Shown here: positions 1-64,000 of the stretch, in pieces
Layout: the number at the start of each line of letters is the position of its first letter
How positions within the stretch are numbered: the first letter of the stretch is position 1
Source of the DNA: Thermoanaerobaculia bacterium
Lineage (GTDB): Bacteria; Acidobacteriota; Thermoanaerobaculia; UBA5066
Assembly (NCBI GenBank): GCA_963816185.1
Contig: CAWFJJ010000029.1
Location: 352,001-416,000 of the forward strand
Direction of reading: 5' to 3'
Length of the DNA: 64,000 bases
Made by a program: the position numbers and the translations under genes
Notes under the pieces: generated by a model
What the model saw: only the letters and a program-made list of their open reading frames with translations
Told to the model about the DNA's origin: nothing
Database searches by the model: none

Positions 1-1408
1 CTCCGTCCGCGTTCGCAATACCGGACATGGCGCGTGCGACCTGCAGCGCGGACACGAGGACGGGCCCCTGGCCGATCGCGACGGAGATCGTCTCGCCGAG
101 ATACCACGGGTGCTTGCGGGCTGCGAGGCTCCAGGCGGGCGAAGGCACGATGCCGCTCTTTTCGCTGGAAAGGTCGATGCCGGTCGGTCGCCCGAAGCCG
201 AAGAGCCCCGCCGCCCCGGCGATCGCGTCGATCCCGAGCCGCTTGCCCATCGTGTAGAAGTACGTATCGCAGGACTCCTGAAGAGCCGTTACGAGGTCCA
301 CGGATCCGTGATGGCTGTGACAGCGGAAGAAGCGCCCGTAGAACGTGGCGCCGCCCGGACAGAACACGCGCTCTTTGGGGTCGATCCCGTGCGTGAGGAT
401 CGCGTATGCCATGTAGGGCTTCCAGATGGAGCCCGGCGAGTACACGTTTTGCAGCGCGCGGTTGTTGAGCGGGTGCTCCGGGTCCGCGACGATGCCTTCC
501 CATTCGGGGCGGCTCACGCGCTTCGTGAAGAAGTTCGGGTCGTACTCGGGAGCGGAAAGAAGCGCGAGGATCTCGCCGGTCTTCGGGTCGAGCGCCACGA
601 CCGAGCCGACCTTGTCGGCGAAATAGTCCTCGGCGATCTTCTGGAGCTGAAGGTCGATCGTCAGCCGCAGCGTGTTCCCGGGCGACGGCGACTCCTCCCC
701 GATTTTTCCGACCTCGCGGCCGAATGAATCGATGACGTACGTGCGCGAGCCCGAGAGCCCGGCGAGAAGGTCCTGATACGTCGCCTCGACGCCCTGCTGA
801 CCGATCGCCTCGCCGGGGCGCGGAGGATTCGTATCGAGGGGGCGCGCTTTCGTGCGCGCGGCCACCTGCTCGGCCGTGGCCTCGCCGAGGTGGCCCAGGA
901 GATGAGCCGCCGCGGTGCCTTGCGTGTATACCCGGCGCTCGGTCTTCTGGACGACGAGCTCCGGATGCTCGAGCGAACGCGCCTGGACGGCGCCGACCTC
1001 GGAGATCGTGAGGTTCTCCTGGAGAACGACGGGCACGAAGTCGTAGTACGAGCGATCGCGTTCGACGCGGTGTTTGAGGTCGTCGAACGGGCGGTTGAAG
1101 AGCTCGGCGACGAAACGAAGAGAGGCATCGAGATCCTTAGTCTCACGACGGAACAGCAGAAGCGTGAAGGAGGGTTCGTTCTCGGCGAGAACGACGCCGT
1201 TGCGGTCGAGGATGAAACCCCGCGGCGCCGTGACGGGCACGCGGCGCAAGCGGTTGTTCTCGGCCTGGCGCTCGTAGGACTCGCCTCGGAGCACCTGATG
1301 GACCCAGTACACGCCGGCCAGAAGGCCGATGAGAACCCACGTGCCCCGCACGATGATGTCGATGCGCGAGAGAACGGGACGGCGGTCTTCGCGGGCGCTG
1401 GCTGCCAT
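1..1408 (-). CDS. mrdA: Penicillin-binding protein 2 (3' end runs off the window)
   Basis: Not in the ORF track because its stop lies outside the window. Manual translation from ATG at 1408, which overlaps the mreD stop: MAASAREDRR...TM helix...ENNRLRRVPVTAPRGFILDRNG, with the active-site motifs YSPGSIWK (SxxK) and SCDTYFY (SxD). Lies directly downstream of mreBCD. Confidence 0.93.
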   Translation of the reverse strand, partial: MAASAREDRRPVLSRIDIIVRGTWVLIGLLAGVYWVHQVLRGESYERQAENNRLRRVPVTAPRGFILDRNGVVLAENEPSFTLLLFRRETKDLDASLRFVAELFNRPFDDLKHRVERDRSYYDFVPVVLQENLTISEVGAVQARSLEHPELVVQKTERRVYTQGTAAAHLLGHLGEATAEQVAARTKARPLDTNPPRPGEAIGQQGVEATYQDLLAGLSGSRTYVIDSFGREVGKIGEESPSPGNTLRLTIDLQLQKIAEDYFADKVGSVVALDPKTGEILALLSAPEYDPNFFTKRVSRPEWEGIVADPEHPLNNRALQNVYSPGSIWKPYMAYAILTHGIDPKERVFCPGGATFYGRFFRCHSHHGSVDLVTALQESCDTYFYTMGKRLGIDAIAGAAGLFGFGRPTGIDLSSEKSGIVPSPAWSLAARKHPWYLGETISVAIGQGPVLVSALQVARAMSGIANADG

Positions 1409-1911
1409 CAGCCGAGCCTCACGCGCCGGCGCGCGGCGCGCCGCTCTTTCCAGGGGATGCGCGACGCCGCGTAGAGCAGGCCGCCGAGCCCTCCCGTCGT
1501 CGCGGCGCGCGCGACGAGCCGCCAGGGATCGGGCGGAAGAAGCTCGCCGGTGAGCACCCAGATCAGAAGGGTGAGCGTCGCGGCCTCCACGACCACGGCG
1601 CCCGCGAGGAGGCCGCCGACGGCCAGCGGCTTCTCGACCACGGTGCGCGCGCCCACCGTGGCGAGGAGATATCCGATCAGGATCTTCGAGAACGCGTAGA
1701 GGCCGAGCAGCCTGCCGGGCCCGAAGAGGCCATCCTGGAGAAGGCCGGCCGGAAGAGCGGCCAGCATCGCCGGCACGGCGGTTCCGCCGCGCGCCATGTC
1801 CGCGACGACGAGAAGGAAGAGGTCCGGAGGGGCCGGCATGTGGATCGCGCCGAGCGCGAGCGTCATGAGGACCGCGAGAGAGAGCCCGACGGCGACGCGG
1901 AGAGGCTTCAC
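1408..1911 (-). CDS. mreD: Rod shape-determining protein MreD
   Basis: Hydrophobic 167-aa protein with PDLFLL and GLLQD motifs, located between mreC and mrdA. Confidence 0.85.
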   Translation of the reverse strand: MKPLRVAVGLSLAVLMTLALGAIHMPAPPDLFLLVVADMARGGTAVPAMLAALPAGLLQDGLFGPGRLLGLYAFSKILIGYLLATVGARTVVEKPLAVGGLLAGAVVVEAATLTLLIWVLTGELLPPDPWRLVARAATTGGLGGLLYAASRIPWKERRAARRRVRLG

Positions 1912-1927
1912 AGGGCGCGCCTCCCGC

Positions 1928-2797
1928 TCAGTGTCGGTCCGCCACGGCGTGGCCCGAGGTGACGTCGGATTTCCTCACCGGAGGCAGGACGAACACGAGA
2001 GATTCGCCATGGGGATCGGCCGCGGCCGAGACCTGGATCTCCCAGAAGAGCGTCTTGTTGCGGCGGACCGATGCGACGCGGCCGACCGGGAGCCCGCCGG
2101 GGTAGACGCCGTCCGTGCCCGAGGAGACGACCGCATCGTTCGATTCGACGGGCTCGATCGTCGGCACGTACTCGACCGACACGCTTTCTTTCCCGTCGCC
2201 TCTCGCCACGGCCGCTCGTCCGCCGCTCGTCCCGTGCCTCAGGAGCACGCCCACGGCCGCCGTGTTGTCGGAGAGGAGCTGCACGCGCGCGGTCCGGGGG
2301 CCGAGGGCGATGACGCGGCCCAGGAGCCCGCCTCTTGCGAGGACGACACCGTCGAGCCGGAGGCCGTCAGACGCGCCGCGGTCGAGGAGCGCGGTGCGGA
2401 AGGGCCCGCTCGACTCCACGGCGATGAGCCGCGCGGGGATCGTTCCGGGCGGCGGTGACGGCTGCTCGCCGAAGAGCTCGAGGAGGCGCCCCTTGTCCTC
2501 TTCGGCGTCGCGCAAGCGGAGAAGCTCCCCGCGGAGCTGCTCGACCTCGGCGGTCAGCGCGCGATTCTCGACGCGCAGCGCGCGCCGCGACGCCGCCCAG
2601 GTCCCGACTTCCTGAAGACCGGAGCGCACGGACGTGACGAGGTCGACGAACGGGGAGACGGCCGTGAGGAGCCAGCTCTCACCTACGGTGCGTCCGCCGG
2701 GCCGGCGCACCTGAAGCGACAATGTGACGAGACACAGAGAGAGAAGCACCGCGAGGAAGATTTCGGGGCGGCGTTCGGCGAGAGTCGGGGCGGCCAC
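1928..2797 (-). CDS. mreC: Rod shape-determining protein MreC
   Basis: N-terminal TM helix, coiled coil, and LDRG..DG, GLLGRV and SSGTDGVYPGGLPVGRV motifs. Confidence 0.93.
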   Translation of the reverse strand: MAAPTLAERRPEIFLAVLLSLCLVTLSLQVRRPGGRTVGESWLLTAVSPFVDLVTSVRSGLQEVGTWAASRRALRVENRALTAEVEQLRGELLRLRDAEEDKGRLLELFGEQPSPPPGTIPARLIAVESSGPFRTALLDRGASDGLRLDGVVLARGGLLGRVIALGPRTARVQLLSDNTAAVGVLLRHGTSGGRAAVARGDGKESVSVEYVPTIEPVESNDAVVSSGTDGVYPGGLPVGRVASVRRNKTLFWEIQVSAAADPHGESLVFVLPPVRKSDVTSGHAVADRH

Positions 2798-2802
2798 GGG
2801 CG

Positions 2803-5317
<2,515 letters not shown>

Positions 5318-5497
5318 AACGCTCGTTTCTGGAAACCCTTACAGCGAAGCTTCTTATAGCATGTCAGACACTTGGCATGCCCTCCCGGCGCGACGGGGCG
5401 AGTGTAACTTTACCGCCGTTTGCCTCTGGGGTATCGTCATTAATTCCTTCGGGCCCCGTGGCATGCGCCCCGGATGCGCCCGTCTTCGGAGAACAAG

Positions 5498-7444
5498 ATG
5501 CTCAAGGCGCTGCGTGAAAACTTCAAACACCTTCAATGGATCCTCTGGGCGGTGATCGCGATCTTCGTGATCTTCGTCTTCGCCGACTGGGGGATGGGCT
5601 CCCAGCGCGGCGGAGCCGGCGACGCGGCGCTCGCTGCGAAGGCGGGCGACATCCGGATCACGACCACCGAGTTCCAGAGGGAATACGCGTTCGCCGAGGA
5701 CCGCTATCGGCAGGCGTACGGCAAGAACTTCAGCCCCGAGCTCGCGCGGGCGATGAACCTGCCCGAGCAGGTTCTGAACTCCCTGATCGACCGCCGCCTG
5801 TTCCGCGAAGAGGCCGAGCGACTGCACCTCAAGGTGACCGACGACGAGCTCACGCAGCACATTCTCGGCATCAAGGACCCGCAGAGCGGCAAGGCGCTTT
5901 TCGTGAAGGACGGGGCCTTCGTCGGCGACGCGGCCTACCGGCGCATTCTCGCGGCGAATCATCTCGTGCCGCAAAGCTTCGAGGAGCAGCAGCGCGAACA
6001 AATCCTCCTCGAGAAGCTGAACCGGTTCTTGACGGAAGCCGTCGTCGTGTCCGACGACGAGGTGAAGACCGAGTTCGAGAATCGACACGTCAAGGCGAAG
6101 ATCGCATGGGCGCTCCTGCCCGTCGTCACGGCCGCGCAGTCCCCCGTCTCGGACGCGGAAGCCGAGGCGTTCTTCAAGGCGAACCCGACCCCGTACCTGC
6201 AGCCGGAGAAGCGCAGGGCGAAGTACCTCCTCGTCGAGTCGGCGAAGATCAAGCCTACGATCCAGGTCTCGGATGCCGACGTCGCGGCCGACTACGCCGC
6301 GAACGCGGAGAGCTACCGCAAGGGCGAAGAAGTGCATGCGCGGCACATCCTGTACAAGGTCGAAGGCGGAAACGACGCCTCGCAGAAGGCGAAGGCGGAG
6401 GCCGCAGTGCGAAGGCTCAAGGCCGGCGCGGACTTCGCGGCGCTCGCGAAGGCCGAGTCGGACGACCCCGGCTCGAAGGCGAACGGCGGCGACCTCGGCT
6501 CCTTCCCGAGGGGCCGCATGGTGAAGGAGTTCGAGGACGCGGCCTTCTCCGCGAAAGAGAAGGAGATCATCGGGCCCGTGAAGAGCTCGTTCGGGTACCA
6601 CGTCATCCAGGTGCTCGAAAAGACAGGGGAGCGCGTGCAACCGCTCTTCGAGGTCTCGGCGGGCATCCGCGCGCGCCTGCAGGAGGATCGCGCGCGCGAC
6701 GAGGCCAAGCGCCTCGCCACCGGCCTCGCCGAGAAGGTCGCGAAGATGGGCAAGCCGTCCGACGACGATCTGCGCAAGCTCGCCGGGGGCGGCGTGACGT
6801 TCAACGAGACGGAGCTCCTCGCGCGGACGGACGCGCCCCAGGGCATCGGCTTCAACCCGCAGTTCAACGAAAAGCTGTTCTCGCTCAAGGAGGGCGAGAC
6901 GGCCTCGACGCCCGTTTCCACGGCGCGCGGCGAGGCCATCATCAAGCTCGTCGAGGTCAAGAAGCCCGGTCTCCCGGCGTTCGCCGAGGTCAAGGCGCGC
7001 GTCATCGCCGACATCCAGAAGAAAAGGCAGGACGAAGCGACGCTCGCGTCGCTGAAGCAGGCGATGACCCCGGCCGCGACGCTCGAGGACATCGCGAAGA
7101 AGCTGAACCTCAAGATCGAGACGCCCGACGCGTTCGGGAAGGCCGGCCCGATTCCCGGGCTCGGCGCGCCGAAGGCGGTTCTCGACGCCGTGTTCGCCGC
7201 GAAGCCGGGCGAGCTGAAGGGGCCGATCGCCGTGGCCGAGCGCGGAGCGGTCGTCGTGCGCGTCGACAGCGTGACGCCGTTCGACTTGGCGGCGTTCGAG
7301 AAGGAGAAGGACACGCTGAAAGAGAGCCTGCGCGGCCAGAAATCGAACCGCCTCCTGCAGGCGCTCGTCCAGAAGAGACGCTCCGATCTGAAGATCGAGT
7401 TCAACCGCGAGCTCCTTTCGAAGATGGGCGGCTCGAAGGCGTAG
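5498..7444 (+). CDS. ppiD: PpiD/SurA-type membrane-anchored periplasmic chaperone and parvulin PPIase
   Basis: N-terminal TM helix, SurA_N-like region, and parvulin motifs ARHIL, DFAALAKAESDDPGSKANGGDLG and SSFGYHVI. Confidence 0.88.
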   Translation: MLKALRENFKHLQWILWAVIAIFVIFVFADWGMGSQRGGAGDAALAAKAGDIRITTTEFQREYAFAEDRYRQAYGKNFSPELARAMNLPEQVLNSLIDRRLFREEAERLHLKVTDDELTQHILGIKDPQSGKALFVKDGAFVGDAAYRRILAANHLVPQSFEEQQREQILLEKLNRFLTEAVVVSDDEVKTEFENRHVKAKIAWALLPVVTAAQSPVSDAEAEAFFKANPTPYLQPEKRRAKYLLVESAKIKPTIQVSDADVAADYAANAESYRKGEEVHARHILYKVEGGNDASQKAKAEAAVRRLKAGADFAALAKAESDDPGSKANGGDLGSFPRGRMVKEFEDAAFSAKEKEIIGPVKSSFGYHVIQVLEKTGERVQPLFEVSAGIRARLQEDRARDEAKRLATGLAEKVAKMGKPSDDDLRKLAGGGVTFNETELLARTDAPQGIGFNPQFNEKLFSLKEGETASTPVSTARGEAIIKLVEVKKPGLPAFAEVKARVIADIQKKRQDEATLASLKQAMTPAATLEDIAKKLNLKIETPDAFGKAGPIPGLGAPKAVLDAVFAAKPGELKGPIAVAERGAVVVRVDSVTPFDLAAFEKEKDTLKESLRGQKSNRLLQALVQKRRSDLKIEFNRELLSKMGGSKA

Positions 7445-7460
7445 GGACGGCGGCCCTCCT

Positions 7461-8054
7461 GTGATCGCCCGTCTCTCGGGCACCGTTCTCGATCTGCGCA
7501 CGGACCGTCTCGTCCTCGACGTCAACGGCGTCGGTTACGATCTCGCGATCCCGCTCGGCACGTTCTCGGCGCTTCCACCCGTGGGCGAGAAGGCCATCCT
7601 CCACGTCCACACGCACGTGCGCGAGGACGCGCTTTTGCTGTTCGGCTTCGCGACGGCGCAGGAGAAATACGTCTTCGAGCGGCTCATCTCGGTGTCGGGG
7701 ATCGGGCCGAAGGTCGCGCTGACCGTGCTGTCCGGCCTGCCGCTGCCCGATCTCGTCCGCGCGATCGCGACGCAGAATGCGCGCGTCCTCGCGACGATCC
7801 CGGGAGTCGGCAAGAAGCTGGCCGAGCGCCTCGGCCTCGAGCTGAAGGAGAAGCTGGCGAGCTTCGGCGTCGGTGCGGGGGCCCCGTCGCCGGGCGGAAA
7901 GTCCTCGGCCGTCGAGGACGCGATCGGCGCGCTCGAGAACCTCGGCTACAAGGTCGCGCAGGCCGAGCAGGCCGTGGAAAGGGCCGTCCGCGACGTCGGG
8001 GTCGACGACCTCAACAAGATCCTCCAGGCGGCTTTGAAGTCGCTCGCCCGGTAG
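7461..8054 (+). CDS. ruvA: Holliday junction branch migration protein RuvA
   Basis: MIARLSG, DVNGVGY, HVREDA and HhH motifs SGIGPK and PGVGKK. Confidence 0.97.
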   Translation: MIARLSGTVLDLRTDRLVLDVNGVGYDLAIPLGTFSALPPVGEKAILHVHTHVREDALLLFGFATAQEKYVFERLISVSGIGPKVALTVLSGLPLPDLVRAIATQNARVLATIPGVGKKLAERLGLELKEKLASFGVGAGAPSPGGKSSAVEDAIGALENLGYKVAQAEQAVERAVRDVGVDDLNKILQAALKSLAR

Positions 8055-8078
8055 TCCTCTCCTTCATAATCACACCCA

Positions 8079-9098
8079 GTGGACGAACGCATTCTCTCGG
8101 GCGTGCTCCAGACGGCCGAGGCGGACCCCGAGGTCACGCTACGCCCGCGCGCGCTCCTGGAGTTCATCGGGCAGCCGAAGCTGAAAGAGACGCTCGGCGT
8201 GTTCCTCCAGGCCGCGCGGCAGCGGCAGGAGCCGCTGGACCACGTCCTCCTCTGCGGCCCTCCGGGCCTCGGCAAGACGACGCTCGCGCACATCATCGCC
8301 CGCGAGATGGGTGCCCAGATCCGCGTCACGTCCGGCCCCGTCCTCGAGAAGGCGGGAGACCTCGCTGCGATTCTCACGAACCTCGCGCCGGGCGACATCC
8401 TGTTCGTGGACGAGATCCACCGCATGCCGCCCGCGGTCGAGGAGATCCTCTACCCGGCGATGGAGGACGGGAAGCTCGACCTCGTCATCGGCACGGGGCC
8501 GGGCGCGCGCACGGTCGAGCTCAGGCTTCCGCCGTTCACGCTCGTGGGCGCGACGACGCGGGCCGGGCTCCTCTCCCAGCCCTTCACGTCGCGCTTCGGC
8601 ATTACGCACCGCCTCGATTTCTACGATGCCGAGGCGCTCGCGACGATCGTGAAGCGCTCGGCCGACATCCTCTCCTGCCCGGTCGAGCCTGCGGGCGCGC
8701 GTGAGATCGCGCGGCGCAGCCGCGGCACGCCGCGCATCGCGAACCGGCTTCTGCGCCGCGTACGCGACTACGCCGAGGTCGCCGGGGAGAGCGCGATCAC
8801 CGAGCGCGGAGCGGAAGTCGCGCTCGACAAGCTCGAGGTGGACCAGCACGGCCTCGACGAGATCGACCGCCGCATCCTCACGCTCGTCATCGAGCGGTTT
8901 TCCGGCGGGCCCGTCGGCCTCTCGGCGCTCGCGCACTCGCTCGGCGAGGACAAGGGAACGCTCGAGGATCTGTACGAGCCGTTCCTCCTGCAGTCCGGCT
9001 TCCTGCAGCGGACGCCTAAGGGGCGGGTGGCTTCCGCCCTCGCGTATCGCCACCTCGGGCTGAAGCCCACGGCAGGCTCGGGCACGCTCTTTGGCTGA
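8079..9098 (+). CDS. ruvB: Holliday junction branch migration helicase RuvB
   Basis: LRP, Walker [22 protein letters not shown] and [12 protein letters not shown] motifs. Confidence 0.98.
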
Positions 9099-10008
9099 GA
9101 GCGGCGGCCCGCGGCGGGGCCTCCTCGTCTACAACCCGACGGCAGGCGGCGCTGGCCGGCGCGCGGACGTGCCGGGCGTCGTCGCGCGCGCGGCCCGGCG
9201 CGGTCTCGAGCTGCTGCCCCTGCCGACCGAGCGGCCGCGTCACGCGACCGAGCTCGTGTCCGCGCGCCTCGGGGAGGCTCTCGACCTCGTGGCGGTGGCG
9301 GGCGGCGACGGAACGGTCGGCGAGGTCGCCGAGGCCCTCCTCGGCACCGACGTGCCGATCGCGATCCTCCCGACGGGAACGGCGAACGTCGTCGCGCGGG
9401 AATACGGCCTCGGCCGCACCGTGGCCGAGGGGGAGCGCGCGCTGACGTCCTCCCGTGTCAAGCCCCTCACGGTATGGCACGCGGCGGGCCGGACGTGCCT
9501 CATCGGCGCGGGCGTGGGGTTCGACGCGCGCGTCATGAAGAACGTCGTCCCCTGGCTCAAACGCGCCTTCGGACGGACCGGGTACAGTTGGACCGCGACC
9601 CTCGAATGGCTGAAATACGAGTTCCCGCCGATCGAGGTGACCGGTGTGGACGCCGAAGGCGCGTCCTTCTCGGTGGAGGCGAGGTTCGTCCTCGCCGCGA
9701 ACACGCGCCGGTACGGCGGCGACCCGATCCTGTCCCCGTTCGCAGACCCGGCGGACGACCTCCTCGATCTCGTTTTGTTCGGATCCCGCTCCCGCTGGAC
9801 GCTCATGCGCTGGTACGGCCGCCTCTCGCGCGGAAAGGCCGCGCACCTTTCGGTCGAAGGCTGCTCGCGCCTCGCCGTGCGCCAGTTTGCCGCTCGCTCG
9901 CTCGCGGGTTACGAGCTCGACGTGCAGGTCGACGGCGACGCTGTCACGACGACGCCCTTCGCGATGGGCCCGGCCGCGGGCCGCGTGCGAATCGTCGTGC
10001 CGGAGTGA
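9091..10008 (+). CDS. Diacylglycerol kinase (DAGK/YegS) family lipid kinase
   Basis: NPTAG, GGDGT, PTGTANV and QVDGD motifs. Confidence 0.9.
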
Positions 10009-10039
10009 GCGCCGCTAAAATCCCGCCGAAGGAGGACTC

Positions 10040-10261
10040 ATGAGACGGATCGCTCTCGTCCTCATCCTGCTCGGCGTCGTGGGATTCCTCGTCGCCTCCA
10101 GCCAGCGCAGCGGTTACGAAAGCGTGGAGGGCCGGATGAAAGCTACGTTCTCGAAAGAGGAGCGCGGCAAGCGAGACATGGCCGCGACGGGGCGCTGGGT
10201 CGCCCTCGCGGTCGCGGCGATCGGCGCCGTTCTCTTCTTCGTGCCCGAACGGAAGGGCTGA
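10040..10261 (+). CDS. Small membrane protein with two TM helices, function unknown
   Basis: GGAGGA RBS and two hydrophobic segments. Confidence 0.7.
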   Translation: MRRIALVLILLGVVGFLVASSQRSGYESVEGRMKATFSKEERGKRDMAATGRWVALAVAAIGAVLFFVPERKG

Positions 10262-10293
10262 ACGAAACTCATCTGGTCGAGAGGAGGCGTGTC

Positions 10294-10848
10294 ATGGCGA
10301 GGTGGTTCTTCGAGCCCGGGCACACGGCGGCGGAGTTCTGTGCGCGGCACATGATGGTCTCGTGCGTCCGCGGTCACTTCAAGAACGTGCACGGCACTCT
10401 GGAGTTCGACCCCGGGAACCCGAAGGTCTCCTCCGTCAAGGTCGAGATCGACGCCCGCGGGATCTGGACCGGGGAGCCGCAGCGTGACGCCCACCTGAAG
10501 AGCGCGGACTTTCTGGACGCGGAGCACCAGCCCACGATCACGTTCTCCGGAAACGAGGTCGAGCTCGTGGGCGACCACGACGCGCTCGTCACCGGCGATC
10601 TCACGATCCGCGGGAAGACGAAGAGGACGACGCTCAAAGTCCGCTACCTGGGGGAGTGGTCCACTCCCTGGTGGGAGGACGGCGTCGACAAGGGCCCGAA
10701 GCTCCGCGCCGGCTTCCTCGCGACGACGACCATCAACCGGCACGACTTCGGCGTGAGCTGGAACTCCCCGCTCGACCGCGGCGGCCTCGTCGTGGGAGCC
10801 GAGGTCGAGATCATCCTAGACGCCGAGGCGATCCGGGAGACGGCCTAA
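10294..10848 (+). CDS. YceI family (polyisoprenoid-binding) protein
   Basis: HT.AEF.ARHMMVS.VRG.F, RDAHLKSADF, GDLTIRG and INRHDFG motifs. Confidence 0.93.
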   Translation: MARWFFEPGHTAAEFCARHMMVSCVRGHFKNVHGTLEFDPGNPKVSSVKVEIDARGIWTGEPQRDAHLKSADFLDAEHQPTITFSGNEVELVGDHDALVTGDLTIRGKTKRTTLKVRYLGEWSTPWWEDGVDKGPKLRAGFLATTTINRHDFGVSWNSPLDRGGLVVGAEVEIILDAEAIRETA

Positions 10849-10858
10849 GGGACTTCCC

Positions 10859-12460
10859 TCAGCTCTTCCGGTAGTGGCAGCCCCGTGAGACCGGGTTCTT
10901 GAATGCCGCCGTCGCGATCAGGTGCGAGGCGCGCACGCCGTGGAAGAGGTCCACGATTTCCTTCGAGATCCGCGTCACCTGATAGAAGCGCAGGATGCGC
11001 TTCTCGAGGTCGCGCAGGTCGGCCACGGCGCGCGCGAGGCGCGCCGTCGTGCGCACGATGCCGACGTAATTCCACATCGTGTTGCGGATCGTCGCCCAGT
11101 CCTGCTGCAGGAGAGCCGGGTCCTCGTTCTGCGCCTCGCCCGGCGACTTCCAGTCCGGGATCGCGCGAAAGACGCTCGCCGGGTTCCCGCTCCCTTTCTT
11201 GAGGCCCCGCGCGATGGATGACCCCGCCGCCTCGCCCCAGACGAGGCCCTCGAGAAGAGACGTCGAGGCCAGGCGGTTCGCCCCGTGCACGCCCGTGCAG
11301 GACACCTCGCCCACGGCGTACAGCCGCCGGATCGTGGTCCGCCCCTCGAGGTCCGCGAGGACTCCGCCGCAGTGGTAGTGCGCTGCCGGCACGACGGGGA
11401 TCGGCTCGGTCGCGATGTCGATGTCGAACTTCTCGCACGTGGCGGCGATCGTCGGAAAGCGCTCGCGGATGCCCTGTCCGTTGTGGGCCTTGTAGTGATG
11501 CGCGAGGTCGAGGTAGACGCAGGGCTCGCCGCGCGTCGTCATCTCCTCGACGATCGCGCGCGTCACGACGTCGCGCGGCGCGAGGTCCTTGAGCTGCGGA
11601 GCGTACCGCTGCATGAACGCCTCGCCCACGCGGTTCACGAGCACGGCGCCTTCGCCGCGCAGGGCTTCCGAGATGAGGAACCCCTCGGCTTCGGGGTGAT
11701 AGAGCGTGGTCGGATGGAATTGCACGTACTCGAGGTTCAGCGTGGCCGCGCCCGCCCGCTCGGCCATCGCGAGGCCGCCGCCGATCGCATGGCGCGTGTT
11801 CGTAGTGTGGAGGAAGAGCCGCCCGACTCCGCCCGTCGCCAGGACGGTGAAATCCGCGAGGACGGTGTGGACTTTTCCCTTCCGGTCGAGGACGTAGGCG
11901 CCGAGGCAGGGGTCCTGAAGCGCGTACCGCTGGGCGACGTCGCGCGAGTGGTGGCGCGCCGTGATGAGGTCGATCGCGGTCGCCTCCGTGAGCAGCGTGA
12001 CGTTTCTCTCGGAGGTGAGGTGAACGAGGAGAGCGTTCTCGATCGCCCGCCCCGTGGCGTCGGCCGAGTGGACGATGCGGGCGATCGAGTGCGCGCCCTC
12101 GCGCGTGAAGTCCAACTCGCCGTGCGTCGTGCGCGAGAAAGGCACGCCGACCGTATCGAGCAGGATGTCTTTCACGACCTCGGGGCCGCGCCGCGCGAGA
12201 GACGCGACCGCCTCCGGCTGGCAGAGACCCGCCCCGGCCCTGAGGATGTCCTTGACGAGAGAGCGCGGCGAGTCCTTCTTCCCGAAGTAGATGATGCCGC
12301 CCTGCGCCCACGCCGTGTTGCAGTCCTCGGGCTGCTTCGCCTTCGTGAGGACGACGACCTTGACGCCGCGTCGCGCGAGCGTGAGGGCGGCGGTCAGGCC
12401 CGCGATGCCCGTGCCGAGCACGAGGACGGGCGTGTGAACGCGCGAGGGGAAGGCTTTCAT
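10859..12460 (-). CDS. nadB: L-aspartate oxidase
   Basis: GTGIAG, AQGGI, EGAHS, QFHPT, SEALRGEG and HGANRLASTSLLE motifs. Confidence 0.96.
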   Translation of the reverse strand: MKAFPSRVHTPVLVLGTGIAGLTAALTLARRGVKVVVLTKAKQPEDCNTAWAQGGIIYFGKKDSPRSLVKDILRAGAGLCQPEAVASLARRGPEVVKDILLDTVGVPFSRTTHGELDFTREGAHSIARIVHSADATGRAIENALLVHLTSERNVTLLTEATAIDLITARHHSRDVAQRYALQDPCLGAYVLDRKGKVHTVLADFTVLATGGVGRLFLHTTNTRHAIGGGLAMAERAGAATLNLEYVQFHPTTLYHPEAEGFLISEALRGEGAVLVNRVGEAFMQRYAPQLKDLAPRDVVTRAIVEEMTTRGEPCVYLDLAHHYKAHNGQGIRERFPTIAATCEKFDIDIATEPIPVVPAAHYHCGGVLADLEGRTTIRRLYAVGEVSCTGVHGANRLASTSLLEGLVWGEAAGSSIARGLKKGSGNPASVFRAIPDWKSPGEAQNEDPALLQQDWATIRNTMWNYVGIVRTTARLARAVADLRDLEKRILRFYQVTRISKEIVDLFHGVRASHLIATAAFKNPVSRGCHYRKS

Positions 12461-13446
12461 GTCTTCTTTGGGCGGCGACCGGTCGTCCGGGGAGGCCGCC
12501 GGGGATTTCTCAGATGGCGCGTGAGGTCGGGCGGCACGGCGGACGCCCTGCGCCGCGCCCGTTGACCGCTCTTGTCGACCTCCAAAGCGATGTCGATCGC
12601 CCGTGCCGAGTGGGTCAACGCGCCCGCCGACACGAAATCGACGCCGGCGTCCGCGGCGGCGCGGGCCGTCTCGGGCGTCATGCGGCCGGAGGCTTCGGTC
12701 GTGACGTCGCGACCCGTGGCCTCGTTGAAGAGATGGACGTCTTCGACGGCTTTCCGAATCGCATCCGCCGTCATGTTGTCCAGGAGCACCCGCTCGGCGC
12801 CCGCGTCGAGCGCCTGATGCACCTCGTCGAGGGTGCGCGCCTCCGCCTCCAGAAGGAGCCCGTGGAGGCGGTGGTTCAGCGCGCGAAAGTCTCCGGCGCG
12901 CCGCGTCGCCTCCCAGGTCGAGCCGGCGCCGTCCGCGTGGTTATCCTTGACGAGGAAGCCGCCGGAAAGACCGGGGCGATGATTCGTGCCCCCGCCGCAG
13001 CGCACGGCGTAACGCTCGAACGCGCGCAGGGAAGGCGTCGTCTTCCTCGTGTCGAGAAGGACGGCCTTCGTACCCTTCAGAGCGTCGACGTAGGCACGGG
13101 TCATCGTCGCGATTCCGGAGAGCCGCTGGACGAGGTTGAGCCCGATGCGTTCGGCCGCGAGCACGGTGATCGCCGGCCCTTCGATCTCGGCGAGAACCGC
13201 GCCCGGCTCCACGAGGTCGGCGTCCGAGACGCCGAGCGTGACGCGGGCGGGCGGGGAGAGGAAGGCGAAGAGGCGGGGCAGGAACGCGGCCCCCGAAACG
13301 ACGGCGTGCTCGCGGCAGACCATCTTCGCGGCCACGCGCGCGGCCGGTCCGAAGACCGCGAGGGACGTGACGTCCTCGCCTTCCTCGGCGAAGGCGCGCG
13401 TCAGGAGATCGTCGAGGGCGGCCGTGAGGGTTTTCGGGAGGCTCAT
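12457..13446 (-). CDS. nadC: Nicotinate-nucleotide pyrophosphorylase (carboxylating)
   Basis: ED, LSGIAT, DTRKTTP, KDNH, LLDNM and GALTHS motifs. Its stop overlaps the nadB start. Confidence 0.95.
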   Translation of the reverse strand: MSLPKTLTAALDDLLTRAFAEEGEDVTSLAVFGPAARVAAKMVCREHAVVSGAAFLPRLFAFLSPPARVTLGVSDADLVEPGAVLAEIEGPAITVLAAERIGLNLVQRLSGIATMTRAYVDALKGTKAVLLDTRKTTPSLRAFERYAVRCGGGTNHRPGLSGGFLVKDNHADGAGSTWEATRRAGDFRALNHRLHGLLLEAEARTLDEVHQALDAGAERVLLDNMTADAIRKAVEDVHLFNEATGRDVTTEASGRMTPETARAAADAGVDFVSAGALTHSARAIDIALEVDKSGQRARRRASAVPPDLTRHLRNPRRPPRTTGRRPKKT

Positions 13447-13535
13447 CTTGAGCTTGCAGAATACTTGACGGCCCGATTCCTCCGGTTTCGGAACATAATT
13501 CACCGTTTGCGCCGTCATCTCTCGAGGAGGAACTC

Positions 13536-15761
13536 TTGAAAACCCGTCTCAACCTCGTCCTTGCTCTCTGTCTTCTGTCCACCGCGTCTCGCGCGGACGA
13601 AGGCATGTGGATGCCGCAGCAGATCCCGCAGCTCGCCGAGCGGCTGAGGGCGATGGGCTTCCAGGGCGATCCTCAGGCCTTTGCCGATCTCACCGGCCAG
13701 CCCATGGGAGCGATCGTGTCCCTGGGCGGCTGCAGCGCCTCCTTCATCTCGCCGGACGGACTCATCGTCACGAACAACCACTGCGTGCAGGGCGCGCTCC
13801 AGTACAACTCGAAGTCCGACCACAACCTCATGATCGACGGCTACCTCGCGAAGTCGCGCGCGGACGAGCTGTGGAGCGGGCCAGGCTCCCGTGTCTTCGT
13901 GACCGTGTCGGTCAAGGAAGTCACCGGTGAGATCGCCGGGAACATCGACTCGCGAACCGCGGACCGCAAGAGGTTCGACGTCGTCGAGCATCGCGTCAAG
14001 GCGAAGACGGCGGAATGCGAGAAAGCCGGCCTGCGCTGCACGGTCGCGCCGTTCTTCGAAGGCCTCAAGTGGTTCGAGATCGCCCAGCTCGAGATCCAGG
14101 ACGTGAGGCTCGTCTACGCGCCGGCGGCCGGCATCGGCAACTTCGGCGGCGAGACGGACAACTGGCAATGGCCACGCCACACGGGCGATTGGTCTTTCAC
14201 CCGGGCGTACGTGTCTCCGTCCGGCAAGTCCGTGCCGTACGCGAAGGAGAACGTCCCCTTCAAGCCGAAGCACTGGCTCAAGGTCTCCCCCGCGGGCGTG
14301 AATCCCGGCGACCTCGTCTTCGTCGTGGGCTATCCCGGGCGTACGTACCGCCTGAACGCGTACGACGAGGTCAAGGAGACGGTCGAGTGGACCCTCCCGC
14401 GCGCGATCAAGCGCTCCACGGACCGGATCGCGATCCTGGAGAAGCTCGCGAAAGAGGACAAGGAAACGTCTCTACACGTCGCGCAGGCGATCCGCGGTCT
14501 CAACAACGGCCTCACGAAGAACAAGGGCGTCCTGCAAGGGATGATCAAGGGCGGCCTTCTCTTCGACAAGGCGCAGGCGGAGAGGGACTTCGTGAAGTGG
14601 ATCGACGCCGAACCCGCCCGCAAGACGACGTACGGCTTCGTGATCCCGTCGCTCGACGCCCTCGTCGCCCGACATGCGAAGACGCGCGAGCGAGACGCGC
14701 TCCTCACGGAGCTCTCCGGCACGACGAGAATGACGATCGGCTCGGCGCTCGCGTCCGCCGAGGGGCTGTACCGCTTCGCGATCGAGAAGGCGAAGAAGGA
14801 CATCGACCGCGACCCGGCTTTCCAGGAGCGCAACTGGGGGCGCATTCGCGATGCACAGGAACGAGCCCAGCGCACGCTCGACCGGAAGGCCGACCGTGCC
14901 CTGATGCGCTACGCCCTCGTGGATGTCGCGAGGCTCCCGGCGGACCAGCGGATCGAGGCCCTCGACAAGGGGATCGGCCTGAAGCCGGGGATGAGCGAGG
15001 CCGGCGCGGGAAAGGCGATCGACGCGTGGCTCGACAAGCTCATCGCCGGGACGAAGATCTATGACAAGGCCTTCCGGATGTCCCTCCTCGACGAGAAGTC
15101 CAGAACGGATCTCCTCGCGACGAAGGACTCGATGGTCCTCCTCGCCGCCGAGCTCTACCCGCTTGAGGACGCGAACCGCGAGAAGGACAAGGAGCGCGAG
15201 GGCGCTCTCTACCGCCTCGGGCCACGGTACGCGGAGGCGCTCCTCGCGAAGAACGGCGGGCTCGTCTCGCCGGACGCGAACTCCACGCTCCGCGTCACGT
15301 ACGGCAGGGTTCTCGGCGTCCCGGAGAGGGACGGGCTCATCTACTCTCCTCAGACGACGCTTGCGGGCGTGTCCGAGAAAGCGACGGGCGAGGGCGAGTT
15401 CAACGCCCCGAAGGCCGAGCTCGACGCGATCAAGGCGCTCCGGGCGGGGAAGGCGAGCCCCTACGTCGACCCGAAGCTCGGCGACGTGCCGGTGAACTTC
15501 CTTTCGACCGTCGACACGACGGGCGGCAACTCGGGCTCGGCCACGCTCGACGCGAAGGGCGAGCTCTGCGGCCTCCTGTTCGACGGCACGTTCGACACGG
15601 TCGCTTCCGACTACCTCTTCGACCCCGTCAAGACGCGTTCGATCCACGTCGACAGCCGCTACATGCTCTGGACGATGACCGAGGTGGACGGCGCGACGAA
15701 CCTGCTCAAGGAGATGGGCGAGGCGCCGAGTCTCGACGTGAAGGCCGTCGGCTCCCGCTGA
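13536..15761 (+). CDS. S46 family dipeptidyl peptidase (DPP7/DAP BII-like), secreted
   Basis: Signal peptide followed by DEGMW; TNNHC (catalytic His), NWQWPRHTGD (Asp) and TGGNSGS (Ser). The S1 motif is FDG (DPP7-type), not FDR (DPP11-type). TTG start with GAGGAGG RBS. Confidence 0.93.
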   Translation: MKTRLNLVLALCLLSTASRADEGMWMPQQIPQLAERLRAMGFQGDPQAFADLTGQPMGAIVSLGGCSASFISPDGLIVTNNHCVQGALQYNSKSDHNLMIDGYLAKSRADELWSGPGSRVFVTVSVKEVTGEIAGNIDSRTADRKRFDVVEHRVKAKTAECEKAGLRCTVAPFFEGLKWFEIAQLEIQDVRLVYAPAAGIGNFGGETDNWQWPRHTGDWSFTRAYVSPSGKSVPYAKENVPFKPKHWLKVSPAGVNPGDLVFVVGYPGRTYRLNAYDEVKETVEWTLPRAIKRSTDRIAILEKLAKEDKETSLHVAQAIRGLNNGLTKNKGVLQGMIKGGLLFDKAQAERDFVKWIDAEPARKTTYGFVIPSLDALVARHAKTRERDALLTELSGTTRMTIGSALASAEGLYRFAIEKAKKDIDRDPAFQERNWGRIRDAQERAQRTLDRKADRALMRYALVDVARLPADQRIEALDKGIGLKPGMSEAGAGKAIDAWLDKLIAGTKIYDKAFRMSLLDEKSRTDLLATKDSMVLLAAELYPLEDANREKDKEREGALYRLGPRYAEALLAKNGGLVSPDANSTLRVTYGRVLGVPERDGLIYSPQTTLAGVSEKATGEGEFNAPKAELDAIKALRAGKASPYVDPKLGDVPVNFLSTVDTTGGNSGSATLDAKGELCGLLFDGTFDTVASDYLFDPVKTRSIHVDSRYMLWTMTEVDGATNLLKEMGEAPSLDVKAVGSR

Positions 15762-15775
15762 ACTCGGGCAAGCGG

Positions 15776-16348
15776 TCAGCGCCCCGTCTTTTCCGCGGCG
15801 ATCGGGATAGCCGGGGAGCTCGTCAGCCCTCCGGAGGGGCTGGCCTCCACCACGAGGCCCGTGAACTCGATGGCACTGATCGAGGTCTCCACCGTGGTGG
15901 CCTGAACGCGGACGTGCCAGATCCGGGCGAGCCCGCGGAGCAGAGTCTCCCCCTGGTTCCCTCCCCCGACGAGGCAACCCTGCAGCTCGACCCGTGCCTG
16001 CGGAGAGAAGTAAGGGGTCAGATTCCGGAGATATGGCTCGAGCAGCTTGATGTTCGAGACCGCGATCGCGTTTCCGTCCTTTTCCGTGCTGTAATTTTCT
16101 TTTTTTCCGTTCTTGTCGTATCCGATCTCGCCGGCGATGTTGAAGACCCCCTGGTTTCCGTGAGAGTAGATCCTGAGGACGGAGACGCTTCCCGGGCCAG
16201 CCGCCGCCTGGATGACGTCCTTGACCATCTGGGCCACGGCGTTGGAAACGCTCAGGTTGCTCTCGATGACCGTCTTGCCGAGCTGCTGCAGCCGCCACTT
16301 CGTCCTGAGAAGGGCCCGATCAGAGATATCGACGACGGCGATCTCCAT
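15776..16348 (-). CDS. DUF4347-like protein with a putative caspase/hemoglobinase-fold His-Cys dyad
   Basis: LRIYSHG ... VELQGC ... LLRGLARIW pattern; AGGAGGA RBS. Confidence 0.6.
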   Translation of the reverse strand: MEIAVVDISDRALLRTKWRLQQLGKTVIESNLSVSNAVAQMVKDVIQAAAGPGSVSVLRIYSHGNQGVFNIAGEIGYDKNGKKENYSTEKDGNAIAVSNIKLLEPYLRNLTPYFSPQARVELQGCLVGGGNQGETLLRGLARIWHVRVQATTVETSISAIEFTGLVVEASPSGGLTSSPAIPIAAEKTGR

Positions 16349-16447
16349 GACGTCCTCCTGGCGGCCTCCGGTAGCCCCATGTCATCCTTCTTATGCGTAG
16401 GATCGAGTCCGATCGTCTCATTCAATTCGCCGAGGTTTGTCGCGACC

Positions 16448-16463
16448 CGGCACGCCGGATGCT
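16448..16463 (+). promoter_or_regulatory. Candidate sigma54 (-24/-12) promoter for the 50-aa gene
   Basis: CGGCACGCCGGATGCT, with GG-N10-GC and a CACG core; ends 27 nt before the ATG at 16491. Confidence 0.6.
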
Positions 16464-16490
16464 TCATTCCGGCGATGGGAGGGTGATCCG

Positions 16491-16643
16491 ATGATCCGGA
16501 AGCTGAAGTCCGGCGGTTACCGGCTCTATTCGCGAAGAAAAGACCCGAAGACAGGCCGGAAGTGGCACCTCGGGACGTTTTCGACGCTCGCCGCCGCAAA
16601 AAAGCACGAGCGCGCCGTCCAGTTCTTCAAACGGGCGGGATAA
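16491..16643 (+). CDS. Small basic 50-aa protein with an AP2-like LGTF motif
   Basis: GGGAGG RBS. Sequence: MIRKLKSGGYRLYSRRKDPKTGRKWHLGTFSTLAAAKKHERAVQFFKRAG. Confidence 0.8.
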   Translation: MIRKLKSGGYRLYSRRKDPKTGRKWHLGTFSTLAAAKKHERAVQFFKRAG

Positions 16644-16666
16644 GAAACGTTCCCTTCGTCCGCGCC

Positions 16667-17761
16667 TCAGCTCGCGATCGAGGCGAGGATGATGAAGAGG
16701 AGCACGGCGGCGGCGATCGCGAGACCGATCTTGACCCACGACCACGGCGCCTTGCCTCCGACCTGACCCGTCACGCCGTTGACGAGGAAGCGATACGGCT
16801 TGCCGGCGTACTGATAGGCCGCGATCCAGACCGGCAGGAGGGCGTTCTTGTACGTCACCGCGGACCAGGCCGTGCGCACGTTCAGATTCCGGCTGCGGTC
16901 GCCCGGGACCTCGCGGCTGCACCCCGCGTAAATCTCCCGGCTCATGCGCTCTTGCGCCCGGAGAAGCGCGTCCTTCGCGCCGAGCGCGTACTCCTCGGCG
17001 AGAAAGCCCGAGAGGTACGACGGCTCGTAGGAAACCAGGTCGTGCGTGGGAAAGGGCTCGATCGAGACCGCGAGATCGGGCGGCAGGCCCTTCGACGCCG
17101 GCACCGGCACGTCGTCGAAGGCGTGCTCGTGGACGCCTTCGGCCGGCTCCCACCGCGTGCGCGTCTCGTAGCGCGTCACCCACTGGCCGTTCTCCTCGAC
17201 CTGAACCGACACCTGGTAGTCGAACCCGGCCTCCGCCGTCCACGCTGAGTGCGTCGCGGCGTCGAACGTCCAGAACGGCACGTAGACGCCTTTCAGCTCC
17301 GAAAGCGCGGATTTCTGCGAGAGATCGTCCGGCCGGAACCACAGGCCCGTGAGCCACTGGCGGAACTTTCCGCCCGCGGCATCGCGGTCCAGCCGAAAAG
17401 GGAGAAGCCCTTCGGGACGGACCATCGAGTCGTTCGCGGGCGCCTCGACGACCGAGGGCGCCCCGCAGAACGCGCAGCGCGACGCGGCGACGCCGGCGGC
17501 AAAAGTCGTCGTCGCGCCACAGCCGCGGCACGAGACGGCTTTCCGCGCCATGCCCCATCCGAGGTCGTGCGCGCCGGCGAGCGCCTCCTCGATCGGGTGC
17601 TCGCGTACCTCGGCGGCCGACTTGGGGAAGTGCCGTTCGGCCCCGCAATACGGACACTTCAACGAGGCGGCGCCGGGATTCCAGACGACGTCGGCTCCGC
17701 AGGCCGCGCACGGAAAGCTCCGAACCTTCGCCGGAGCGGCCGGCGACGCGCCTTCCTCCAT
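16667..17761 (-). CDS. Zinc-ribbon protein with a C-terminal TM anchor (YdjG-like)
   Basis: Four CxxCG motifs (CAACG, CPYCG, CRGCG, CAFCG); YVPFWTFD, LLPVW and VNGVTG motifs; C-terminal hydrophobic helix. Confidence 0.8.
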   Translation of the reverse strand: MEEGASPAAPAKVRSFPCAACGADVVWNPGAASLKCPYCGAERHFPKSAAEVREHPIEEALAGAHDLGWGMARKAVSCRGCGATTTFAAGVAASRCAFCGAPSVVEAPANDSMVRPEGLLPFRLDRDAAGGKFRQWLTGLWFRPDDLSQKSALSELKGVYVPFWTFDAATHSAWTAEAGFDYQVSVQVEENGQWVTRYETRTRWEPAEGVHEHAFDDVPVPASKGLPPDLAVSIEPFPTHDLVSYEPSYLSGFLAEEYALGAKDALLRAQERMSREIYAGCSREVPGDRSRNLNVRTAWSAVTYKNALLPVWIAAYQYAGKPYRFLVNGVTGQVGGKAPWSWVKIGLAIAAAVLLFIILASIAS

Positions 17762-17774
17762 TCCGGACGTCGCG

Positions 17775-18938
17775 TCAGCGGGCGGGCGGCGGCGGAGGAG
17801 GCGGCGTGGGCGGAGCCGGAGCGGACGAGCCGGCGAACTCCGCGAACGTCGAAAGAGGCGCCCAACCCGCGGCACCGGGCTTCCACGCGAGCGTGCCTGG
17901 CGCCACCTGGCCGGCGGCCACCATCCCCTTCAAGGCGTCGTCCGTGTACGGGCCGTATGTCTTCCCGTCGATCGTGACCGACCAGCGCGGTGCGACGAAG
18001 CCGAGCCCCGCGGGCGGGGGCGGAGCGCCGGGCGCGGGCGGGGGACCGCCCATGCCGCTGGCCAGCGCGCCGCCCATCATTCCGCCCATCGCGATGCCCG
18101 CGCCGATGCCGACGCCGGCGCCCGCGGCGCCTCCCGGGTTCGCGGCCGCGACCTTCATCGCGTCGGCGGCCTGAAGCTGCGTGTACTGGCCCATGCGGTC
18201 GCCGAGGACGCCCAGCTTCGTGCGCTGGTCGATCGCGGCCTCGACCTCCTCGGGCAGCGAGACGTTCTCGATGAAGAACTTCGAGAGCTCGAGGCCGTAG
18301 GCCTGGAACTCGGGCCCGAGAATCTGCCGGGCGTGCAAGGAGAGCTCGTCGTACTTGGACGCGATGTCGAGCGCCGCGATCTTCGATTCGGCGATCGCGT
18401 CCGACAGGCGCGAGAGGATCGTCGAGCGGAGCTGGCCCGTGATCTCGTCCGTCGTCGTCAGGCCGTGCGTCCCGACGATCGTCGCGAAGAACGCCTTCGG
18501 GTCTGAGATCTTCATCGCGTACGTGCCGAACGCGCGCAGGCGGATCATCCCGAACTCCGCGTCGCGCATCATCACGGGGTTCGTCGTGCCCCACTTCAGG
18601 TCCGTGAAGAACCGCATGTTGAAGAAGTAGACCTCGGCCTTGAACGGCGATTGGAAGCCGTACTTCCACCCGCGCAGCGTCGTGAGGATCGGCATGTTCT
18701 GCGTCGTGAGCTGGTAGCGGCCCGGGCTGAAGAGGTCGGCCGCCTTCCCCTCGTTGATGAAGAGCGCGGCCTGGTTCTCGCGAACCGTGAGCTGCGCGTT
18801 CATCTTGATCTCCTGGTTGTAGACGGGGAAGCGGTAGACGAGCGAATCGTTCGTGTCGTCGAGCCACTGGAGGATCTCGATGAACTGCGAGCCGAGCTGG
18901 CTGCCGATCTGCTGTTTCAGGTTGTCGATCAGGCCCAT
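17775..18938 (-). CDS. SPFH/band-7 domain protein (YdjI-like) with a C-terminal GYF_2 domain
   Basis: LTVRENQ.A, PGRYQL.TQNMP, SPFKAEVYF, KWGT.NP, LRAFG and SLPEEV motifs. C-terminal TYGPY..DAL...TLAWKPG..GW is GYF_2-like. Confidence 0.88.
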   Translation of the reverse strand: MGLIDNLKQQIGSQLGSQFIEILQWLDDTNDSLVYRFPVYNQEIKMNAQLTVRENQAALFINEGKAADLFSPGRYQLTTQNMPILTTLRGWKYGFQSPFKAEVYFFNMRFFTDLKWGTTNPVMMRDAEFGMIRLRAFGTYAMKISDPKAFFATIVGTHGLTTTDEITGQLRSTILSRLSDAIAESKIAALDIASKYDELSLHARQILGPEFQAYGLELSKFFIENVSLPEEVEAAIDQRTKLGVLGDRMGQYTQLQAADAMKVAAANPGGAAGAGVGIGAGIAMGGMMGGALASGMGGPPPAPGAPPPPAGLGFVAPRWSVTIDGKTYGPYTDDALKGMVAAGQVAPGTLAWKPGAAGWAPLSTFAEFAGSSAPAPPTPPPPPPPAR

Positions 18939-18987
18939 GGGAGAACCTCCTTGGGGCGGAAAACAGATGATCCAGTCTATCCAATGA

Positions 18988-19013
18988 TACGAATCCGGGG
19001 GGATGCGGGTTCA
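18988..19013 (-). promoter_or_regulatory. Candidate ECF-sigma promoter for the SPFH-Zn ribbon operon
   Basis: Minus strand reads TGAACC-N16-CGTA, one mismatch from the B. subtilis SigW consensus TGAAAC-N16-CGTA. Confidence 0.5.
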
Positions 19014-19041
19014 AGCCTCATCCGGAAGGACTTATGGGGGC

Positions 19042-19701
19042 TTAGGAGACCTCCGCGAACGCCCGCACGGGGAACGTCCCCATTCCCGCGACCTTGACGG
19101 GCACGGCGTAGAACCGGAAGCCTGACGCAGGCAGCTCGTCGAGGTTGCAGAGGTGCTCGACGACGGGAATGCCGGCGCGGAGGAGGATCGAGTGCACGGG
19201 CCGCGTCTTGTCGTTCGTGTCGTCGATGTTGTGCGAATCGATCCCGACGATCGCGGCGCCGCCCTTCACGAGGAGGGTTGCGGCGGCTTCGGTCAAATGA
19301 GAAGAGCGTTGAAGGTAAGCGGGCGTCCCCCAGAACGTGGACCAGCCTGTGAAGAAAAGGACGGCCCGACTCCTGACCTCTTTACCTTCTAAGAAATCTC
19401 CATTCACGGCGAGCCCCTGCGCATGCGGCGCCGCGATGAGAATGCCTTCTCGGCCTGCCAGCAAATCGAGTGAAAGGCCCGAAAGATCCGCGCCGTCCTC
19501 CCACCGGTGGAACGGCGCGTCCACGTACGTGCCCGTGTTCGCGACCATCTCGATCTTCCCGATCTGGAACGTCGTCCCGCCCGCGTAGAGCGGGCGAGAG
19601 GCCTCACGACTGAGGTGGTCTCGGATGACCGGGCCGGGCAGGCCCTTGTACGTGACCATGCCCGCTTCGACCGTGTGGCTGAGGTCGAGAAGGCGCGCCA
19701 T
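19042..19701 (-). CDS. Cyclase family (kynurenine formamidase-like) protein
   Basis: DLSH, ANTGTYVDAPFH, GIDS, H.ILL..GIPVVEHL.NL and FPVRAFA motifs. Confidence 0.9.
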   Translation of the reverse strand: MARLLDLSHTVEAGMVTYKGLPGPVIRDHLSREASRPLYAGGTTFQIGKIEMVANTGTYVDAPFHRWEDGADLSGLSLDLLAGREGILIAAPHAQGLAVNGDFLEGKEVRSRAVLFFTGWSTFWGTPAYLQRSSHLTEAAATLLVKGGAAIVGIDSHNIDDTNDKTRPVHSILLRAGIPVVEHLCNLDELPASGFRFYAVPVKVAGMGTFPVRAFAEVS

Positions 19702-20995
19702 GCCGCGAGGATACCGGCTGCGCGGGGCGGCCCTGGCGTCCGGCCATCGCCGTCTCGTGCTGAGTCCGTCTTTCGGCCTTCTCCCTGGAGCGCTTGCGCT
19801 CGTCGGCCTTGCGGGCGCGAATCGCGGCGATGCGCTCGGCTATCGGAACTTCGAAGCGCTCGGTTGGTCGCGTCGCATAGTCGAACTCCGGCACGGTGAC
19901 GCGCGGCAGGCGCTTGCCGATCGCGCGCTCGATCTGCCTGAGGTCCGCTTCCTCGTCGGGCGCGACGAAGGTGAACGCGTCCCCTTTCAGCTCGGCGCGC
20001 GCCGTGCGGCCCACGCGGTGGATGTAGTCCTCGGGGACGTGCGGGACGTCGAAGTTCACGACGTGCGAGAGGGCCTCGACGTCGATTCCGCGCGCCGCAA
20101 TGTCCGTCGCGACGAGGACCCTGAACCTCCCGTCCTTGAACGACGCGAGCGCCTGTGTGCGCTGCGCCTGGCTCCGGTTGCCGTGAATCCTCTCGCAGGG
20201 GACGCCGTGGCGCGTGAGCTGGTCCGCGAGGCGGTTCGCCCGATGCTTCGTGCGCGTGAACGTGAGGACGCTCTTGAGGTCGCCCCTCTTGAGCAGCGAG
20301 AGGAGGAGCGCGAGCTTCAGGTCCTGCGGAACGGGGTAGACGGCCTGCGTGATGCCGACCGCGGGCAGCGCCTGCCGCTCGATGTTGACGGACACGGGGT
20401 TCTTCAGCATCTCCCTCGAGAGGAGCGCGATCGGCGGCGGCATCGTGGCCGAGAAGAAGAGCGTCTGGCGGTCCTGGGGAAGGTGCCTGAGGACGCGGCG
20501 GATGTCGGGCAGAAAGCCCATGTCGAGCATCCGGTCCGCCTCGTCGAGAACGAGGATTTCGAGACCCGCCAGCTTCGCGTAGCCGAAGCGGAAGTGGTCG
20601 AGGAGGCGGCCGGGCGTCGCGACGATGACGTCCACGCCGCTCCGGAACGCATGCTCCTGGGGTCCCATTCCGACGCCGCCGAACACCGCGGCGCCGGACA
20701 TCGACGTGTGGACGGCAAGCTGCTTGAGGTGCTCGTCGATCTGCGCCGCGAGCTCGCGCGTGGGCGTCAGGATCAGCGCCCGCGTCGTGCCGCGTGGCTT
20801 CGCCATGAGCCGGTGAAGGATCGGGAGAACGAACGCGGCCGTCTTGCCGCTGCCCGTCATCGCGCAGGCGAGGAGGTCGCGGCCCGCCATTGCGGGCGGG
20901 ATGGAGTCGACCTGGATGGGCGTCGGGCGCGTGAACGCCATCTCCTTGACGCCGCGCAGGAGATCGGGGTGGAGACCGAACGAGGAAAAGGCCAT
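19604..20995 (-). CDS. rhlE: DEAD-box RNA helicase (RhlE-like)
   Basis: Q motif PTPIQ, TGSGKT, PTRELA, TPGR, DEAD, SAT, ARGID and HRVGRTAR. Confidence 0.92.
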   Translation of the reverse strand: MAFSSFGLHPDLLRGVKEMAFTRPTPIQVDSIPPAMAGRDLLACAMTGSGKTAAFVLPILHRLMAKPRGTTRALILTPTRELAAQIDEHLKQLAVHTSMSGAAVFGGVGMGPQEHAFRSGVDVIVATPGRLLDHFRFGYAKLAGLEILVLDEADRMLDMGFLPDIRRVLRHLPQDRQTLFFSATMPPPIALLSREMLKNPVSVNIERQALPAVGITQAVYPVPQDLKLALLLSLLKRGDLKSVLTFTRTKHRANRLADQLTRHGVPCERIHGNRSQAQRTQALASFKDGRFRVLVATDIAARGIDVEALSHVVNFDVPHVPEDYIHRVGRTARAELKGDAFTFVAPDEEADLRQIERAIGKRLPRVTVPEFDYATRPTERFEVPIAERIAAIRARKADERKRSREKAERRTQHETAMAGRQGRPAQPVSSRHGAPSRPQPHGRSGHGHVQGPARPGHPRPPQS

Positions 20996-21095
20996 ATGGG
21001 AGGGATTCGCTTTCCGTACCGGGGCGCGTCGAGCGCGCCGCGCCGGCCGGCGTCAGGGTCTCACGGATCGTGGATTTCGGCAAATCCCGGCCGGT

Positions 21096-22529
21096 TCAGC
21101 GCTCGACGAGTGCCTTCGTCTCGACGACGTCCACGAGCGGGCTCGACAGGAGCCGTCGCGCGTGTCCGAGGCGCGAGGCGAGCGCGCCCGACGCGCGCAA
21201 CCCGTGCGGTAGGACGAAGAGGGTGGGCGCTCGAGGGGCCGACAAAATCGCGTCCGCTTCGGCCGCGAGCGTCGCGTTCTGAATCTCCTCCTCGCGATAC
21301 CAGCCCGGATGCGCTGCGACCGCCGATGGAAAGAGAACGACGCGGCCGGGCACCCCCGCGCGCGCGAGCCGGTAGTCCAGCTCGGGCCCCCAGTAACCCG
21401 CGGCGAGGACCCGTTGCCCCGCTCGGGCGGGCGCCTCGAGAAGGCGGGCGACGAGAGCGCCCGGCGACGGCTCGACGGCGCGTGGAAGCCAGAGCGCGAG
21501 AAGAGCCGTGGCGAGAGTGCCGACGCCCGCGGAAATGAAGGGCGGCGCTTCCGCGAGGAGGAGCGTGGCGAACGGCAGGAAGACGAGAGCCGTGCGCTCC
21601 GGTAGGACGAGCGTCGACTCCGCGAACTCGGCGAGCGCGAGAAGCGCGAGCGAAAAACCGAGGACGCGAGCGACGGGGGAAAAGGCGCCGCGCCACGCGC
21701 GCGCGACGAGGGCCGCGAGGAGGAGAGCGCCGGCCGCTCCGAGAGCCGCCATGGCCGGCGCGCCGGCCGGAGCGCCGAAGACGAGATTCGCGGGAAAGTC
21801 CCGGAGTGCGCTCGCGAACCCGGCCTCAGTCGACCACCCCATGGACGCGTGAGGCTGCGCGAGGGCGATGGGGAGCCACGACGCGGCGAGCGCGGCGGCG
21901 GCAAGCCCGGAGAGGACGAGGGCATGGCGCGCGGCGGGCCGGGCGTCGAGGGCGAGAATCGCGAGGGCCGCGACGGGAAAAACCGCGAGGTAGTGAGTGA
22001 GAACGGCTCCGGACGCCGCAAGCGTCAGGCCCAGAGCGACGCTGAACCGCGGCTTTTCCCGAAGCGCAAGCGCCCGCTCGAAGGCGAGGAGGACAAGGAG
22101 CGACGCGAGCGCGTACGCACGCCCTTCGGCCGCGTACATGATCGAGAGCGGGAAGACGGAATAAAGAGCAGCGGCCGGGAGGCCCATCTCGGGTCGCCCG
22201 AGTCGCCGCGCCACGGCGAAAAAGAGAGGCAGATGGAGGAGGGACGCGGCGAGGGAGAGGAGGCGCACGAGCACGTCCATGGCACCCGGAGCCGGGAACG
22301 GCGCGAGAAGGACGTACGTGAAGAAATAGTGGAGCGGAGGCCCCGAATCGACGCGAAGGGCGGCGAGAATCTCGGGAGCGCTCTTCCGAGCGACCGTCAG
22401 CGTGAAGATCTCGTCGGCCCAGAGTGGCCGGACGACGAGCGAGAAGACGCGGGCGACCACGCCGACCGTGATCGCCGCCCACGCGAGCGTACGCGTGAGG
22501 GTCGGACGCGCGCGAACGCTCGCCTTCAT
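21096..22529 (-). CDS. GT-C/ArnT-PMT-like (GT39 family) polytopic glycosyltransferase
   Basis: LWADE, D..PPL.Y, EGRAYAL and THY motifs with many TM helices. Confidence 0.8.
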   Translation of the reverse strand: MKASVRARPTLTRTLAWAAITVGVVARVFSLVVRPLWADEIFTLTVARKSAPEILAALRVDSGPPLHYFFTYVLLAPFPAPGAMDVLVRLLSLAASLLHLPLFFAVARRLGRPEMGLPAAALYSVFPLSIMYAAEGRAYALASLLVLLAFERALALREKPRFSVALGLTLAASGAVLTHYLAVFPVAALAILALDARPAARHALVLSGLAAAALAASWLPIALAQPHASMGWSTEAGFASALRDFPANLVFGAPAGAPAMAALGAAGALLLAALVARAWRGAFSPVARVLGFSLALLALAEFAESTLVLPERTALVFLPFATLLLAEAPPFISAGVGTLATALLALWLPRAVEPSPGALVARLLEAPARAGQRVLAAGYWGPELDYRLARAGVPGRVVLFPSAVAAHPGWYREEEIQNATLAAEADAILSAPRAPTLFVLPHGLRASGALASRLGHARRLLSSPLVDVVETKALVER

Positions 22530-22626
22530 GGGGCTCTCCTCGTCCGGAACGTAAGGTGAAAAGACTAACACCCGATGTCGGAGCCGGCCCCGACCCGTGT
22601 ATAAGGTCCCACTCAGGTCTGCGAAA

Positions 22627-24021
22627 ATGGACGTACCGATTCAGGATCGTCTGGCTCAGCACCGGCTGCTCGTCGACGCGCCTCCCGACCAGCTCGCCTG
22701 GCTCGCCGCCCGCGGCCAGCTCGTTCTTTTGGACCCGGGCCACGAGCTCGCACCGAAGGGCACCACCGTGCCCGGCCTGTACATCGTCCTTTCCGGCCAC
22801 ATGTCGATCCACCTCGACCGGGGCGCCGGACCGCAGAAGCTCATGGAGTGGCGAAGCGGCGACGTGACGGGTTTCCTGCCGTACTCGCGCCTCGACAAGT
22901 CGCCGGGCGGCGTGAAGGCCGAGGAGCCGACCGAGCTCTGGATGATCCCGCGCGAGGAGATCCCCGCGCTGATTCGCGAGTGCTACGAGCTCACGTCGAT
23001 CTTCGTGCACGTGATGGTCGACCGGGCCCGCCAGTTCACGTCGAGCGACCTTCAGATTGAAAAGATGTCCTCCCTCGGAAAGCTCGCGGCGGGGCTCGCG
23101 CACGAGCTGAACAACCCCGCGTCGGCGGTCGCGCGGAGCGCCCAGGGGCTCAGGGCGCGATTGTCCGAGGTGGAACGGGCGTCCCGTGCGCTCGGCGCGG
23201 CACGCTTGTCCGAGGCTCAGCAGGCCGCCGTCGACAAGTCACGGAATCTCTGCCTCGCGGCGGCCGGTGCGACGGTCGGACGCTCGCCCATCGAGCGCGC
23301 GGACCGCGAAGACGTCATCGCGGCCTGGCTCGAGCGCCACGGGGCCGACGATGCCGCCGCGGAAGCGCTGGCGGAGTCCGCGATCACGCTCGACGCTCTC
23401 GATCGGCTCGCAGAAGAGCTTCAGGGCGAGGCGCTGAAGGTGGCCGTCGCGTGGCTCGTGGCCGGCTGCACAACGCAACAACTGGCCTCGGAGATCGAGA
23501 CGGCCGCATCCCGGATCCACAACCTCGTCGCGGCGGTGAAGGGCTTCACATACATGGACCAGGCGACGATGCCCAAGCCGGTGGACGTCGGCCGAGGGCT
23601 GGCCGACACGCTCGCGGTGCTCGCCGGAAAGGCCCGCGGAAAGTCGGTGAGCGTGAACCTCGACGTCGAGGCCGATCTTCCGCTCGTCCCGGGGTTCGGC
23701 GGCGAGCTCAACCAGGTATGGGCGAATCTGGTCGACAACGCGCTGGACGCGGCGAAGCGCCACGTCAACGTTGCCGCGGCCCGTCAGGGCCCTTCCGTCG
23801 TCGTGAGCTTCGTCGACGATGGACCAGGATTGCCTCCGGAAATTCGCGAGCGCATCTTCGATCCCTTCTTCACGACGAAACCCGTCGGCCAGGGCACCGG
23901 TCTCGGCCTCGACATTGCGCGGCGTCTCGTGCTCCGGCACCACGGAGAGATCGAGGTCGATTCCCGCCCCGGGCACACGCAGTTCACCGTGACGCTGCCG
24001 ATCGACGGAGGAAAAGGCTGA
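22627..24021 (+). CDS. Cytoplasmic histidine kinase with an N-terminal cNMP-binding-like domain
   Basis: H box AHELNNP, N box NQVWANLVDNA, DDGPG, FDPFFTTK and GTGLGL. The N-terminal region is CAP/cNMP-like and there is no TM helix. Confidence 0.92.
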   Translation: MDVPIQDRLAQHRLLVDAPPDQLAWLAARGQLVLLDPGHELAPKGTTVPGLYIVLSGHMSIHLDRGAGPQKLMEWRSGDVTGFLPYSRLDKSPGGVKAEEPTELWMIPREEIPALIRECYELTSIFVHVMVDRARQFTSSDLQIEKMSSLGKLAAGLAHELNNPASAVARSAQGLRARLSEVERASRALGAARLSEAQQAAVDKSRNLCLAAAGATVGRSPIERADREDVIAAWLERHGADDAAAEALAESAITLDALDRLAEELQGEALKVAVAWLVAGCTTQQLASEIETAASRIHNLVAAVKGFTYMDQATMPKPVDVGRGLADTLAVLAGKARGKSVSVNLDVEADLPLVPGFGGELNQVWANLVDNALDAAKRHVNVAAARQGPSVVVSFVDDGPGLPPEIRERIFDPFFTTKPVGQGTGLGLDIARRLVLRHHGEIEVDSRPGHTQFTVTLPIDGGKG

Positions 24022-24023
24022 CG

Positions 24024-25679
24024 ATGGCCAAGCCGGTGATCCTGACCGTCGACGACGACCCCGAGGTGCTCCGCGCAGTCGAGCGCGACCTTCGCAGCCA
24101 TTACCGGAGCGACTACCGCATCCTCAAGGCCGGCTCGGGCCGCGAGGCGCTGGAAGCTTCCCGGCAGCTCAAGGAGCGGGGCACTCCCATCGCCCTCTTC
24201 CTCGTGGACCAACGAATGCCCGAGATGACCGGCACCGAGCTGCTCCGCGAAGTGCTCAAGCTCTACCCGGACTCGCGAAGGGTCCTGCTCACCGCCTATG
24301 CCGACACTCAGGCCGCAATCGCGGGAATCAACGACGTCGGGCTGAACCACTACCTGCTGAAGCCCTGGGATCCTCCGGATCAGCGGCTCTACCCGGTCCT
24401 CGACGACCTGTTGTCCGACTGGACGGCGCACGTGCGCCTTCCCTACGAAGGCATCCGGGTCGCCGGCGCGCGGTCGTCGCCCCGGAGCTACGCCGTGAAG
24501 GAATTCCTGTCCAGCAATCAGGTTCCCTACCAGTGGGTCGACGTCGACGAGGACCCGCCGACGCGGGAGCTGATCCGCTCTTTCGGCGACTCGTCGAAGC
24601 TGCCGGTTCTCCTCTTCCCGGACGGCAGCCATCTCGTCGCGCCGACCAACCGCGAGCTGGCCGAGAAGATCGGCATGCAGACGCGGGCACGCCTGCCCTT
24701 CTACGACCTCGTGATCGTCGGCGGAGGCCCCGCGGGGCTGGCCGCCGCCGTCTACGGCGCCTCGGAGGGGCTGCGCACTCTCCTCGTCGAGCACAATGCG
24801 CCCGGCGGCCAGGCCGGCACCAGCTCCCAGATCGAGAACTACCTCGGGTTCCCGTCCGGCGTCAGCGGAGCCGACCTCGCGCGCCGCGCCCTCACGCAGG
24901 CGCGCCGCTTCGGCGCCGAGGTGCTTGCGCAGGAGGTCTTGGCTCTTCGCCGCGAGGATCCGTATCGCATCGTGCGGCTCGCGGACGGGACGGACGTTTC
25001 GTGCTACGCGGTCGTCCTCGCCACGGGAGTGTCCGTTCGGACGCTGGAGGCTCCCGGAATCGAAGCCCTCCTCGGCATCGGCGTCTATTACGGCGCCGCG
25101 ATGACCGAGGCCGCGACCTACCGCGAAAAGGACGTGTGCGTCCTCGGGGCCGGGAACTCGGCGGCACAGGGCGCCCTCTTCTTCTCGCGCTTCATGCGGC
25201 ACGTCGCCCTGCTCGTCCGAGGGAAGTCCCTCGGCCAATCGATGTCGAAGTACCTCGTCGATCGGATCGAGGCCACGCCGAACATCGAAGTCGTGACACG
25301 GGTCGAGGTCGCCAGGGTCGGCAGCACGGACCGGCTCGAGAAAGTTGTCGTCCGCGGCGTGGACGACGCACAGGAGCGAGAGCTTCCCGCCTCTGCGCCC
25401 TTCATCTTCATCGGCGCGAAGCCCCGGACCGAAATATTCTCCGGCTTCCTGGAGCTCGACGAGAAAGGGTATGTCCTGACCGGCCCGGACCTGCCCCACA
25501 CGGACCGAATCCCTCGCGGCTGGACGCTCGAACGGGACCCGTACCTGTTCGAGACGAGCGTCCCCGGCATTTTCGCGGCCGGCGACGTGCGCGCGAGCTC
25601 CGGCAAGCGCGTCGCGGCGGCAGTCGGCGAGGGCTCCGGGACCGTCAGCATGGTTCACCGCTACCTCGAGACCGTCTGA
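24024..25679 (+). CDS. Response-regulator receiver fused to a thioredoxin-reductase-like FAD oxidoreductase
   Basis: True start MAKPVILTVDDD at 24024. REC motifs DQRMP, LTAY and KPW; then GGGPAG, IENYLGFP, GAGNSA, AAGDVR and KRVAAAVGEG. Confidence 0.92.
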   Translation: MAKPVILTVDDDPEVLRAVERDLRSHYRSDYRILKAGSGREALEASRQLKERGTPIALFLVDQRMPEMTGTELLREVLKLYPDSRRVLLTAYADTQAAIAGINDVGLNHYLLKPWDPPDQRLYPVLDDLLSDWTAHVRLPYEGIRVAGARSSPRSYAVKEFLSSNQVPYQWVDVDEDPPTRELIRSFGDSSKLPVLLFPDGSHLVAPTNRELAEKIGMQTRARLPFYDLVIVGGGPAGLAAAVYGASEGLRTLLVEHNAPGGQAGTSSQIENYLGFPSGVSGADLARRALTQARRFGAEVLAQEVLALRREDPYRIVRLADGTDVSCYAVVLATGVSVRTLEAPGIEALLGIGVYYGAAMTEAATYREKDVCVLGAGNSAAQGALFFSRFMRHVALLVRGKSLGQSMSKYLVDRIEATPNIEVVTRVEVARVGSTDRLEKVVVRGVDDAQERELPASAPFIFIGAKPRTEIFSGFLELDEKGYVLTGPDLPHTDRIPRGWTLERDPYLFETSVPGIFAAGDVRASSGKRVAAAVGEGSGTVSMVHRYLETV

Positions 25680-25720
25680 CTCCCGGGAGACGCCACCGCG
25701 GAGGACATTCTCCCCGAGCT

Positions 25721-27877
25721 CTATACGGAGCGGCTGCGCGCCGCCTCGAGGAGCGCGGCGAAGCGCGGGTCACCGCGCAGGGAGTCGAGGTCGGGGTCGT
25801 TCGCAACCCAGTCCGCCGGCAGGAATCCCTGACCGACGGGGGCTTCCAGGCACGCGAACGCCTCGTCGCGCCGCCCCAGCGCGGCGTACACGCAGGCCGC
25901 GTTGTACGCGATGATGGGCTCGTCGCGATCCACCGCGAGGGCGCGCGCAACCCATTCGGCGGCGCGCTCGGGCTCGCCGAGCTCGGCGAGGACGGACGCG
26001 CCCATCGTCCACGCGCGGGTGTCGTCCGGGTGTGAGCGCAGTCGCTTCTTCGTGGCCTCGATGCACTCGAGGTCGGCGCTGCGCGCCTTGACCATCTCGC
26101 CCATCCGCCGGTAGCACATGCCGAGGAGGTACCACGCGTCGTACGCCTCCGGCACGAGAGCACAGGCCTCGCGGAAGTGCTCGGCGGCCTCGGGCGTGCG
26201 CCCCTGCGAGAAGCACACGCGCCCGAAAATGTAATGCGGGTCGTAGAGGCGCGGGTCGATCGCGATCGCTTTCTGGAGGAATCCCTCCGCCTCGGTGAAC
26301 TTCTGGCGGAGAAAGAGCGCGAGGCCGCGCGCGGCGTGCGCGTCGGAGAGACCGGAGTCCAGCTCCAGGGCCTTCGCGCTCGCCGCGTCGGCGGCCGCGA
26401 CGGCTTCCTTGCCCTTGCCGAAGTAGAGGGCAAGGAACGCGTGGCATTCGGCGAGGCCCGCGTACGCACGCGCGTAGCCGGGGTCCAGCTCGATCGCGCG
26501 CACGAACGTCTGAATCGCGATCTCGCACGCTTTGCGCCGGTGCTGGTGGAAGAACTGCCGGCCCTGCAGGAAGAGCTCGTACGCCTCGGCGGCCGTGGAC
26601 GATCGCTCGGCCGGGCTACCGCGCTGCTCCGCAAGAGTGACCTTGAGCGCCTGCGCGATCTTCTCCGCGATCTCGTCCTCGATGGCGAAGATATCCTTCA
26701 TGTCGCGGTCATACCGCTCGTACCAGAGGCGGTAGCCGTCATCCACGCTCACGAGCTGGGCCGAGATTCGTACGCGGTCGCCGGAGCGGCGAACGCTCCC
26801 CTCGAGCACCGTGCCGACGTTCAGGCGGGCGCCGATCTCGCGCACGTCGGCCGCCTGGTTCTTGTATTGAAACGCCGAGGTGCGCGAGGCGACGTAGAGC
26901 TCGGGAATGCGGGCGAGCTCGCGCAGAATCTCCTCGGCGATGCCGTCGCAGAGGTACTGCTGGTCCCCCCGCGGGCTCATGTCCGCGAACGGGAGAACTG
27001 CAATGGACGTCACGGCCGCAGCCGCGGGCCGGCGCAGCGTGATCGCGCCGGAGTCGAGGGCGGATCGCAGGTCGAGGAGATCGCGCGCCATGTCCTCCAT
27101 GCGCTCGTAGCGCACGCGCCGGTCCTTCGCGAGCGCCTTTGCGACGATCTCGTCCGCGCGGTTGGGGATGCCGGGCCGCACGCCCGACGCGCGGGGCGGC
27201 GGCGCGCTCAGGATGGACGCCACGACGGCCGCGACGGTGTCGCCGCGGAAGGGCGGCTCGCCCGTGAGCATTTCGTACAGAACAGCGCCCAGGGACCAGA
27301 TGTCCGTCCTCTGGTCCAGGGGCTCGTCACGCAATTGCTCGGGCGACATGTAGGCCGGCGTGCCGACGACCGAACCCTGATCCGTCGTGCGCGGGTCGCC
27401 GAGGACCCGGGCGATACCGAAGTCGAGGATCTTCACCGTGTCGCCGCGGGTGAGCATGAGGTTCGCGGGCTTCACGTCGCGGTGGACGATGAGCTCCTCG
27501 TGTGCGGCCGCAAGGCCGCGCGCCGCCTGCGCTGCGATGCCCAGCGCCCGCTCGGGTGCGAGCGGCCCCCGGGCGATGACGCGGTCGAGCGTCTCGCCCT
27601 CGTAGAGCGCCATCGCGATGAAGAGGTCTTCGCCGGCCTCGTCCACTTCGAAGATCGTGCAGATGTTCGGGTGATCGAGGGACGAAGCGGCCTGCGCTTC
27701 CCGAAGGATGCGCCGCCTCAGCGCCGCGTCGGCCATCGGCCGCAGGAACTTCAGTGCGACGCGCCGCCCAAGGCGCAGATCGGTCGCTCGATAGACCTCG
27801 CCCATGCTGCCGGAGCCCAGGCGCTCCGCGACCTCGTAGTGCGACACGTTGCGTCCAGTCTGGACGGCGACGCTCAT
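25721..27877 (-). CDS. Ser/Thr protein kinase with TolB-like and TPR domains
   Basis: GSGSMG, VALK, HRDVKPAN, DFG and GTPAYMSPE; SIAVLPFADMS (TolB-like); TPR repeats. GAGGAGG RBS before the ATG at 27877. Confidence 0.93.
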   Translation of the reverse strand: MSVAVQTGRNVSHYEVAERLGSGSMGEVYRATDLRLGRRVALKFLRPMADAALRRRILREAQAASSLDHPNICTIFEVDEAGEDLFIAMALYEGETLDRVIARGPLAPERALGIAAQAARGLAAAHEELIVHRDVKPANLMLTRGDTVKILDFGIARVLGDPRTTDQGSVVGTPAYMSPEQLRDEPLDQRTDIWSLGAVLYEMLTGEPPFRGDTVAAVVASILSAPPPRASGVRPGIPNRADEIVAKALAKDRRVRYERMEDMARDLLDLRSALDSGAITLRRPAAAAVTSIAVLPFADMSPRGDQQYLCDGIAEEILRELARIPELYVASRTSAFQYKNQAADVREIGARLNVGTVLEGSVRRSGDRVRISAQLVSVDDGYRLWYERYDRDMKDIFAIEDEIAEKIAQALKVTLAEQRGSPAERSSTAAEAYELFLQGRQFFHQHRRKACEIAIQTFVRAIELDPGYARAYAGLAECHAFLALYFGKGKEAVAAADAASAKALELDSGLSDAHAARGLALFLRQKFTEAEGFLQKAIAIDPRLYDPHYIFGRVCFSQGRTPEAAEHFREACALVPEAYDAWYLLGMCYRRMGEMVKARSADLECIEATKKRLRSHPDDTRAWTMGASVLAELGEPERAAEWVARALAVDRDEPIIAYNAACVYAALGRRDEAFACLEAPVGQGFLPADWVANDPDLDSLRGDPRFAALLEAARSRSV

Positions 27878-28123
27878 GCGCAACCTCCTCCGTCCGGGCA
27901 AGGGCCACCCGCGCGCTGTCCGGCGCCTCCCACAACATATGCCCCGCCTCGATGGACGTCCACGGTGCGGGCGCCACATCGGACAGCGTTAGGATGGGCC
28001 GATGTCCCTGAAGGCGGCGGCCCCCCCTCGCGGACGTCCGCCGGATCGCACGCCCCGGTTCGGCCTTCCTTCTTTGCGCTCGGTCCGGCTACGTCTGACA
28101 AGATCCTGTGCAGCGGAGGATTG

Positions 28124-30121
28124 ATGGACGGTCCCGAATCGAAGTCGCTGCCCGAGAACGCCTACCAGACGCTCCCGCCCGGAGAGGTCTACCGATCCGT
28201 GGTGTCGCCTGAGGAGACGCCGCCGGAGGTCACGCGCCGCTCGCTCGTCTGGGGGCTTCTCTTCTGCGTCATCTTCACCGTGGCGTCCGCGTACTCAGGG
28301 CTGAAGGTCGGGCAGGTCATGGAGGCGGCGATCCCGATCTCGATCCTCGCGATCGGCCTCGCCCGCGTCTACGAGCGGCGGTCACACCTTCTGGAGAACG
28401 TGATCATCACAGGAATCGGCGGCGTTGCGGGCGGCGTCGTCGCGGGCGCCGTCTTCACGCTTCCGGCGCTCTACTCGCTGAACCTCCACCCTCATCCGGT
28501 CCAGACGATCGCGATCTGCCTTGCCGGCGCGTGCCTCGGCGTCCTCTTCATCATCCCGCTGCGCCGGTACTTCGTGAAAGAGATGCACGGGAGGTTCCCG
28601 TTCCCGGAGGCGACGGCGATCACGGAGGTGCTCGTCACCGGGGAGAAGGGAGGAGCGCAGGCGAAGCTGCTCATCCAGGCGACGGTCATCTCGGGGATCT
28701 ACGACTTCTTCGTGACGACGTTCAACGTCTGGAAGGAGTACCTCGACTTCCAGTTCCTCCCGGTGATGAAGGCCGCCGCCGAGAAGGCGAAGGTGATCGT
28801 GAAGTTCGACGCGATCGCCTTCATCCTCGGCCTCGGCTACGTCATCGGGATCCGGTCCTCGATGATCCTCTGTGCCGGCGGCTTCCTCTCGAACTTCGTC
28901 CTCGTGCCTCTCATCTGGATGGTGGGCCGGCACCTGCCGGACGCGGTCTACCCCGGCACGATCCCGATCACGCAGATGACGGCCGAGCAGATCTACCGAA
29001 GCTACGTGCGGTACGTCGGCGTCGGGGCGATCGCGACGGCGGGCATCTTCGGCATCCTGAAGTCGCTGAAGATCGTGGCCGGGTCGTTCGGCATCGCGGC
29101 GAAGGCGTTCCGTGGCGGCGCAGGCGCCTCGCAGGAAAGGACCGACCGGGACGTGCCTGTCATGGCGATCCTGCTCGGAACGATCCTGAGCGCGATCGGC
29201 GTCGCGGCCTTCTACGGCACGCTCCGGGCCTCGTGGACGGTCGTCGCGATCGCCCTCGTCCTGACGCTCGTCTTCTCGTTCTTCTTCGCCTCAGTGGCCG
29301 CGAACGCGATCGCGACGACGGCGCGCAACCCGGTCTCGGGGATGACGATGCTCACGATCATCATCTCGTCGGTCATCCTGCTCCGGTTCGGAATCTCCGG
29401 CACGACCGGGATGTTCTTCGTGATGGCGCTCGCGGGCATGGTCTGCACGGCGCTCTCGATCTCCGGCCAGATGATCACGGACCTGAAGACCGGCTACTGG
29501 CTCGGCTCGACGCCCGCGGCCCAGGAAAAGGTGAAGTTCTACGGCGCGATCGCGGCGTCCATCGCGGTGGGCCTGACGATCGTGATGCTCGCGCAGAACT
29601 TCCAGTTCGGGGACGTGGCGCTGGGTGACACGCGCCCCGTCCTCCCCGCACCGCAGGCGTCGATCATGAAGGCGCTCGTCGAGGGTTTCATGAACCGGCA
29701 GCCGATCGCGTACTTCCTCTTCGGGACCGGCGCCGCGATCGCGATCATCATGGAGATGCTGCGGGTGCCCGCGCTGATCTTCGCGCTGGGGATGTACCTC
29801 CCGCTCGAGCTGAACACGCCGGCGCTCGTGGGCGGCATCATTTCGTATTACGTCACGAGGAAGTCGGAGAAGGTGGGTGGTGACGCGGGGCGGACGATGC
29901 GCGAGCGCGCCGTGGTCATCGCGTCGGGTCTCATGGCCGGCGGCGCCCTCGGCGGCGTCTTCGGCGCCGCGCTGCGGCTTTTCTCGTGGTATCGCGAGGA
30001 CCTGATCCAAACCCCGTTCTTCGGGAACGAGGCCGCCTCGCAGGGCGTCTCGATGTTGTTCTTCGCTGGCCTCTGTCTCTATCTCTGGATCGATTCGACC
30101 CGCAGGGTCGGGGAGAAGTAA
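28124..30121 (+). CDS. OPT/YSL family oligopeptide transporter
   Basis: AYSGLKVG, AAIPISIL, ENVI, FPEATA, NPVSGMT, DLKTGY..G.TP and APQA motifs; GGAGGA RBS. Confidence 0.93.
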   Translation: MDGPESKSLPENAYQTLPPGEVYRSVVSPEETPPEVTRRSLVWGLLFCVIFTVASAYSGLKVGQVMEAAIPISILAIGLARVYERRSHLLENVIITGIGGVAGGVVAGAVFTLPALYSLNLHPHPVQTIAICLAGACLGVLFIIPLRRYFVKEMHGRFPFPEATAITEVLVTGEKGGAQAKLLIQATVISGIYDFFVTTFNVWKEYLDFQFLPVMKAAAEKAKVIVKFDAIAFILGLGYVIGIRSSMILCAGGFLSNFVLVPLIWMVGRHLPDAVYPGTIPITQMTAEQIYRSYVRYVGVGAIATAGIFGILKSLKIVAGSFGIAAKAFRGGAGASQERTDRDVPVMAILLGTILSAIGVAAFYGTLRASWTVVAIALVLTLVFSFFFASVAANAIATTARNPVSGMTMLTIIISSVILLRFGISGTTGMFFVMALAGMVCTALSISGQMITDLKTGYWLGSTPAAQEKVKFYGAIAASIAVGLTIVMLAQNFQFGDVALGDTRPVLPAPQASIMKALVEGFMNRQPIAYFLFGTGAAIAIIMEMLRVPALIFALGMYLPLELNTPALVGGIISYYVTRKSEKVGGDAGRTMRERAVVIASGLMAGGALGGVFGAALRLFSWYREDLIQTPFFGNEAASQGVSMLFFAGLCLYLWIDSTRRVGEK

Positions 30122-30123
30122 TC

Positions 30124-31485
30124 ATGTCCTTGAACGCATGCGACGCGGCGACCGCCGAAGCGCTCATCGGAATCGACACGCTCTGGGGCGGCGACGTCAT
30201 GAACCCGTCCGGAACAGGCCGCTTCATCGCGGACTGCTGGTTCTCGGACGAGCAGCTTCCCCTCGCATACACACATCCTTCGGCAGAGGCTCTGCGGGCG
30301 AGCGGCGGAGTCTCGGCGAAGGTGCCGGACGTCTCCGCCATCGAGACGTACCTTTCCGCCGTCGACGTGGGCGGCGCGATCGCGCGCGTCCTCGCGGAAT
30401 CGCGGCACCTCGGCGGCCTCCGCGGCGACTACCTCGAAGGGCTCGGTCTCTGCTGCGAGGTCATGTGGGATCTCGCGATGGAGATCCTCGGCAAGGGACC
30501 AGAAGTCCCTTACGAGACGTGCGTGATGACGATCACCGGGTCGCTGCCGGAGCCTTCCCGCCCCGAGGAGAAGCGCCGGCGCGTGGCCGATCTCCTGACA
30601 TCGGCCGGCCACCGCTCGAGCGGCGGAGATTCCCTGCTCAAGGCCGTCGACGCCTGGCGGGGGGAGCGGCTCGTCCCCGGCAAGTCGATCCCGGCTCTCG
30701 GCGACGCCTTCATCGCGCGGTACGACGCTCTCGCCGTGCGAAACCTCCTGCCGTACCTGCCGCGCGAGTTCGCGCACGTTCCCCGGGCGAACGTCCGGTT
30801 CCTTGCGATCGAGAACGCCTGGTTCTCCGGCTCGATGAACTACCTCGGCCACGCGCGCCGGAAGGACGGCTCGCCGGCGTACGAGGCGACGTACGAGCTG
30901 AACGCCGCGCTCCAGATCTCGGTCCCCGAGTTCCAGCAGCTCGTCAGCCACGAGGTCGTGCCCGGCCACGTGACGACGTTCGCGTATCTGCAGAACCTCT
31001 TCACCCGCGGCCTGGCCGCGTTCGAGGCGTCGGTTCTCACGATGAACACCCGCGCGGCCGTTCTCTTCGAGGGCATCGCGAACAACGCGATCCTGATCGC
31101 CCACGGCGTCACCGAGATCGATCAGCTCCTGGACCAGGACCTTCAGATCGGCGTCCTCCTCGCGCTCCTGCAGGACGACGCGAAGAACCACTCCTCGTAC
31201 CTCACCTGGAAAGAGAAGCTCCCGCAGAAGGACGTCGCCGCGGCGCTTCGGAAGGACTTCCTCGTCTCACCCGAGCGCGCGGACAAGCTCTCCGGCGCGT
31301 GGGGCCGCCACCCGCTTCTCGGGCGCATGTACCTTCCCGCGTACCGGGCCGGGACGGAGCTCGTCGCGCGCCTGAGGCGCAGCCATCCGCCCGAGAAGAT
31401 CCTCCCCGCGCTTTACGGTGCCAAGGGCCTCGTGGACGCGTTCACGCTTCCGCGCGCGCTCGAGGAAGCTCCCGTCTCTCGTTGA
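30124..31485 (+). CDS. DUF885-like putative zinc metallopeptidase
   Basis: HEVVPGH followed by FEGIA, similar to the DUF885 HExxPGH...EG motif. Starts 2 nt after the OPT stop. Confidence 0.6.
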   Translation: MSLNACDAATAEALIGIDTLWGGDVMNPSGTGRFIADCWFSDEQLPLAYTHPSAEALRASGGVSAKVPDVSAIETYLSAVDVGGAIARVLAESRHLGGLRGDYLEGLGLCCEVMWDLAMEILGKGPEVPYETCVMTITGSLPEPSRPEEKRRRVADLLTSAGHRSSGGDSLLKAVDAWRGERLVPGKSIPALGDAFIARYDALAVRNLLPYLPREFAHVPRANVRFLAIENAWFSGSMNYLGHARRKDGSPAYEATYELNAALQISVPEFQQLVSHEVVPGHVTTFAYLQNLFTRGLAAFEASVLTMNTRAAVLFEGIANNAILIAHGVTEIDQLLDQDLQIGVLLALLQDDAKNHSSYLTWKEKLPQKDVAAALRKDFLVSPERADKLSGAWGRHPLLGRMYLPAYRAGTELVARLRRSHPPEKILPALYGAKGLVDAFTLPRALEEAPVSR

Positions 31486-31496
31486 AGGGGTCAGAC

Positions 31497-32834
31497 ATGA
31501 GTCAGCAGAAGAACCTCGCGATTCTCGTGGGGGGCGGGCCGGCCCCCGGGATCAACAGCGTCATCAGCTCGGCGACGATCCGTGCCGTTCTCGAAGGCCT
31601 GGAGGTGACCGGCATCCGCGACGGGTTCGAATGGCTCATGCAGGGAAACATCGAGCACGTCACTCACCTCACGATCGACGATGTCAGCCGCATTCATTTC
31701 CGCGGCGGCTCTTTCATCGGCATCTCGCGGGCGAATCCCACCCTCGATCCCCAGCACCTGGAGAACACGGTGATCTCGCTCCTGCGCCTGAACGTCTCGC
31801 GCCTGATCACGATCGGCGGCGACGACACGGCGTATTCCGCCATGAAGCTGGTGGAGAAGGCCGAAGGGCGCATCCAGGTCGTCCACGTTCCCAAGACGAT
31901 CGACAACGACCTCGACCTCCCCGCGCACATCGACACCTTCGGATACCAGACCGCCCGCCACTACGGGGTCGAGATCATCAAGAACCTGATGGTGGATGCG
32001 CGCACGACCTCGAGGTGGTACTTCATCGTCGCCATGGGGAGGAAGACCGGCCACCTGGCGCTCGGCATCGGGAAGGCCGCGGGGGCCACCCTCACGCTCA
32101 TCCCCGAGGAGTTTCTCGGCCACCAGATCCGCTTCAAGGCCATCGTGGACACCCTGGTCGGCGCCGTCCTGAAGCGCCTCTCCTACGGCCGGCGCGACGG
32201 CGTCGCCGTGATCGCCGAGGGGCTCGTCGAGGGCCTCGACCCTTCGGAGCTCGAGGGTCTCCAGGACGTCGAGCGCGATACGCACGGGAACGTCCGCATC
32301 GCGGAGGTGAACATCGGCGAGATCCTGAAGGCCGCCGTCCAGCAACGGCTGAAGGAGTTCGGGATCAAGACGACCATCGTCGCCAAGAACATCGGCTACG
32401 AGCTGCGCTGCGCCGATCCGATCCCGTTCGACCTCGAGTACACGCGCGACCTCGGCTACTGCGCGACGAAGTGCCTCCTCTCGGGCGGGCACTCCGTGAT
32501 GATCTCGATGCAAGGCGGCCATTTCGTTCCGATTCCCTTCGAGGAGCTGATCAACCCCTCGACGGGGCGGGCGAAGGTCCGCATGGTGGACATCCACTCC
32601 GCGCGGTACGCCATCGCGCGGCGGTACATGCTGCGCCTCCGCCGCGACGACTTCGAGGACCCCCACGAGCTCGCGAAGTTCGCGGCCACGGCGGGCATGT
32701 CGCTCGCGGATTTCCGTAAGGAGTTCTCGTATCTGATCGAGTGGGAATTGCCCCCGCTCGCCTTCGGGTCGGAGCCGGAGAGCGGCGTTCGCGAGCGGGA
32801 CGGCGTCGTCATCGGGCTGGACCCGGCGCCCTAG
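31497..32834 (+). CDS. pfp: Pyrophosphate-dependent phosphofructokinase
   Basis: GGGPAPGIN, GGDD (Asp indicates PPi specificity), PKTIDND, MGR and GYELR motifs. Confidence 0.92.
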   Translation: MSQQKNLAILVGGGPAPGINSVISSATIRAVLEGLEVTGIRDGFEWLMQGNIEHVTHLTIDDVSRIHFRGGSFIGISRANPTLDPQHLENTVISLLRLNVSRLITIGGDDTAYSAMKLVEKAEGRIQVVHVPKTIDNDLDLPAHIDTFGYQTARHYGVEIIKNLMVDARTTSRWYFIVAMGRKTGHLALGIGKAAGATLTLIPEEFLGHQIRFKAIVDTLVGAVLKRLSYGRRDGVAVIAEGLVEGLDPSELEGLQDVERDTHGNVRIAEVNIGEILKAAVQQRLKEFGIKTTIVAKNIGYELRCADPIPFDLEYTRDLGYCATKCLLSGGHSVMISMQGGHFVPIPFEELINPSTGRAKVRMVDIHSARYAIARRYMLRLRRDDFEDPHELAKFAATAGMSLADFRKEFSYLIEWELPPLAFGSEPESGVRERDGVVIGLDPAP

Positions 32835-32884
32835 ACGAGACAGGGCGATCACCGGCCTTCATCTGCTCCCTCCTTCGTCGGCCA

Positions 32885-33340
32885 TTACGTCTCCGAGTGC
32901 TTCTCGTCGGCCACGCGGCGGCGGAGATGCGCATAGAGCGAGTCATAGAGAAAAGCCGCGCGAGCCAGAATCTCGACGTCATCCCGCGACACGTCCGTGA
33001 AGCCCTGGCTGATCGCCCAGAGGCCGGCGCACTCCGGCGCGACGCCGATCTCGCTCGGAAAGTCCGCCCCGTGGACGATCGTCGCAAGCGCCCGGAGAGC
33101 GCGGTCTGCCGCGATTCGCTCCTCGACGAGCTGTTCGAACGAGCAGCGCCCGTGCGCGTCGCGGTGTGGATAACGCGCACCCGGAGCGTCGAATCCGACC
33201 GCTCCCTCGCGCTCTTGGACGACGGCGACGTCTTCCGGCCGGACGAAGAGGATCTCCGCCTCGGGATCGAGGAACCGCCGGATGAGCCAGCCGGTAGCAG
33301 TCCGGTTCACGTGGATCCGCCTTCGCGTCACCCACTTCAC
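32885..33340 (-). CDS. Chromate-resistance ChrB C-terminal/ChrF-like protein
   Basis: MKWVTR, WLIRRF.DP.AE, FD.PGA and CSFE motifs. Divergent from the MFS-chrA pair. Confidence 0.85.
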   Translation of the reverse strand: MKWVTRRRIHVNRTATGWLIRRFLDPEAEILFVRPEDVAVVQEREGAVGFDAPGARYPHRDAHGRCSFEQLVEERIAADRALRALATIVHGADFPSEIGVAPECAGLWAISQGFTDVSRDDVEILARAAFLYDSLYAHLRRRVADEKHSET

Positions 33341-33363
33341 GGGGCCCTCCTCTACACATTCTA

Positions 33364-33390
33364 TATAGCAGCTGCGAGATTTTTGCTATA
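33364..33390. promoter_or_regulatory. Inverted repeat, putative operator in the chrB/MFS divergent promoter
   Basis: TATAGCA-N13-TGCTATA in an AT-rich 58-bp intergenic gap. Confidence 0.4.
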
Positions 33391-33398
33391 AGTGCGAT

Positions 33399-34604
33399 AT
33401 GGACGTTGCCTGGCTCCGGAGGCTGGGGCTCGAGCGCCGGGTCGGGGCGCTCGCGGCCGGCCTGTTCGTGTACGGCTTCGGGCAGGAGCTCTGGTTCCGA
33501 TACCTTCCGGAGTACCTGCGCGTGCTCGGCGCGTCCGCGTTCACGATCGGTGCGTTCGGGACGCTGAAAGACCTGCTCGACGCCACGTACGCGTATCCGG
33601 GAGGGGTCGTAAGCGACCGGCTCGGAAGCCGCGACGCGCTCCTCCTCTTCGGACTCCTCAGCGCCGCGGGCTTCGGCCTTTACGTCGCGTGGTCGTCCGT
33701 GCCGGCGCTCTTTTGCGGCCTCGTCCTCGTGATGGCGTGGCCGTCGCTCGGCCTGCCGGCGACGTTCGCTCTCATCGGCGAGGAGCTCCGCGGGGGACGC
33801 CGCATCGTGGGCTTCACGGTGCAGGCGGTCCTGAAGCGGGTGCCGATCGTCCTGGCGCCGCCGATCGGCGGCCTTCTCATTCAGCGGCTCGGGATGCGGA
33901 ACGGATTGCGCGCCGGATTCGCCGTCTCCGTCGTCCTCGCAGTCGGAATGCTCGTCGCCCTCCGCCGCGCGTTCCGCGAAGAGAAGCGCGCGGCCCGGCC
34001 GCGCGAAGCGGGCCCTCGGCCTGTCGTTCGCCTCCATCGCTCGCTGAAAAGGCTGCTGGTCGCCGACTGCCTCGTCCGACTGTGTGAGGGGCTGCCGGAC
34101 GTCTTCCTCGTCATCTGGGCGCTCGAGATCGTGAGGGTCACGCCAGTCCAATTCGGCCTCCTGACGTCGGTGCTGATGGGCACGGCGATCCTGTCTTACA
34201 TCCCCGCCGCGGCGCTCGCGGAGCGAGCCGAAAAGAAGAGGTTCGTCGTTCTTACGTACCTCTTCTTCACCCTCTTCCCCGTCGCCGTCGTCCTGTCGCG
34301 CTCGTTCCTCTCCCTCGTCCTCGCTTACGTCGTCGGCGGGCTGCGGGAGATCGGCGAGCCGGCTCGCAAGGCCCTCATCGTCGACCTTTCCGAACCGCTC
34401 CAGAGGGGGCGTACGGTGGGGCTCTACTATTCGATTCGCGGCTTCGCGGTGGCCGGGGCGGCCGCGGTCGGCGGCGCCCTCTGGACGATACGGCCCTCGC
34501 TGACGTTCGCGGTCGCCGCCGGGCTCGGAGCGCTCGGGACGCTCTTTTCGGCCGCTTTTCTCCCCTCGAGCTTCTCGAAGCATCCCGCAGAGGCGGCGCC
34601 GTGA
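33399..34604 (+). CDS. MFS transporter
   Basis: About 12 TM helices; motif A GGVVSDRLGSR; GEPARKALIVD. Confidence 0.9.
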   Translation: MDVAWLRRLGLERRVGALAAGLFVYGFGQELWFRYLPEYLRVLGASAFTIGAFGTLKDLLDATYAYPGGVVSDRLGSRDALLLFGLLSAAGFGLYVAWSSVPALFCGLVLVMAWPSLGLPATFALIGEELRGGRRIVGFTVQAVLKRVPIVLAPPIGGLLIQRLGMRNGLRAGFAVSVVLAVGMLVALRRAFREEKRAARPREAGPRPVVRLHRSLKRLLVADCLVRLCEGLPDVFLVIWALEIVRVTPVQFGLLTSVLMGTAILSYIPAAALAERAEKKRFVVLTYLFFTLFPVAVVLSRSFLSLVLAYVVGGLREIGEPARKALIVDLSEPLQRGRTVGLYYSIRGFAVAGAAAVGGALWTIRPSLTFAVAAGLGALGTLFSAAFLPSSFSKHPAEAAP

Positions 34605-35797
34605 CGGATCGCGAGGACTCGCGCGAGAGAAGACCCTCGTTGGCGCAAATGGCCCTCTACTTCCTGCGCCTCGGCGCGCTCGGCTTCGGCGGCCCGGTGG
34701 CTCTCGCGAACATGATGCGGAAGGACCTCGCCGAGGAGCGGCATTGGCTGGCCGAGCAGGAATACGAGGACGGCCTCGCCATCGCGGCCGCGTGTCCCGG
34801 CCCTCTTGCGTATCAGCTCGGGGTCTACTGCGGATACATCCGCCACGGAGTCGCCGGCGGCCTCGCGGTCGCCGTCTCGTTCTCCCTTGCGCCGTTTGCT
34901 CTCGTCGTGGCGGCCGCGTGGGCGTACACGCGCTTCTCGGCCACCTGGCAGCTCCGCGCGCTGTTCTACGGCGTGGCGCCTGTCGTCCTCGCCCTGATTC
35001 TGAAAGCTTGCTTCCGCCTGGGGAAGAAGACGCTCCGAAAGGATTTGCCCGCGTGGGTCGTCGCCGTCCTCGCCTGCGCGATCACAGCCGTCGTTCAAAA
35101 GGAGCTGACCGCGATCTTCCTCGTCGCCGGTGCGCTGGGCCTTTTTGTCTTTGCGTCTCCGGCGACGCCCGCGCCTGGTCTCGACGTCGCGCCGCCGCCG
35201 GCGCCGGGCCGGGCAGCCGCGCTCGCCGCGCTGGGCAGCGCCGGCGGCGCGATGACGTCGAAGCTCTTTCTCTTCTTCTTCAAGACGGGTCTTCTGGTTT
35301 TCGGCAGCGGCCTCGTGATCGTGCCGTTTCTGAAGACGTACGTCGTGGATCAGTACCGCTGGCTCTCGGACCGCGCTTTCCTCGACTCGGTCGCGATCGG
35401 CATGATCTCGCCCGGTCCGGTCGTCATCACGGCGACGTTTGTCGGCTACCTCCTCGCCGGCTTTCCGGGCGCGCTGGCCGCGACGCTGGGTATCTTCTCG
35501 CCGGCGGTCCTCTTCACCGTCGTCGCAACGCCTCTGTTTCTCCGCTACCGGCGCAACCGGCGGCTCGCCGGGTTCATCCGGGGCATCACGGTCGCGGTCG
35601 TCGGCGTCCTCGTCGGTACGACGTGGCTCGTCGGCAGGACCGCGATCGGAGATGTCCTCACCGGCGTCGTAGGAGCCCTCTCGCTCGCGCTCCTCGTCCT
35701 GTTTCCGAAGCTCCCCGAGCCCGTGCTCGTCCTCGCCGGCGCGCTCGTCGGCTTCGCGGCCTATCCGCTCCTCGGTCCCGCCTGGGTCCTGCGCTGA
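34601..35797 (+). CDS. chrA: Chromate efflux transporter (long-chain CHR family)
   Basis: Two CHR repeats, GALGFGGP...PGP and GLLVFGSG...SPGP. Confidence 0.92.
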   Translation: MTDREDSRERRPSLAQMALYFLRLGALGFGGPVALANMMRKDLAEERHWLAEQEYEDGLAIAAACPGPLAYQLGVYCGYIRHGVAGGLAVAVSFSLAPFALVVAAAWAYTRFSATWQLRALFYGVAPVVLALILKACFRLGKKTLRKDLPAWVVAVLACAITAVVQKELTAIFLVAGALGLFVFASPATPAPGLDVAPPPAPGRAAALAALGSAGGAMTSKLFLFFFKTGLLVFGSGLVIVPFLKTYVVDQYRWLSDRAFLDSVAIGMISPGPVVITATFVGYLLAGFPGALAATLGIFSPAVLFTVVATPLFLRYRRNRRLAGFIRGITVAVVGVLVGTTWLVGRTAIGDVLTGVVGALSLALLVLFPKLPEPVLVLAGALVGFAAYPLLGPAWVLR

Positions 35798-35916
35798 GGC
35801 GATCGTGAAAAGCCCGCTCCGATGAGCCCGACACGGTGGAGGCCGAGCGGGAGTAGGATCCACCCGGGGTGAGAGCCATTCTCACCGCGATTTCGCTTCA
35901 TCCAAAAGGAGGATCC

Positions 35917-36285
35917 GTGAGGAAACTTGCCGCCGCGCTTTCCGTCGTCGCCGTCGTCGCGCTCGTCATCGTCATAGCCCCGACCGCCGCCGCCGCCGAG
36001 CAAACCTGGAAGGACGTGACCGTCATCGACCACATGTGCTTCGCCAAGATGAAGGACACGCCCGAGAAGCACACCAAGGCGTGCCTCCAGAAGTGCGAGA
36101 GCTCGGGCTACGGCGTCATCACGGGAGAGGGGAAGGACAAGAAGTTCGTGAAGTTCGACTCGAAGGGAAACGACCTCACCGTCGAAGCCCTCAAGGCGAC
36201 GACGAAGACCGTCGGCCTCAAGGCGACCGTCGTCGGCGAGATGTCCGACGGCATGATCAAGGTCAAGTCGATCACGTTCGACTGA
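35917..36285 (+). CDS. Small secreted protein with a Cys/His cluster, function unknown
   Basis: AAAGGAGG RBS, GTG start, signal peptide ending AAA, and DHMC...HTKACLQKC. Confidence 0.8.
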   Translation: MRKLAAALSVVAVVALVIVIAPTAAAAEQTWKDVTVIDHMCFAKMKDTPEKHTKACLQKCESSGYGVITGEGKDKKFVKFDSKGNDLTVEALKATTKTVGLKATVVGEMSDGMIKVKSITFD

Positions 36286-36314
36286 GCGGATCGCACTCTT
36301 CCGCCCGAACGAGG

Positions 36315-36350
36315 CGGCCCGCCGTCCACGAGGACCGCGGGCCGTTGTGT
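36315..36350 (+). terminator. Putative terminator hairpin
   Basis: CGGCCCGC...GCGGGCCG stem followed by TTGTGT, 30 nt after the stop at 36285. Confidence 0.45.
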
Positions 36351-36434
36351 CCGCCGGCTACGGAAGGAATCGCTGCACGCCCGCCCGCCACATGTCGCCT
36401 CCATGTCCGGACACGGACAAGAAGCGGACAGCCG

Positions 36435-36470
36435 AAAGAAAAACGGGCTAGCCCTGTGAGCTAACCCGTT
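36435..36470 (-). terminator. Intrinsic terminator of the tRNA gene
   Basis: Minus strand ACGGGTTAGC-TCACAGG-GCTAGCCCGT stem-loop (one G-U pair) followed by TTTTCTTT. Confidence 0.75.
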
Positions 36471-36478
36471 GATTCTTA

Positions 36479-36555
<77 letters not shown>

Positions 36556-36566
36556 TCAGAAGGAGG

Positions 36567-36595
36567 AACATAACGGGACGGCCCCGAGGAGTCAA
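36567..36595 (-). promoter_or_regulatory. Sigma70-type promoter of the tRNA
   Basis: TTGACT-N17-TATGTT, ending 11 nt upstream of the tRNA 5' end. Confidence 0.7.
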
Positions 36596-36635
36596 GCCGA
36601 CGTTCTCGCTGTTAACCTCCGGCGGCGGAGGCAGT

Positions 36636-37097
36636 ATGACTCTCTTTTCGTCAACGTCGCTCGAGCCCGGCATGGCCGCACCCGATTTCACGCTCCCCGA
36701 CCAGCACGGAAAGAAGGTGCGCCTTTCGGACTTTCGCGGAAAGCGCGTCGTCCTCTACTTCTTCCCGAAGGCCGACACCCCCGGTTGAACGATCGAGGCG
36801 AAGGCCTTCCGGGACGAAGGCCCGAAGCTCCAGAAGGACGTGGCCGTCGTGGGCGTGTCGAAGGACACGATCGAGGCGCAGGAGAAGTTCGCGAAGAAGA
36901 ATGAGCTGACGTTTCCCCTTCTCGCTGATTCCAAGGGCGAAGTGATCCGCCGCTACGGCGTGGACCTCGCGTTCGGCATCGCGAAGAGAAAGACGTTCCT
37001 CATCGACTCGAAAGGGAAGATCGCGAAAATCTACGAGTCGGTCTCGCCGAAGACGCACGCGGCCGAGGTCGCCGAGGCGTTGAAGTCCGTCGGCTGA
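36636..37097 (+). CDS. bcp: Bcp/PrxQ peroxiredoxin, probable selenoprotein (Sec at codon 51)
   Basis: GGAGG RBS. Reads APDFTLPDQHG..VVLYFFPKADTPG-[TGA 36786-36788]-TIEAKAFRD..VVGVSKD..RKTFLID..GKI in a single frame. The TGA sits at the peroxidatic Cys position of PxxxT/SxxC. Confidence 0.85.
36795..36830 (+). promoter_or_regulatory. Bacterial SECIS-like hairpin
   Basis: Perfect 7-bp stem GGCCTTC (36803-36809) / GAAGGCC (36816-36822) with loop CGGGAC, starting 14 nt after the UGA; possible lower GAG/CTC pairing. Confidence 0.65.
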
Positions 37098-37161
37098 CGC
37101 ACGGCGGCGCCAGGGAGGTCGTCGACCTCCTCAGGAAAGCTCGCTTCTCAGGGACTCGTTC

Positions 37162-37205
37162 CGACAATAATGTCGTGAGCTATGTTCCATTCCACAATTC
37201 CGTAG
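37162..37205. promoter_or_regulatory. Tandem palindromic upstream activator sites for the amtB promoter
   Basis: CGACA-ATAA-TGTCG (37162-37175, perfect arms) and CCACA-ATTC-CGTAG (37192-37205), 30 bp apart. Confidence 0.6.
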
Positions 37206-37294
37206 CCTGAAAGGCTGGGTGAATTTCCTTCCGCGCCGACCACTAGTCCAACGACTGGAATGACTTCCGCGGCCTTCCGGCGTTGGAGTCGGGG

Positions 37295-37310
37295 CGGCAC
37301 GCGCCGTGCG
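37295..37310 (+). promoter_or_regulatory. Sigma54 (-24/-12) promoter of amtB-glnK
   Basis: CGGCACGCGCCGTGCG, GG-N10-GC, ending 26 nt before the amtB ATG. Confidence 0.7.
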
Positions 37311-37336
37311 AAAGGCCCGCAACGGAGGTTGACTGT

Positions 37337-38932
37337 ATGGCCAAGAAGAAGCCCGTTTTCTTTCTCGTGCTGGCCGGATTGCTCCTCGTGTCGTGGGCGC
37401 TCCTCGCGGACGCGACCGGCGACAAGACGGGCGGAATCGCGAACGTGCCCGCGCAGGTTCCGGGAAAGCCCACGCTCGAAGAGATCGGAGCGGCTGTCGG
37501 CCAGACGCGCGTGTCGCTCAACTTCGTCTGGACGCTCGTCGCGGGCTTCCTCGTTATGTTCATGCAGGCGGGCTTCGCGCTCGCGGAGACCGGCTTCACG
37601 AGGGCCCGGAACGCGGCCCACACCATGATGATGAACTTCATGGTCTACGCGCTCGGGATCCTGGGGTTCTGGGTGTGCGGGTTCGCGCTGCAGATGGGCG
37701 GGTCCGGCGCGCCGATGGGGGCCGCCGTGAGCGTTCCGGAGACGATGACGAGGCTCATCGGACCATCCATCGGCGGAAATGTCTGGGGGCTCTTCGGCGG
37801 CACGGGATTCTTCCTCTCGGGCGTCTCCTATGACGTCGCCGCGTTCGCCATCTTTCTCTTCCAGATGGTCTTCATGGACACCGCACTCACGATCCCGACG
37901 GGCTCGATGGCCGAGCGGTGGAAGCTTTCGGCCTTCGTCATCTACGGGCTCGTCGTGTCGGCCGTCGTCTACCCCCTCTTCGCCTGCTGGGCCTGGGGCG
38001 GCGGCTGGCTCTCGACGCTCGGCAAGTACGTGGGCCTGGGACACGGGTACGTCGACTTCGCGGGCTCCGGCGTCGTGCACCTGACCGGCGGCGTCATGGC
38101 GCTGGTCGGCGCGGTCGTCCTCGGCCCGCGCATCGGCAAGTACGTGAAGGGCGAGGCGCAGGCGATTCCTGGCCACAACCTTCCGATGGCCGTCCTCGGA
38201 TGTTTCATCCTGGCCTTCGGCTGGTTCGGCTTCAACGCGGGTTCGACGCTCTCGGGCACCGACCTGAGGATCTCCGTCGTCGCGGTGAACACGATGCTCG
38301 CGTCCGCCTCGGGCGCCTTTGTCGCATTTCTCTACACGTGGAAGAAGTTCAGCCGTCCCGATCTCTCGATGGCCGTCAACGGCATGCTCGCGGGCCTCGT
38401 CGCGATCACGGCGCCGTGCGCCTTCGTGAACGCTCCGATTGCGGTCCTCATCGGCGCGGTGTCCGGCGTCCTCGTGGTCGCGGCCGCGCTCTTCATCGAG
38501 AACAAGCTCAAGATCGACGACCCGGTCGGCGCGATCGCCGTGCACGGGGTGAACGGCGCCTGGGGACTCATCGCGCTCGGCCTGTTCGCGGATGGCACGT
38601 ACGGCGGCGGCCTGAACGGCGGCCCGGCGGCCGGCGTCGCGGGCCTCTTCTACGGAGACCCAAGACAGCTCGTGGCGCAGTTCGTCGGGATCGGCGCGAA
38701 CCTCCTCTGGGTAGGGGGCTCGAGCTTCGCGCTCTTCAAGATCATCGACCTGACGCTCGGGATGCGCGTGAGGCCGGAGCAGGAGATGCAGGGCCTGGAT
38801 TTCAACGAGGTCTCGGCGCCCGCGTATCCGGGCGAGGGCTCGCCCGTCCACTTCCCCGTTTTCGCGAGCGTGCCCGCGAAGGTGGCTTCGCCGCTGCTCG
38901 TCGCGCAGGCCTCGCCGGCCGGCGGAAAGTGA
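37337..38932 (+). CDS. amtB: Ammonium transporter
   Basis: FMQAGFA, FQMVF, AERWK, DFAGSGVVH, GWFGFNAGS and DDPVGAIAVHG (both pore His residues kept); GGAGG RBS. Confidence 0.97.
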   Translation: MAKKKPVFFLVLAGLLLVSWALLADATGDKTGGIANVPAQVPGKPTLEEIGAAVGQTRVSLNFVWTLVAGFLVMFMQAGFALAETGFTRARNAAHTMMMNFMVYALGILGFWVCGFALQMGGSGAPMGAAVSVPETMTRLIGPSIGGNVWGLFGGTGFFLSGVSYDVAAFAIFLFQMVFMDTALTIPTGSMAERWKLSAFVIYGLVVSAVVYPLFACWAWGGGWLSTLGKYVGLGHGYVDFAGSGVVHLTGGVMALVGAVVLGPRIGKYVKGEAQAIPGHNLPMAVLGCFILAFGWFGFNAGSTLSGTDLRISVVAVNTMLASASGAFVAFLYTWKKFSRPDLSMAVNGMLAGLVAITAPCAFVNAPIAVLIGAVSGVLVVAAALFIENKLKIDDPVGAIAVHGVNGAWGLIALGLFADGTYGGGLNGGPAAGVAGLFYGDPRQLVAQFVGIGANLLWVGGSSFALFKIIDLTLGMRVRPEQEMQGLDFNEVSAPAYPGEGSPVHFPVFASVPAKVASPLLVAQASPAGGK

Positions 38933-38948
38933 AAGGAGCGACGTTCCC

Positions 38949-39314
38949 ATGAAAATGATCACCGCCATCATCCGGCCGGAGAAGCTGGACGACGTGAAGG
39001 CCGCCCTTTTCGCGGCCGAGGTCGAGGGGCTCACGATCACGCGGGTTTCCGGCCACGGAGGAGAAAAGACGGTCCTGGAGAGCTATCGGGGGCATCCGCT
39101 CGTTTACGAATTCCACGACAAGGTCCGGCTCGACATCGGCGTCTCGGAACCGTTCGTCGACGTGACCATCGAGGCGATCGTCAAAGCGGGCAAGACCGGA
39201 CAGGTGGGCGACGGAAAGATCTTCGTCATGCCCATCGAGAAGGTCGTGAGGATCAGGACGGGCGAGCTCGACCGGGAGGCCGTGACGCCCGTCCAGATGC
39301 TCCATAAGAAGTAG
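38949..39314 (+). CDS. glnK: P-II nitrogen regulatory protein
   Basis: AIIRP.KL, YRG, TGQVGDGKIF and RIRTGE motifs; adjacent to amtB. Confidence 0.93.
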   Translation: MKMITAIIRPEKLDDVKAALFAAEVEGLTITRVSGHGGEKTVLESYRGHPLVYEFHDKVRLDIGVSEPFVDVTIEAIVKAGKTGQVGDGKIFVMPIEKVVRIRTGELDREAVTPVQMLHKK

Positions 39315-39340
39315 CCGAAAAAAAATAGAGACGCGCAGCG

Positions 39341-39363
39341 GGGCTCCTCCTCGCGAGGAGCCC
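39341..39363 (+). terminator. Hairpin between glnK and the porin gene (possible attenuator or stabiliser)
   Basis: GGGCTCCTC-CTCGC-GAGGAGCCC 9-bp stem with no strong U-tract. Confidence 0.4.
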
Positions 39364-39384
39364 TCTGTGAAAGGAGTTCCCGAG

Positions 39385-40575
39385 ATGACCCGACTTCGCC
39401 GGGCCCGTGTCCCGTGTCGTTTCCGCGCCGTCGCGCTCGCCTTCACCTTGACCGCCGCGCTCGGCGCCGCGCCTCCGACACTCGGTCAGCCCGCCCCCAC
39501 GCCGACGCCCGGCGCCGCGCCGGCGCCAAGCCCTGCGTCGCCGGCCGCCGCAAAACCCTGGTACGAGGAGATCGCGGTCAACGGCTTCGTCTCCACGAGC
39601 TATTCCTACAATTTCAACCGGCCGGACTCCGGGACGAATCAGCTTCGGGTCTTCGACTTCGACGACAACACGTTCAAGGTGGACGTCGCCGAGATCGTCC
39701 TCCAGAAGGCGATCGTCAAGCCGGGCGAGGCCGGTTTTCGCATCGACCTCGTGGCCGGTTCGTCGATCCCGCGCGTCTCGTCGTCGGTCGGCCTTCTTCA
39801 GGGCCAGGACATCGACCTCCAACAGGCCTTCGTGAGCTGGATCGCGCCGCTCGGAGACGGCCTCCGGCTCGACGCGGGGAAATTCGTCACGCACTTCGGG
39901 TACGAGGTGATCGAGGGATATGACGGCTACAACGACAACGCGAGCCGGTCGTTTCTCTTCGGCTTCACCATTCCCTTCGCGCACACCGGTCTGAAGGCGT
40001 CGTACACGTTCAGCGACCAGATCGCCGGGATGTTCGAGATCTGCAACGGCTGGGACGTCGCACGGGACAACAACAGCTCGAAGAGCATCGGCCTGCAGCT
40101 CACGTGGACGCCGTCGAAGACGGTGACGGTCTACGGAAATTTCATGACGGGTCCCGAGCGGGCGGACGTCAACTCCGATCCGCGGAACCTCTTCAACGTC
40201 GTCGCGCAGTGGAAGCTCACCGACCTGACCATCTTCGCGCTCGACGCCGTCTACGGCAGCGAGAAGGGAGCGGTGGCGCCAGGTCAAACCGCCACGTGGT
40301 CGGGAATTGCCGGCTACGCACGCTTCGGCGTCAGCGACGCCTTTGCGCTCTGTCTGAGGGCCGAATACTTCGACGACTCGGACGGCGCCCGGACGGGCAC
40401 CGTTCAGAAGCTCAAGGAGCTGACCCTCACCCCCGAGGTCAAGGTGACGTCCCACCTGATCCTCCGGGGCGATCTACGCGTCGACTGGTCCGACGCCGAC
40501 GTCTTCAGCAAGAAAGACGGCGTCTTCAAGGGCAACCAGCCGACGATCCTCCTGAACGCGATTTACGTGTTCTAG
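39385..40575 (+). CDS. Outer-membrane beta-barrel porin (OmpL-like/BBP2 type)
   Basis: Signal peptide and Pro-rich linker; LQQAFV, DAGKFVTHFGYE, N.N.SRSFLF and PFAHTG motifs; terminal YVF barrel signature. Confidence 0.85.
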   Translation: MTRLRRARVPCRFRAVALAFTLTAALGAAPPTLGQPAPTPTPGAAPAPSPASPAAAKPWYEEIAVNGFVSTSYSYNFNRPDSGTNQLRVFDFDDNTFKVDVAEIVLQKAIVKPGEAGFRIDLVAGSSIPRVSSSVGLLQGQDIDLQQAFVSWIAPLGDGLRLDAGKFVTHFGYEVIEGYDGYNDNASRSFLFGFTIPFAHTGLKASYTFSDQIAGMFEICNGWDVARDNNSSKSIGLQLTWTPSKTVTVYGNFMTGPERADVNSDPRNLFNVVAQWKLTDLTIFALDAVYGSEKGAVAPGQTATWSGIAGYARFGVSDAFALCLRAEYFDDSDGARTGTVQKLKELTLTPEVKVTSHLILRGDLRVDWSDADVFSKKDGVFKGNQPTILLNAIYVF

Positions 40576-40632
40576 CCCGCAAGCCGCTGCGCGGCCGCCG
40601 GAGTAATCTCATTTTTCGCTGCCTGACCCGTT

Positions 40633-40676
40633 CGACATTTCTGTTTCCCATGGCATCCGTTCCGACATTCCTGTAG
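40633..40676. promoter_or_regulatory. Tandem copies of the amtB-type motif upstream of the NifA-like gene (autoregulatory site)
   Basis: CGACA-TTTC-TGTTT (40633-40646) and CGACA-TTCC-TGTAG (40663-40676), again 30 bp apart. Confidence 0.55.
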
Positions 40677-40685
40677 GATCGCGGA

Positions 40686-42242
40686 ATGCCGAAGAGCCGT
40701 CACGGTCCGCCCGGCGATCTGCGCGAGCTCCCGGCCCTCCTGGAGCTCTCGCAGATGCTGGGGTCGGCGCGGGGCTTCCGGGCGGCCCTGGACGGCGCGC
40801 TCGCCATCCTGCGCGAGAGCTACGGCGGAAGCGTCGTCACCGCCGCGCTCGTCGACGAGGCGACTGGCGAGCTGAAGCTCGAAACCTCTGCCGGCCTTCC
40901 CGCCGGGCGTCGGCCTTCGCCCAAGCTGCGTTCGGGCGAGGGAGTCACGGGGCGCGTCGTCGCGAGCGGGAAGGCGATCGTCGTTCCGCAGGTGACGCGC
41001 GAGCCGCTTCTCAAGACGCCGAACGAGGTCCTCCCGATCTCGGCCACGGCGCGGCACGAGCTGAGCTTCGTATCCGTCCCCCTCGTCGTCGAGGGCCGCA
41101 CGGTCGGCGCCCTCGGGCTGGCGCTCGGGTACGACCCGGCGCGCGACTTCGCCCGGACCACGTCGTTCCTGAAGGTCGTGGCCTCTCTCCTCGGGCAAGC
41201 GATGCACGTGGACCGGCTGATCGAAGGGGAGCGCGAGCGCCTTCTCGACGAGAACCTCAAGCTCAAGCGCGAGCTGAAGGGCCGCTACGACCTGAAGAAC
41301 ATCGTCGGCCACAGCCGGCCCATGGAGGAGCTCTACGAGCAGGTCGCGCAGGCCGCCCCGGGCGACACAACCGTCCTCATCCGCGGAGAGTCGGGAACCG
41401 GCAAGGAGCTCGTGGCACACGCTCTCCACTACAACTCGCCGCGTGCGGGCAAACCATTCGTGAGGGTGAGCTGTGCCGCTCTTCCCGAGAGCCTGATCGA
41501 GTCCGAGCTCTTCGGCTACGAGCCGGGCGCCTTCACGGACGCGCGGACGCAGAAGAAAGGGCGCTTTGAGATCGCGGACAAGGGGACGCTCTTCCTGGAC
41601 GAGGTGGGGGACCTTTCCGTCGCGACCCAGGTGAAGCTCCTGCGCGTCCTGCAGGAGCGGGAGTTCGAAAGGCTCGGCGGCACGCACCCGGTTTCGGTCG
41701 ACATCCGCCTCGTGACGGCCACGAACCGGGACCTCGAAGCTGCGATGGCGAAGGGCAAATTCCGCGAGGACCTCTTCTACCGCCTGAACGTGTTCACGAT
41801 CTTCCTGCCGCCTTTGCGCGACCGGCGCCCCGACATCCCGCTCCTCGCGGACCACTTCGTCGAGAAATACGCGACGCGGCACCGCAAGGACGTGAGGCGC
41901 ATCTCGACGCCGGCGATCGACGTCCTCATGAGCTATCACTGGCCGGGGAACGTCCGCGAGCTGGAGAACTGCATCGAGCGGGCCGTCCTCGTGTGTGACG
42001 GCGGCGTCCTCCACGCCCACCACCTCCCTCCGACGCTGCAGACCGCCGAGGTGTCGGGGACGCTGCCGCGCCAGTCGCTCGGAGCCGCGGTCGAAGCCTA
42101 CGAGAAGGACCTGCTCCTCGACAGCCTGAAGATCGCGCGGGGAAACCGGGCGAAAGCGGCGCGCCTGCTCCAGACGACCGAACGCATCTTCGGGTACCGC
42201 CTCAAGCGTTACGGGATCGACGCGGCCCGCTTCCGGCCCTGA
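40686..42242 (+). CDS. NifA-subfamily sigma54-dependent activator (GAF-AAA+-Fis HTH)
   Basis: GAF domain (GEGVTGRV...SFVSVPL); GESGTGKE, ESELFG, GAFTDA, FLDEVG and WPGNVREL; C-terminal HTH. Confidence 0.92.
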   Translation: MPKSRHGPPGDLRELPALLELSQMLGSARGFRAALDGALAILRESYGGSVVTAALVDEATGELKLETSAGLPAGRRPSPKLRSGEGVTGRVVASGKAIVVPQVTREPLLKTPNEVLPISATARHELSFVSVPLVVEGRTVGALGLALGYDPARDFARTTSFLKVVASLLGQAMHVDRLIEGERERLLDENLKLKRELKGRYDLKNIVGHSRPMEELYEQVAQAAPGDTTVLIRGESGTGKELVAHALHYNSPRAGKPFVRVSCAALPESLIESELFGYEPGAFTDARTQKKGRFEIADKGTLFLDEVGDLSVATQVKLLRVLQEREFERLGGTHPVSVDIRLVTATNRDLEAAMAKGKFREDLFYRLNVFTIFLPPLRDRRPDIPLLADHFVEKYATRHRKDVRRISTPAIDVLMSYHWPGNVRELENCIERAVLVCDGGVLHAHHLPPTLQTAEVSGTLPRQSLGAAVEAYEKDLLLDSLKIARGNRAKAARLLQTTERIFGYRLKRYGIDAARFRP

Positions 42243-42243
42243 G

Positions 42244-43917
42244 TTACGCGATCTTCCGGTAGAAGTCGTTTCCCTTGTCGTCCACGAGGATGAACGCGGG
42301 GAAGTCGACGACGTCGATCGCCCACACCGCTTCCATCCCGAGCTCGGGGAACTCGAGGACGTCGACCTTCTTGATGTGCTCCTCGGCGAGGAGCGCGGCC
42401 GGGCCGCCCGGCGAGCCGAGGTAGAAGCCTCCGTATCTCTGACACGCCTCGGTCACTTTCGGGCTGCGGTTCCCCTTCGCGATCATGACCATCGAGCCGC
42501 CCTTCGACTGGAAGAGATCGACGTACGAGTCCATGCGGCCGGCGGTCGTGGGTCCGAAGGACCCCGAGGCCTTGCCCTTCGGCTTCTTCGCGGGGCCGGC
42601 GTAGTAGACCGGATGGTCCTTGAAGTATTGCGGCAGGTCGGCGCCGGAGTCGAGGCGCTGCTTGAGCTTCGCGTGCGCGATGTCGCGCGCGACGACGAGG
42701 CGCCCCGTGAGCGCGAGCGGCGTCGAGACGGGATGCTTCGACAGCTCCGCCAGGATCTCCTTCATCGGCTTGTCGAGGTCGATCTTCACGATCCCCGTGT
42801 GCTCCTTCGCGCCCGTCTGGACGGGAAGAAGAACCTCGGGATGGCGCTCGAGCTCCTCGAGCCAGAGCCCCTTCGCGTCGATCTTCGCGAGGACGTTCCG
42901 GTCGGCGGAGCACGAGACGCCCATGCCCACCGGGCAGGAGGCGCCATGCCGTGGCAGGCGGACGACGCGGATGTCGTGAGCGAAGTACTTGCCGCCGAAC
43001 TGCGCGCCGAAGCCGAGCTTCTGCGCCCGTTCGAGGAGCCTCTTCTCCAGCTCCGGATCGCGGAACGCGCGGCCGGTTCTGTCGCCTGAAGTCGGAAGCG
43101 AATCGTAGTAGCCGGTCGAGGCGAGCTTCACCGTCTTCAGGCAGGCCTCCGCGGACGTGCCGCCGACGACGAACGCGATGTGGTACGGCGGGCAGGCCGC
43201 CGTCCCGAGGCTCTTCATCTTCTCGACGAGGAACGCCTCGAGGCTCGCCGGGTTGAGGAGGGCCTTCGTCTCCTGGAAAAGGGTGCTCTTGTTCGCCGAG
43301 CCGCCTCCCTTCGCGACGAAGAGAAACTTGTACTCGGCGCCCTTCGTCGCGAAAATGTCGATTTGCGCGGGAAGGTTGTTTCCCGTGTTGACCTCGTCGT
43401 ACATCGTGAGCGCGGCCGTCTGCGAGTATCGGAGGTTCTCGCCGGTGTACGTCTGAAAGACGCCCTTCGAGAGGAACGCGGCATCGTCGGCGCCCGTCCA
43501 GACCTGCTGGCCTTTCCACGCGACGATCGTCGCCGTGCCCGTGTCCTGGCAGAAAGGCAGCTCGAACCGCGAGGAAACGACGGCGTTCCGGAGGAGGGCC
43601 GTCGCCATGAAGCGGTCGTTCGGGGAGGCCTCGGGGTCCTTCAGGATGCATGCGACCTGCTGCTGATGCTTCGGCCGGAGGAGGAACGACACGTCGCGCA
43701 TCGCCTCGTGCGCGAGGATCGTGAGGGCCTTCGGGTCCACGATGAGAACGGGCTTGCCGGCGAACTTCGCCTTCTTCACGAGTCCCTTCGTAGGCGAGAC
43801 GAGACGGTACTTCGTCGCGTCCTCGCCCTTCGGAAACGGGTTCGAGTAGACGAAGCCGTCCCTGGCGGAAGCTCTCTTCGGGCTCTGTTTTTTCGCGGAC
43901 TGTCTCTTTGCCGGCAT
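42244..43917 (-). CDS. fumA: Fumarate hydratase class I (Fe-S)
   Basis: [38 protein letters not shown] and GPTTAGRMD motifs. Confidence 0.95.
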
Positions 43918-44073
43918 GGGAGTCTCCTCCAGCGTGGAAGTTATCTGACGCCGAAGAGGTCGGCTCTGATGCGGATGAACCAGCCGGAGCACGCTCCCCG
44001 GCGCCGTCACGCCTCGGGGAACCTATTCCTCGGGTCTCGCTACGAGCCGAACCACCCGTGGAAGAATGACCGA

Positions 44074-46692
44074 ATGCGGGACATCGCTCCGCTCGCGGAC
44101 CGGATCCCGCCCCGAGGGACGACCGACGCCGAGGAGATCCTCGGCCTCTTCCTCGACTGGGTCTCGGCCAGCGGCCTTACCCTCTATCCGGCCCAGGAAG
44201 AGGCGCTCCTCGAGCTCATGGCGGGAAAGCACGTGATCCTCGGGACGCCCACGGGATCCGGCAAGTCGCTCGTCGCCCTGGGCCTGCATTTCAAGGCCGC
44301 GTGCGAGGGGCGCGTGTCCTTCTACACGAGCCCGATCAAGGCCCTCGCGAGCGAGAAGTTCTTCTCGCTCTGCGCGGAGCTCGGACCCGACAACGTCGGG
44401 ATGCTCACGGGGGACGCGAGCATCAACGCGCAGGCGAGCGTTCTCTGCTGCACGGCGGAGGTGCTCTCGAACATGGCGCTCCGCCTCGGCGCGAACCTCG
44501 CGGCGCCCTACGTCGTGATGGACGAGTTCCACTACTACGCGGACAAGGAGCGCGGCGTGGCCTGGCAGGTGCCGCTCCTCGTCCTGCCCGACACCCAGTT
44601 CCTCCTCATGTCGGCGACGCTGGGCGACACGCGTGCGATCGCGGAACGCCTGAAGAGCGACACGGGCCGCGACGTCGCGCACGTCACGTCCGAGGACAGG
44701 CCGGTGCCGCTCGACTACGAATACCGCGAGACCCCGCTTCACGAGACGATCGAAGACCTGCTTGCGCAGAAGAAGAGCCCCGTCTACGTCGTGAACTTCA
44801 CCCAGCGCGAGTGCGCGGAGCTCGCGCAGTCGCTGACGAGCGTGAAGATCGGGAGCCGCGAAGAGCGGGAGGAGATCCGGAAGATCGTGAGCGGGAGGCG
44901 CCTCGCGACGCCCTACGGCAAGGAGTTCCGGAGATTCCTCTCGTTCGGGGTCGGCGTTCACCACGCCGGCCTCCTTCCCAAATACCGTCTCCTCGTCGAG
45001 CAGCTCGCGCAGAAGGGGCTTCTGCACGTCATCTGCGGAACCGACACGCTCGGCGTCGGCGTCAACATCCCGATCCGGACGGTCCTCTTCACGAAGCTCG
45101 CGAAGTTCGACGGGACGAAGGTGGGCCTTCTCTCGGTCCGCGAGTTCAAGCAGATCTCGGGGCGCGCGGGCCGGCGCGGGTTCGACGATCGCGGGAGCGT
45201 GGTCGCCCAGGCGCCCGAGCACATCGTCGAGAAGCGGCAGGCGGAGAGAAAGTCCGAAAGCTCTGGGAAGAAGAGCTCGCGGACATTCAAGGGCCCGCCC
45301 AAAGGCGAGGTCTCGTGGTCGCTCGAGACGTTCCAGAAGCTCATCTCGAGGCCTCCGGAGACACTGACGTCGCGGTTCCGGCTGACGCACGGAATGGTCC
45401 TGGATCTCCTCCAGCGCGACGCGGGGAATATGGAGCCGGGTTCGCGGAACTTCTCGTCGATCCGCGATCTGATCGCGCGCTGCCACGAAGTCGAAGGAAC
45501 CAAGCGTCGTCTCGTCAGCCACGCGGCCGGCCTGGTCCGTTCGCTCTACCGGGCGGGAATCATCGGACTCAAGGGCGAGGGGCCGTATCGGGTCGTCGTG
45601 GCGGAGGGTCTGCAATGGGACTTCTCTCTCCACCAGGCCCTGTCGCTCTTCGCGCTTTCGGCTCTCGCGGAGCTGGATCCCGCGTCCCCGACGTACGCCG
45701 TGGACGTCGTCACCGTCGTCGAGTCGATCCTGGAGGATCCCGACGTGGTCCTGAGAAGGCAGGTGGACCGGGCGAAGGGCAGGCTCGTCGCGGAGCTCAA
45801 GGCGGAGGGGGTTCCCTACGAGGAGCGAATGGTGCGCCTCGAAGAGGTGACCCACCCGAAGCCGCTCGCGGACTTTCTCTATGGCGCCTTCAACGAGTTC
45901 CGCGCCGAGCACCCCTGGGCGTCGGCCTCGGACGTGAGTCCGAAGTCGATCGGACGCGAGATGTTCGAGACGTTCGCCGGCTTTGCGGATTACGTGAAGG
46001 GCTACGGCCTGGAGAGAAGCGAGGGCGTTCTCCTGCGGTACCTCTCGCAGCTCTTCAAGACGCTCGACCAGACGATCCCGGAGGCCGCGAAGACCGACGA
46101 GCTCTGGGACGCGCTCGGCTACTTTCGTTCGCTCGTCGGAGAGACGGACGCGAGCCTCCTGGAAGAGTGGGAGAGCCTTCGCCATCCCGAGCTCCTGCTC
46201 GCGGAAAAGACGGCGGAGGCGCAGCCCGAGCGCAGGAAAGAAGCCTCGTGGCTCACGGAGCTCCTCTCGAACCCCAGGGTCTTCGCGGCGCGCGTGCGCG
46301 CGGAGGCGCAGCTTCTCGTGAGGGCTCTCGCGAGGAGGGACTGGGAAGAGGCGGCCGAACGCGTTCATCAACGCCCGGAGGCCGGAAATGTCGAGGGTGA
46401 GACCAGGGAAGGCAGTGAAGGCAGTGAAGGCGAAGACCGATGGGATGCCGAGCGCTTCGAGACCGCGATGGCCCCGTTCTTCGAAGAGTACGGCGAGCTC
46501 CTTTCGGGGGCCGAGGCGCGGTTACACCACCTGACGAATCTCAGATCCACGGGCCACAGGCAGTGGGAGGTCACGCAGACTCTCGTCGATCCGAAAGGCG
46601 ATCACACGTGGGCGATCTTTGCCGGCATCGACCTTAGGGACGGGAGCGCGCCCGACGGTCCGATCCTCAGGATCAGGCGAATCGGTGCGTGA
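44074..46692 (+). CDS. Ski2-like DEAD/DEAH helicase with a DUF3516-like C-terminus
   Basis: YPAQEEA, TPTGSGKS, DEFH, SAT, HHAGLLP, TDTLGVGVN and QISGRAGRRG motifs. Confidence 0.9.
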   Translation: MRDIAPLADRIPPRGTTDAEEILGLFLDWVSASGLTLYPAQEEALLELMAGKHVILGTPTGSGKSLVALGLHFKAACEGRVSFYTSPIKALASEKFFSLCAELGPDNVGMLTGDASINAQASVLCCTAEVLSNMALRLGANLAAPYVVMDEFHYYADKERGVAWQVPLLVLPDTQFLLMSATLGDTRAIAERLKSDTGRDVAHVTSEDRPVPLDYEYRETPLHETIEDLLAQKKSPVYVVNFTQRECAELAQSLTSVKIGSREEREEIRKIVSGRRLATPYGKEFRRFLSFGVGVHHAGLLPKYRLLVEQLAQKGLLHVICGTDTLGVGVNIPIRTVLFTKLAKFDGTKVGLLSVREFKQISGRAGRRGFDDRGSVVAQAPEHIVEKRQAERKSESSGKKSSRTFKGPPKGEVSWSLETFQKLISRPPETLTSRFRLTHGMVLDLLQRDAGNMEPGSRNFSSIRDLIARCHEVEGTKRRLVSHAAGLVRSLYRAGIIGLKGEGPYRVVVAEGLQWDFSLHQALSLFALSALAELDPASPTYAVDVVTVVESILEDPDVVLRRQVDRAKGRLVAELKAEGVPYEERMVRLEEVTHPKPLADFLYGAFNEFRAEHPWASASDVSPKSIGREMFETFAGFADYVKGYGLERSEGVLLRYLSQLFKTLDQTIPEAAKTDELWDALGYFRSLVGETDASLLEEWESLRHPELLLAEKTAEAQPERRKEASWLTELLSNPRVFAARVRAEAQLLVRALARRDWEEAAERVHQRPEAGNVEGETREGSEGSEGEDRWDAERFETAMAPFFEEYGELLSGAEARLHHLTNLRSTGHRQWEVTQTLVDPKGDHTWAIFAGIDLRDGSAPDGPILRIRRIGA

Positions 46693-46739
46693 TCTTACGT
46701 CGCCATGATGCCGCGGTGCACAAATGTACAAACCTCGAT

Positions 46740-46755
46740 CGGCACGGGATGTGCT
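46740..46755 (+). promoter_or_regulatory. Candidate sigma54 promoter for the DUF4440 gene
   Basis: CGGCACGGGATGTGCT, GG-N10-GC, ending 23 nt before the ATG. Confidence 0.6.
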
Positions 46756-46778
46756 CGCATCCGACGGGAGGATCGACT

Positions 46779-47216
46779 ATGGCCACCGCGACGATGGAAA
46801 AGAAGACCGTCGAAACCGAGCTGCTGAACCTCGAGAAGAAGTATTGGCAGGCGATCAGGGAAAAAGACGTGGACACCATGCTGGGCCTGACGGAATTTCC
46901 ATGCCTCGTCGCCGGCGCCACGGGCGTCGCGCTGATCGACAGGGAGACTTTCGTGAAGATGATGAAGGACGGGACCTGCACGTTGCACGGGTTCGAGGTG
47001 AAGAACACGGAAGTGCGAGCGCTGAAGGACGACGTCGTATGCGTGGGCTACGAGGTCCACGAGGACATGACCGTCGACGGCAAGAGGGTGAGCATGGAAG
47101 CGACCGACTCGTCCGTCTGGGTGCGCCGCGACGGCCGCTGGCTCTGCACGATGCACACCGAAACGCTCAAGGGCGACCCTTTCGGGAGGGACCGGAAGCC
47201 CGCCCCATCCCATTGA
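46779..47216 (+). CDS. NTF2-like/DUF4440 protein
   Basis: GGAGG RBS; LE..YWQAI..KD and DSSVWVRRDGRW.C.MH.E motifs. Confidence 0.85.
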   Translation: MATATMEKKTVETELLNLEKKYWQAIREKDVDTMLGLTEFPCLVAGATGVALIDRETFVKMMKDGTCTLHGFEVKNTEVRALKDDVVCVGYEVHEDMTVDGKRVSMEATDSSVWVRRDGRWLCTMHTETLKGDPFGRDRKPAPSH

Positions 47217-47230
47217 CGTTCCTCTGATGT

Positions 47231-47737
47231 CTACGGGCTCTTCGGGGCGGCCGTCGCCGGAGCGGTCGGCGAAGCTTCCGGGGGCTTGACGCGCGCCTGC
47301 CAGCCGTCGGGCAGGATGAGGACCACTTCTCCGGGCTTCACGAGGTTCAGCGTCTCGCGCGCGGTCTTCTCGACGGCCTTCGGGTCGCTCTTGAGCGCCG
47401 CGACCTCGGCTTCGAGCTTGCGGTTGTCCTCGTCGAGCTGCGCGACCTCGGCCTGCATGCTCGCGAGCTGGAGGCGCTGTCGCCGGACCTGAAGGAGCCC
47501 GTGCTCGTTCACGAGAAAGAATCCGAAGACGAGCGCCGAGAAAAGGAGCGAGACCAGGACGTAGGACGCCGGCCTCACGTGCGGCGCATCCGGTCGCGCG
47601 CCGGAGGCCGGCGCCGGCGTCTCGGACACGAGCTCGGGCAGCGGGCGCGGCTCTTCCCTTCGCGACGACCCGGGCAGCCGCCTCACGCCCACGATCCGGG
47701 GAGGACCCTCACCGCCGACGATTCGCTCGAAGCGCAC
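47231..47737 (-). CDS. ftsB: Septum formation initiator (FtsB/DivIC); start uncertain
   Basis: TM helix, HGLL, coiled coil and EKTARE.LNLVKPGE; follows eno. Confidence 0.85.
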   Translation of the reverse strand: MRFERIVGGEGPPRIVGVRRLPGSSRREEPRPLPELVSETPAPASGARPDAPHVRPASYVLVSLLFSALVFGFFLVNEHGLLQVRRQRLQLASMQAEVAQLDEDNRKLEAEVAALKSDPKAVEKTARETLNLVKPGEVVLILPDGWQARVKPPEASPTAPATAAPKSP

Positions 47738-47768
47738 GGGGCATTTTCGCGCGAAACGTGCGTGCGCG

Positions 47769-49188
<1,420 letters not shown>

Positions 49189-49198
49189 CGTATCCCTC

Positions 49199-50599
49199 TT
49201 ACCCTCTAAGAACATATTCCTTCGCCGCCTCCAGGAGCCGATCCGTCTCGCCTTTGTCCGCAGATTCCGCATAAATCCGCACGACCGGCTCCGTGCCCGA
49301 CGGCCGGAAGAGGATCCAGCGGCCGTCGCCCAGCAGGAGCTTCTGCCCGTCGGTCCGATCGATCGACTGCACCTTCTGCCCCGCGAACGTCTCTGGATTC
49401 TCCGCGAGTCGCTCCTTCAGCGCGGCGGCGAGGGCGGGATCGAGGCGGGCGTCCGCACGCTTCGGGTAGAACGACCCGACGCGCCGGAAGAGCTCCGCGA
49501 GGAGGGCCGAGAGCGTCTGGCCGGTCGCGCCCACGCGCTCGGCGAGGAGAAGCCCCGCGAGGAGGCCGTCTTTCTCGGGCACGTGTCCCGCCATCGTGAA
49601 GCCGGCGGACTCTTCGCCGCCGATCGTGATCGCGTCCTTGAGAAGCAGCTCGCCGATGTACTTGAAGCCGACGGGCGTCACGAAAACGGGGGCGCCGTGC
49701 GCCTTCGCGACGGCGTCGAGCCCGTGCGTGGTCGCGACAGACCGCGCGACGCCGCGGCCGTCCGCCGGCTTGCGGCGCCCCAGGAGGAGATCGGCGAGGA
49801 GCATGAGGCAGTGGTTCGGGTCGACGTACCGCCCGTCGGCGTCGAGGACGCCGAAGCGGTCCGCGTCCCCGTCCGTCGCGAGGCCGAGATGGTGTTTCCC
49901 AGCGACGACGACCTGCGCGAGCGCGGCGAGGTTCTTCTCGTCGCACTGCGGCGAGAGGCCGCCGAAATAGGGATCGCGATGCCCGTTGATGAGCTCGACG
50001 TCCACGCCCGCGTCCCGGAGAAAGGCGTCGAGGTACCCGCGCGACGTTCCGAAGCGGGGGTCTATGGCCACGCGGAGGTTCGCCTTCCTGAGCGTTGCCG
50101 TGTCGACGAAATTCGCGAGCCGTTCGAGATAGGGGCCGCGCGGGTCGATCGCATCCGCCGAAGCCGGAGGCGCAGGCTCCGCATCGGCCTCCGAAGTCTT
50201 TGCGATCTCGGCCTCGATGTGCGCCGTGACGTCGGGCAGCGCGGGCGCGCCGTCGGCCGTCGAGAACTTGATCCCGTTGAACTCGGGCGGATTGTGCGAG
50301 GCGGTGAAGTTCACGCCGCCCGCGGCGCCGAGGCGCCGGATCGTGAATGCGACCGCCGGCGTCGGCACGTCGCGGTCGGCGCGGAGGGGACGGACCCCTT
50401 CGCGGACGAGGACGCGGAACGCCTCGTCCACGAATCGTTCGTTCAGAAACCGCGTGTCCGACGCGAGGACGAGGGCCGGAGAGACGCCGCCCGACGCCAC
50501 CGTGACACGTGCGATCGCCGTGACGACGCGACGCGCGTTCGGGAACGTGAACTCTTCCCCGAGAACGGCGCGCCAGCCAGAAGTGCCGAAACGGATCAT
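49199..50599 (-). CDS. Phosphoglucomutase/phosphomannomutase
   Basis: FGTSGWR, TASHNP, DGDADR, GEESAG and RPSGTEP motifs. Confidence 0.95.
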   Translation of the reverse strand: MIRFGTSGWRAVLGEEFTFPNARRVVTAIARVTVASGGVSPALVLASDTRFLNERFVDEAFRVLVREGVRPLRADRDVPTPAVAFTIRRLGAAGGVNFTASHNPPEFNGIKFSTADGAPALPDVTAHIEAEIAKTSEADAEPAPPASADAIDPRGPYLERLANFVDTATLRKANLRVAIDPRFGTSRGYLDAFLRDAGVDVELINGHRDPYFGGLSPQCDEKNLAALAQVVVAGKHHLGLATDGDADRFGVLDADGRYVDPNHCLMLLADLLLGRRKPADGRGVARSVATTHGLDAVAKAHGAPVFVTPVGFKYIGELLLKDAITIGGEESAGFTMAGHVPEKDGLLAGLLLAERVGATGQTLSALLAELFRRVGSFYPKRADARLDPALAAALKERLAENPETFAGQKVQSIDRTDGQKLLLGDGRWILFRPSGTEPVVRIYAESADKGETDRLLEAAKEYVLRG

Positions 50600-50618
50600 C
50601 AGGCCGTAGGATTCTACG

Positions 50619-51588
50619 GTGCCCAGGTCTTCCGTCCCGAAGGGAACTCTCCCGTGGGCCGTGGCCCTGCTCGCCGTGGCATGCGCGTCGGCGCCGCACT
50701 TCCGCCACAAGGAGCCTGTCGTCATGGTGCGCCGCGGAGCGGACCGCGCGGCGCCGCCCTACGCGGAGCGTTTTCCGGAGGCCAAGGCCCGCCTTCTCGC
50801 GCGCCTGAACGAAGAGCGGCGAGCCGCCGGCGCGCCGCCCGTCGCGTACGATCTCCTCGCCGCTCGCGTCGGCGACGCCTTCTGTCTCGACACGGCCCGG
50901 ACGCGTTCGTCCGGACACTGGGACACCGCCGGCCGGCCGCCCTATCTCCGCTGGGGCCTCGCGGGCGGCGTGGACTATCAAGGGGAGAACTTCGGCTCGC
51001 TCACGCGCACGGGCGCGAACGTAGAGGAGGCCGAGGTGCCCGCTGCTCCTCCTCGACGCGCACGCGCGGATGATGGCCGAGCGCCCGCCTGACGATGGCC
51101 ACCGCCGGACGGTTCTCGACCCCGAATGGACGCACGTGGGCTTCGGTGCCGCCGTTTTCGGCGGCGAGTTCCGCATGGCGGAGGAGTTCAGCCGGCACGT
51201 CGTCGAATGGGTCGAGGTACCGGCGGCGCCCCTTCCCGCCGGGGCGCGCGCACCGTTCGCGGTGAAGCTGCCCCCGGGATGGACGCTCGCCTCGATCCAG
51301 GTGGGATTCGAGCCGCCGGCCGGACCGATGTCCCGCCAGGAGATCGCCCGACGCGGGGCGTATTCGTATCCTGACGCGTCGCAGAGCCTTCTCGCCCGCG
51401 CGCCCCCGAACACCCAGTACCCCGACGGCTCTCGCGGCGAGATCGATCTCGTGCGGGGCGTGGCGCGGGCCGACATCCCGCTCCTGTCGGGCGCGGGCAA
51501 CTACTACGTCTTCGTCTACGCGGCCAGGGGATCGGTCGTGGGGCGCATGCTCTCGCCTCTCACGTCGGCGCTGATACAGGCCAGGTGA
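50619..51588 (+). pseudogene. CAP (SCP-like) domain lipoprotein interrupted by a +1 frameshift near 51040
   Basis: The first frame has a lipobox (LLAVAC), LNEERRAAG, GHW and GEN. The second frame continues LLLDAHARMM..DDGHRRTVLDP.WTHVGFG, the C-terminal half of a CAP domain. Confidence 0.7.
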
Positions 51589-51680
51589 CCCGAAGGGGGT
51601 CCGGGAACCCAAAAGGGGTCCGGGGGAAACGGGGATCACCCCGAAAGGGGTCTGGGGAAAACGAGGATCGTTTTCCCCAG
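51588..51680. repeat. Three degenerate tandem REP-like units ending in a 13-bp hairpin
   Basis: An ACCC..AAGGGGTCYGGG unit at 51588, 51607 and 51638; CTGGGGAAAACGA-GGA-TCGTTTTCCCCAG at 51652-51680. Confidence 0.7.
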
Positions 51681-51697
51681 CTAAACTCGATTCCGAA

Positions 51698-53344
51698 ATG
51701 ACCGAGTTCACAAGCGAAGAAATGCGGGTGCTCTCACCCTTCTTCACGAACGTCGACGCGCCCGTCTTCGGCCTGAAGCTCCCGCAGGAGGTCGCGGGGG
51801 CGCTTTTCTCGCGCTACAGCCGGACCGCCAAGAGCCTGAGGCGCGTCTTCCTCGACGAGTTCGTGGGCGAGCAGGGCCTTGCCGTGGGGCTCCTGGGCGG
51901 GGGCGACGCGGACGACGGCGACGCGCTGCGGAAGGCTCGCGCCTTTTACGACCGCGTTCTCGTCGGCTACGGCGACGACTCCGTCGCGCAGCTCGGCGGC
52001 GCGCATCTCGCGGTCGAGCGCGTCTCGAACGTGGCGGCGCAGGTGCTCGAGGACGCGCGCGTCGGAATCGCGTTCCTCGAGAAGTCCACGCGTTACGTCC
52101 GCTTCGACCAGCGCGACGCGGCCGGAGAGTTTCCGTGGTTCCGCGAGCCGTCGCTGATGGCCTCGCGGCACCGCGACGCCTACGCGGCGCTCATGGACCG
52201 CCTCTTTTCCACGTACGCGGCCCAGATCGATCCGATGATCGCCCACATCGAGCGCGTGCTCCCGATCGAGTCCGTGGCCGTGCGCCACCCGAAGACGGGA
52301 GAGCCCCTCGACTTCTCCGACGTGAAGCGCGACGCGGAGCTCCTGAAGGCGGCACGGCGCGCATATGCCGCGACCGTCCGGGCGCACGCATGCGACGTCA
52401 TGCGCAGCTATCTCCCGGCCGCCACGCTCACGAACCTCGGCATTTTCGCGACGGGGCAGGCTTTCGAGCACCTCCTGAACCGCCTCTACTCTCACCCCGC
52501 GGGCGAGTGTCGTCTGCTCGCCTCGGCCATGCGCCACGAGCTGGACCGGCTGATTCCGTCCTTCGTGAAGAGATCGGCCAGGAGCTCGTGGCAGGAGGGT
52601 CTGCGCACGCGCGCCGCCGGGGCCGCGGGGCGCGCGCTTCCTTCCGCCGCGCTTGCCGCGCCGGGAGCGACGCTCGTGGATTTCGACCGCGACGGGGAGG
52701 AGAAAGTCCTCGCGGCGCTTCTCTACCCGCATGCGGATCGGCCTCTGGCCGACGTACGCGCGCGCGTCCGGGCGATGAGCCCGCCCGAACGCACGGCGCT
52801 CCTTTCGTCCCTCGCCGCCGGCCGGCGAAACCGGCGCGACAAACCTCCGCGCGCGCTCGAGGAGGCCGTGTATACGTTCGACCTCCTCGGAAATCTGGGT
52901 ATCTATCGTGATCTCCACCGCCACAGAATCCTCTCGCAGGAGCGTCAGGCGTTCACGACGGCGCACGGGTACGACACGCCGCCCGAGATCCTCGAAGCTG
53001 GGCACGGCGCGGTCTTCGAGGAGTGCATGGCGCGGGCGCACGACCTTCACGAGGCCGTCGTGGCGGACCATCAGGTCGAGGCGCCGTATGTCGTCCCGTT
53101 CGCGTTCCGCGTGCGCTGGTACGTCACGCTGAACCTGCGCGAGGCCGTGCACCTGTGCGAGCTTCGCTCGATGCCGCAGGGACACCCGGATTACCGGCTC
53201 GTCGTGCAGGAAATGTGGCGGCGCATCGAGGAGGTCCATCCGGGCCTCGCCCCGTGGGGCGGCTTCGTGAATCGCGACACGTACCGCCTCGGCCGCCTTC
53301 AGTCCGAGATGCGCACGGAGTGGAAGCGAGCGGGCAGCGCCTGA
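51698..53344 (+). CDS. thyX: FAD-dependent thymidylate synthase, tandem double-domain type
   Basis: GALFSRYSR, GYGDDSVAQLGG and EKSTRY in the N-domain; RDLHRHRILSQ, NLRE..H..ELRS and QGHPDYR in the C-domain. Confidence 0.88.
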   Translation: MTEFTSEEMRVLSPFFTNVDAPVFGLKLPQEVAGALFSRYSRTAKSLRRVFLDEFVGEQGLAVGLLGGGDADDGDALRKARAFYDRVLVGYGDDSVAQLGGAHLAVERVSNVAAQVLEDARVGIAFLEKSTRYVRFDQRDAAGEFPWFREPSLMASRHRDAYAALMDRLFSTYAAQIDPMIAHIERVLPIESVAVRHPKTGEPLDFSDVKRDAELLKAARRAYAATVRAHACDVMRSYLPAATLTNLGIFATGQAFEHLLNRLYSHPAGECRLLASAMRHELDRLIPSFVKRSARSSWQEGLRTRAAGAAGRALPSAALAAPGATLVDFDRDGEEKVLAALLYPHADRPLADVRARVRAMSPPERTALLSSLAAGRRNRRDKPPRALEEAVYTFDLLGNLGIYRDLHRHRILSQERQAFTTAHGYDTPPEILEAGHGAVFEECMARAHDLHEAVVADHQVEAPYVVPFAFRVRWYVTLNLREAVHLCELRSMPQGHPDYRLVVQEMWRRIEEVHPGLAPWGGFVNRDTYRLGRLQSEMRTEWKRAGSA

Positions 53345-53348
53345 GGGG

Positions 53349-53633
53349 TCATTCCTCCGCGGTCAGCGCGTCGAGGCCCGCGAGAATCGCGGCGGCATTC
53401 TCGTCGGGCCGCGCGAGGTAGACGGGAATCGCGCCCGGGATCTCGTGGTAGATCTCCATGAGGACCTCCGGGGCGTCCGTGACGACGGCGTCCATCCGCG
53501 CCGACCGGGCGAGGCGCTCGAGAATCGTTTCCAGCCCCCGCTCACCGAGGAACGTCGTCGTGGCCGGCGCGATCGCCCGCAGGCCTTCGAGCAGGTCGTG
53601 CCGCTCGAGCGTCGCGACGAGGACGTGGCGCAT
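53349..53633 (-). CDS. Small hypothetical protein, possibly a degenerate receiver-like fold
   Basis: GGAGGAG RBS. Sequence MRHVLVAT...MDAVVTD...IPVYL fills the gap between thyX and iscS. Confidence 0.65.
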   Translation of the reverse strand: MRHVLVATLERHDLLEGLRAIAPATTTFLGERGLETILERLARSARMDAVVTDAPEVLMEIYHEIPGAIPVYLARPDENAAAILAGLDALTAEE

Positions 53634-53681
53634 CGATGGGTCTCCTCCTTCATCTTGCAAACGGAAAGCCGCGAGCCGAGG

Positions 53682-54866
53682 ATGACGGCAGGCGGAGCCC
53701 GTTCGTTGAAGCTTCCCGTCTACCTCGATTATCACGCGACGACGCCGGTCGACCCGCGCGTCTTCGAGGCGATGCGCCCGTACTTTTCGGAGTATTTCGG
53801 AAACGCCGCGTCGGCGAGCCACGCCTTCGGGTGGCGCGCCGAGGCGGCCGTGACGAGAGGTCGCGAGGCCCTGGCCGCGCTCGTCGGCGCCAACCCGCGC
53901 GAGATCGTGTTCACGTCCGGCGCCACCGAGTCGGACAATCTCGCGATCCTCGGCGCTGCGCGGGCGCGCCGTACGCCGGGCGCCCACGTCGTCACGTCCG
54001 CGATCGAGCACCGCGCCGTCCTCGACCCGTGCCGCCGCCTCGAGTCGGAGGGCTTCGCCGTGACGGTGCTGAAGCCGGACGCTCACGGCGTCACGAGCGC
54101 GACCGCCGTGGCCGAGGCTCTCACGGAGCGCACGGTTCTCGTGTCCGTCATGGCGGCGAACAACGAGATCGGCACGCTCAATCCCGTCGGGGAGATCGCG
54201 CGAGTCTGCAAGGAGCGGGGAATCCTCTTCCACACGGACGCTGCCCAGGCGCTCGGCAAGATCCCGCTCGACGTGCACGCGCTCGGCCTCGATCTCGTCT
54301 CGTTCTCGGCTCACAAGCTGTGCGGGCCGAAAGGCGTCGGCGCTCTCTTCGTGCGCGCGATGAACCCGCGCGTGAGGCTCGATCCGATCGTGTTCGGCGG
54401 AGGCCACGAGCGCGGCCTCAGGTCCGGGACGCTCGACGTGCCGGGCATCGTGGGCTTCGGCGCGGCGGCCGAGATCGCGCGGGCGGAGGGAGAGGCCGAA
54501 ACGCGACGCGTTTCGGGCCTCCGAGATCGGCTGTGGGAGAGGCTTTGCGCGCGCGTCGACGGCATCTCGCGAAACGGTCCCGTCTCCGCCTGCCACCCCG
54601 GGAACCTGAACGTGACGATTCCGGGTGCGCCCGCAGACGCTGTCATGGCCGAGGCCCGCGACCTCGCGGTCTCGTCGGGATCGGCCTGCACGTCTGCGGA
54701 GGCGGCGCCGAGCCACGTCCTTCTCGCGCTCGGGCGGACGCGCGCGGAAGCCGAAGCCTCGATCCGCTTCGGCCTCGGCCGCTTCACGACGGAGGAGGAG
54801 ATCGACTGGGCGGCGGACGAAGTCGCCCGCGCGGTCGCGAGCGTGCGGGCGAGGAAGGCCCGTTGA
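53682..54866 (+). CDS. iscS: Cysteine desulfurase (IscS/NifS group I)
   Basis: YLDYHATTP, FTSGATES, NNEIG, SAHK (PLP lysine) and SSGSACTS motifs. Alternative TTG start at 53706. Confidence 0.93.
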   Translation: MTAGGARSLKLPVYLDYHATTPVDPRVFEAMRPYFSEYFGNAASASHAFGWRAEAAVTRGREALAALVGANPREIVFTSGATESDNLAILGAARARRTPGAHVVTSAIEHRAVLDPCRRLESEGFAVTVLKPDAHGVTSATAVAEALTERTVLVSVMAANNEIGTLNPVGEIARVCKERGILFHTDAAQALGKIPLDVHALGLDLVSFSAHKLCGPKGVGALFVRAMNPRVRLDPIVFGGGHERGLRSGTLDVPGIVGFGAAAEIARAEGEAETRRVSGLRDRLWERLCARVDGISRNGPVSACHPGNLNVTIPGAPADAVMAEARDLAVSSGSACTSAEAAPSHVLLALGRTRAEAEASIRFGLGRFTTEEEIDWAADEVARAVASVRARKAR

Positions 54867-54898
54867 AGCGCGCGTGGCTGTTTAGAATCGCAGGGTCC

Positions 54899-55615
54899 GT
54901 GTCGACACGCACCGTCACATTCCTGGCACCAGTCGCGGTTCTCCTTGCTCTCCTGGCCGCGACCGCCGGGAGCAGGGCACAGGCGCCTTCCGGTGTCGGC
55001 GACGTGCGCGTGAGGGTGACGGTTCTGGGGCCCGATCACCGGCCGTCGCCGGCGCCGCAGGCGATCGTCTGGATCTCCGAAGGCAAGAAACCGGGATCTC
55101 TCGCGCCGTCGCCTGTCCATCCGCACATCGCGTCCAAGAGCAAACGTTTCGAGCCGCGGATCACGGCGGTGCCCGCCGGTACGACGGTCGACTTCCCGAA
55201 CCTCGACGGCATCTTCCACAACGTGTTCAGCCTGTCGCCGGGCGCGAGGTTCGATCTCGGCCTATACCGCAACGGCGCCTCGCGTGCGATGACGTTCGAC
55301 AACCCCGGGCTCGTCCGCGTCTACTGCAACATCCACCCGCAGATGGCCGCGTATCTCATGGTGATCGACGGAACGATCTGGGCGCAGACCGGTTCGGACG
55401 GAAGCGCTGTGCTCGCGAGCGTCCCTCAGGGACGCGCCGTCGTGCGCGCGTGGGACGAGAAGGGCGGCGACTATCAGGGCGCGGTCGAGGTGACCGCGGG
55501 AAAGACGGTCTCCCTCGCGATCGTGCTCGACGGCTCGAGCTGGCGCGAGACGCCCCACACGAACAAGTACGGAAAGAAATATCCTCCACCGGACGACGAT
55601 GCGAACCGGTACTGA
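54899..55615 (+). CDS. Secreted cupredoxin-like protein with a C-terminal beta-sandwich
   Basis: Signal peptide; FEPRI, VDFPNLD.IFHNVFS and VYCNIHPQM motifs. Start uncertain (54863 or 54899). Confidence 0.8.
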   Translation: MSTRTVTFLAPVAVLLALLAATAGSRAQAPSGVGDVRVRVTVLGPDHRPSPAPQAIVWISEGKKPGSLAPSPVHPHIASKSKRFEPRITAVPAGTTVDFPNLDGIFHNVFSLSPGARFDLGLYRNGASRAMTFDNPGLVRVYCNIHPQMAAYLMVIDGTIWAQTGSDGSAVLASVPQGRAVVRAWDEKGGDYQGAVEVTAGKTVSLAIVLDGSSWRETPHTNKYGKKYPPPDDDANRY

Positions 55616-57758
55616 CAGCTCGATCTCGGGCGCGGCGACGCGCGTCACGCGATCCGAGAGGCCGCCGGCATCGTCTCCGCCTCCTTCGGTCGTGCGGCAC
55701 GCTCCCGCGCGCACCGGGCCGGGGCTCGCGACGAAGTTCTCCGTCGCCGCCGCGTTCCTCGTCCTCCTGACGCTCGGCGGAGCCGTCGCGGTCGCGACGT
55801 GGCGCGCGAACGAGGTCGCCGAGAGGAGCATCCGCGAGAGCCTGAACGCGCTCCCGGGAGTCTTTCGGGCCTACGAGGGGAGCAACGAAGACGCGCTTCG
55901 CCGGCAAGTCACGAGCGTCGCGGACGAGCCCGGTACGAAGGGGCTCTTCGACGCGAAGGACTCGAAGACTCTCCACGACTGGACGACGGACAAGGCCGAG
56001 AAGCTCAACGCACGGACGGTCTTCCTGTTCGACGCGAGCGGCGTCCTCCTCGACCGCAACGACCAGGAGATCGTCGACGAGAACCGGCCGTCCTTCGCGA
56101 AGGTGAAATGGGTGGCGGACGCTCTCCTCGGCATCCCCGCGACGGCCGTCATCCGCGAAGGAAAAGTCCTGGCCGCCGTGGCTGCCGTGCCCGTTCTCGC
56201 GGGCGACATGTCGCTCGGGGAAGGGCGCCTGCGCGGCGTCCTCGCGGTCGCCGTGCCTCTCGACGAGAGACGTGCGAAGACTCTGCGCGGCATCACGAAC
56301 GGTCAGACCGGGTTCCTCGCGAACACGGCCAGGCGCGGCGAGCCGCCGCGCGTCGAGCTCTCGGCCGCGACGGAAGGGTTCCGGGGCGATCTCCTCGTCC
56401 CGGCGCTCGCCGCCGACCGCTCCGCGATGGATTCGCTCTTTCGACAAGGACAGGCGGTGGGGCCCCTCGAGGTCCAGGTGGCGGGCGACCGCCGCGTTCT
56501 CGCGGCCGTGCCCCTCAAGAGCGCGACGGACGAGACGCTTGGAGCCTTCGTCGTCTCGCGCTCGCGGGACGAGGAGACGGCCGCATTCCGGAGGATCCGC
56601 GACACGCTCCTTCTCGTGGGCGGCCTCGCCCTCCTCCTCGCGCTCCCGATCTCTTTCGCCATGGGCCGGCGCATCGCGCGCCCCCTCGCGCAGCTCGCAA
56701 AAGGCGCGGCCGAGATCCGCGAAGGGAATCTCGACGTCAAGCTGCCGGAGGCGGGAGGCGACGAGGTCGGCGCGCTTGCCCGGGCTTTTCGCGCCCTGGT
56801 CCGCGAGCTGAAAGAGAAGGCCGCGCTCGAGCAGATGCTGGCGGAGATGCGGCGGCCCGACACGAACGTGACGCGGGTGGCGATGCTCACGACGCCCGCC
56901 GCGCCCGACGCGGCCGCGCGCGCGTTCGCGGGTCCGCGCACGGGGACGGTCTTCGCGGGGCGCTATCAGATCCTCGGGACGCTCGGCAAGGGCGGCATGG
57001 GAACGGTCTACCGCGCCCTCGACCGCGAGCTCGACGACGAGGTCGCCGTCAAAGTCCTGCTGCCCGAAGCCTTCGACGAAGGCAATACGATCGGCGTGAC
57101 ACTCAAGCAGGAGATCCGGCTCGCGCGGAAGATCACGCACCGCAACGTCGTGCGCACGCACGATCTCGGCGAGGCCGACGGCCTGAGGTTTCTCACGATG
57201 GAGTACGTGCCCGGCACGACTCTGCGCGACATCCTCGACCGGAAGGGCGCCCTCGCTGTCTCGCCCGGCCTGCAGATCGCGAAGCAGCTCTGCCGCGGAC
57301 TCGCGGCAGTTCACGAGGCCGGCATCATTCACCGCGACGTCAAGCCGCCGAACATCATGGTCCTCCCGAACGGCCTCGTGAAGCTGATGGACTTCGGCAT
57401 CGCGCGCGCGGCGGAAGGCGCGGATTCCGTCGCACAGGGCGACCAGACGGTCGGGACGCCGTTCTACATGAGCCCCGAACAGGCGGTCGGCCGCGAGCTC
57501 GATGCGCGAAGCGACATCTACTCGGTCGGCGTCGTTCTCTACGAGCTGTTCTCGGGGAAGCGGCCCATCGAAGGGCGCGATCCGGGCGAAGTCCTGCGCC
57601 GGCACGTGTCCTTCGAGCCGAAGCCTCTCACGATGCTCCGGCCGGACCTGCCCGATCTCCTGGCGCGCGTCGTCATGGCGTGTCTCGCGAAGAGCCCGGA
57701 GCAGCGCCCACCCACGGCAAACGACCTCTACGGCGCGCTCCAGCGCGTCGCGGTCTGA
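55599..57758 (+). CDS. Membrane Ser/Thr kinase: TM, periplasmic Cache-like domain, TM, HAMP, kinase
   Basis: Two TM helices; HAMP motif IARPL..L...A..I.EGNL...LP....DEVG.LARAF; GKGGMG, HRDVKPPN, DFG and GTPFYMSPE. Confidence 0.9.
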   Translation: MRTGTDSSISGAATRVTRSERPPASSPPPSVVRHAPARTGPGLATKFSVAAAFLVLLTLGGAVAVATWRANEVAERSIRESLNALPGVFRAYEGSNEDALRRQVTSVADEPGTKGLFDAKDSKTLHDWTTDKAEKLNARTVFLFDASGVLLDRNDQEIVDENRPSFAKVKWVADALLGIPATAVIREGKVLAAVAAVPVLAGDMSLGEGRLRGVLAVAVPLDERRAKTLRGITNGQTGFLANTARRGEPPRVELSAATEGFRGDLLVPALAADRSAMDSLFRQGQAVGPLEVQVAGDRRVLAAVPLKSATDETLGAFVVSRSRDEETAAFRRIRDTLLLVGGLALLLALPISFAMGRRIARPLAQLAKGAAEIREGNLDVKLPEAGGDEVGALARAFRALVRELKEKAALEQMLAEMRRPDTNVTRVAMLTTPAAPDAAARAFAGPRTGTVFAGRYQILGTLGKGGMGTVYRALDRELDDEVAVKVLLPEAFDEGNTIGVTLKQEIRLARKITHRNVVRTHDLGEADGLRFLTMEYVPGTTLRDILDRKGALAVSPGLQIAKQLCRGLAAVHEAGIIHRDVKPPNIMVLPNGLVKLMDFGIARAAEGADSVAQGDQTVGTPFYMSPEQAVGRELDARSDIYSVGVVLYELFSGKRPIEGRDPGEVLRRHVSFEPKPLTMLRPDLPDLLARVVMACLAKSPEQRPPTANDLYGALQRVAV

Positions 57759-57768
57759 GGACGGAACG

Positions 57769-58533
57769 ATGGCAAAGGGAATTCTGAAGGACAGGCTCCG
57801 GTCGGGCGAGGTCGTGCACGGCCTCCTGTCGCCGAACATCGAGCCGGATCTCGTCCAGACGCTCGGCCTCCTCGGTTTCGATCTCTATATCCTCGACACG
57901 GAGCACGGCACGGGCAGCCCGGTCGAGGCCGCGGCCGTCGTGCGGGCGTGCGAGGGAGCTGGCCTCGTCCCTCTCGTGCGGCCTCGCGGCCTCGACGCCA
58001 AGCTGATCCTGCAGTTCCTCGACGCCGGAATGACGGGAATCATGCTGCCCGGCGTGCGGAGTGCCGAGGACGTGAGGCGGCTCGTGGAAGCGGCCAAGTA
58101 CGCGCCGGAAGGCCTGCGCGGACTCGCGGCCATGCGCGCGAACAGCTTTCTCCTCGGTGCCGAGAAGCAGGAAGCCTGGGTCGCGCGCGCGAACCGCGAG
58201 ACGCTCGTCCTGCCGCAGATCGAGACGCGCGAGGCGCTGGAAAGTGTCGAGGACCTCGCGGCTGTGCCGGGCCTCGACGGCTTCATCGTGGGTCCGCGCG
58301 ATCTCGCGCTCGCGCTCGGCTTTCCGGACGGTCCCGCTCACCCCGAGATCGAGTCCGCGATCGACCGCGTCGTCCGCGTCGCGAAGAAGCGCGGCCTCGT
58401 CGTCGGCACCGTCGCGCCGACGGGTGTGCGCGCGAAAGACCTCGCCGCGCGCGGCCTCTCGATCCTCCTCCACTCCGTGACCGCGCTCCTGAAGACCGGA
58501 GCCGAGGCCTACTTCCGCGCGGCGCGCGGGTGA
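57769..58533 (+). CDS. HpcH/HpaI aldolase family protein
   Basis: LDTEHG, LDAG, KYAPEG.RG, QIET and GPRDL motifs. Confidence 0.9.
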   Translation: MAKGILKDRLRSGEVVHGLLSPNIEPDLVQTLGLLGFDLYILDTEHGTGSPVEAAAVVRACEGAGLVPLVRPRGLDAKLILQFLDAGMTGIMLPGVRSAEDVRRLVEAAKYAPEGLRGLAAMRANSFLLGAEKQEAWVARANRETLVLPQIETREALESVEDLAAVPGLDGFIVGPRDLALALGFPDGPAHPEIESAIDRVVRVAKKRGLVVGTVAPTGVRAKDLAARGLSILLHSVTALLKTGAEAYFRAARG

Positions 58534-58597
58534 GAGGGAGGAGGCCGAAAATCTTCGGAAGGCCGGGCGGCGGGAGCTCGTGGACTGATTCGAAACT

Positions 58598-59275
58598 CTA
58601 TTTCAGCGTCAGCACGATATCCGGGAAAAAGCCCCCGTCCGGCGAGGCCGACGACGCATGCGACCTCTTCGCGACGATCCGGATCGTCTGACCGGGCTTG
58701 ACCTGAAGATCCCCGTAATCGATCGTTGATTCGACGAGCGTTCCCTTGATCGGCGTTCGCGGCGAGGCCTTCTTTCCGGAAAACCCCATGGAATCGACGA
58801 CCGTTTCCGTGTCGAACTGTCCCTTGCCTTTATAGCGCTCGACACTCGCCGCCGCCCAATGATCGACCGCCTTCGATTTCGTGCCGCCGGCGCAGGCAGC
58901 GCTCCGGTCCGCGTAACTCACGCACGCGTCGAGCTCGCCGCCATACTCGAACCCGCCGATTTTGGGAAACGTGAACTGCGCCCCGGTGGACGCGTTGTTG
59001 TCCGTGTCGAAATAGACGCGCACGACCTCGCTCGCGAACTCCCCGGGAGGATCTTTGAGCGTTGCCGCGACCGTGATCCGCCTTTCGTCGCTCCGGATCG
59101 CGAGCTTCACGACGTCGAAGCCGGGGTAATCGCCGCCTGTGGAATGGATCGGCGAGACGTCGCCGGCCGGGCTCGAGAGCTCGATCGCATGCATGGCCTT
59201 GACCGGCGGACGGGCGTTTTCTCCGAACGCCAGTGCGGCGGGCAGGCCGACCAGGAGACAGATGAGTCGCTTCAT
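58598..59275 (-). CDS. Secreted hypothetical protein (beta-sandwich/DOMON-like)
   Basis: AAGGAGG RBS, signal peptide, YFDTDNN.STG motif and one Cys pair. Confidence 0.7.
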   Translation of the reverse strand: MKRLICLLVGLPAALAFGENARPPVKAMHAIELSSPAGDVSPIHSTGGDYPGFDVVKLAIRSDERRITVAATLKDPPGEFASEVVRVYFDTDNNASTGAQFTFPKIGGFEYGGELDACVSYADRSAACAGGTKSKAVDHWAAASVERYKGKGQFDTETVVDSMGFSGKKASPRTPIKGTLVESTIDYGDLQVKPGQTIRIVAKRSHASSASPDGGFFPDIVLTLK

Positions 59276-59311
59276 GGCTTCCTCCTTGAAAGCGATCGTT
59301 GATCCACGGCC

Positions 59312-60946
59312 TCAGCTCTTGCTGATGAAGCCCCACGGCGCGGCCTGCCGCGCGTGGGGATCGAAGACGCCGCGCGGGACGGCGTGCCGGGGAAGCGCGA
59401 GCGCGCTGCCGGGCCGGACGACGGCCATCAGGGTGTCGCGGTGGGTCTTCACGAGGCGGCGCACGCTCTCGCCGGCGGCGGCCTCGAGGAGGATCGGCGC
59501 CGACTCGTGCCCCATCTTCGCGAGGTACGCCTCCCAGATCGCCTCGACGACGGGCATCCCCCGGAACGTCACGTTCGGCATCTTCCAGAACGCCGCGCTC
59601 AGGCGCTTCATCTTCTCCTCGAGCGCGGCCGGATCGTCGAGCGGCTCGTTCTCGAAGGGCGTGTGGGGCTTCGGGATGAACGCGTTCACCGTCGGAACGA
59701 GCGTACCCACGCGCCCGCGCTTGCGACCTTCCTCGAGAAACACGAGACGCAGCGCGTCCACGAGTCCGACGACGTCGTCGACGTCGGCGTCGGTCTCGCC
59801 CGGGAGGCCGACCTGCAAGTAGAGCTTGAGCTGGGTGATTCCCGAGCGCGCGATCAGGCGCACCTTGTCGAAGAGCATCTCGTCGGACACCTTCTTGTTG
59901 ATCGCGCGGCGGAGGCGCTCGTTGCCGGCCTCGGGCGCGATCGCGAGCGCGCGCTCGCCCTGCGCCGTCAGGATCGAGAGGATCTCTTCCGAGATCGCGT
60001 CGATCTTCACCGACGAAAGGGCGATGTGGTAGCCGAGGCCCGCAAGCCCTCTCAGAATCGGAAGGATCTCCGGATGGTCGGCGACGGCCGTCGCGATGAG
60101 GCCCGCACGCGACGTGAGAGAGCGGTTCCTGCTTGCGATCTCGAGGACCGCCTCGGCCGTGACCCGTACCTGCGGCGCCATCGCGTAGGCGGCCCAGCAG
60201 AAGCGGCACATTTCCGAGCAGCCCCGCGCGATCTCAATGAGGAGCTTGTCCGAGAGCTCGGTGTGCGGCGTCAGGAACGTCGTGTGCGGCGGCTCGCGGC
60301 GCGCGCCCTCGGCGGCCTTGAACTGCTGGACGACGATCTTTCCGTCCTCGGCGCCTTCGGCGCGCGCGCCGTGGACCGCCGGGACGTAGAGGCCCTTGAG
60401 CTCGCCGAGCGCGGCGAGGGTGGCTTCGCGCGAGAGATCGCGCCTGAGGACGTCCGCGAGGGAGGGGACGACCTTCTCCGCGTCGCCCAGCGCGAAGACG
60501 TCGACCCACGCCGCGAGCGGGGCGGGGTTGATGCGCGCGCAATCGCCGCCCACGAGGATGATCGGATCGCCCTCGCGGCGTTCCGAGCGCTCGAGCGGGA
60601 TACGCGCGGCGGGAAGAAGGCGGAGGAAGTTGACGTAGTCCATCTCCCACGAGATCGAGAACGCGACGAGCGGAAAATCGCCGAGGGGGGTGTCGGTCTC
60701 CAGCGTGCGCGGCCCGCGCCGGTCGGCGTTCTCGTCTGCGAAGAAACGGTCGCAGGCGACGTCCTCCTCGCGGTTCAGGAGGCGGTACACCCACTGAAAG
60801 CCGAGGTTCGACATTCCGATCTCGTAGGAGCTCGGAAACCCGAGGGCGACGCGCGTGCGGCCGTGCCGCGAGAGATGCTCCGTCGGCCGCTCTGCCGACA
60901 GCAGCATCCGGCGGCGCGAGACGGTTGGAGAGGTGGAGGCGGGCAT
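59312..60946 (-). CDS. Radical SAM protein with an N-terminal B12-binding-like region; start uncertain (60946 or 60907)
   Basis: YEIGMSNLGFQ, RGCSEMCRFC (CxxxCxxC), APEAG.ERLR..INK, GLPGET and FIPKPHTPF motifs. Confidence 0.9.
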   Translation of the reverse strand: MPASTSPTVSRRRMLLSAERPTEHLSRHGRTRVALGFPSSYEIGMSNLGFQWVYRLLNREEDVACDRFFADENADRRGPRTLETDTPLGDFPLVAFSISWEMDYVNFLRLLPAARIPLERSERREGDPIILVGGDCARINPAPLAAWVDVFALGDAEKVVPSLADVLRRDLSREATLAALGELKGLYVPAVHGARAEGAEDGKIVVQQFKAAEGARREPPHTTFLTPHTELSDKLLIEIARGCSEMCRFCWAAYAMAPQVRVTAEAVLEIASRNRSLTSRAGLIATAVADHPEILPILRGLAGLGYHIALSSVKIDAISEEILSILTAQGERALAIAPEAGNERLRRAINKKVSDEMLFDKVRLIARSGITQLKLYLQVGLPGETDADVDDVVGLVDALRLVFLEEGRKRGRVGTLVPTVNAFIPKPHTPFENEPLDDPAALEEKMKRLSAAFWKMPNVTFRGMPVVEAIWEAYLAKMGHESAPILLEAAAGESVRRLVKTHRDTLMAVVRPGSALALPRHAVPRGVFDPHARQAAPWGFISKS

Positions 60947-60956
60947 GGGACTTGCG
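60941..60956 (+). promoter_or_regulatory. Candidate sigma54 promoter for the 61018 gene
   Basis: GGGCATGGGACTTGCG, GG-N10-GC with TTGC. Confidence 0.45.
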
Positions 60957-61017
60957 GTTCCGAAGACCGCGAGGTCCGGTATTGTATCGGGACGAGAATG
61001 CCTGAAGGAGAACATCC

Positions 61018-63366
61018 ATGAGAGCAGTCGCTTCGAAACTGGTCGGCAGCCTTCTTCTCGTTCTGGCTGCGGGCGTTGCGCGTGCCGCTTCGATCACTCC
61101 CGATCCCTGGCCCCGCGAGTTCACGACGCCGAAAGGCAACACGGCGGTCATGTACCAGCCCCAGTTCGAGACCTTCAAAGGGGACACGATCGGCGGGCGC
61201 GCCGCCATCTCGGTGACGAAGAAGGGTGAGACCGCGCCGAAGTTCGGCGTCATCTTCTTCACCGCCTCCGTCTCCGTCGACCGCGACGACCGCTCCGTCG
61301 AGATCCGGCGCATCAAGGTGAACCGCGTCCGCTTTCCGAACATCACGCCCCAAAAGGAGAAGACCTTCGCCGGAATCGTCGAAGCGGAGTTTCCGAAATG
61401 GAATCTCGTCATTTCGTACGACCGCGTGATCGAGGGCGTGAAGGTCGCCGAGCGCGAGAAGAAAAGCGCGCAAGGCCTCAAGAACGATCCACCCAAGGTC
61501 CTCTTCGCCCAGGAGCCGACGGTGCTCGTGCTGCTCGACGGCGAGCCGCAGCTCCGTGACGTCGAGAGCGCGCCCGGCCTGAAGGTCGTCGTGAACACGG
61601 CCCTGTTCATGGTTCTCGATACGCGCAACAACCGCTATTACCTTTCGGGGGGCAAGAGGTGGTGGTACGAGGCGCCGGACGCGAAGGGACCGTGGCGCTC
61701 GATCGGCGGGCCTCCGGCCGACATCGCGGACCTCGCCGCGCAGGCGGCCGAGGCGCAGAAGAAGAGCGAGAAGGACGTGCCTCAAGACGACGGAACCGAG
61801 GCGGCAAATCCGCCGAAGATCGTCGTGGCCACCGAGCCGACCGAGCTGATCGTTTCCGAGGGCAAGCCCTCCTTCAAGCCCGTCGCGGGAGCGGGGACGG
61901 ATCTCCTCTCGATGGAGAACACGGAGAGCGACGTTCTTCTCGACGTGCCGACGCAGAACTACTACGCGCTCCTGTCGGGGCGGTGGTTCCGGAGCAAGGC
62001 GCTCGCCGGCGGGGCCTGGACGTACGTGCCGCCGGACTCGCTCCCCGCGACGTTCGCCAAGATCCCGCCGGACTCGGACATCGGCGACATGCGCGCGAGT
62101 GTTCCCGGCACCGACGAAGCCGAAGACGCCGTCCTCGACGCGCAGATCCCGCAGACGACGGCCGTCAAGCGCGCCGACGCGAAGCTCGACGTGCAATACG
62201 ACGGCGAGGCGAAGTTCGTCGGGATCGAGGGCACGACGACCGAGTACGCGATCAACACGCCGACCTCGGTCCTGAGGATCGCCGGCCGCTACTATGCGTG
62301 CGAGAACGCCGTGTGGTACGTCGCGGACTCGCCCGACGGCCCGTGGCTCCTCGCGGATTCCGTTCCCGCGGACGAAATCGACCAGATTCCGCCGAGCGTC
62401 CCCGTCTACAACGTGAAGTACGTGCGCATCTACGATTCCACGCCGGACGAAGTCTACGTGGGCTACACGCAGGGCTACGAGGGCTGTTACCCGTGGGGGG
62501 GGACGGTCGTCTGGGGGACGGGCTGGTACTACAGTCCGTGGGTCGGCCCGGCCTTCTGGTGGCCGCGCCCCTATACGTGGGGCTTCCACGCGCACTACAC
62601 GCCGTGGTCCGGCTGGGGTTTCGGCGCGTCCTGGAGCTATCCCTTCTTCTCCGCGAGCTTCGGCTGGGGAGGCTGGTTTCGCCCGGTCGGCTGGGGCCGC
62701 CCCCACTTCGGCGGCTGGTGGGGAGGCGGATACCGGCGCGGCTGGTTCGGACCGGGCGGGTACCGTCCGCCGACGGCCATCGTGAACCGCTACTGGGGCA
62801 ATCGCCCCGGCGGCATTCGCCCGCCCGGGTGGCGCCCGGTGGCGGGAGCCCGCGCGGGCCTCCCCCGTCCGGGAATGGTTCGGCCGGGCCGGCCGCTCAT
62901 CGGCTTCCATCCTCCGGTGAAAGACATCCGGCCCGTGAGGATCCAGAACAACATCTACACCCGGCTTCCCGGGCGTGTGCGTGACGTTTCGAGGCCGCCG
63001 TCCCGCGTCGTGTCGCGTCCAGCCGATCGGTCGAACAACGTCTATGCGGGAAAGAACGGCGAGGTCTATCGCAAGACCAAGGATGGCTGGCAGCAACGCA
63101 CGAACGGCGCGTGGAGGAATTCCGGCTCAGGAACGCCGACAGGCAAGGGGTCGACGGCGTATTCGCCGGTCCAAGGCACACGTCCCGTCGTGCGCGCCGC
63201 GCCGCACCCCGAGCTGGAACGCGATTTTTCGGCGCGGCAGCGCGGCAATGCCCGTGCGCAGAGCTGGTCGCGCCCAGCGTCGCCGCCGGCTCGCGTGGCA
63301 CCGGCGCCTCGCGCGGCGCCGAAAGCTTCGGCGCCCTCGGTGCACAGGGGCGAGAAGCGCCGCTAA
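61018..63366 (+). CDS. Large secreted protein with repeated W-rich beta modules and a W/G/P/R-rich low-complexity tail
   Basis: AAGGAG RBS; signal peptide; WPR..YQPQ; three YY...GxW(Y/F)......GPW-like modules; C-terminal WG-rich then R/P-rich region. Confidence 0.8.
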   Translation: MRAVASKLVGSLLLVLAAGVARAASITPDPWPREFTTPKGNTAVMYQPQFETFKGDTIGGRAAISVTKKGETAPKFGVIFFTASVSVDRDDRSVEIRRIKVNRVRFPNITPQKEKTFAGIVEAEFPKWNLVISYDRVIEGVKVAEREKKSAQGLKNDPPKVLFAQEPTVLVLLDGEPQLRDVESAPGLKVVVNTALFMVLDTRNNRYYLSGGKRWWYEAPDAKGPWRSIGGPPADIADLAAQAAEAQKKSEKDVPQDDGTEAANPPKIVVATEPTELIVSEGKPSFKPVAGAGTDLLSMENTESDVLLDVPTQNYYALLSGRWFRSKALAGGAWTYVPPDSLPATFAKIPPDSDIGDMRASVPGTDEAEDAVLDAQIPQTTAVKRADAKLDVQYDGEAKFVGIEGTTTEYAINTPTSVLRIAGRYYACENAVWYVADSPDGPWLLADSVPADEIDQIPPSVPVYNVKYVRIYDSTPDEVYVGYTQGYEGCYPWGGTVVWGTGWYYSPWVGPAFWWPRPYTWGFHAHYTPWSGWGFGASWSYPFFSASFGWGGWFRPVGWGRPHFGGWWGGGYRRGWFGPGGYRPPTAIVNRYWGNRPGGIRPPGWRPVAGARAGLPRPGMVRPGRPLIGFHPPVKDIRPVRIQNNIYTRLPGRVRDVSRPPSRVVSRPADRSNNVYAGKNGEVYRKTKDGWQQRTNGAWRNSGSGTPTGKGSTAYSPVQGTRPVVRAAPHPELERDFSARQRGNARAQSWSRPASPPARVAPAPRAAPKASAPSVHRGEKRR

Positions 63367-63393
63367 GCGTTAGGATGACTCCAGCTCCGGGAG

Positions 63394-63419
63394 CGAACTT
63401 TTCAGGGCCGAATCGCGTT
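63394..63419 (+). promoter_or_regulatory. Candidate ECF-sigma promoter
   Basis: CGAACT-N16-CGTT, ending 22 nt before the ATG at 63442. Confidence 0.4.
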
Positions 63420-63441
63420 CCCGGAGTGTGAGGAGACGGCG

Positions 63442-63885
63442 ATGTATTACGTGATCGGGGCCAACGGCAGCCAGTATGGTCCGGTCGACGAGGTGACGAT
63501 GCGCGCGTGGATCACGGAAGGCCGCATCGCCGCTCCGAGCCTTTCCTTCAAGACGGGCGAGTCCGGCTGGGTTCCGCTCCAGACGCGTGAGGAGTTCCGC
63601 GATCTGCTGGCTGCGGCACCCGCCGTACCGGCCGCGGCGTCGGCGACGGTCCCGCCGGCTCCCTCCGCTCACCCCGCCGACGCGAAAGAGTGGCTCGTCG
63701 CTCTGCTCCTCTCGATTTTCCTCGGCACCTTCGGCGTCGACCGCTTCTACATCGGCCACGTGGGCCTCGGCCTCCTGAAGCTCTTCACGTTCGGCGGCTG
63801 CGGCATCTGGTGGCTCGTGGACGTCATCCTCATCGCGACGAACTCGCTCAAGGACTCGCAGGGCCGGGCTCTCGTCAAGACCTGA
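63442..63885 (+). CDS. GYF_2 (DUF4339) plus TM2/NINE domain membrane protein
   Basis: QYGPV...WI.EGRI...GW.PL (GYF_2); LLSIFLG.FGVDRFY.G..GLGLLKL.T.GG.GIW..VD (TM2). Confidence 0.88.
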
Positions 63886-63888
63886 GCC

Positions 63889-64000
63889 TCAGGGCCGCGC
63901 GGTGCCGGATTCGCGGGAAGCGGGAGGGATGCGCGCGCCGTTCACCGTCACCTCGGCCGTCCACCCGAACGCTGAGGCGGCCTCCGTGAAGAGGTCGCGG
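63889..64000 (-). CDS. Probable 3' end of a gene entering from beyond the window
   Basis: Open frame RDLFTEAASAFGWTAEVTVNGARIPPASRESGTARP* converging on the TM2 gene. Confidence 0.4.
   Translation of the reverse strand, partial: RDLFTEAASAFGWTAEVTVNGARIPPASRESGTARP

Follow-up and report, generated by a model that had tools for sequence, protein, structure and literature searches.

Bacteria insert selenocysteine (Sec) at UGA with SelB and Sec-tRNA(Sec), the established bacterial Sec pathway and the source of the decoding proposed below, and a Sec peroxiredoxin, PrxU of Eubacterium acidaminophilum, has reportedly been demonstrated experimentally, in work credited to Sohling et al. in 2001. Among catalogued selenoprotein families, 'Peroxiredoxin (Prx)' is described by the motif TxxU and by COG1225 (Bcp) (PMC9312934, PMC1088965, PMC13188914), the Sargasso Sea set contributing 43 sequences and a 2006 genome survey another 12 (PMC1088965, PMC9312934, PMC13188914, PMC1794560). 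The bacterial SECIS (bSECIS) model describes a stem of 4–16 bp closed by a loop of 3–9 nt with an MFE of −7.5 kcal/mol or lower (PMC13188914); the spacing from the UGA is 16–37 nt, and a G is found at either of the loop's first two positions, as a rule with G or U after it (PMC13188914).

The gene at 36636..37097 on the forward strand of the window (the whole 64-kb stretch of DNA analysed here) is very probably one Bcp/PrxQ peroxiredoxin whose peroxidatic residue is Sec, encoded by the UGA at 36786..36788. Compared by description, it resembles the catalogued Prx (TxxU) proteins in its domain (PF00578), in the motif PxxxTxxU with a predicted Sec in place of the peroxidatic Cys, in the wide spread of its Cys homologues and in a candidate bSECIS directly after the UGA. 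At the sequence level it carries every defining feature of that family. It differs from the catalogued members in its lineage, the class Thermoanaerobaculia of the Acidobacteriota. Like PrxU, the window protein is a bacterial peroxiredoxin with Sec predicted at the peroxidatic site, but it scores 57.9 bits on the PrxU profile NF040737 (233 positions), short of the cut-off of 270; it falls in another Prx subfamily and is therefore not a PrxU orthologue. The Prx selenoprotein family has long been known, and the Thermoanaerobaculia member represents a new lineage for which we found no report: among the papers listed in the literature searched, none linked Thermoanaerobaculia with selenocysteine, although Acidobacteria Prx genes may figure in the supplementary tables of selenoproteome papers. 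For the Acidobacteria, the 2006 survey gives three selenoprotein families and four selenoproteins (PMC1794560). The finding leaves knowledge of Sec decoding unchanged.

The gene comprises 153 codons including UGA51 and ends at the stop TGA at 37095..37097. It is entered in the ORF list as two separate frames, 36519-36788 and 36840-37097, which an earlier note on this DNA had claimed to be halves of one reading frame interrupted by the TGA alone. This holds: translation of 36519-37097 with TGA read as U yields one internal U, in the context FPKADTPG-U-TIEA, and the terminal stop, with no second lesion in the window gene. The start at 36519 in the ORF track is spurious and overlaps the minus-strand tRNA-Met (CAT) gene at 36479..36555 (found by ARAGORN; 63.7 bits in Rfam), a divergent neighbour used below as an orthology marker. 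The true start is the ATG at 36636, 4 nt after a Shine-Dalgarno-like GGAGG that can be read directly at 36627..36631 on the same strand. The N-terminal pattern M-x-L-F/L-S/T that follows from this start is common to 30 in-frame full-length relatives, a set from which the frameshifted L017 is excepted. The gene is whole, and its conservation extends across the UGA; the 153-residue protein (36636-37094) is free of Cys throughout, again in line with the earlier note.

The overall architecture of the window protein is that of a thioredoxin-fold peroxiredoxin of the Bcp/PrxQ subfamily. The Pfam domain AhpC-TSA (PF00578) covers residues 12-131 (E = 5.2e-41) and runs across the TGA. The top NCBIfam models are Bcp PRK09437 (123 bits; cut-off 140) and PrxQ NF053650 (122 bits; cut-off 260), scores that mark the best matches yet lie under the equivalog cut-offs. 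In the AlphaFold model (alignment A1; pLDDT 91.6), helix 49-64 has residue 51 in its first turn, as the subfamily motif calls for in helix alpha2, and the closest PDB folds are Bcp/PrxQ enzymes and AhpE, with TM-scores of 0.85–0.88; by sequence, every one of the best PDB matches is a Bcp/PrxQ enzyme. The motif PxxxTxxC(U) is present as P44-K-A-D-T48-P-G-U51, and R118 is invariant in a 47-sequence alignment. Pro44, Thr48 and Arg118 we take to be the usual peroxiredoxin active-site residues, R118 presumably being the catalytic Arg of the family. The proposed placement of Sec at the peroxidatic site agrees with the alignment of U51 to the catalytic Cys of solved Bcp/PrxQ enzymes, as in the PGCT of PDB 5enu; PDB 3drn has Ser at this position, in PGS-T. 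Fold and active-site placement are thus shared with the Cys-type Bcp/PrxQ enzymes 5enu, 3drn, 5epf and Xanthomonas PrxQ (5iiz), while the absence of a resolving residue is shared with the 1-Cys peroxiredoxin AhpE (1xvw).

A scan of species-representative genomes yielded 80 loci with relatives of the gene, at which codon 51 is TGA in 39, Cys in 37 and unreadable in four (L030, L059, L077 and L080). Real decay occurs in the family: L080 is a remnant that carries both a frameshift and an internal stop, and L030 lacks its N-terminal half. The TGA loci span at least three phylum-level groups. Twenty-six are Acidobacteriota-labelled loci, mostly Thermoanaerobaculia, at 64–92% identity to the window protein; 25 of these genes read in frame, the exception being L017 with its assembly frameshift upstream. 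L019 and L023 come from the same MAG, and L008 bears the label Acidithiobacillales. A further 12, from Krumholzibacteriia, Latescibacteria or unclassified genomes, form a second Sec clade, and one (L046) belongs to Coriobacteriaceae, with Lys as residue 56. All other readable loci have Cys51, among them five Acidobacteriota-type orthologues (L024-L028).

Orthology of the locus follows from its neighbourhood. A tRNA-Met gene was found in 27 of 33 scanned loci, on the opposite strand and mostly about 200 nt or less upstream (further off in four), and since it stands next to Sec and Cys forms alike, they share an orthologous locus; the Cys-type Acidobacteriota orthologues occupy the same tRNA-Met locus as the Sec forms. 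The alternation of TGA and TGC that the earlier note had named as a check is therefore found at one chromosomal position, with orthologues carrying either TGA or TGY at codon 51. In the gene tree, Sec as one change, in whichever direction, receives 84/69 support, a value valid for the 26 Acidobacteriota-type rows only; nine of the ten outgroup-labelled loci also carry TGA, and the tree is in effect unrooted.

Directly downstream of the UGA, the apical hairpin of the proposed bSECIS occupies 36803..36822 on the forward strand, with 36803-36809 paired to 36816-36822 around the loop at 36810-36815. The perfect 7-bp stem 14 nt past the TGA, with G at loop position 2, is as had been claimed; the 6-nt loop reads CGGGAC and the spacing from TGA to loop is 21 nt. 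Loop length, stem length, spacing and the G at position 2 followed by G/U all lie within the bSECIS ranges given above, and for the relative L005 the hairpin alone folds at −12.5 kcal/mol. The element is similar to the E. coli fdhF-type SECIS and the bSECISearch consensus in being an intragenic stem-loop right 3′ of the UGA with a small apical loop. The likeness to the fdhF-type element is one of geometry, with no claim of sequence likeness, and SelB binding is here a prediction. A possible, weakly supported lower-stem extension, present in many single-sequence folds, spans 36793..36833 on the same strand; 80.6% of its cells are paired in the alignment, with zero compensatory changes.

On the window sequence alone, the hairpin is compatible with chance and not compelling. 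Folding of 36786-36830 (45 nt) recovers it at −15.1 kcal/mol with z = −0.96, and 35 of 200 shuffled sequences are equally stable. Contexts of 71–131 nt favour other pairings (z between −1.61 and +0.32); over all contexts folded, the values are −1.61, −0.96, +0.32 and −0.10. Single-sequence folding was set aside as evidence for the hairpin, because z varies with context and longer contexts pair otherwise. Across the window, whose G+C content is 68%, a perfect hairpin of at least 7 bp with bSECIS geometry comes after 21 of 1304 TGA triplets (1.6%), and an Rfam search of the window at gathering thresholds matched nothing but tRNA, with no SECIS family among the hits.

Comparison with relatives, however, places the hairpin clearly beyond chance. 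A perfect Watson-Crick stem of at least 6 bp with bSECIS geometry is present at 36 of the 39 TGA loci and at 0 of the 37 Cys loci. Of the three exceptions, two (L036 and L039) differ by a G-U pair within this stem, and L046 has a different, longer hairpin. In all 27 Acidobacteriota-type Sec sequences the six inner pairs of the stem are identical, which accounts for the lack of any covariation within the window's own clade. This invariance extends to synonymous sites: five of the six hairpin codons 57-62 are spelled identically in every gene, a uniformity seen at 7 of the 82 degenerate codons conserved elsewhere (Fisher p = 1.1e-4), and Glu61 is GAA in 26 of 26 genes, where GAA makes up 41 of 191 among other Glu codons. 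The second Sec clade places its hairpin at the same columns with a shared loop type and a different stem. In the 39-sequence alignment, 91.7% of stem cells are paired and three of eight pairs differ between the clades in a compensatory manner (G-C to C-G, C-G to A-U and C-G to U-A); the third of these varies inside the second clade as well. Covariation scores 0.303, where shuffled alignments give 0.114 ± 0.017 and none of 500 reaches the observed value; slid controls stay at or below 0.051, and RNAalifold predicts the same helix. The compensatory changes alter the encoded residues in a coordinated way, from Ala57/Gly62 to Asp57 with Ile or Val62. The signal comes mainly from one split between two clades and hence represents few independent events. 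The SECIS hairpin that the earlier note had inferred, and for which it had suggested a covariation check, is confined to Sec forms and shows compensatory changes across two clades: its maintenance at the level of RNA is restricted to genes with the UGA.

These results bear directly on whether 36636..37097 is a functional gene at all. It might be broken, through a nonsense mutation or a sequencing error at 36786, with the two ORFs as relics and the hairpin as chance; the frequency of comparable hairpins after TGA triplets, the unexceptional stability of this one and the known decay of L080 and L030 would all fit. We consider this highly improbable, since the TGA is shared by 39 loci in several phylum-level groups, no second lesion is present, and the hairpin combines synonymous-site conservation with compensatory changes. 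Selection on the protein points the same way: dN/dS (NG86; 325 pairs among 26 genes, namely the window gene and 25 in-frame Sec-type genes, the frameshifted L017 being left out) comes to 0.28 over codons 52-152 and to 0.27 over codons 1-50, so that purifying selection on the half downstream of the UGA equals that on the upstream half. Nor is the UGA likely to separate two cistrons, with termination at residue 51, a separate C-terminal protein from GTG 36840 and a regulatory or pausing role for the hairpin. Gene callers do output exactly the corresponding 85-aa and 101-aa products in public sets. Neither half, though, could make a thioredoxin fold; the Pfam domain and the structural model cross the TGA, and the stretch from the TGA to GTG 36840, codons 52-68, shows conservation at the protein level. 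The 101-aa forms (for example P0057) start at residue 53, two codons past the TGA, and the 85-aa forms, 84–94% identical, start at residue 69. Because the start thus depends on the lineage, it is a gene-caller artefact and not a conserved initiation site, and we give two cistrons as slim a chance as a broken gene.

Somewhat less improbable, though still unlikely, is that UGA51 is recoded by way of the hairpin to a residue other than Sec, either to Cys by a tRNA-Sec-like opal suppressor (selC*-type) with a SelB-like factor or to Ser, Ala or another residue by allo-tRNAs. Precedents are described: 8/4 tRNA-Cys(UCA) is an opal suppressor found next to selB-like genes in deltaproteobacteria (PMC5389517), and Acidobacteria allo-tRNAs may serve as nonsense suppressors (PMC5389517). 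A Cys at residue 51 would yield an active enzyme, as the Cys orthologues indicate, and no sel genes or tRNA-Sec were seen in the window and the related loci, which cover about 20 kb per genome. ARAGORN, Rfam and NCBIfam (the last on 47 window ORFs) gave no selA, selB, selD or tRNA-Sec in the 64-kb window, ARAGORN gave no tRNA-Sec in 33 related loci, and tblastn across 1.36 Mb (the window and 80 loci), with the E. coli proteins SelA (partial), SelB and SelD as queries, returned no sel gene, the sole match being a weak GTPase-domain hit of 27% identity in L032. With so small a part of each genome sampled, this absence says little. The IscS-type cysteine desulfurase at 53445-54866 (NCBIfam) is not Sec-specific. 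In the account of selC* distribution, moreover, the carriers listed are Firmicutes, Thermodesulfobacteria, Nitrospirae and Proteobacteria, and not Acidobacteria (PMC5389517). The alternation of Sec and Cys codons, the TxxU motif and the bSECIS geometry agree with the known Sec-Prx family, and the loss of the resolving Cys from most Sec forms of the clade better suits a residue chemically unlike Cys than it does a costly route to Cys itself. Were non-Sec recoding nevertheless correct, the locus would be a natural case of SECIS-directed recoding to another residue. Wholesale reassignment of the codon does not apply: TGA is the commonest stop, ending 24 of 34 family-matched window ORFs, it also terminates the peroxiredoxin gene itself, and it is not reassigned genome-wide.

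The window held no second selenoprotein, its two further in-frame-TGA matches being antisense to real genes. A scan of 44 related loci for in-frame TGA gave eight matches, all without redox motifs.

In the preferred reading, decoding of UGA51 as Sec, SelB with Sec-tRNA(Sec) would bind the hairpin, with its loop 21 nt past the UGA, and Sec would be inserted in place of termination, while the terminal TGA, which is followed by no such hairpin, would be read as a stop. Acting with Pro44, Thr48 and Arg118, the selenolate, placed at the N-terminus of helix 49-64, would then attack the peroxide to give a selenenic acid. Our comparison supports the 153-aa single-Sec peroxiredoxin that the earlier note had put forward, one intact 153-codon gene with its UGA at the catalytic position, and also its view that there is no resolving thiol, position +5 being Lys56. 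This distinguishes the window protein from the Cys-type orthologues, which have Cys in place of Sec51 and a resolving Cys in place of Lys56. With Lys56 and no Cys, the protein is therefore of the 1-Cys (here 1-Sec) type and not atypical 2-Cys, and for want of a resolving Cys the oxidised Sec would most likely be reduced directly by an external thiol reductant, for example thioredoxin or glutaredoxin, in a 1-Sec cycle.

Cys56 is found in 5 of 5 Cys-type orthologues and in 12 of 12 Sec genes of the second clade, and is missing from 23 of the 26 Acidobacteriota-type Sec loci, the three that keep it being L007, L009 and L018. In relatives with Cys56 an intramolecular selenenylsulfide may form, similar to the atypical 2-Cys Bcp enzymes. 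The Thermoanaerobaculia lineage may have dropped the resolving Cys after the gain of Sec, a reading with better support than non-Sec recoding. If correct, the loss would record how a catalytic cycle of the 2-Cys type evolved into a 1-Sec cycle. One chromosomal site with Cys51 and Cys56, Sec51 and Cys56, or Sec51 alone offers a natural series on what Sec brings to a peroxiredoxin. The practical value of the locus lies in this series of Cys, Sec and resolving-Cys forms and in annotation; otherwise it is ordinary for specialists.

As regards annotation, gene callers routinely split Sec-Prx genes, and selenium use and redox capacity are consequently under-counted in Thermoanaerobaculia and in Krumholzibacteriia/Latescibacteria. 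The suspicion that pipelines miss the gene proved justified, as public sets contain it mainly in pieces, the 85-aa and 101-aa fragments that start past the TGA. Among the best 120 protein matches, 39 are partial (at most 68% of the query), most of them starting just past the TGA, and the full-length Cys forms in this search are 58–76% identical to the window protein.

A Sec-type Bcp gene, that is, one with TGA (proposed Sec) rather than Cys at the peroxidatic codon, is also present at 10127–10186 of L046, a locus from a Coriobacteriaceae MAG, where the TGA lies at the same codon as in the window gene (PGU-THEAK). The hairpin of this copy begins ~14 nt 3′ of the TGA and is not the same element, being longer and imperfect. 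The Coriobacteriaceae gene represents a third lineage with Sec-type Bcp. A Sec gene of the Thermoanaerobaculia type occurs at L008, on contig JBLMYG010000151.1 of a MAG labelled Acidithiobacillales. This gene branches within the Acidobacteriota group in the gene tree, and a scan of the locus found no tRNA-Met beside it. Either the contig is misbinned or the gene has been transferred.

Among the public proteins matched in the protein search, two are unusual at residue 51. P0004, a 153-aa protein of the Sec-type group located on a 938-bp contig, has a Trp in precisely the place of Sec (TPGW-TIEA), for which the likeliest explanation is a gene caller reading TGA under a Trp-reading code, rather than a true TGG. 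P0002, the closest full-length match to the window protein (76% identity), has Arg-Cys at positions 50–51, yet its downstream sequence is of the Sec type. Its Cys51 could reflect a Sec-to-Cys reversion or the replacement of U by C in the database. At 480–980 of the related locus L030, the C-terminal part of the homologue is near-identical to P0002, while unrelated sequence replaces the N-terminal half.

Other copies of the gene are decayed or frameshifted. The peroxiredoxin copy adjoining tRNA-Met in an Acidobacteria MAG (L080:9740–10235) is a decayed remnant that lacks the N-terminal half and contains a frameshift and an internal stop; a separate contig of the same MAG holds the end of a Cys-type-like copy (L077:1–180). 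In a long-read Thermoanaerobaculia assembly (L017:10001–10470), the Sec-type gene is intact except for one frameshift near codon 36, which is probably an assembly indel.

In-frame TGA codons with coding-like flanking composition were also observed at eight other sites in the related loci: L006:6606, L009:18054, L012:13333, L023:2731, L027:10474, L028:8607, L029:758 and L037:11093. No obvious CxxU or UxxC motif was found at these eight sites, which may represent frameshifts, neighbouring genes in the same frame or more selenoproteins.

Within the window, a long multidomain ORF (23451–25679, +) encodes a response-regulator receiver (residues ~197–316), a small glutaredoxin/mycoredoxin-like stretch (346–407) and a thioredoxin-reductase domain (418–739), and its product may serve the peroxiredoxin as a redox partner. 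The true start of this ORF is uncertain because its 5′ part overlaps a histidine kinase ORF (22597–24021). ARAGORN calls a tRNA-Ala (CGC) at 7224–7299 (+), unreported by the Rfam tRNA model at gathering score, that falls within the 3′ end of a long peptidyl-prolyl isomerase ORF (5474–7444); the tRNA prediction and the ORF end cannot both be right. Sequence matching placed a sigma-70-like promoter match (9/12) at 36567–36595 (−), just upstream of the minus-strand tRNA-Met and within the intergenic region that this tRNA shares with the peroxiredoxin gene.

Follow-up and report, generated by a model that had tools for sequence, protein, structure and literature searches.

A NifA-like one-component activator and conserved paired ACA-N4-TGT boxes at a sigma-54-type ammonium-uptake operon of Thermoanaerobaculia

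Introduction

Textbook nitrogen control is built from NtrBC, GlnD and P-II, and many environmental phyla are without some of these parts. At the enterobacterial glnAp2 and glnK-amtB promoters, NtrC (NR-I) works on a sigma-54 promoter through two dyad enhancers that lie about three helical turns apart and 100–140 bp upstream; it activates amtB-glnK under nitrogen limitation and represses its own or neighbouring promoters via overlapping boxes. NifA of A. vinelandii binds 2-oxoglutarate and is controlled through its GAF domain. For A. brasilense, the available part of the published work on the NifA-GAF/GlnB pair describes control of NifA by P-II that is likewise mediated by the GAF domain (PMC3854208).

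Closest to the locus described here is DVU1949, a one-component activator for which Kazakov et al. (2015, BMC Genomics 16:919, PMC4641369), in the portion of the paper available, predicted the box TT[T/G]ACA-N4-TGT[A/C]AA and a nitrogen regulon of nine operons in Desulfovibrionales. Predicted sites precede the sigma-54 promoters of amt-glnB (DVU1231-1233), DVU1258, DVU3392 and others, with glnA among the genes for which sites are listed, and a further predicted box stands before the operon of DVU1949 itself, for which autoregulation was proposed. Among the papers searched, none followed up this prediction and no other one mentioned DVU1949; a match to 'NifA-like' in Nitrospira deals with nxr genes and has no bearing on this locus.

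Results

An ammonium-uptake operon next to a NifA-like activator

The window analysed here is a 64-kb stretch from a 5.09-Mb Thermoanaerobaculia genome that is 94.9% complete. A preliminary description, made from the letters of the sequence, had placed in it four boxes, a -24/-12 element and four genes; inspection of the sequence and Pfam searches put all of them in the same positions (Table 1), and the 30-bp spacing that it gave for S1 to S2 and for S3 to S4 is exact. The CGTT(C) flank that it had seen before three of the four boxes corresponds to the left end of a longer half-site, TTCC. Scored with a matrix derived from orthologous sites, S1 reaches 19.2, S4 18.9, S2 14.7 and S3 12.2.

Table 1. 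Features of the amtB operon and the adjacent activator gene (positions in the window;., no strand assigned).
Feature	Position	Strand	Basis or remark
Putative enhancer box S1, CGACAATAATGTCG	37162-37175	.	centre 127 bp upstream of -24 GG
Putative enhancer box S2, CCACAATTCCGTAG	37192-37205	.	centre 97 bp upstream of -24 GG
Conserved block TGGAATGACTTCCG in the enhancer-promoter interval	37256-37269	.	core AA..ACTT
-24/-12 element GGCACGCGCCGTGC, sigma-54 type, GG-N10-GC	37296-37309	+	conservation
amtB, ammonium transporter	37337-38932	+	Pfam Ammonium_transp, E 4.5e-114
glnK (P-II)	38949-39314	+	Pfam P-II, E 1.7e-26
G+C-rich hairpin in glnK/porin gap, 9-bp stem, 5-nt loop	39341-39363	+	sequence reading
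BBP2/OmpL-like beta-barrel porin	39385-40575	+	Pfam BBP2, E 4.1e-81
Putative box S3, CGACATTTCTGTTT	40633-40646	.	upstream of ebp
Putative box S4, CGACATTCCTGTAG	40663-40676	.	upstream of ebp, 30 bp after S3
ebp, NifA-like one-component enhancer-binding protein, GAF-AAA(sigma54)-HTH_8	40686-42242	+	Pfam

A GGAGG stands 8 nt ahead of the amtB ATG, and in an alignment the T-loop of GlnK has Leu at 51 and Tyr at 53. The hairpin between glnK and the porin gene is not followed by a T-run and was not scored as a terminator. A sigma-70 and terminator consensus scan of positions 36900-42400, uninformative for this lineage, gave neither promoters nor terminators between the genes. The only Rfam match over 36500-42500 was a tRNA, and the conserved upstream elements are thus not a known RNA. 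A SECIS-like fold 3' of an in-frame TGA, at the upstream peroxiredoxin gene, equalled shuffled sequences (z -0.05) and was dropped. Eight RNA sequencing runs each contained 5–7% of the sampled words; the four that were aligned, all of them contigs, were mostly 90–95% alike and therefore come from relatives, which cannot reveal start, strand or level.

The product of ebp has 518 amino acids, with a GAF domain at residues 31-174, an AAA+ sigma-54 interaction domain at 206-372 (PF00158, E 2.1e-71), which marks it as an enhancer-binding protein, and HTH_8 at 469-509. This C-terminal Fis-type helix-turn-helix (AKAARLLQTTERIFGYRLKRY), a cognate -24/-12 promoter and an rpoN gene in the genome (399 bits, above the cut-off of the profile search) together identify a sigma-54 activator. 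Its loop reads GAFTDA in the clade of the window and GAFTGA in the 64% clade according to the alignment; GAFTDA is a tolerated functional variant in the available text of PMC4641369. The earlier label of NifA-like one-component activator was borne out by NifA being the top match both in NCBIfam (TIGR01817, 481.3 bits, under the curated cut-off of 528.85) and in the PDB (full-length NifA, 9qq6, E 5e-110, residues 14-512). The N-terminus is a GAF and not a receiver domain, and the NtrC profile (TIGR01818) covers positions 128-411 only.

We consider it likely that ebp encodes a NifA-like one-component activator of the sigma-54 kind, and that its main, and probably only, target in the genome is the adjacent amtB-glnK-porin operon. 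Dimers of the activator would bind dyads S1 and S2, which are separated by about three helical turns and whose centres are some 128 and 98 bp ahead of the -24 GG. Once in place, the dimers would form the active ring, reach RNA polymerase-sigma54 at GGCAC-N6-TGC by looping and spend ATP on opening the promoter. By analogy with NifA, the N-terminal GAF domain would receive the nitrogen signal, which would be 2-oxoglutarate or would come through a P-II protein. One feature that counts against this explanation is the -12 element of the amtB promoter, which is GTGC and not TTGC.

Conservation within the genus

Phylogenetic footprinting agreed with the prediction of a sigma-54 promoter preceded by a tandem enhancer at the classical distance. 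AC-N6-GT dyads were found at 127–129 and 97–99 bp from the GG in 15/15 orthologous amtB upstream regions, from loci in which the activators share 63–100% identity, and the promoter CGGCAC/CGTGCG was kept in the same 15; three further loci (G019, G001, G010), read by eye, had the same dyads and promoter, which brings both counts to 18/18, all from two or three clades of a single genus and hence from kin and not from independent lineages. The GGCA-N7-TGC of this promoter is invariant at the orthologous amtB genes while the flanks have diverged (mean information 1.67 bits in the promoter vs 0.31–0.59 in the flanks, 15 loci). The family consensus of the box is TTCC[T/G]ACA-N4-TGT[A/C]GGAA. Between dyads and promoter, the conserved block keeps its AA..ACTT core some 35 bp before the GG (80% consensus, 15 loci); this block is possibly the site of a DNA-bending protein.

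Two gene orders occur, amtB-glnK-porin-ebp at six loci and ebp-amtB-glnK-porin at nine, with the porin gene after glnK in both, so that the link between activator and amtB survives rearrangement. The activator is missing from 6 of the 24 genomes of the genus (G004, G012, G013, G015, G023 and G024), and these six also are without the orthologous amtB, having paralogs of only 32–34% identity or none. Across the genus, activator and orthologous amtB thus either co-occur or are both missing.

The boxes in front of the activator gene

The right half of S4 overlaps the sequence TAGGAT (40674-40679), which ends 6 nt ahead of the ebp ATG. An S3/S4-type pair is retained in 8/8 of the loci that carry a pair before ebp, and GTTCCGACATTCCTGTAGGAT is close to invariant in 6/6 type A loci. 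The autoregulation suggested in the preliminary description is made plausible by this second conserved pair. The pair lies over TAGGAT and the ATG-proximal bases at the start region of ebp, and negative autoregulation would be its most likely effect.

A less likely alternative is that S3 and S4 are not an autoregulatory operator but auxiliary enhancers, which would raise the local concentration of the activator and act on the amtB promoter through a 3.4-kb loop. That the pair lies 3.4 kb beyond this promoter, on its downstream side, makes the role of S3/S4 less certain in our preferred explanation. Loci of the ebp-amtB-glnK-porin order carry an additional dyad pair, at 264–266 and 234–236 bp upstream of the amtB promoter, of which S3/S4 would be the counterpart; with a second pair in that order too, a module as a rule contains four boxes. 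NtrC enhancers, moreover, are reported in the available text of PMC4641369 to be active from kilobases away, and no terminator was found between the porin gene and ebp, so that transcription from the amtB promoter could run on into ebp. Against this stands the fact that the pair adjoins the ebp start in 8/8 loci, with S4 over a conserved TAGGAT/TAGGCT, and that one Blastocatellia and one spirochaete relative also have boxes immediately before ebp; placement as an operator therefore fits better than a free-standing enhancer.

Genome-wide specificity

The core ACA-N4-TGT occurs three times in the window, as S1, S3 and S4. The number alone has no significance, since 25 of 100 shuffled sequences also reach it; what stands out is the placement of the boxes within two short intergenic stretches. 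Across the whole genome, the exact CGACA-N4-TGTCG had 8 perfect loci and the degenerate pattern of the preliminary description 233 matches, with the three other near-matches that were inspected falling in coding-like sequence. No regulon emerged, and for this reason we used a matrix derived from 46 sites of orthologs (G000 excluded). S1 and S4 are within the top 7 of the 366 hits scoring above 9, five of these seven lie at the two activator loci of the genome, and S1/S2 and S3/S4 form the strongest two pairs of hits that are spaced 30 bp apart. Among 277 sigma-54-like promoter matches, a strong box 40–330 bp upstream was present only for amtB and for the glnA of the second activator locus, on contig C30. 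A weak box (11.5) before a secreted pilin-like gene (C8:343064) and another scoring 11.4 (C29:422529) were dismissed as chance.

The preliminary description had proposed a search for boxes at other nitrogen genes: the main glnA and the second P-II/amt locus are both devoid of boxes, and both also lack a sigma-54 promoter. Its inference that the activator replaces NtrBC is not supported: profile searches of the genome found no NtrC above the curated cut-off and no GlnD, but more than 20 receiver-type activators are encoded. Together with the two box-less loci, this makes the protein a local switch and not a global nitrogen regulator, although weaker or unassembled targets may exist in a genome that is 94.9% complete. 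The system resembles NtrC in its sigma-54 promoter with two upstream dyad boxes about three helical turns apart and differs from it in having a GAF in place of a receiver domain and NtrB partner, another box, no detected GlnD cascade and a local regulon.

Relatives of the activator and the identity of the box

In the set of full-length relatives, dyad pairs at 28–34 bp spacing were found at 5 of 28 loci, comprising all four with at least 52% identity and one more (L073), and they adjoin sigma-54 promoters of glnA or amtB. Control spacings gave no pairs at the relatives' loci, and AAA-only relatives had pairs at none of 52 loci. Evidence for the module spans Acidobacteriota-type, Blastocatellia, Spirochaetaceae and Desulfobacterota MAGs. 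The C30 paralog adjoins glnA-amtB-glnK and lies within a 120-kb stretch of deviating G+C; judging from this sequence context, the C30 activator locus may belong to another organism.

The motif had been described as neither a NifA nor an NtrC box, which is correct, but it has a precedent: the ACA-N4-TGT box matches that predicted for DVU1949 in 2015, as far as the available text of PMC4641369 goes, and is not new. In both cases a one-component sigma-54 activator is accompanied by ACA-N4-TGT before ammonium-assimilation genes and before its own gene (site list of the available text compared by eye). The differences are a regulon of nine operons there as against boxes only at the adjacent operon here, both being predictions; strict 30-bp pairs at a fixed distance here; and flanks of CC/GG here as opposed to TT/AA in the published box. 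The HTH sequences also differ (GLTPRQMGYRI here vs QTTERIFGYRL), including the recognition helices. A Desulfovibrionaceae homolog (L106), 38% identical over residues 14-512, is preceded by a box and a sigma-54-like promoter, and its DNA-binding domain resembles that of DVU1949 in the available part of Additional file 2 of PMC4641369. Since the HTH of the window protein is unlike that of this homolog, a shared specificity would follow from the sites and not from the protein. What we describe is a further member of a computationally predicted type of regulator and box, in an arrangement that is real and conserved.

We regard it as improbable that the dyads are bound by a different factor, such as a separate nitrogen repressor or activator, with the neighbouring activator binding elsewhere or nowhere specific. 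A dyad around an AT-rich spacer is a widespread type of site, and the unlikeness of the HTH to that of DVU1949 would suit such a factor. However, the dyads accompany and flank the activator gene over different gene orders and phyla, stand at enhancer distance from sigma-54 promoters, are missing at the 52 loci of other sigma-54 activators, and supply the best genome-wide hits at the activator loci.

That the protein is a true NifA, serving nitrogen fixation or a relic of it, is very improbable: with NifA it shares the GAF-AAA+-HTH architecture and a nearly full-length top match to family and structure, and the C30 paralog, at 542 bits, even exceeds the NifA cut-off, but the window protein falls under this equivalog cut-off, no nifH was found at E<=1e-10 in the genome, the box is ACA-N4-TGT and not TGT-N10-ACA (absent upstream of both amtB and ebp, its sole copy in the window being at 36404), and the conserved neighbours are all genes of ammonium assimilation, with uptake as the target.

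Discussion

Beyond this operon, we tentatively propose, at a little under an even chance, that NifA-like activators with paired ACA-N4-TGT boxes form a family of many phyla that acts as the main nitrogen-limitation switch where NtrBC and GlnD are lacking, the GAF domain reading 2-oxoglutarate or P-II directly. In the genus studied here, the system would have shrunk to a portable cassette of activator, enhancer, promoter and amtB-glnK-porin that is gained or lost as a unit. A single sensor-activator protein with a recognisable enhancer grammar would explain induced ammonium scavenging in such phyla and would allow regulons to be predicted in uncultured Acidobacteriota and in further phyla. It would also correct automatic 'NifA' labels in non-diazotrophs, of which the C30 paralog beside glnA-amtB-glnK is an example, and the compact module would suit a clean in vitro test of the 2015 prediction.

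The amtB locus and its paired boxes

The preliminary description of paired boxes, a sigma-54-type promoter and an amtB-glnK-porin-activator gene set was confirmed, and its box coordinates and sequences proved correct when the window was read again. Both the S1/S2 pair upstream of amtB and the S3/S4 pair upstream of the activator gene (ebp) have a spacing of 30 bp. The whole 64-kb window has three ACA-N4-TGT occurrences, S1, S3 and S4, and a single NifA box TGT-N10-ACA, away from these sites. The amtB ATG is preceded at 8 nt by GGAGG, while the right half of S4 overlaps a TAGGAT that ends 6 nt before the activator ATG. Some 35 bp before the -24 GG, 15 loci share a conserved AA..ACTT block (TGGAATGACTTCCG in the window, CAATCACTTTCAAAG in the other clade), possibly a bending-protein site.

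Genes and sequence elements of the window locus
Feature	Position	Strand	Basis or location
tRNA-Met (CAT) gene	36479-36555	-	just upstream of peroxiredoxin gene
Peroxiredoxin gene (AhpC-TSA/Bcp-type)	36636-37097	+	directly upstream of predicted enhancer
S1 CGACAATAATGTCG	37162-37175		upstream of amtB
S2 CCACAATTCCGTAG	37192-37205		upstream of amtB
AA..ACTT block	37256-37269		upstream of -24 GG
Sigma-54-type promoter element GGCACGCGCCGTGC, GG-N10-GC	37296-37309		upstream of amtB
amtB	37337-38932	+	Pfam
glnK	38949-39314	+	Pfam
BBP2/OmpL-like porin	39385-40575	+	Pfam
S3	40633-40646		upstream of activator gene
S4	40663-40676		upstream of activator gene
Activator, 518 aa: GAF, sigma-54-interaction AAA+, Fis-type HTH	40686-42242	+	Pfam

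The neighbouring peroxiredoxin gene has an in-frame TGA (36786-36788) exactly at the position of the peroxidatic Cys (TPG-TGA-T); reading this codon as Sec/Cys yields a complete match to AhpC-TSA (E 5e-41). SelB was found above its cut-off at C29:15698, a SECIS-like fold at the gene was not significant, and the product is probably a selenoprotein.

The activator is closest to NifA in family and structure (nearest solved structure 9qq6, E 5e-110, residues 14-512), but its 481.3 bits fall below the family cut-off of 528.85 and no nifH was found in the genome. Neither GlnD nor an NtrC above cut-off (best 451.8 vs 558.6) was found there either; rpoN is present. GlnK carries Leu51 and Tyr53, as do all 13 aligned orthologs, and, with no GlnD found, uridylylation-type signalling is doubtful.

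Conservation of the module

Orthologs were sought in 41 genomes: the window's own, 24 of the genus and 16 from other families of the order (including the unpublished G025 and G030), in which all activator matches were devoid of the GAF part. Full-length relatives (61–96% identity) were present in 17 of the 24 genus genomes. The gene order is amtB-glnK-porin-ebp (type A) in the window, G003, G007, G011, G017 and G009, and ebp-amtB-glnK-porin (type B) in G020, G002, G005, G008, G022, G018, G016, G014 and G006, so that the activator-amtB linkage has outlasted a rearrangement. Six genus genomes have no activator (G004, G012, G013, G015, G023, G024; completeness 74–99%), and no orthologous amtB was found in them, only 32–34% paralogs or nothing at E<=1e-30. 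G021 has a 79%-identical activator together with another amt-glnK, which is preceded by a single box and a weaker element of the -24/-12 type. The sigma-54 contact loop (residues 281-286, window 41535-41552) is GAFTDA in G021 as in the window clade; the clade with 64% identity has GAFTGA, as has the paralog on contig C30.

All 15 amtB upstreams aligned had AC-N6-GT dyads centred 127–129 and 97–99 bp upstream of the -24 GG, followed by a conserved promoter element CGGCA(C/T)G-N4-CGTGC. Mean column information was 1.67 bits for the promoter, 0.89–0.93 for the dyad cores and 0.31–0.59 for the flanks. A second dyad pair lies at 264–266 and 234–236 bp in the nine type B loci (9/9). With matching pairs and promoters in G019, G001 and G010, the footprinting suggested in the preliminary description recovered dyads and promoter in 18 of 18 loci; as all belong to a single genus and form two or three clades of kin, they represent conservation against diverged flanks and not 18 independent events. 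The pair before ebp is kept in 8/8 cases (the six type A loci, 6/6, G021 and G010); in the 10 type B-like loci this pair is missing and GAGTAGGCT alone is retained. G019 has a divergent activator copy (L021, G019:C1:61169-62701; 43% identity) with one in-frame TGA, owing to decay of the regulator or to a sequencing error, yet upstream of its amtB all four boxes and the promoter are retained.

A wider scan of about 1/64 of the genome collection returned 80 loci. Against a locus-specific background, dyad pairs at 28–34 bp spacing were present at 5 of the 28 loci with full-length relatives, namely all four with at least 52% identity (two Acidobacteriota, one Blastocatellia, one Spirochaetaceae MAG) and L073, and at none of the 52 matching the AAA+ part only; control spacings gave no pairs in any of the 80. 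By eye, the pairs lie about 90–100 bp upstream of TGGCA-N6-TTGC promoters that precede glnA, amtB or the activator gene, and the Blastocatellia box TTCCGACAATAATGTC is identical to S1.

A predicted local regulon and a second locus

No regulon emerged when the exact box pattern was scanned over the 5.09-Mb genome, and an ortholog-based matrix was therefore used (46 sites from 14 non-window loci; the AC/GT columns are invariant owing to site selection). Its consensus is TTCC[T/G]ACA-N4-TGT[A/C]GGAA. S1 (19.2), S4 (18.9) and three boxes of the second activator locus on C30 were among the best 7 of 366 genome matches scoring >9, and the only two strong pairs at 30-bp spacing were S1/S2 and S3/S4. 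Among 277 sigma-54-like promoter matches, a strong box lay 40–330 bp upstream only at amtB and the C30 glnA. The main glnA (contig C1) and the second P-II/amt locus had neither box nor sigma-54-like promoter, so that, as far as an assembly of 94.9% completeness can show, the predicted regulon of the window activator is local. The interpretation in the preliminary description is partly supported.

A perfect palindrome, TGCACA-N6-TGTGCA (C1:652258-652277), lies some 100 bp upstream of the start of the main glnA, with no sigma-54-like promoter found; it may be a control element of another type, resembling an NtrC box. A good sigma-54 consensus, GGCACCTATGTTGC (C8:343064), lies in a low-G+C spacer before a secreted pilin-like gene (spore-coat-U-type by reading), unrelated to the nitrogen boxes.

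The second locus (L049, C30:42824-54323) encodes an activator paralog (C30:46824-48323; 50% identity) above the NifA cut-off (542 vs 528.85 bits), and downstream of it two boxes 32 bp apart, TGGTAT-N5-TTGCT and then glnA-amtB-glnK. Over its first ~120 kb, C30 has a G+C of ~0.60 vs 0.67 elsewhere and AT-rich spacers, and the glnA and amtB there are 86–90% identical to those of a 'delta proteobacterium' MAG (L073). This region may be foreign (contamination or a large transferred island) or mis-joined; whatever its origin, the locus independently shows the same putative box-promoter grammar.

Proposed mechanism and relation to known systems

Activation at the amtB promoter most likely has four steps, for which we infer the binding, signal and transcript start; the RNA-library contigs compared with the locus were too diverged from it to be informative. 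Activator dimers would bind S1 and S2 on one helix face and assemble the ATPase ring; the ring would loop to the closed sigma-54 complex and open the promoter, with the GAF domain gating activation via 2-oxoglutarate or P-II. Lying on the start region of the activator gene, S3/S4 are read as a putative autorepression operator. A realistic rival reading takes them as auxiliary enhancer elements instead. Terminator prediction gave none between the porin gene and ebp, making read-through into ebp possible.

For a comparable single-component activator, DVU1949 of Desulfovibrio, Kazakov et al. 2015 (PMC4641369) predicted a nitrogen regulon. Among its members are DVU1231-1233, which has a sigma-54 promoter, DVU1258, DVU3392 and the operon of the activator itself. 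The sites listed there include GTTACATTTTTGTAAT and TTGACATTTCTGTAAG and have the ACA-N4-TGT core in common with the consensus found here. In a Desulfovibrionaceae homolog (L106; 38% identity to the activator over residues 14-512), the DNA-binding domain resembles the one printed there for DVU1949 (PMC4641369), and a box and sigma-54-like promoter lie upstream. In the literature library searched, no other paper names DVU1949 and none links sigma-54, amtB and glnK in Acidobacteria in a comparable way. The window module belongs to a kind that comparative genomics had predicted before and that appears to be widespread.
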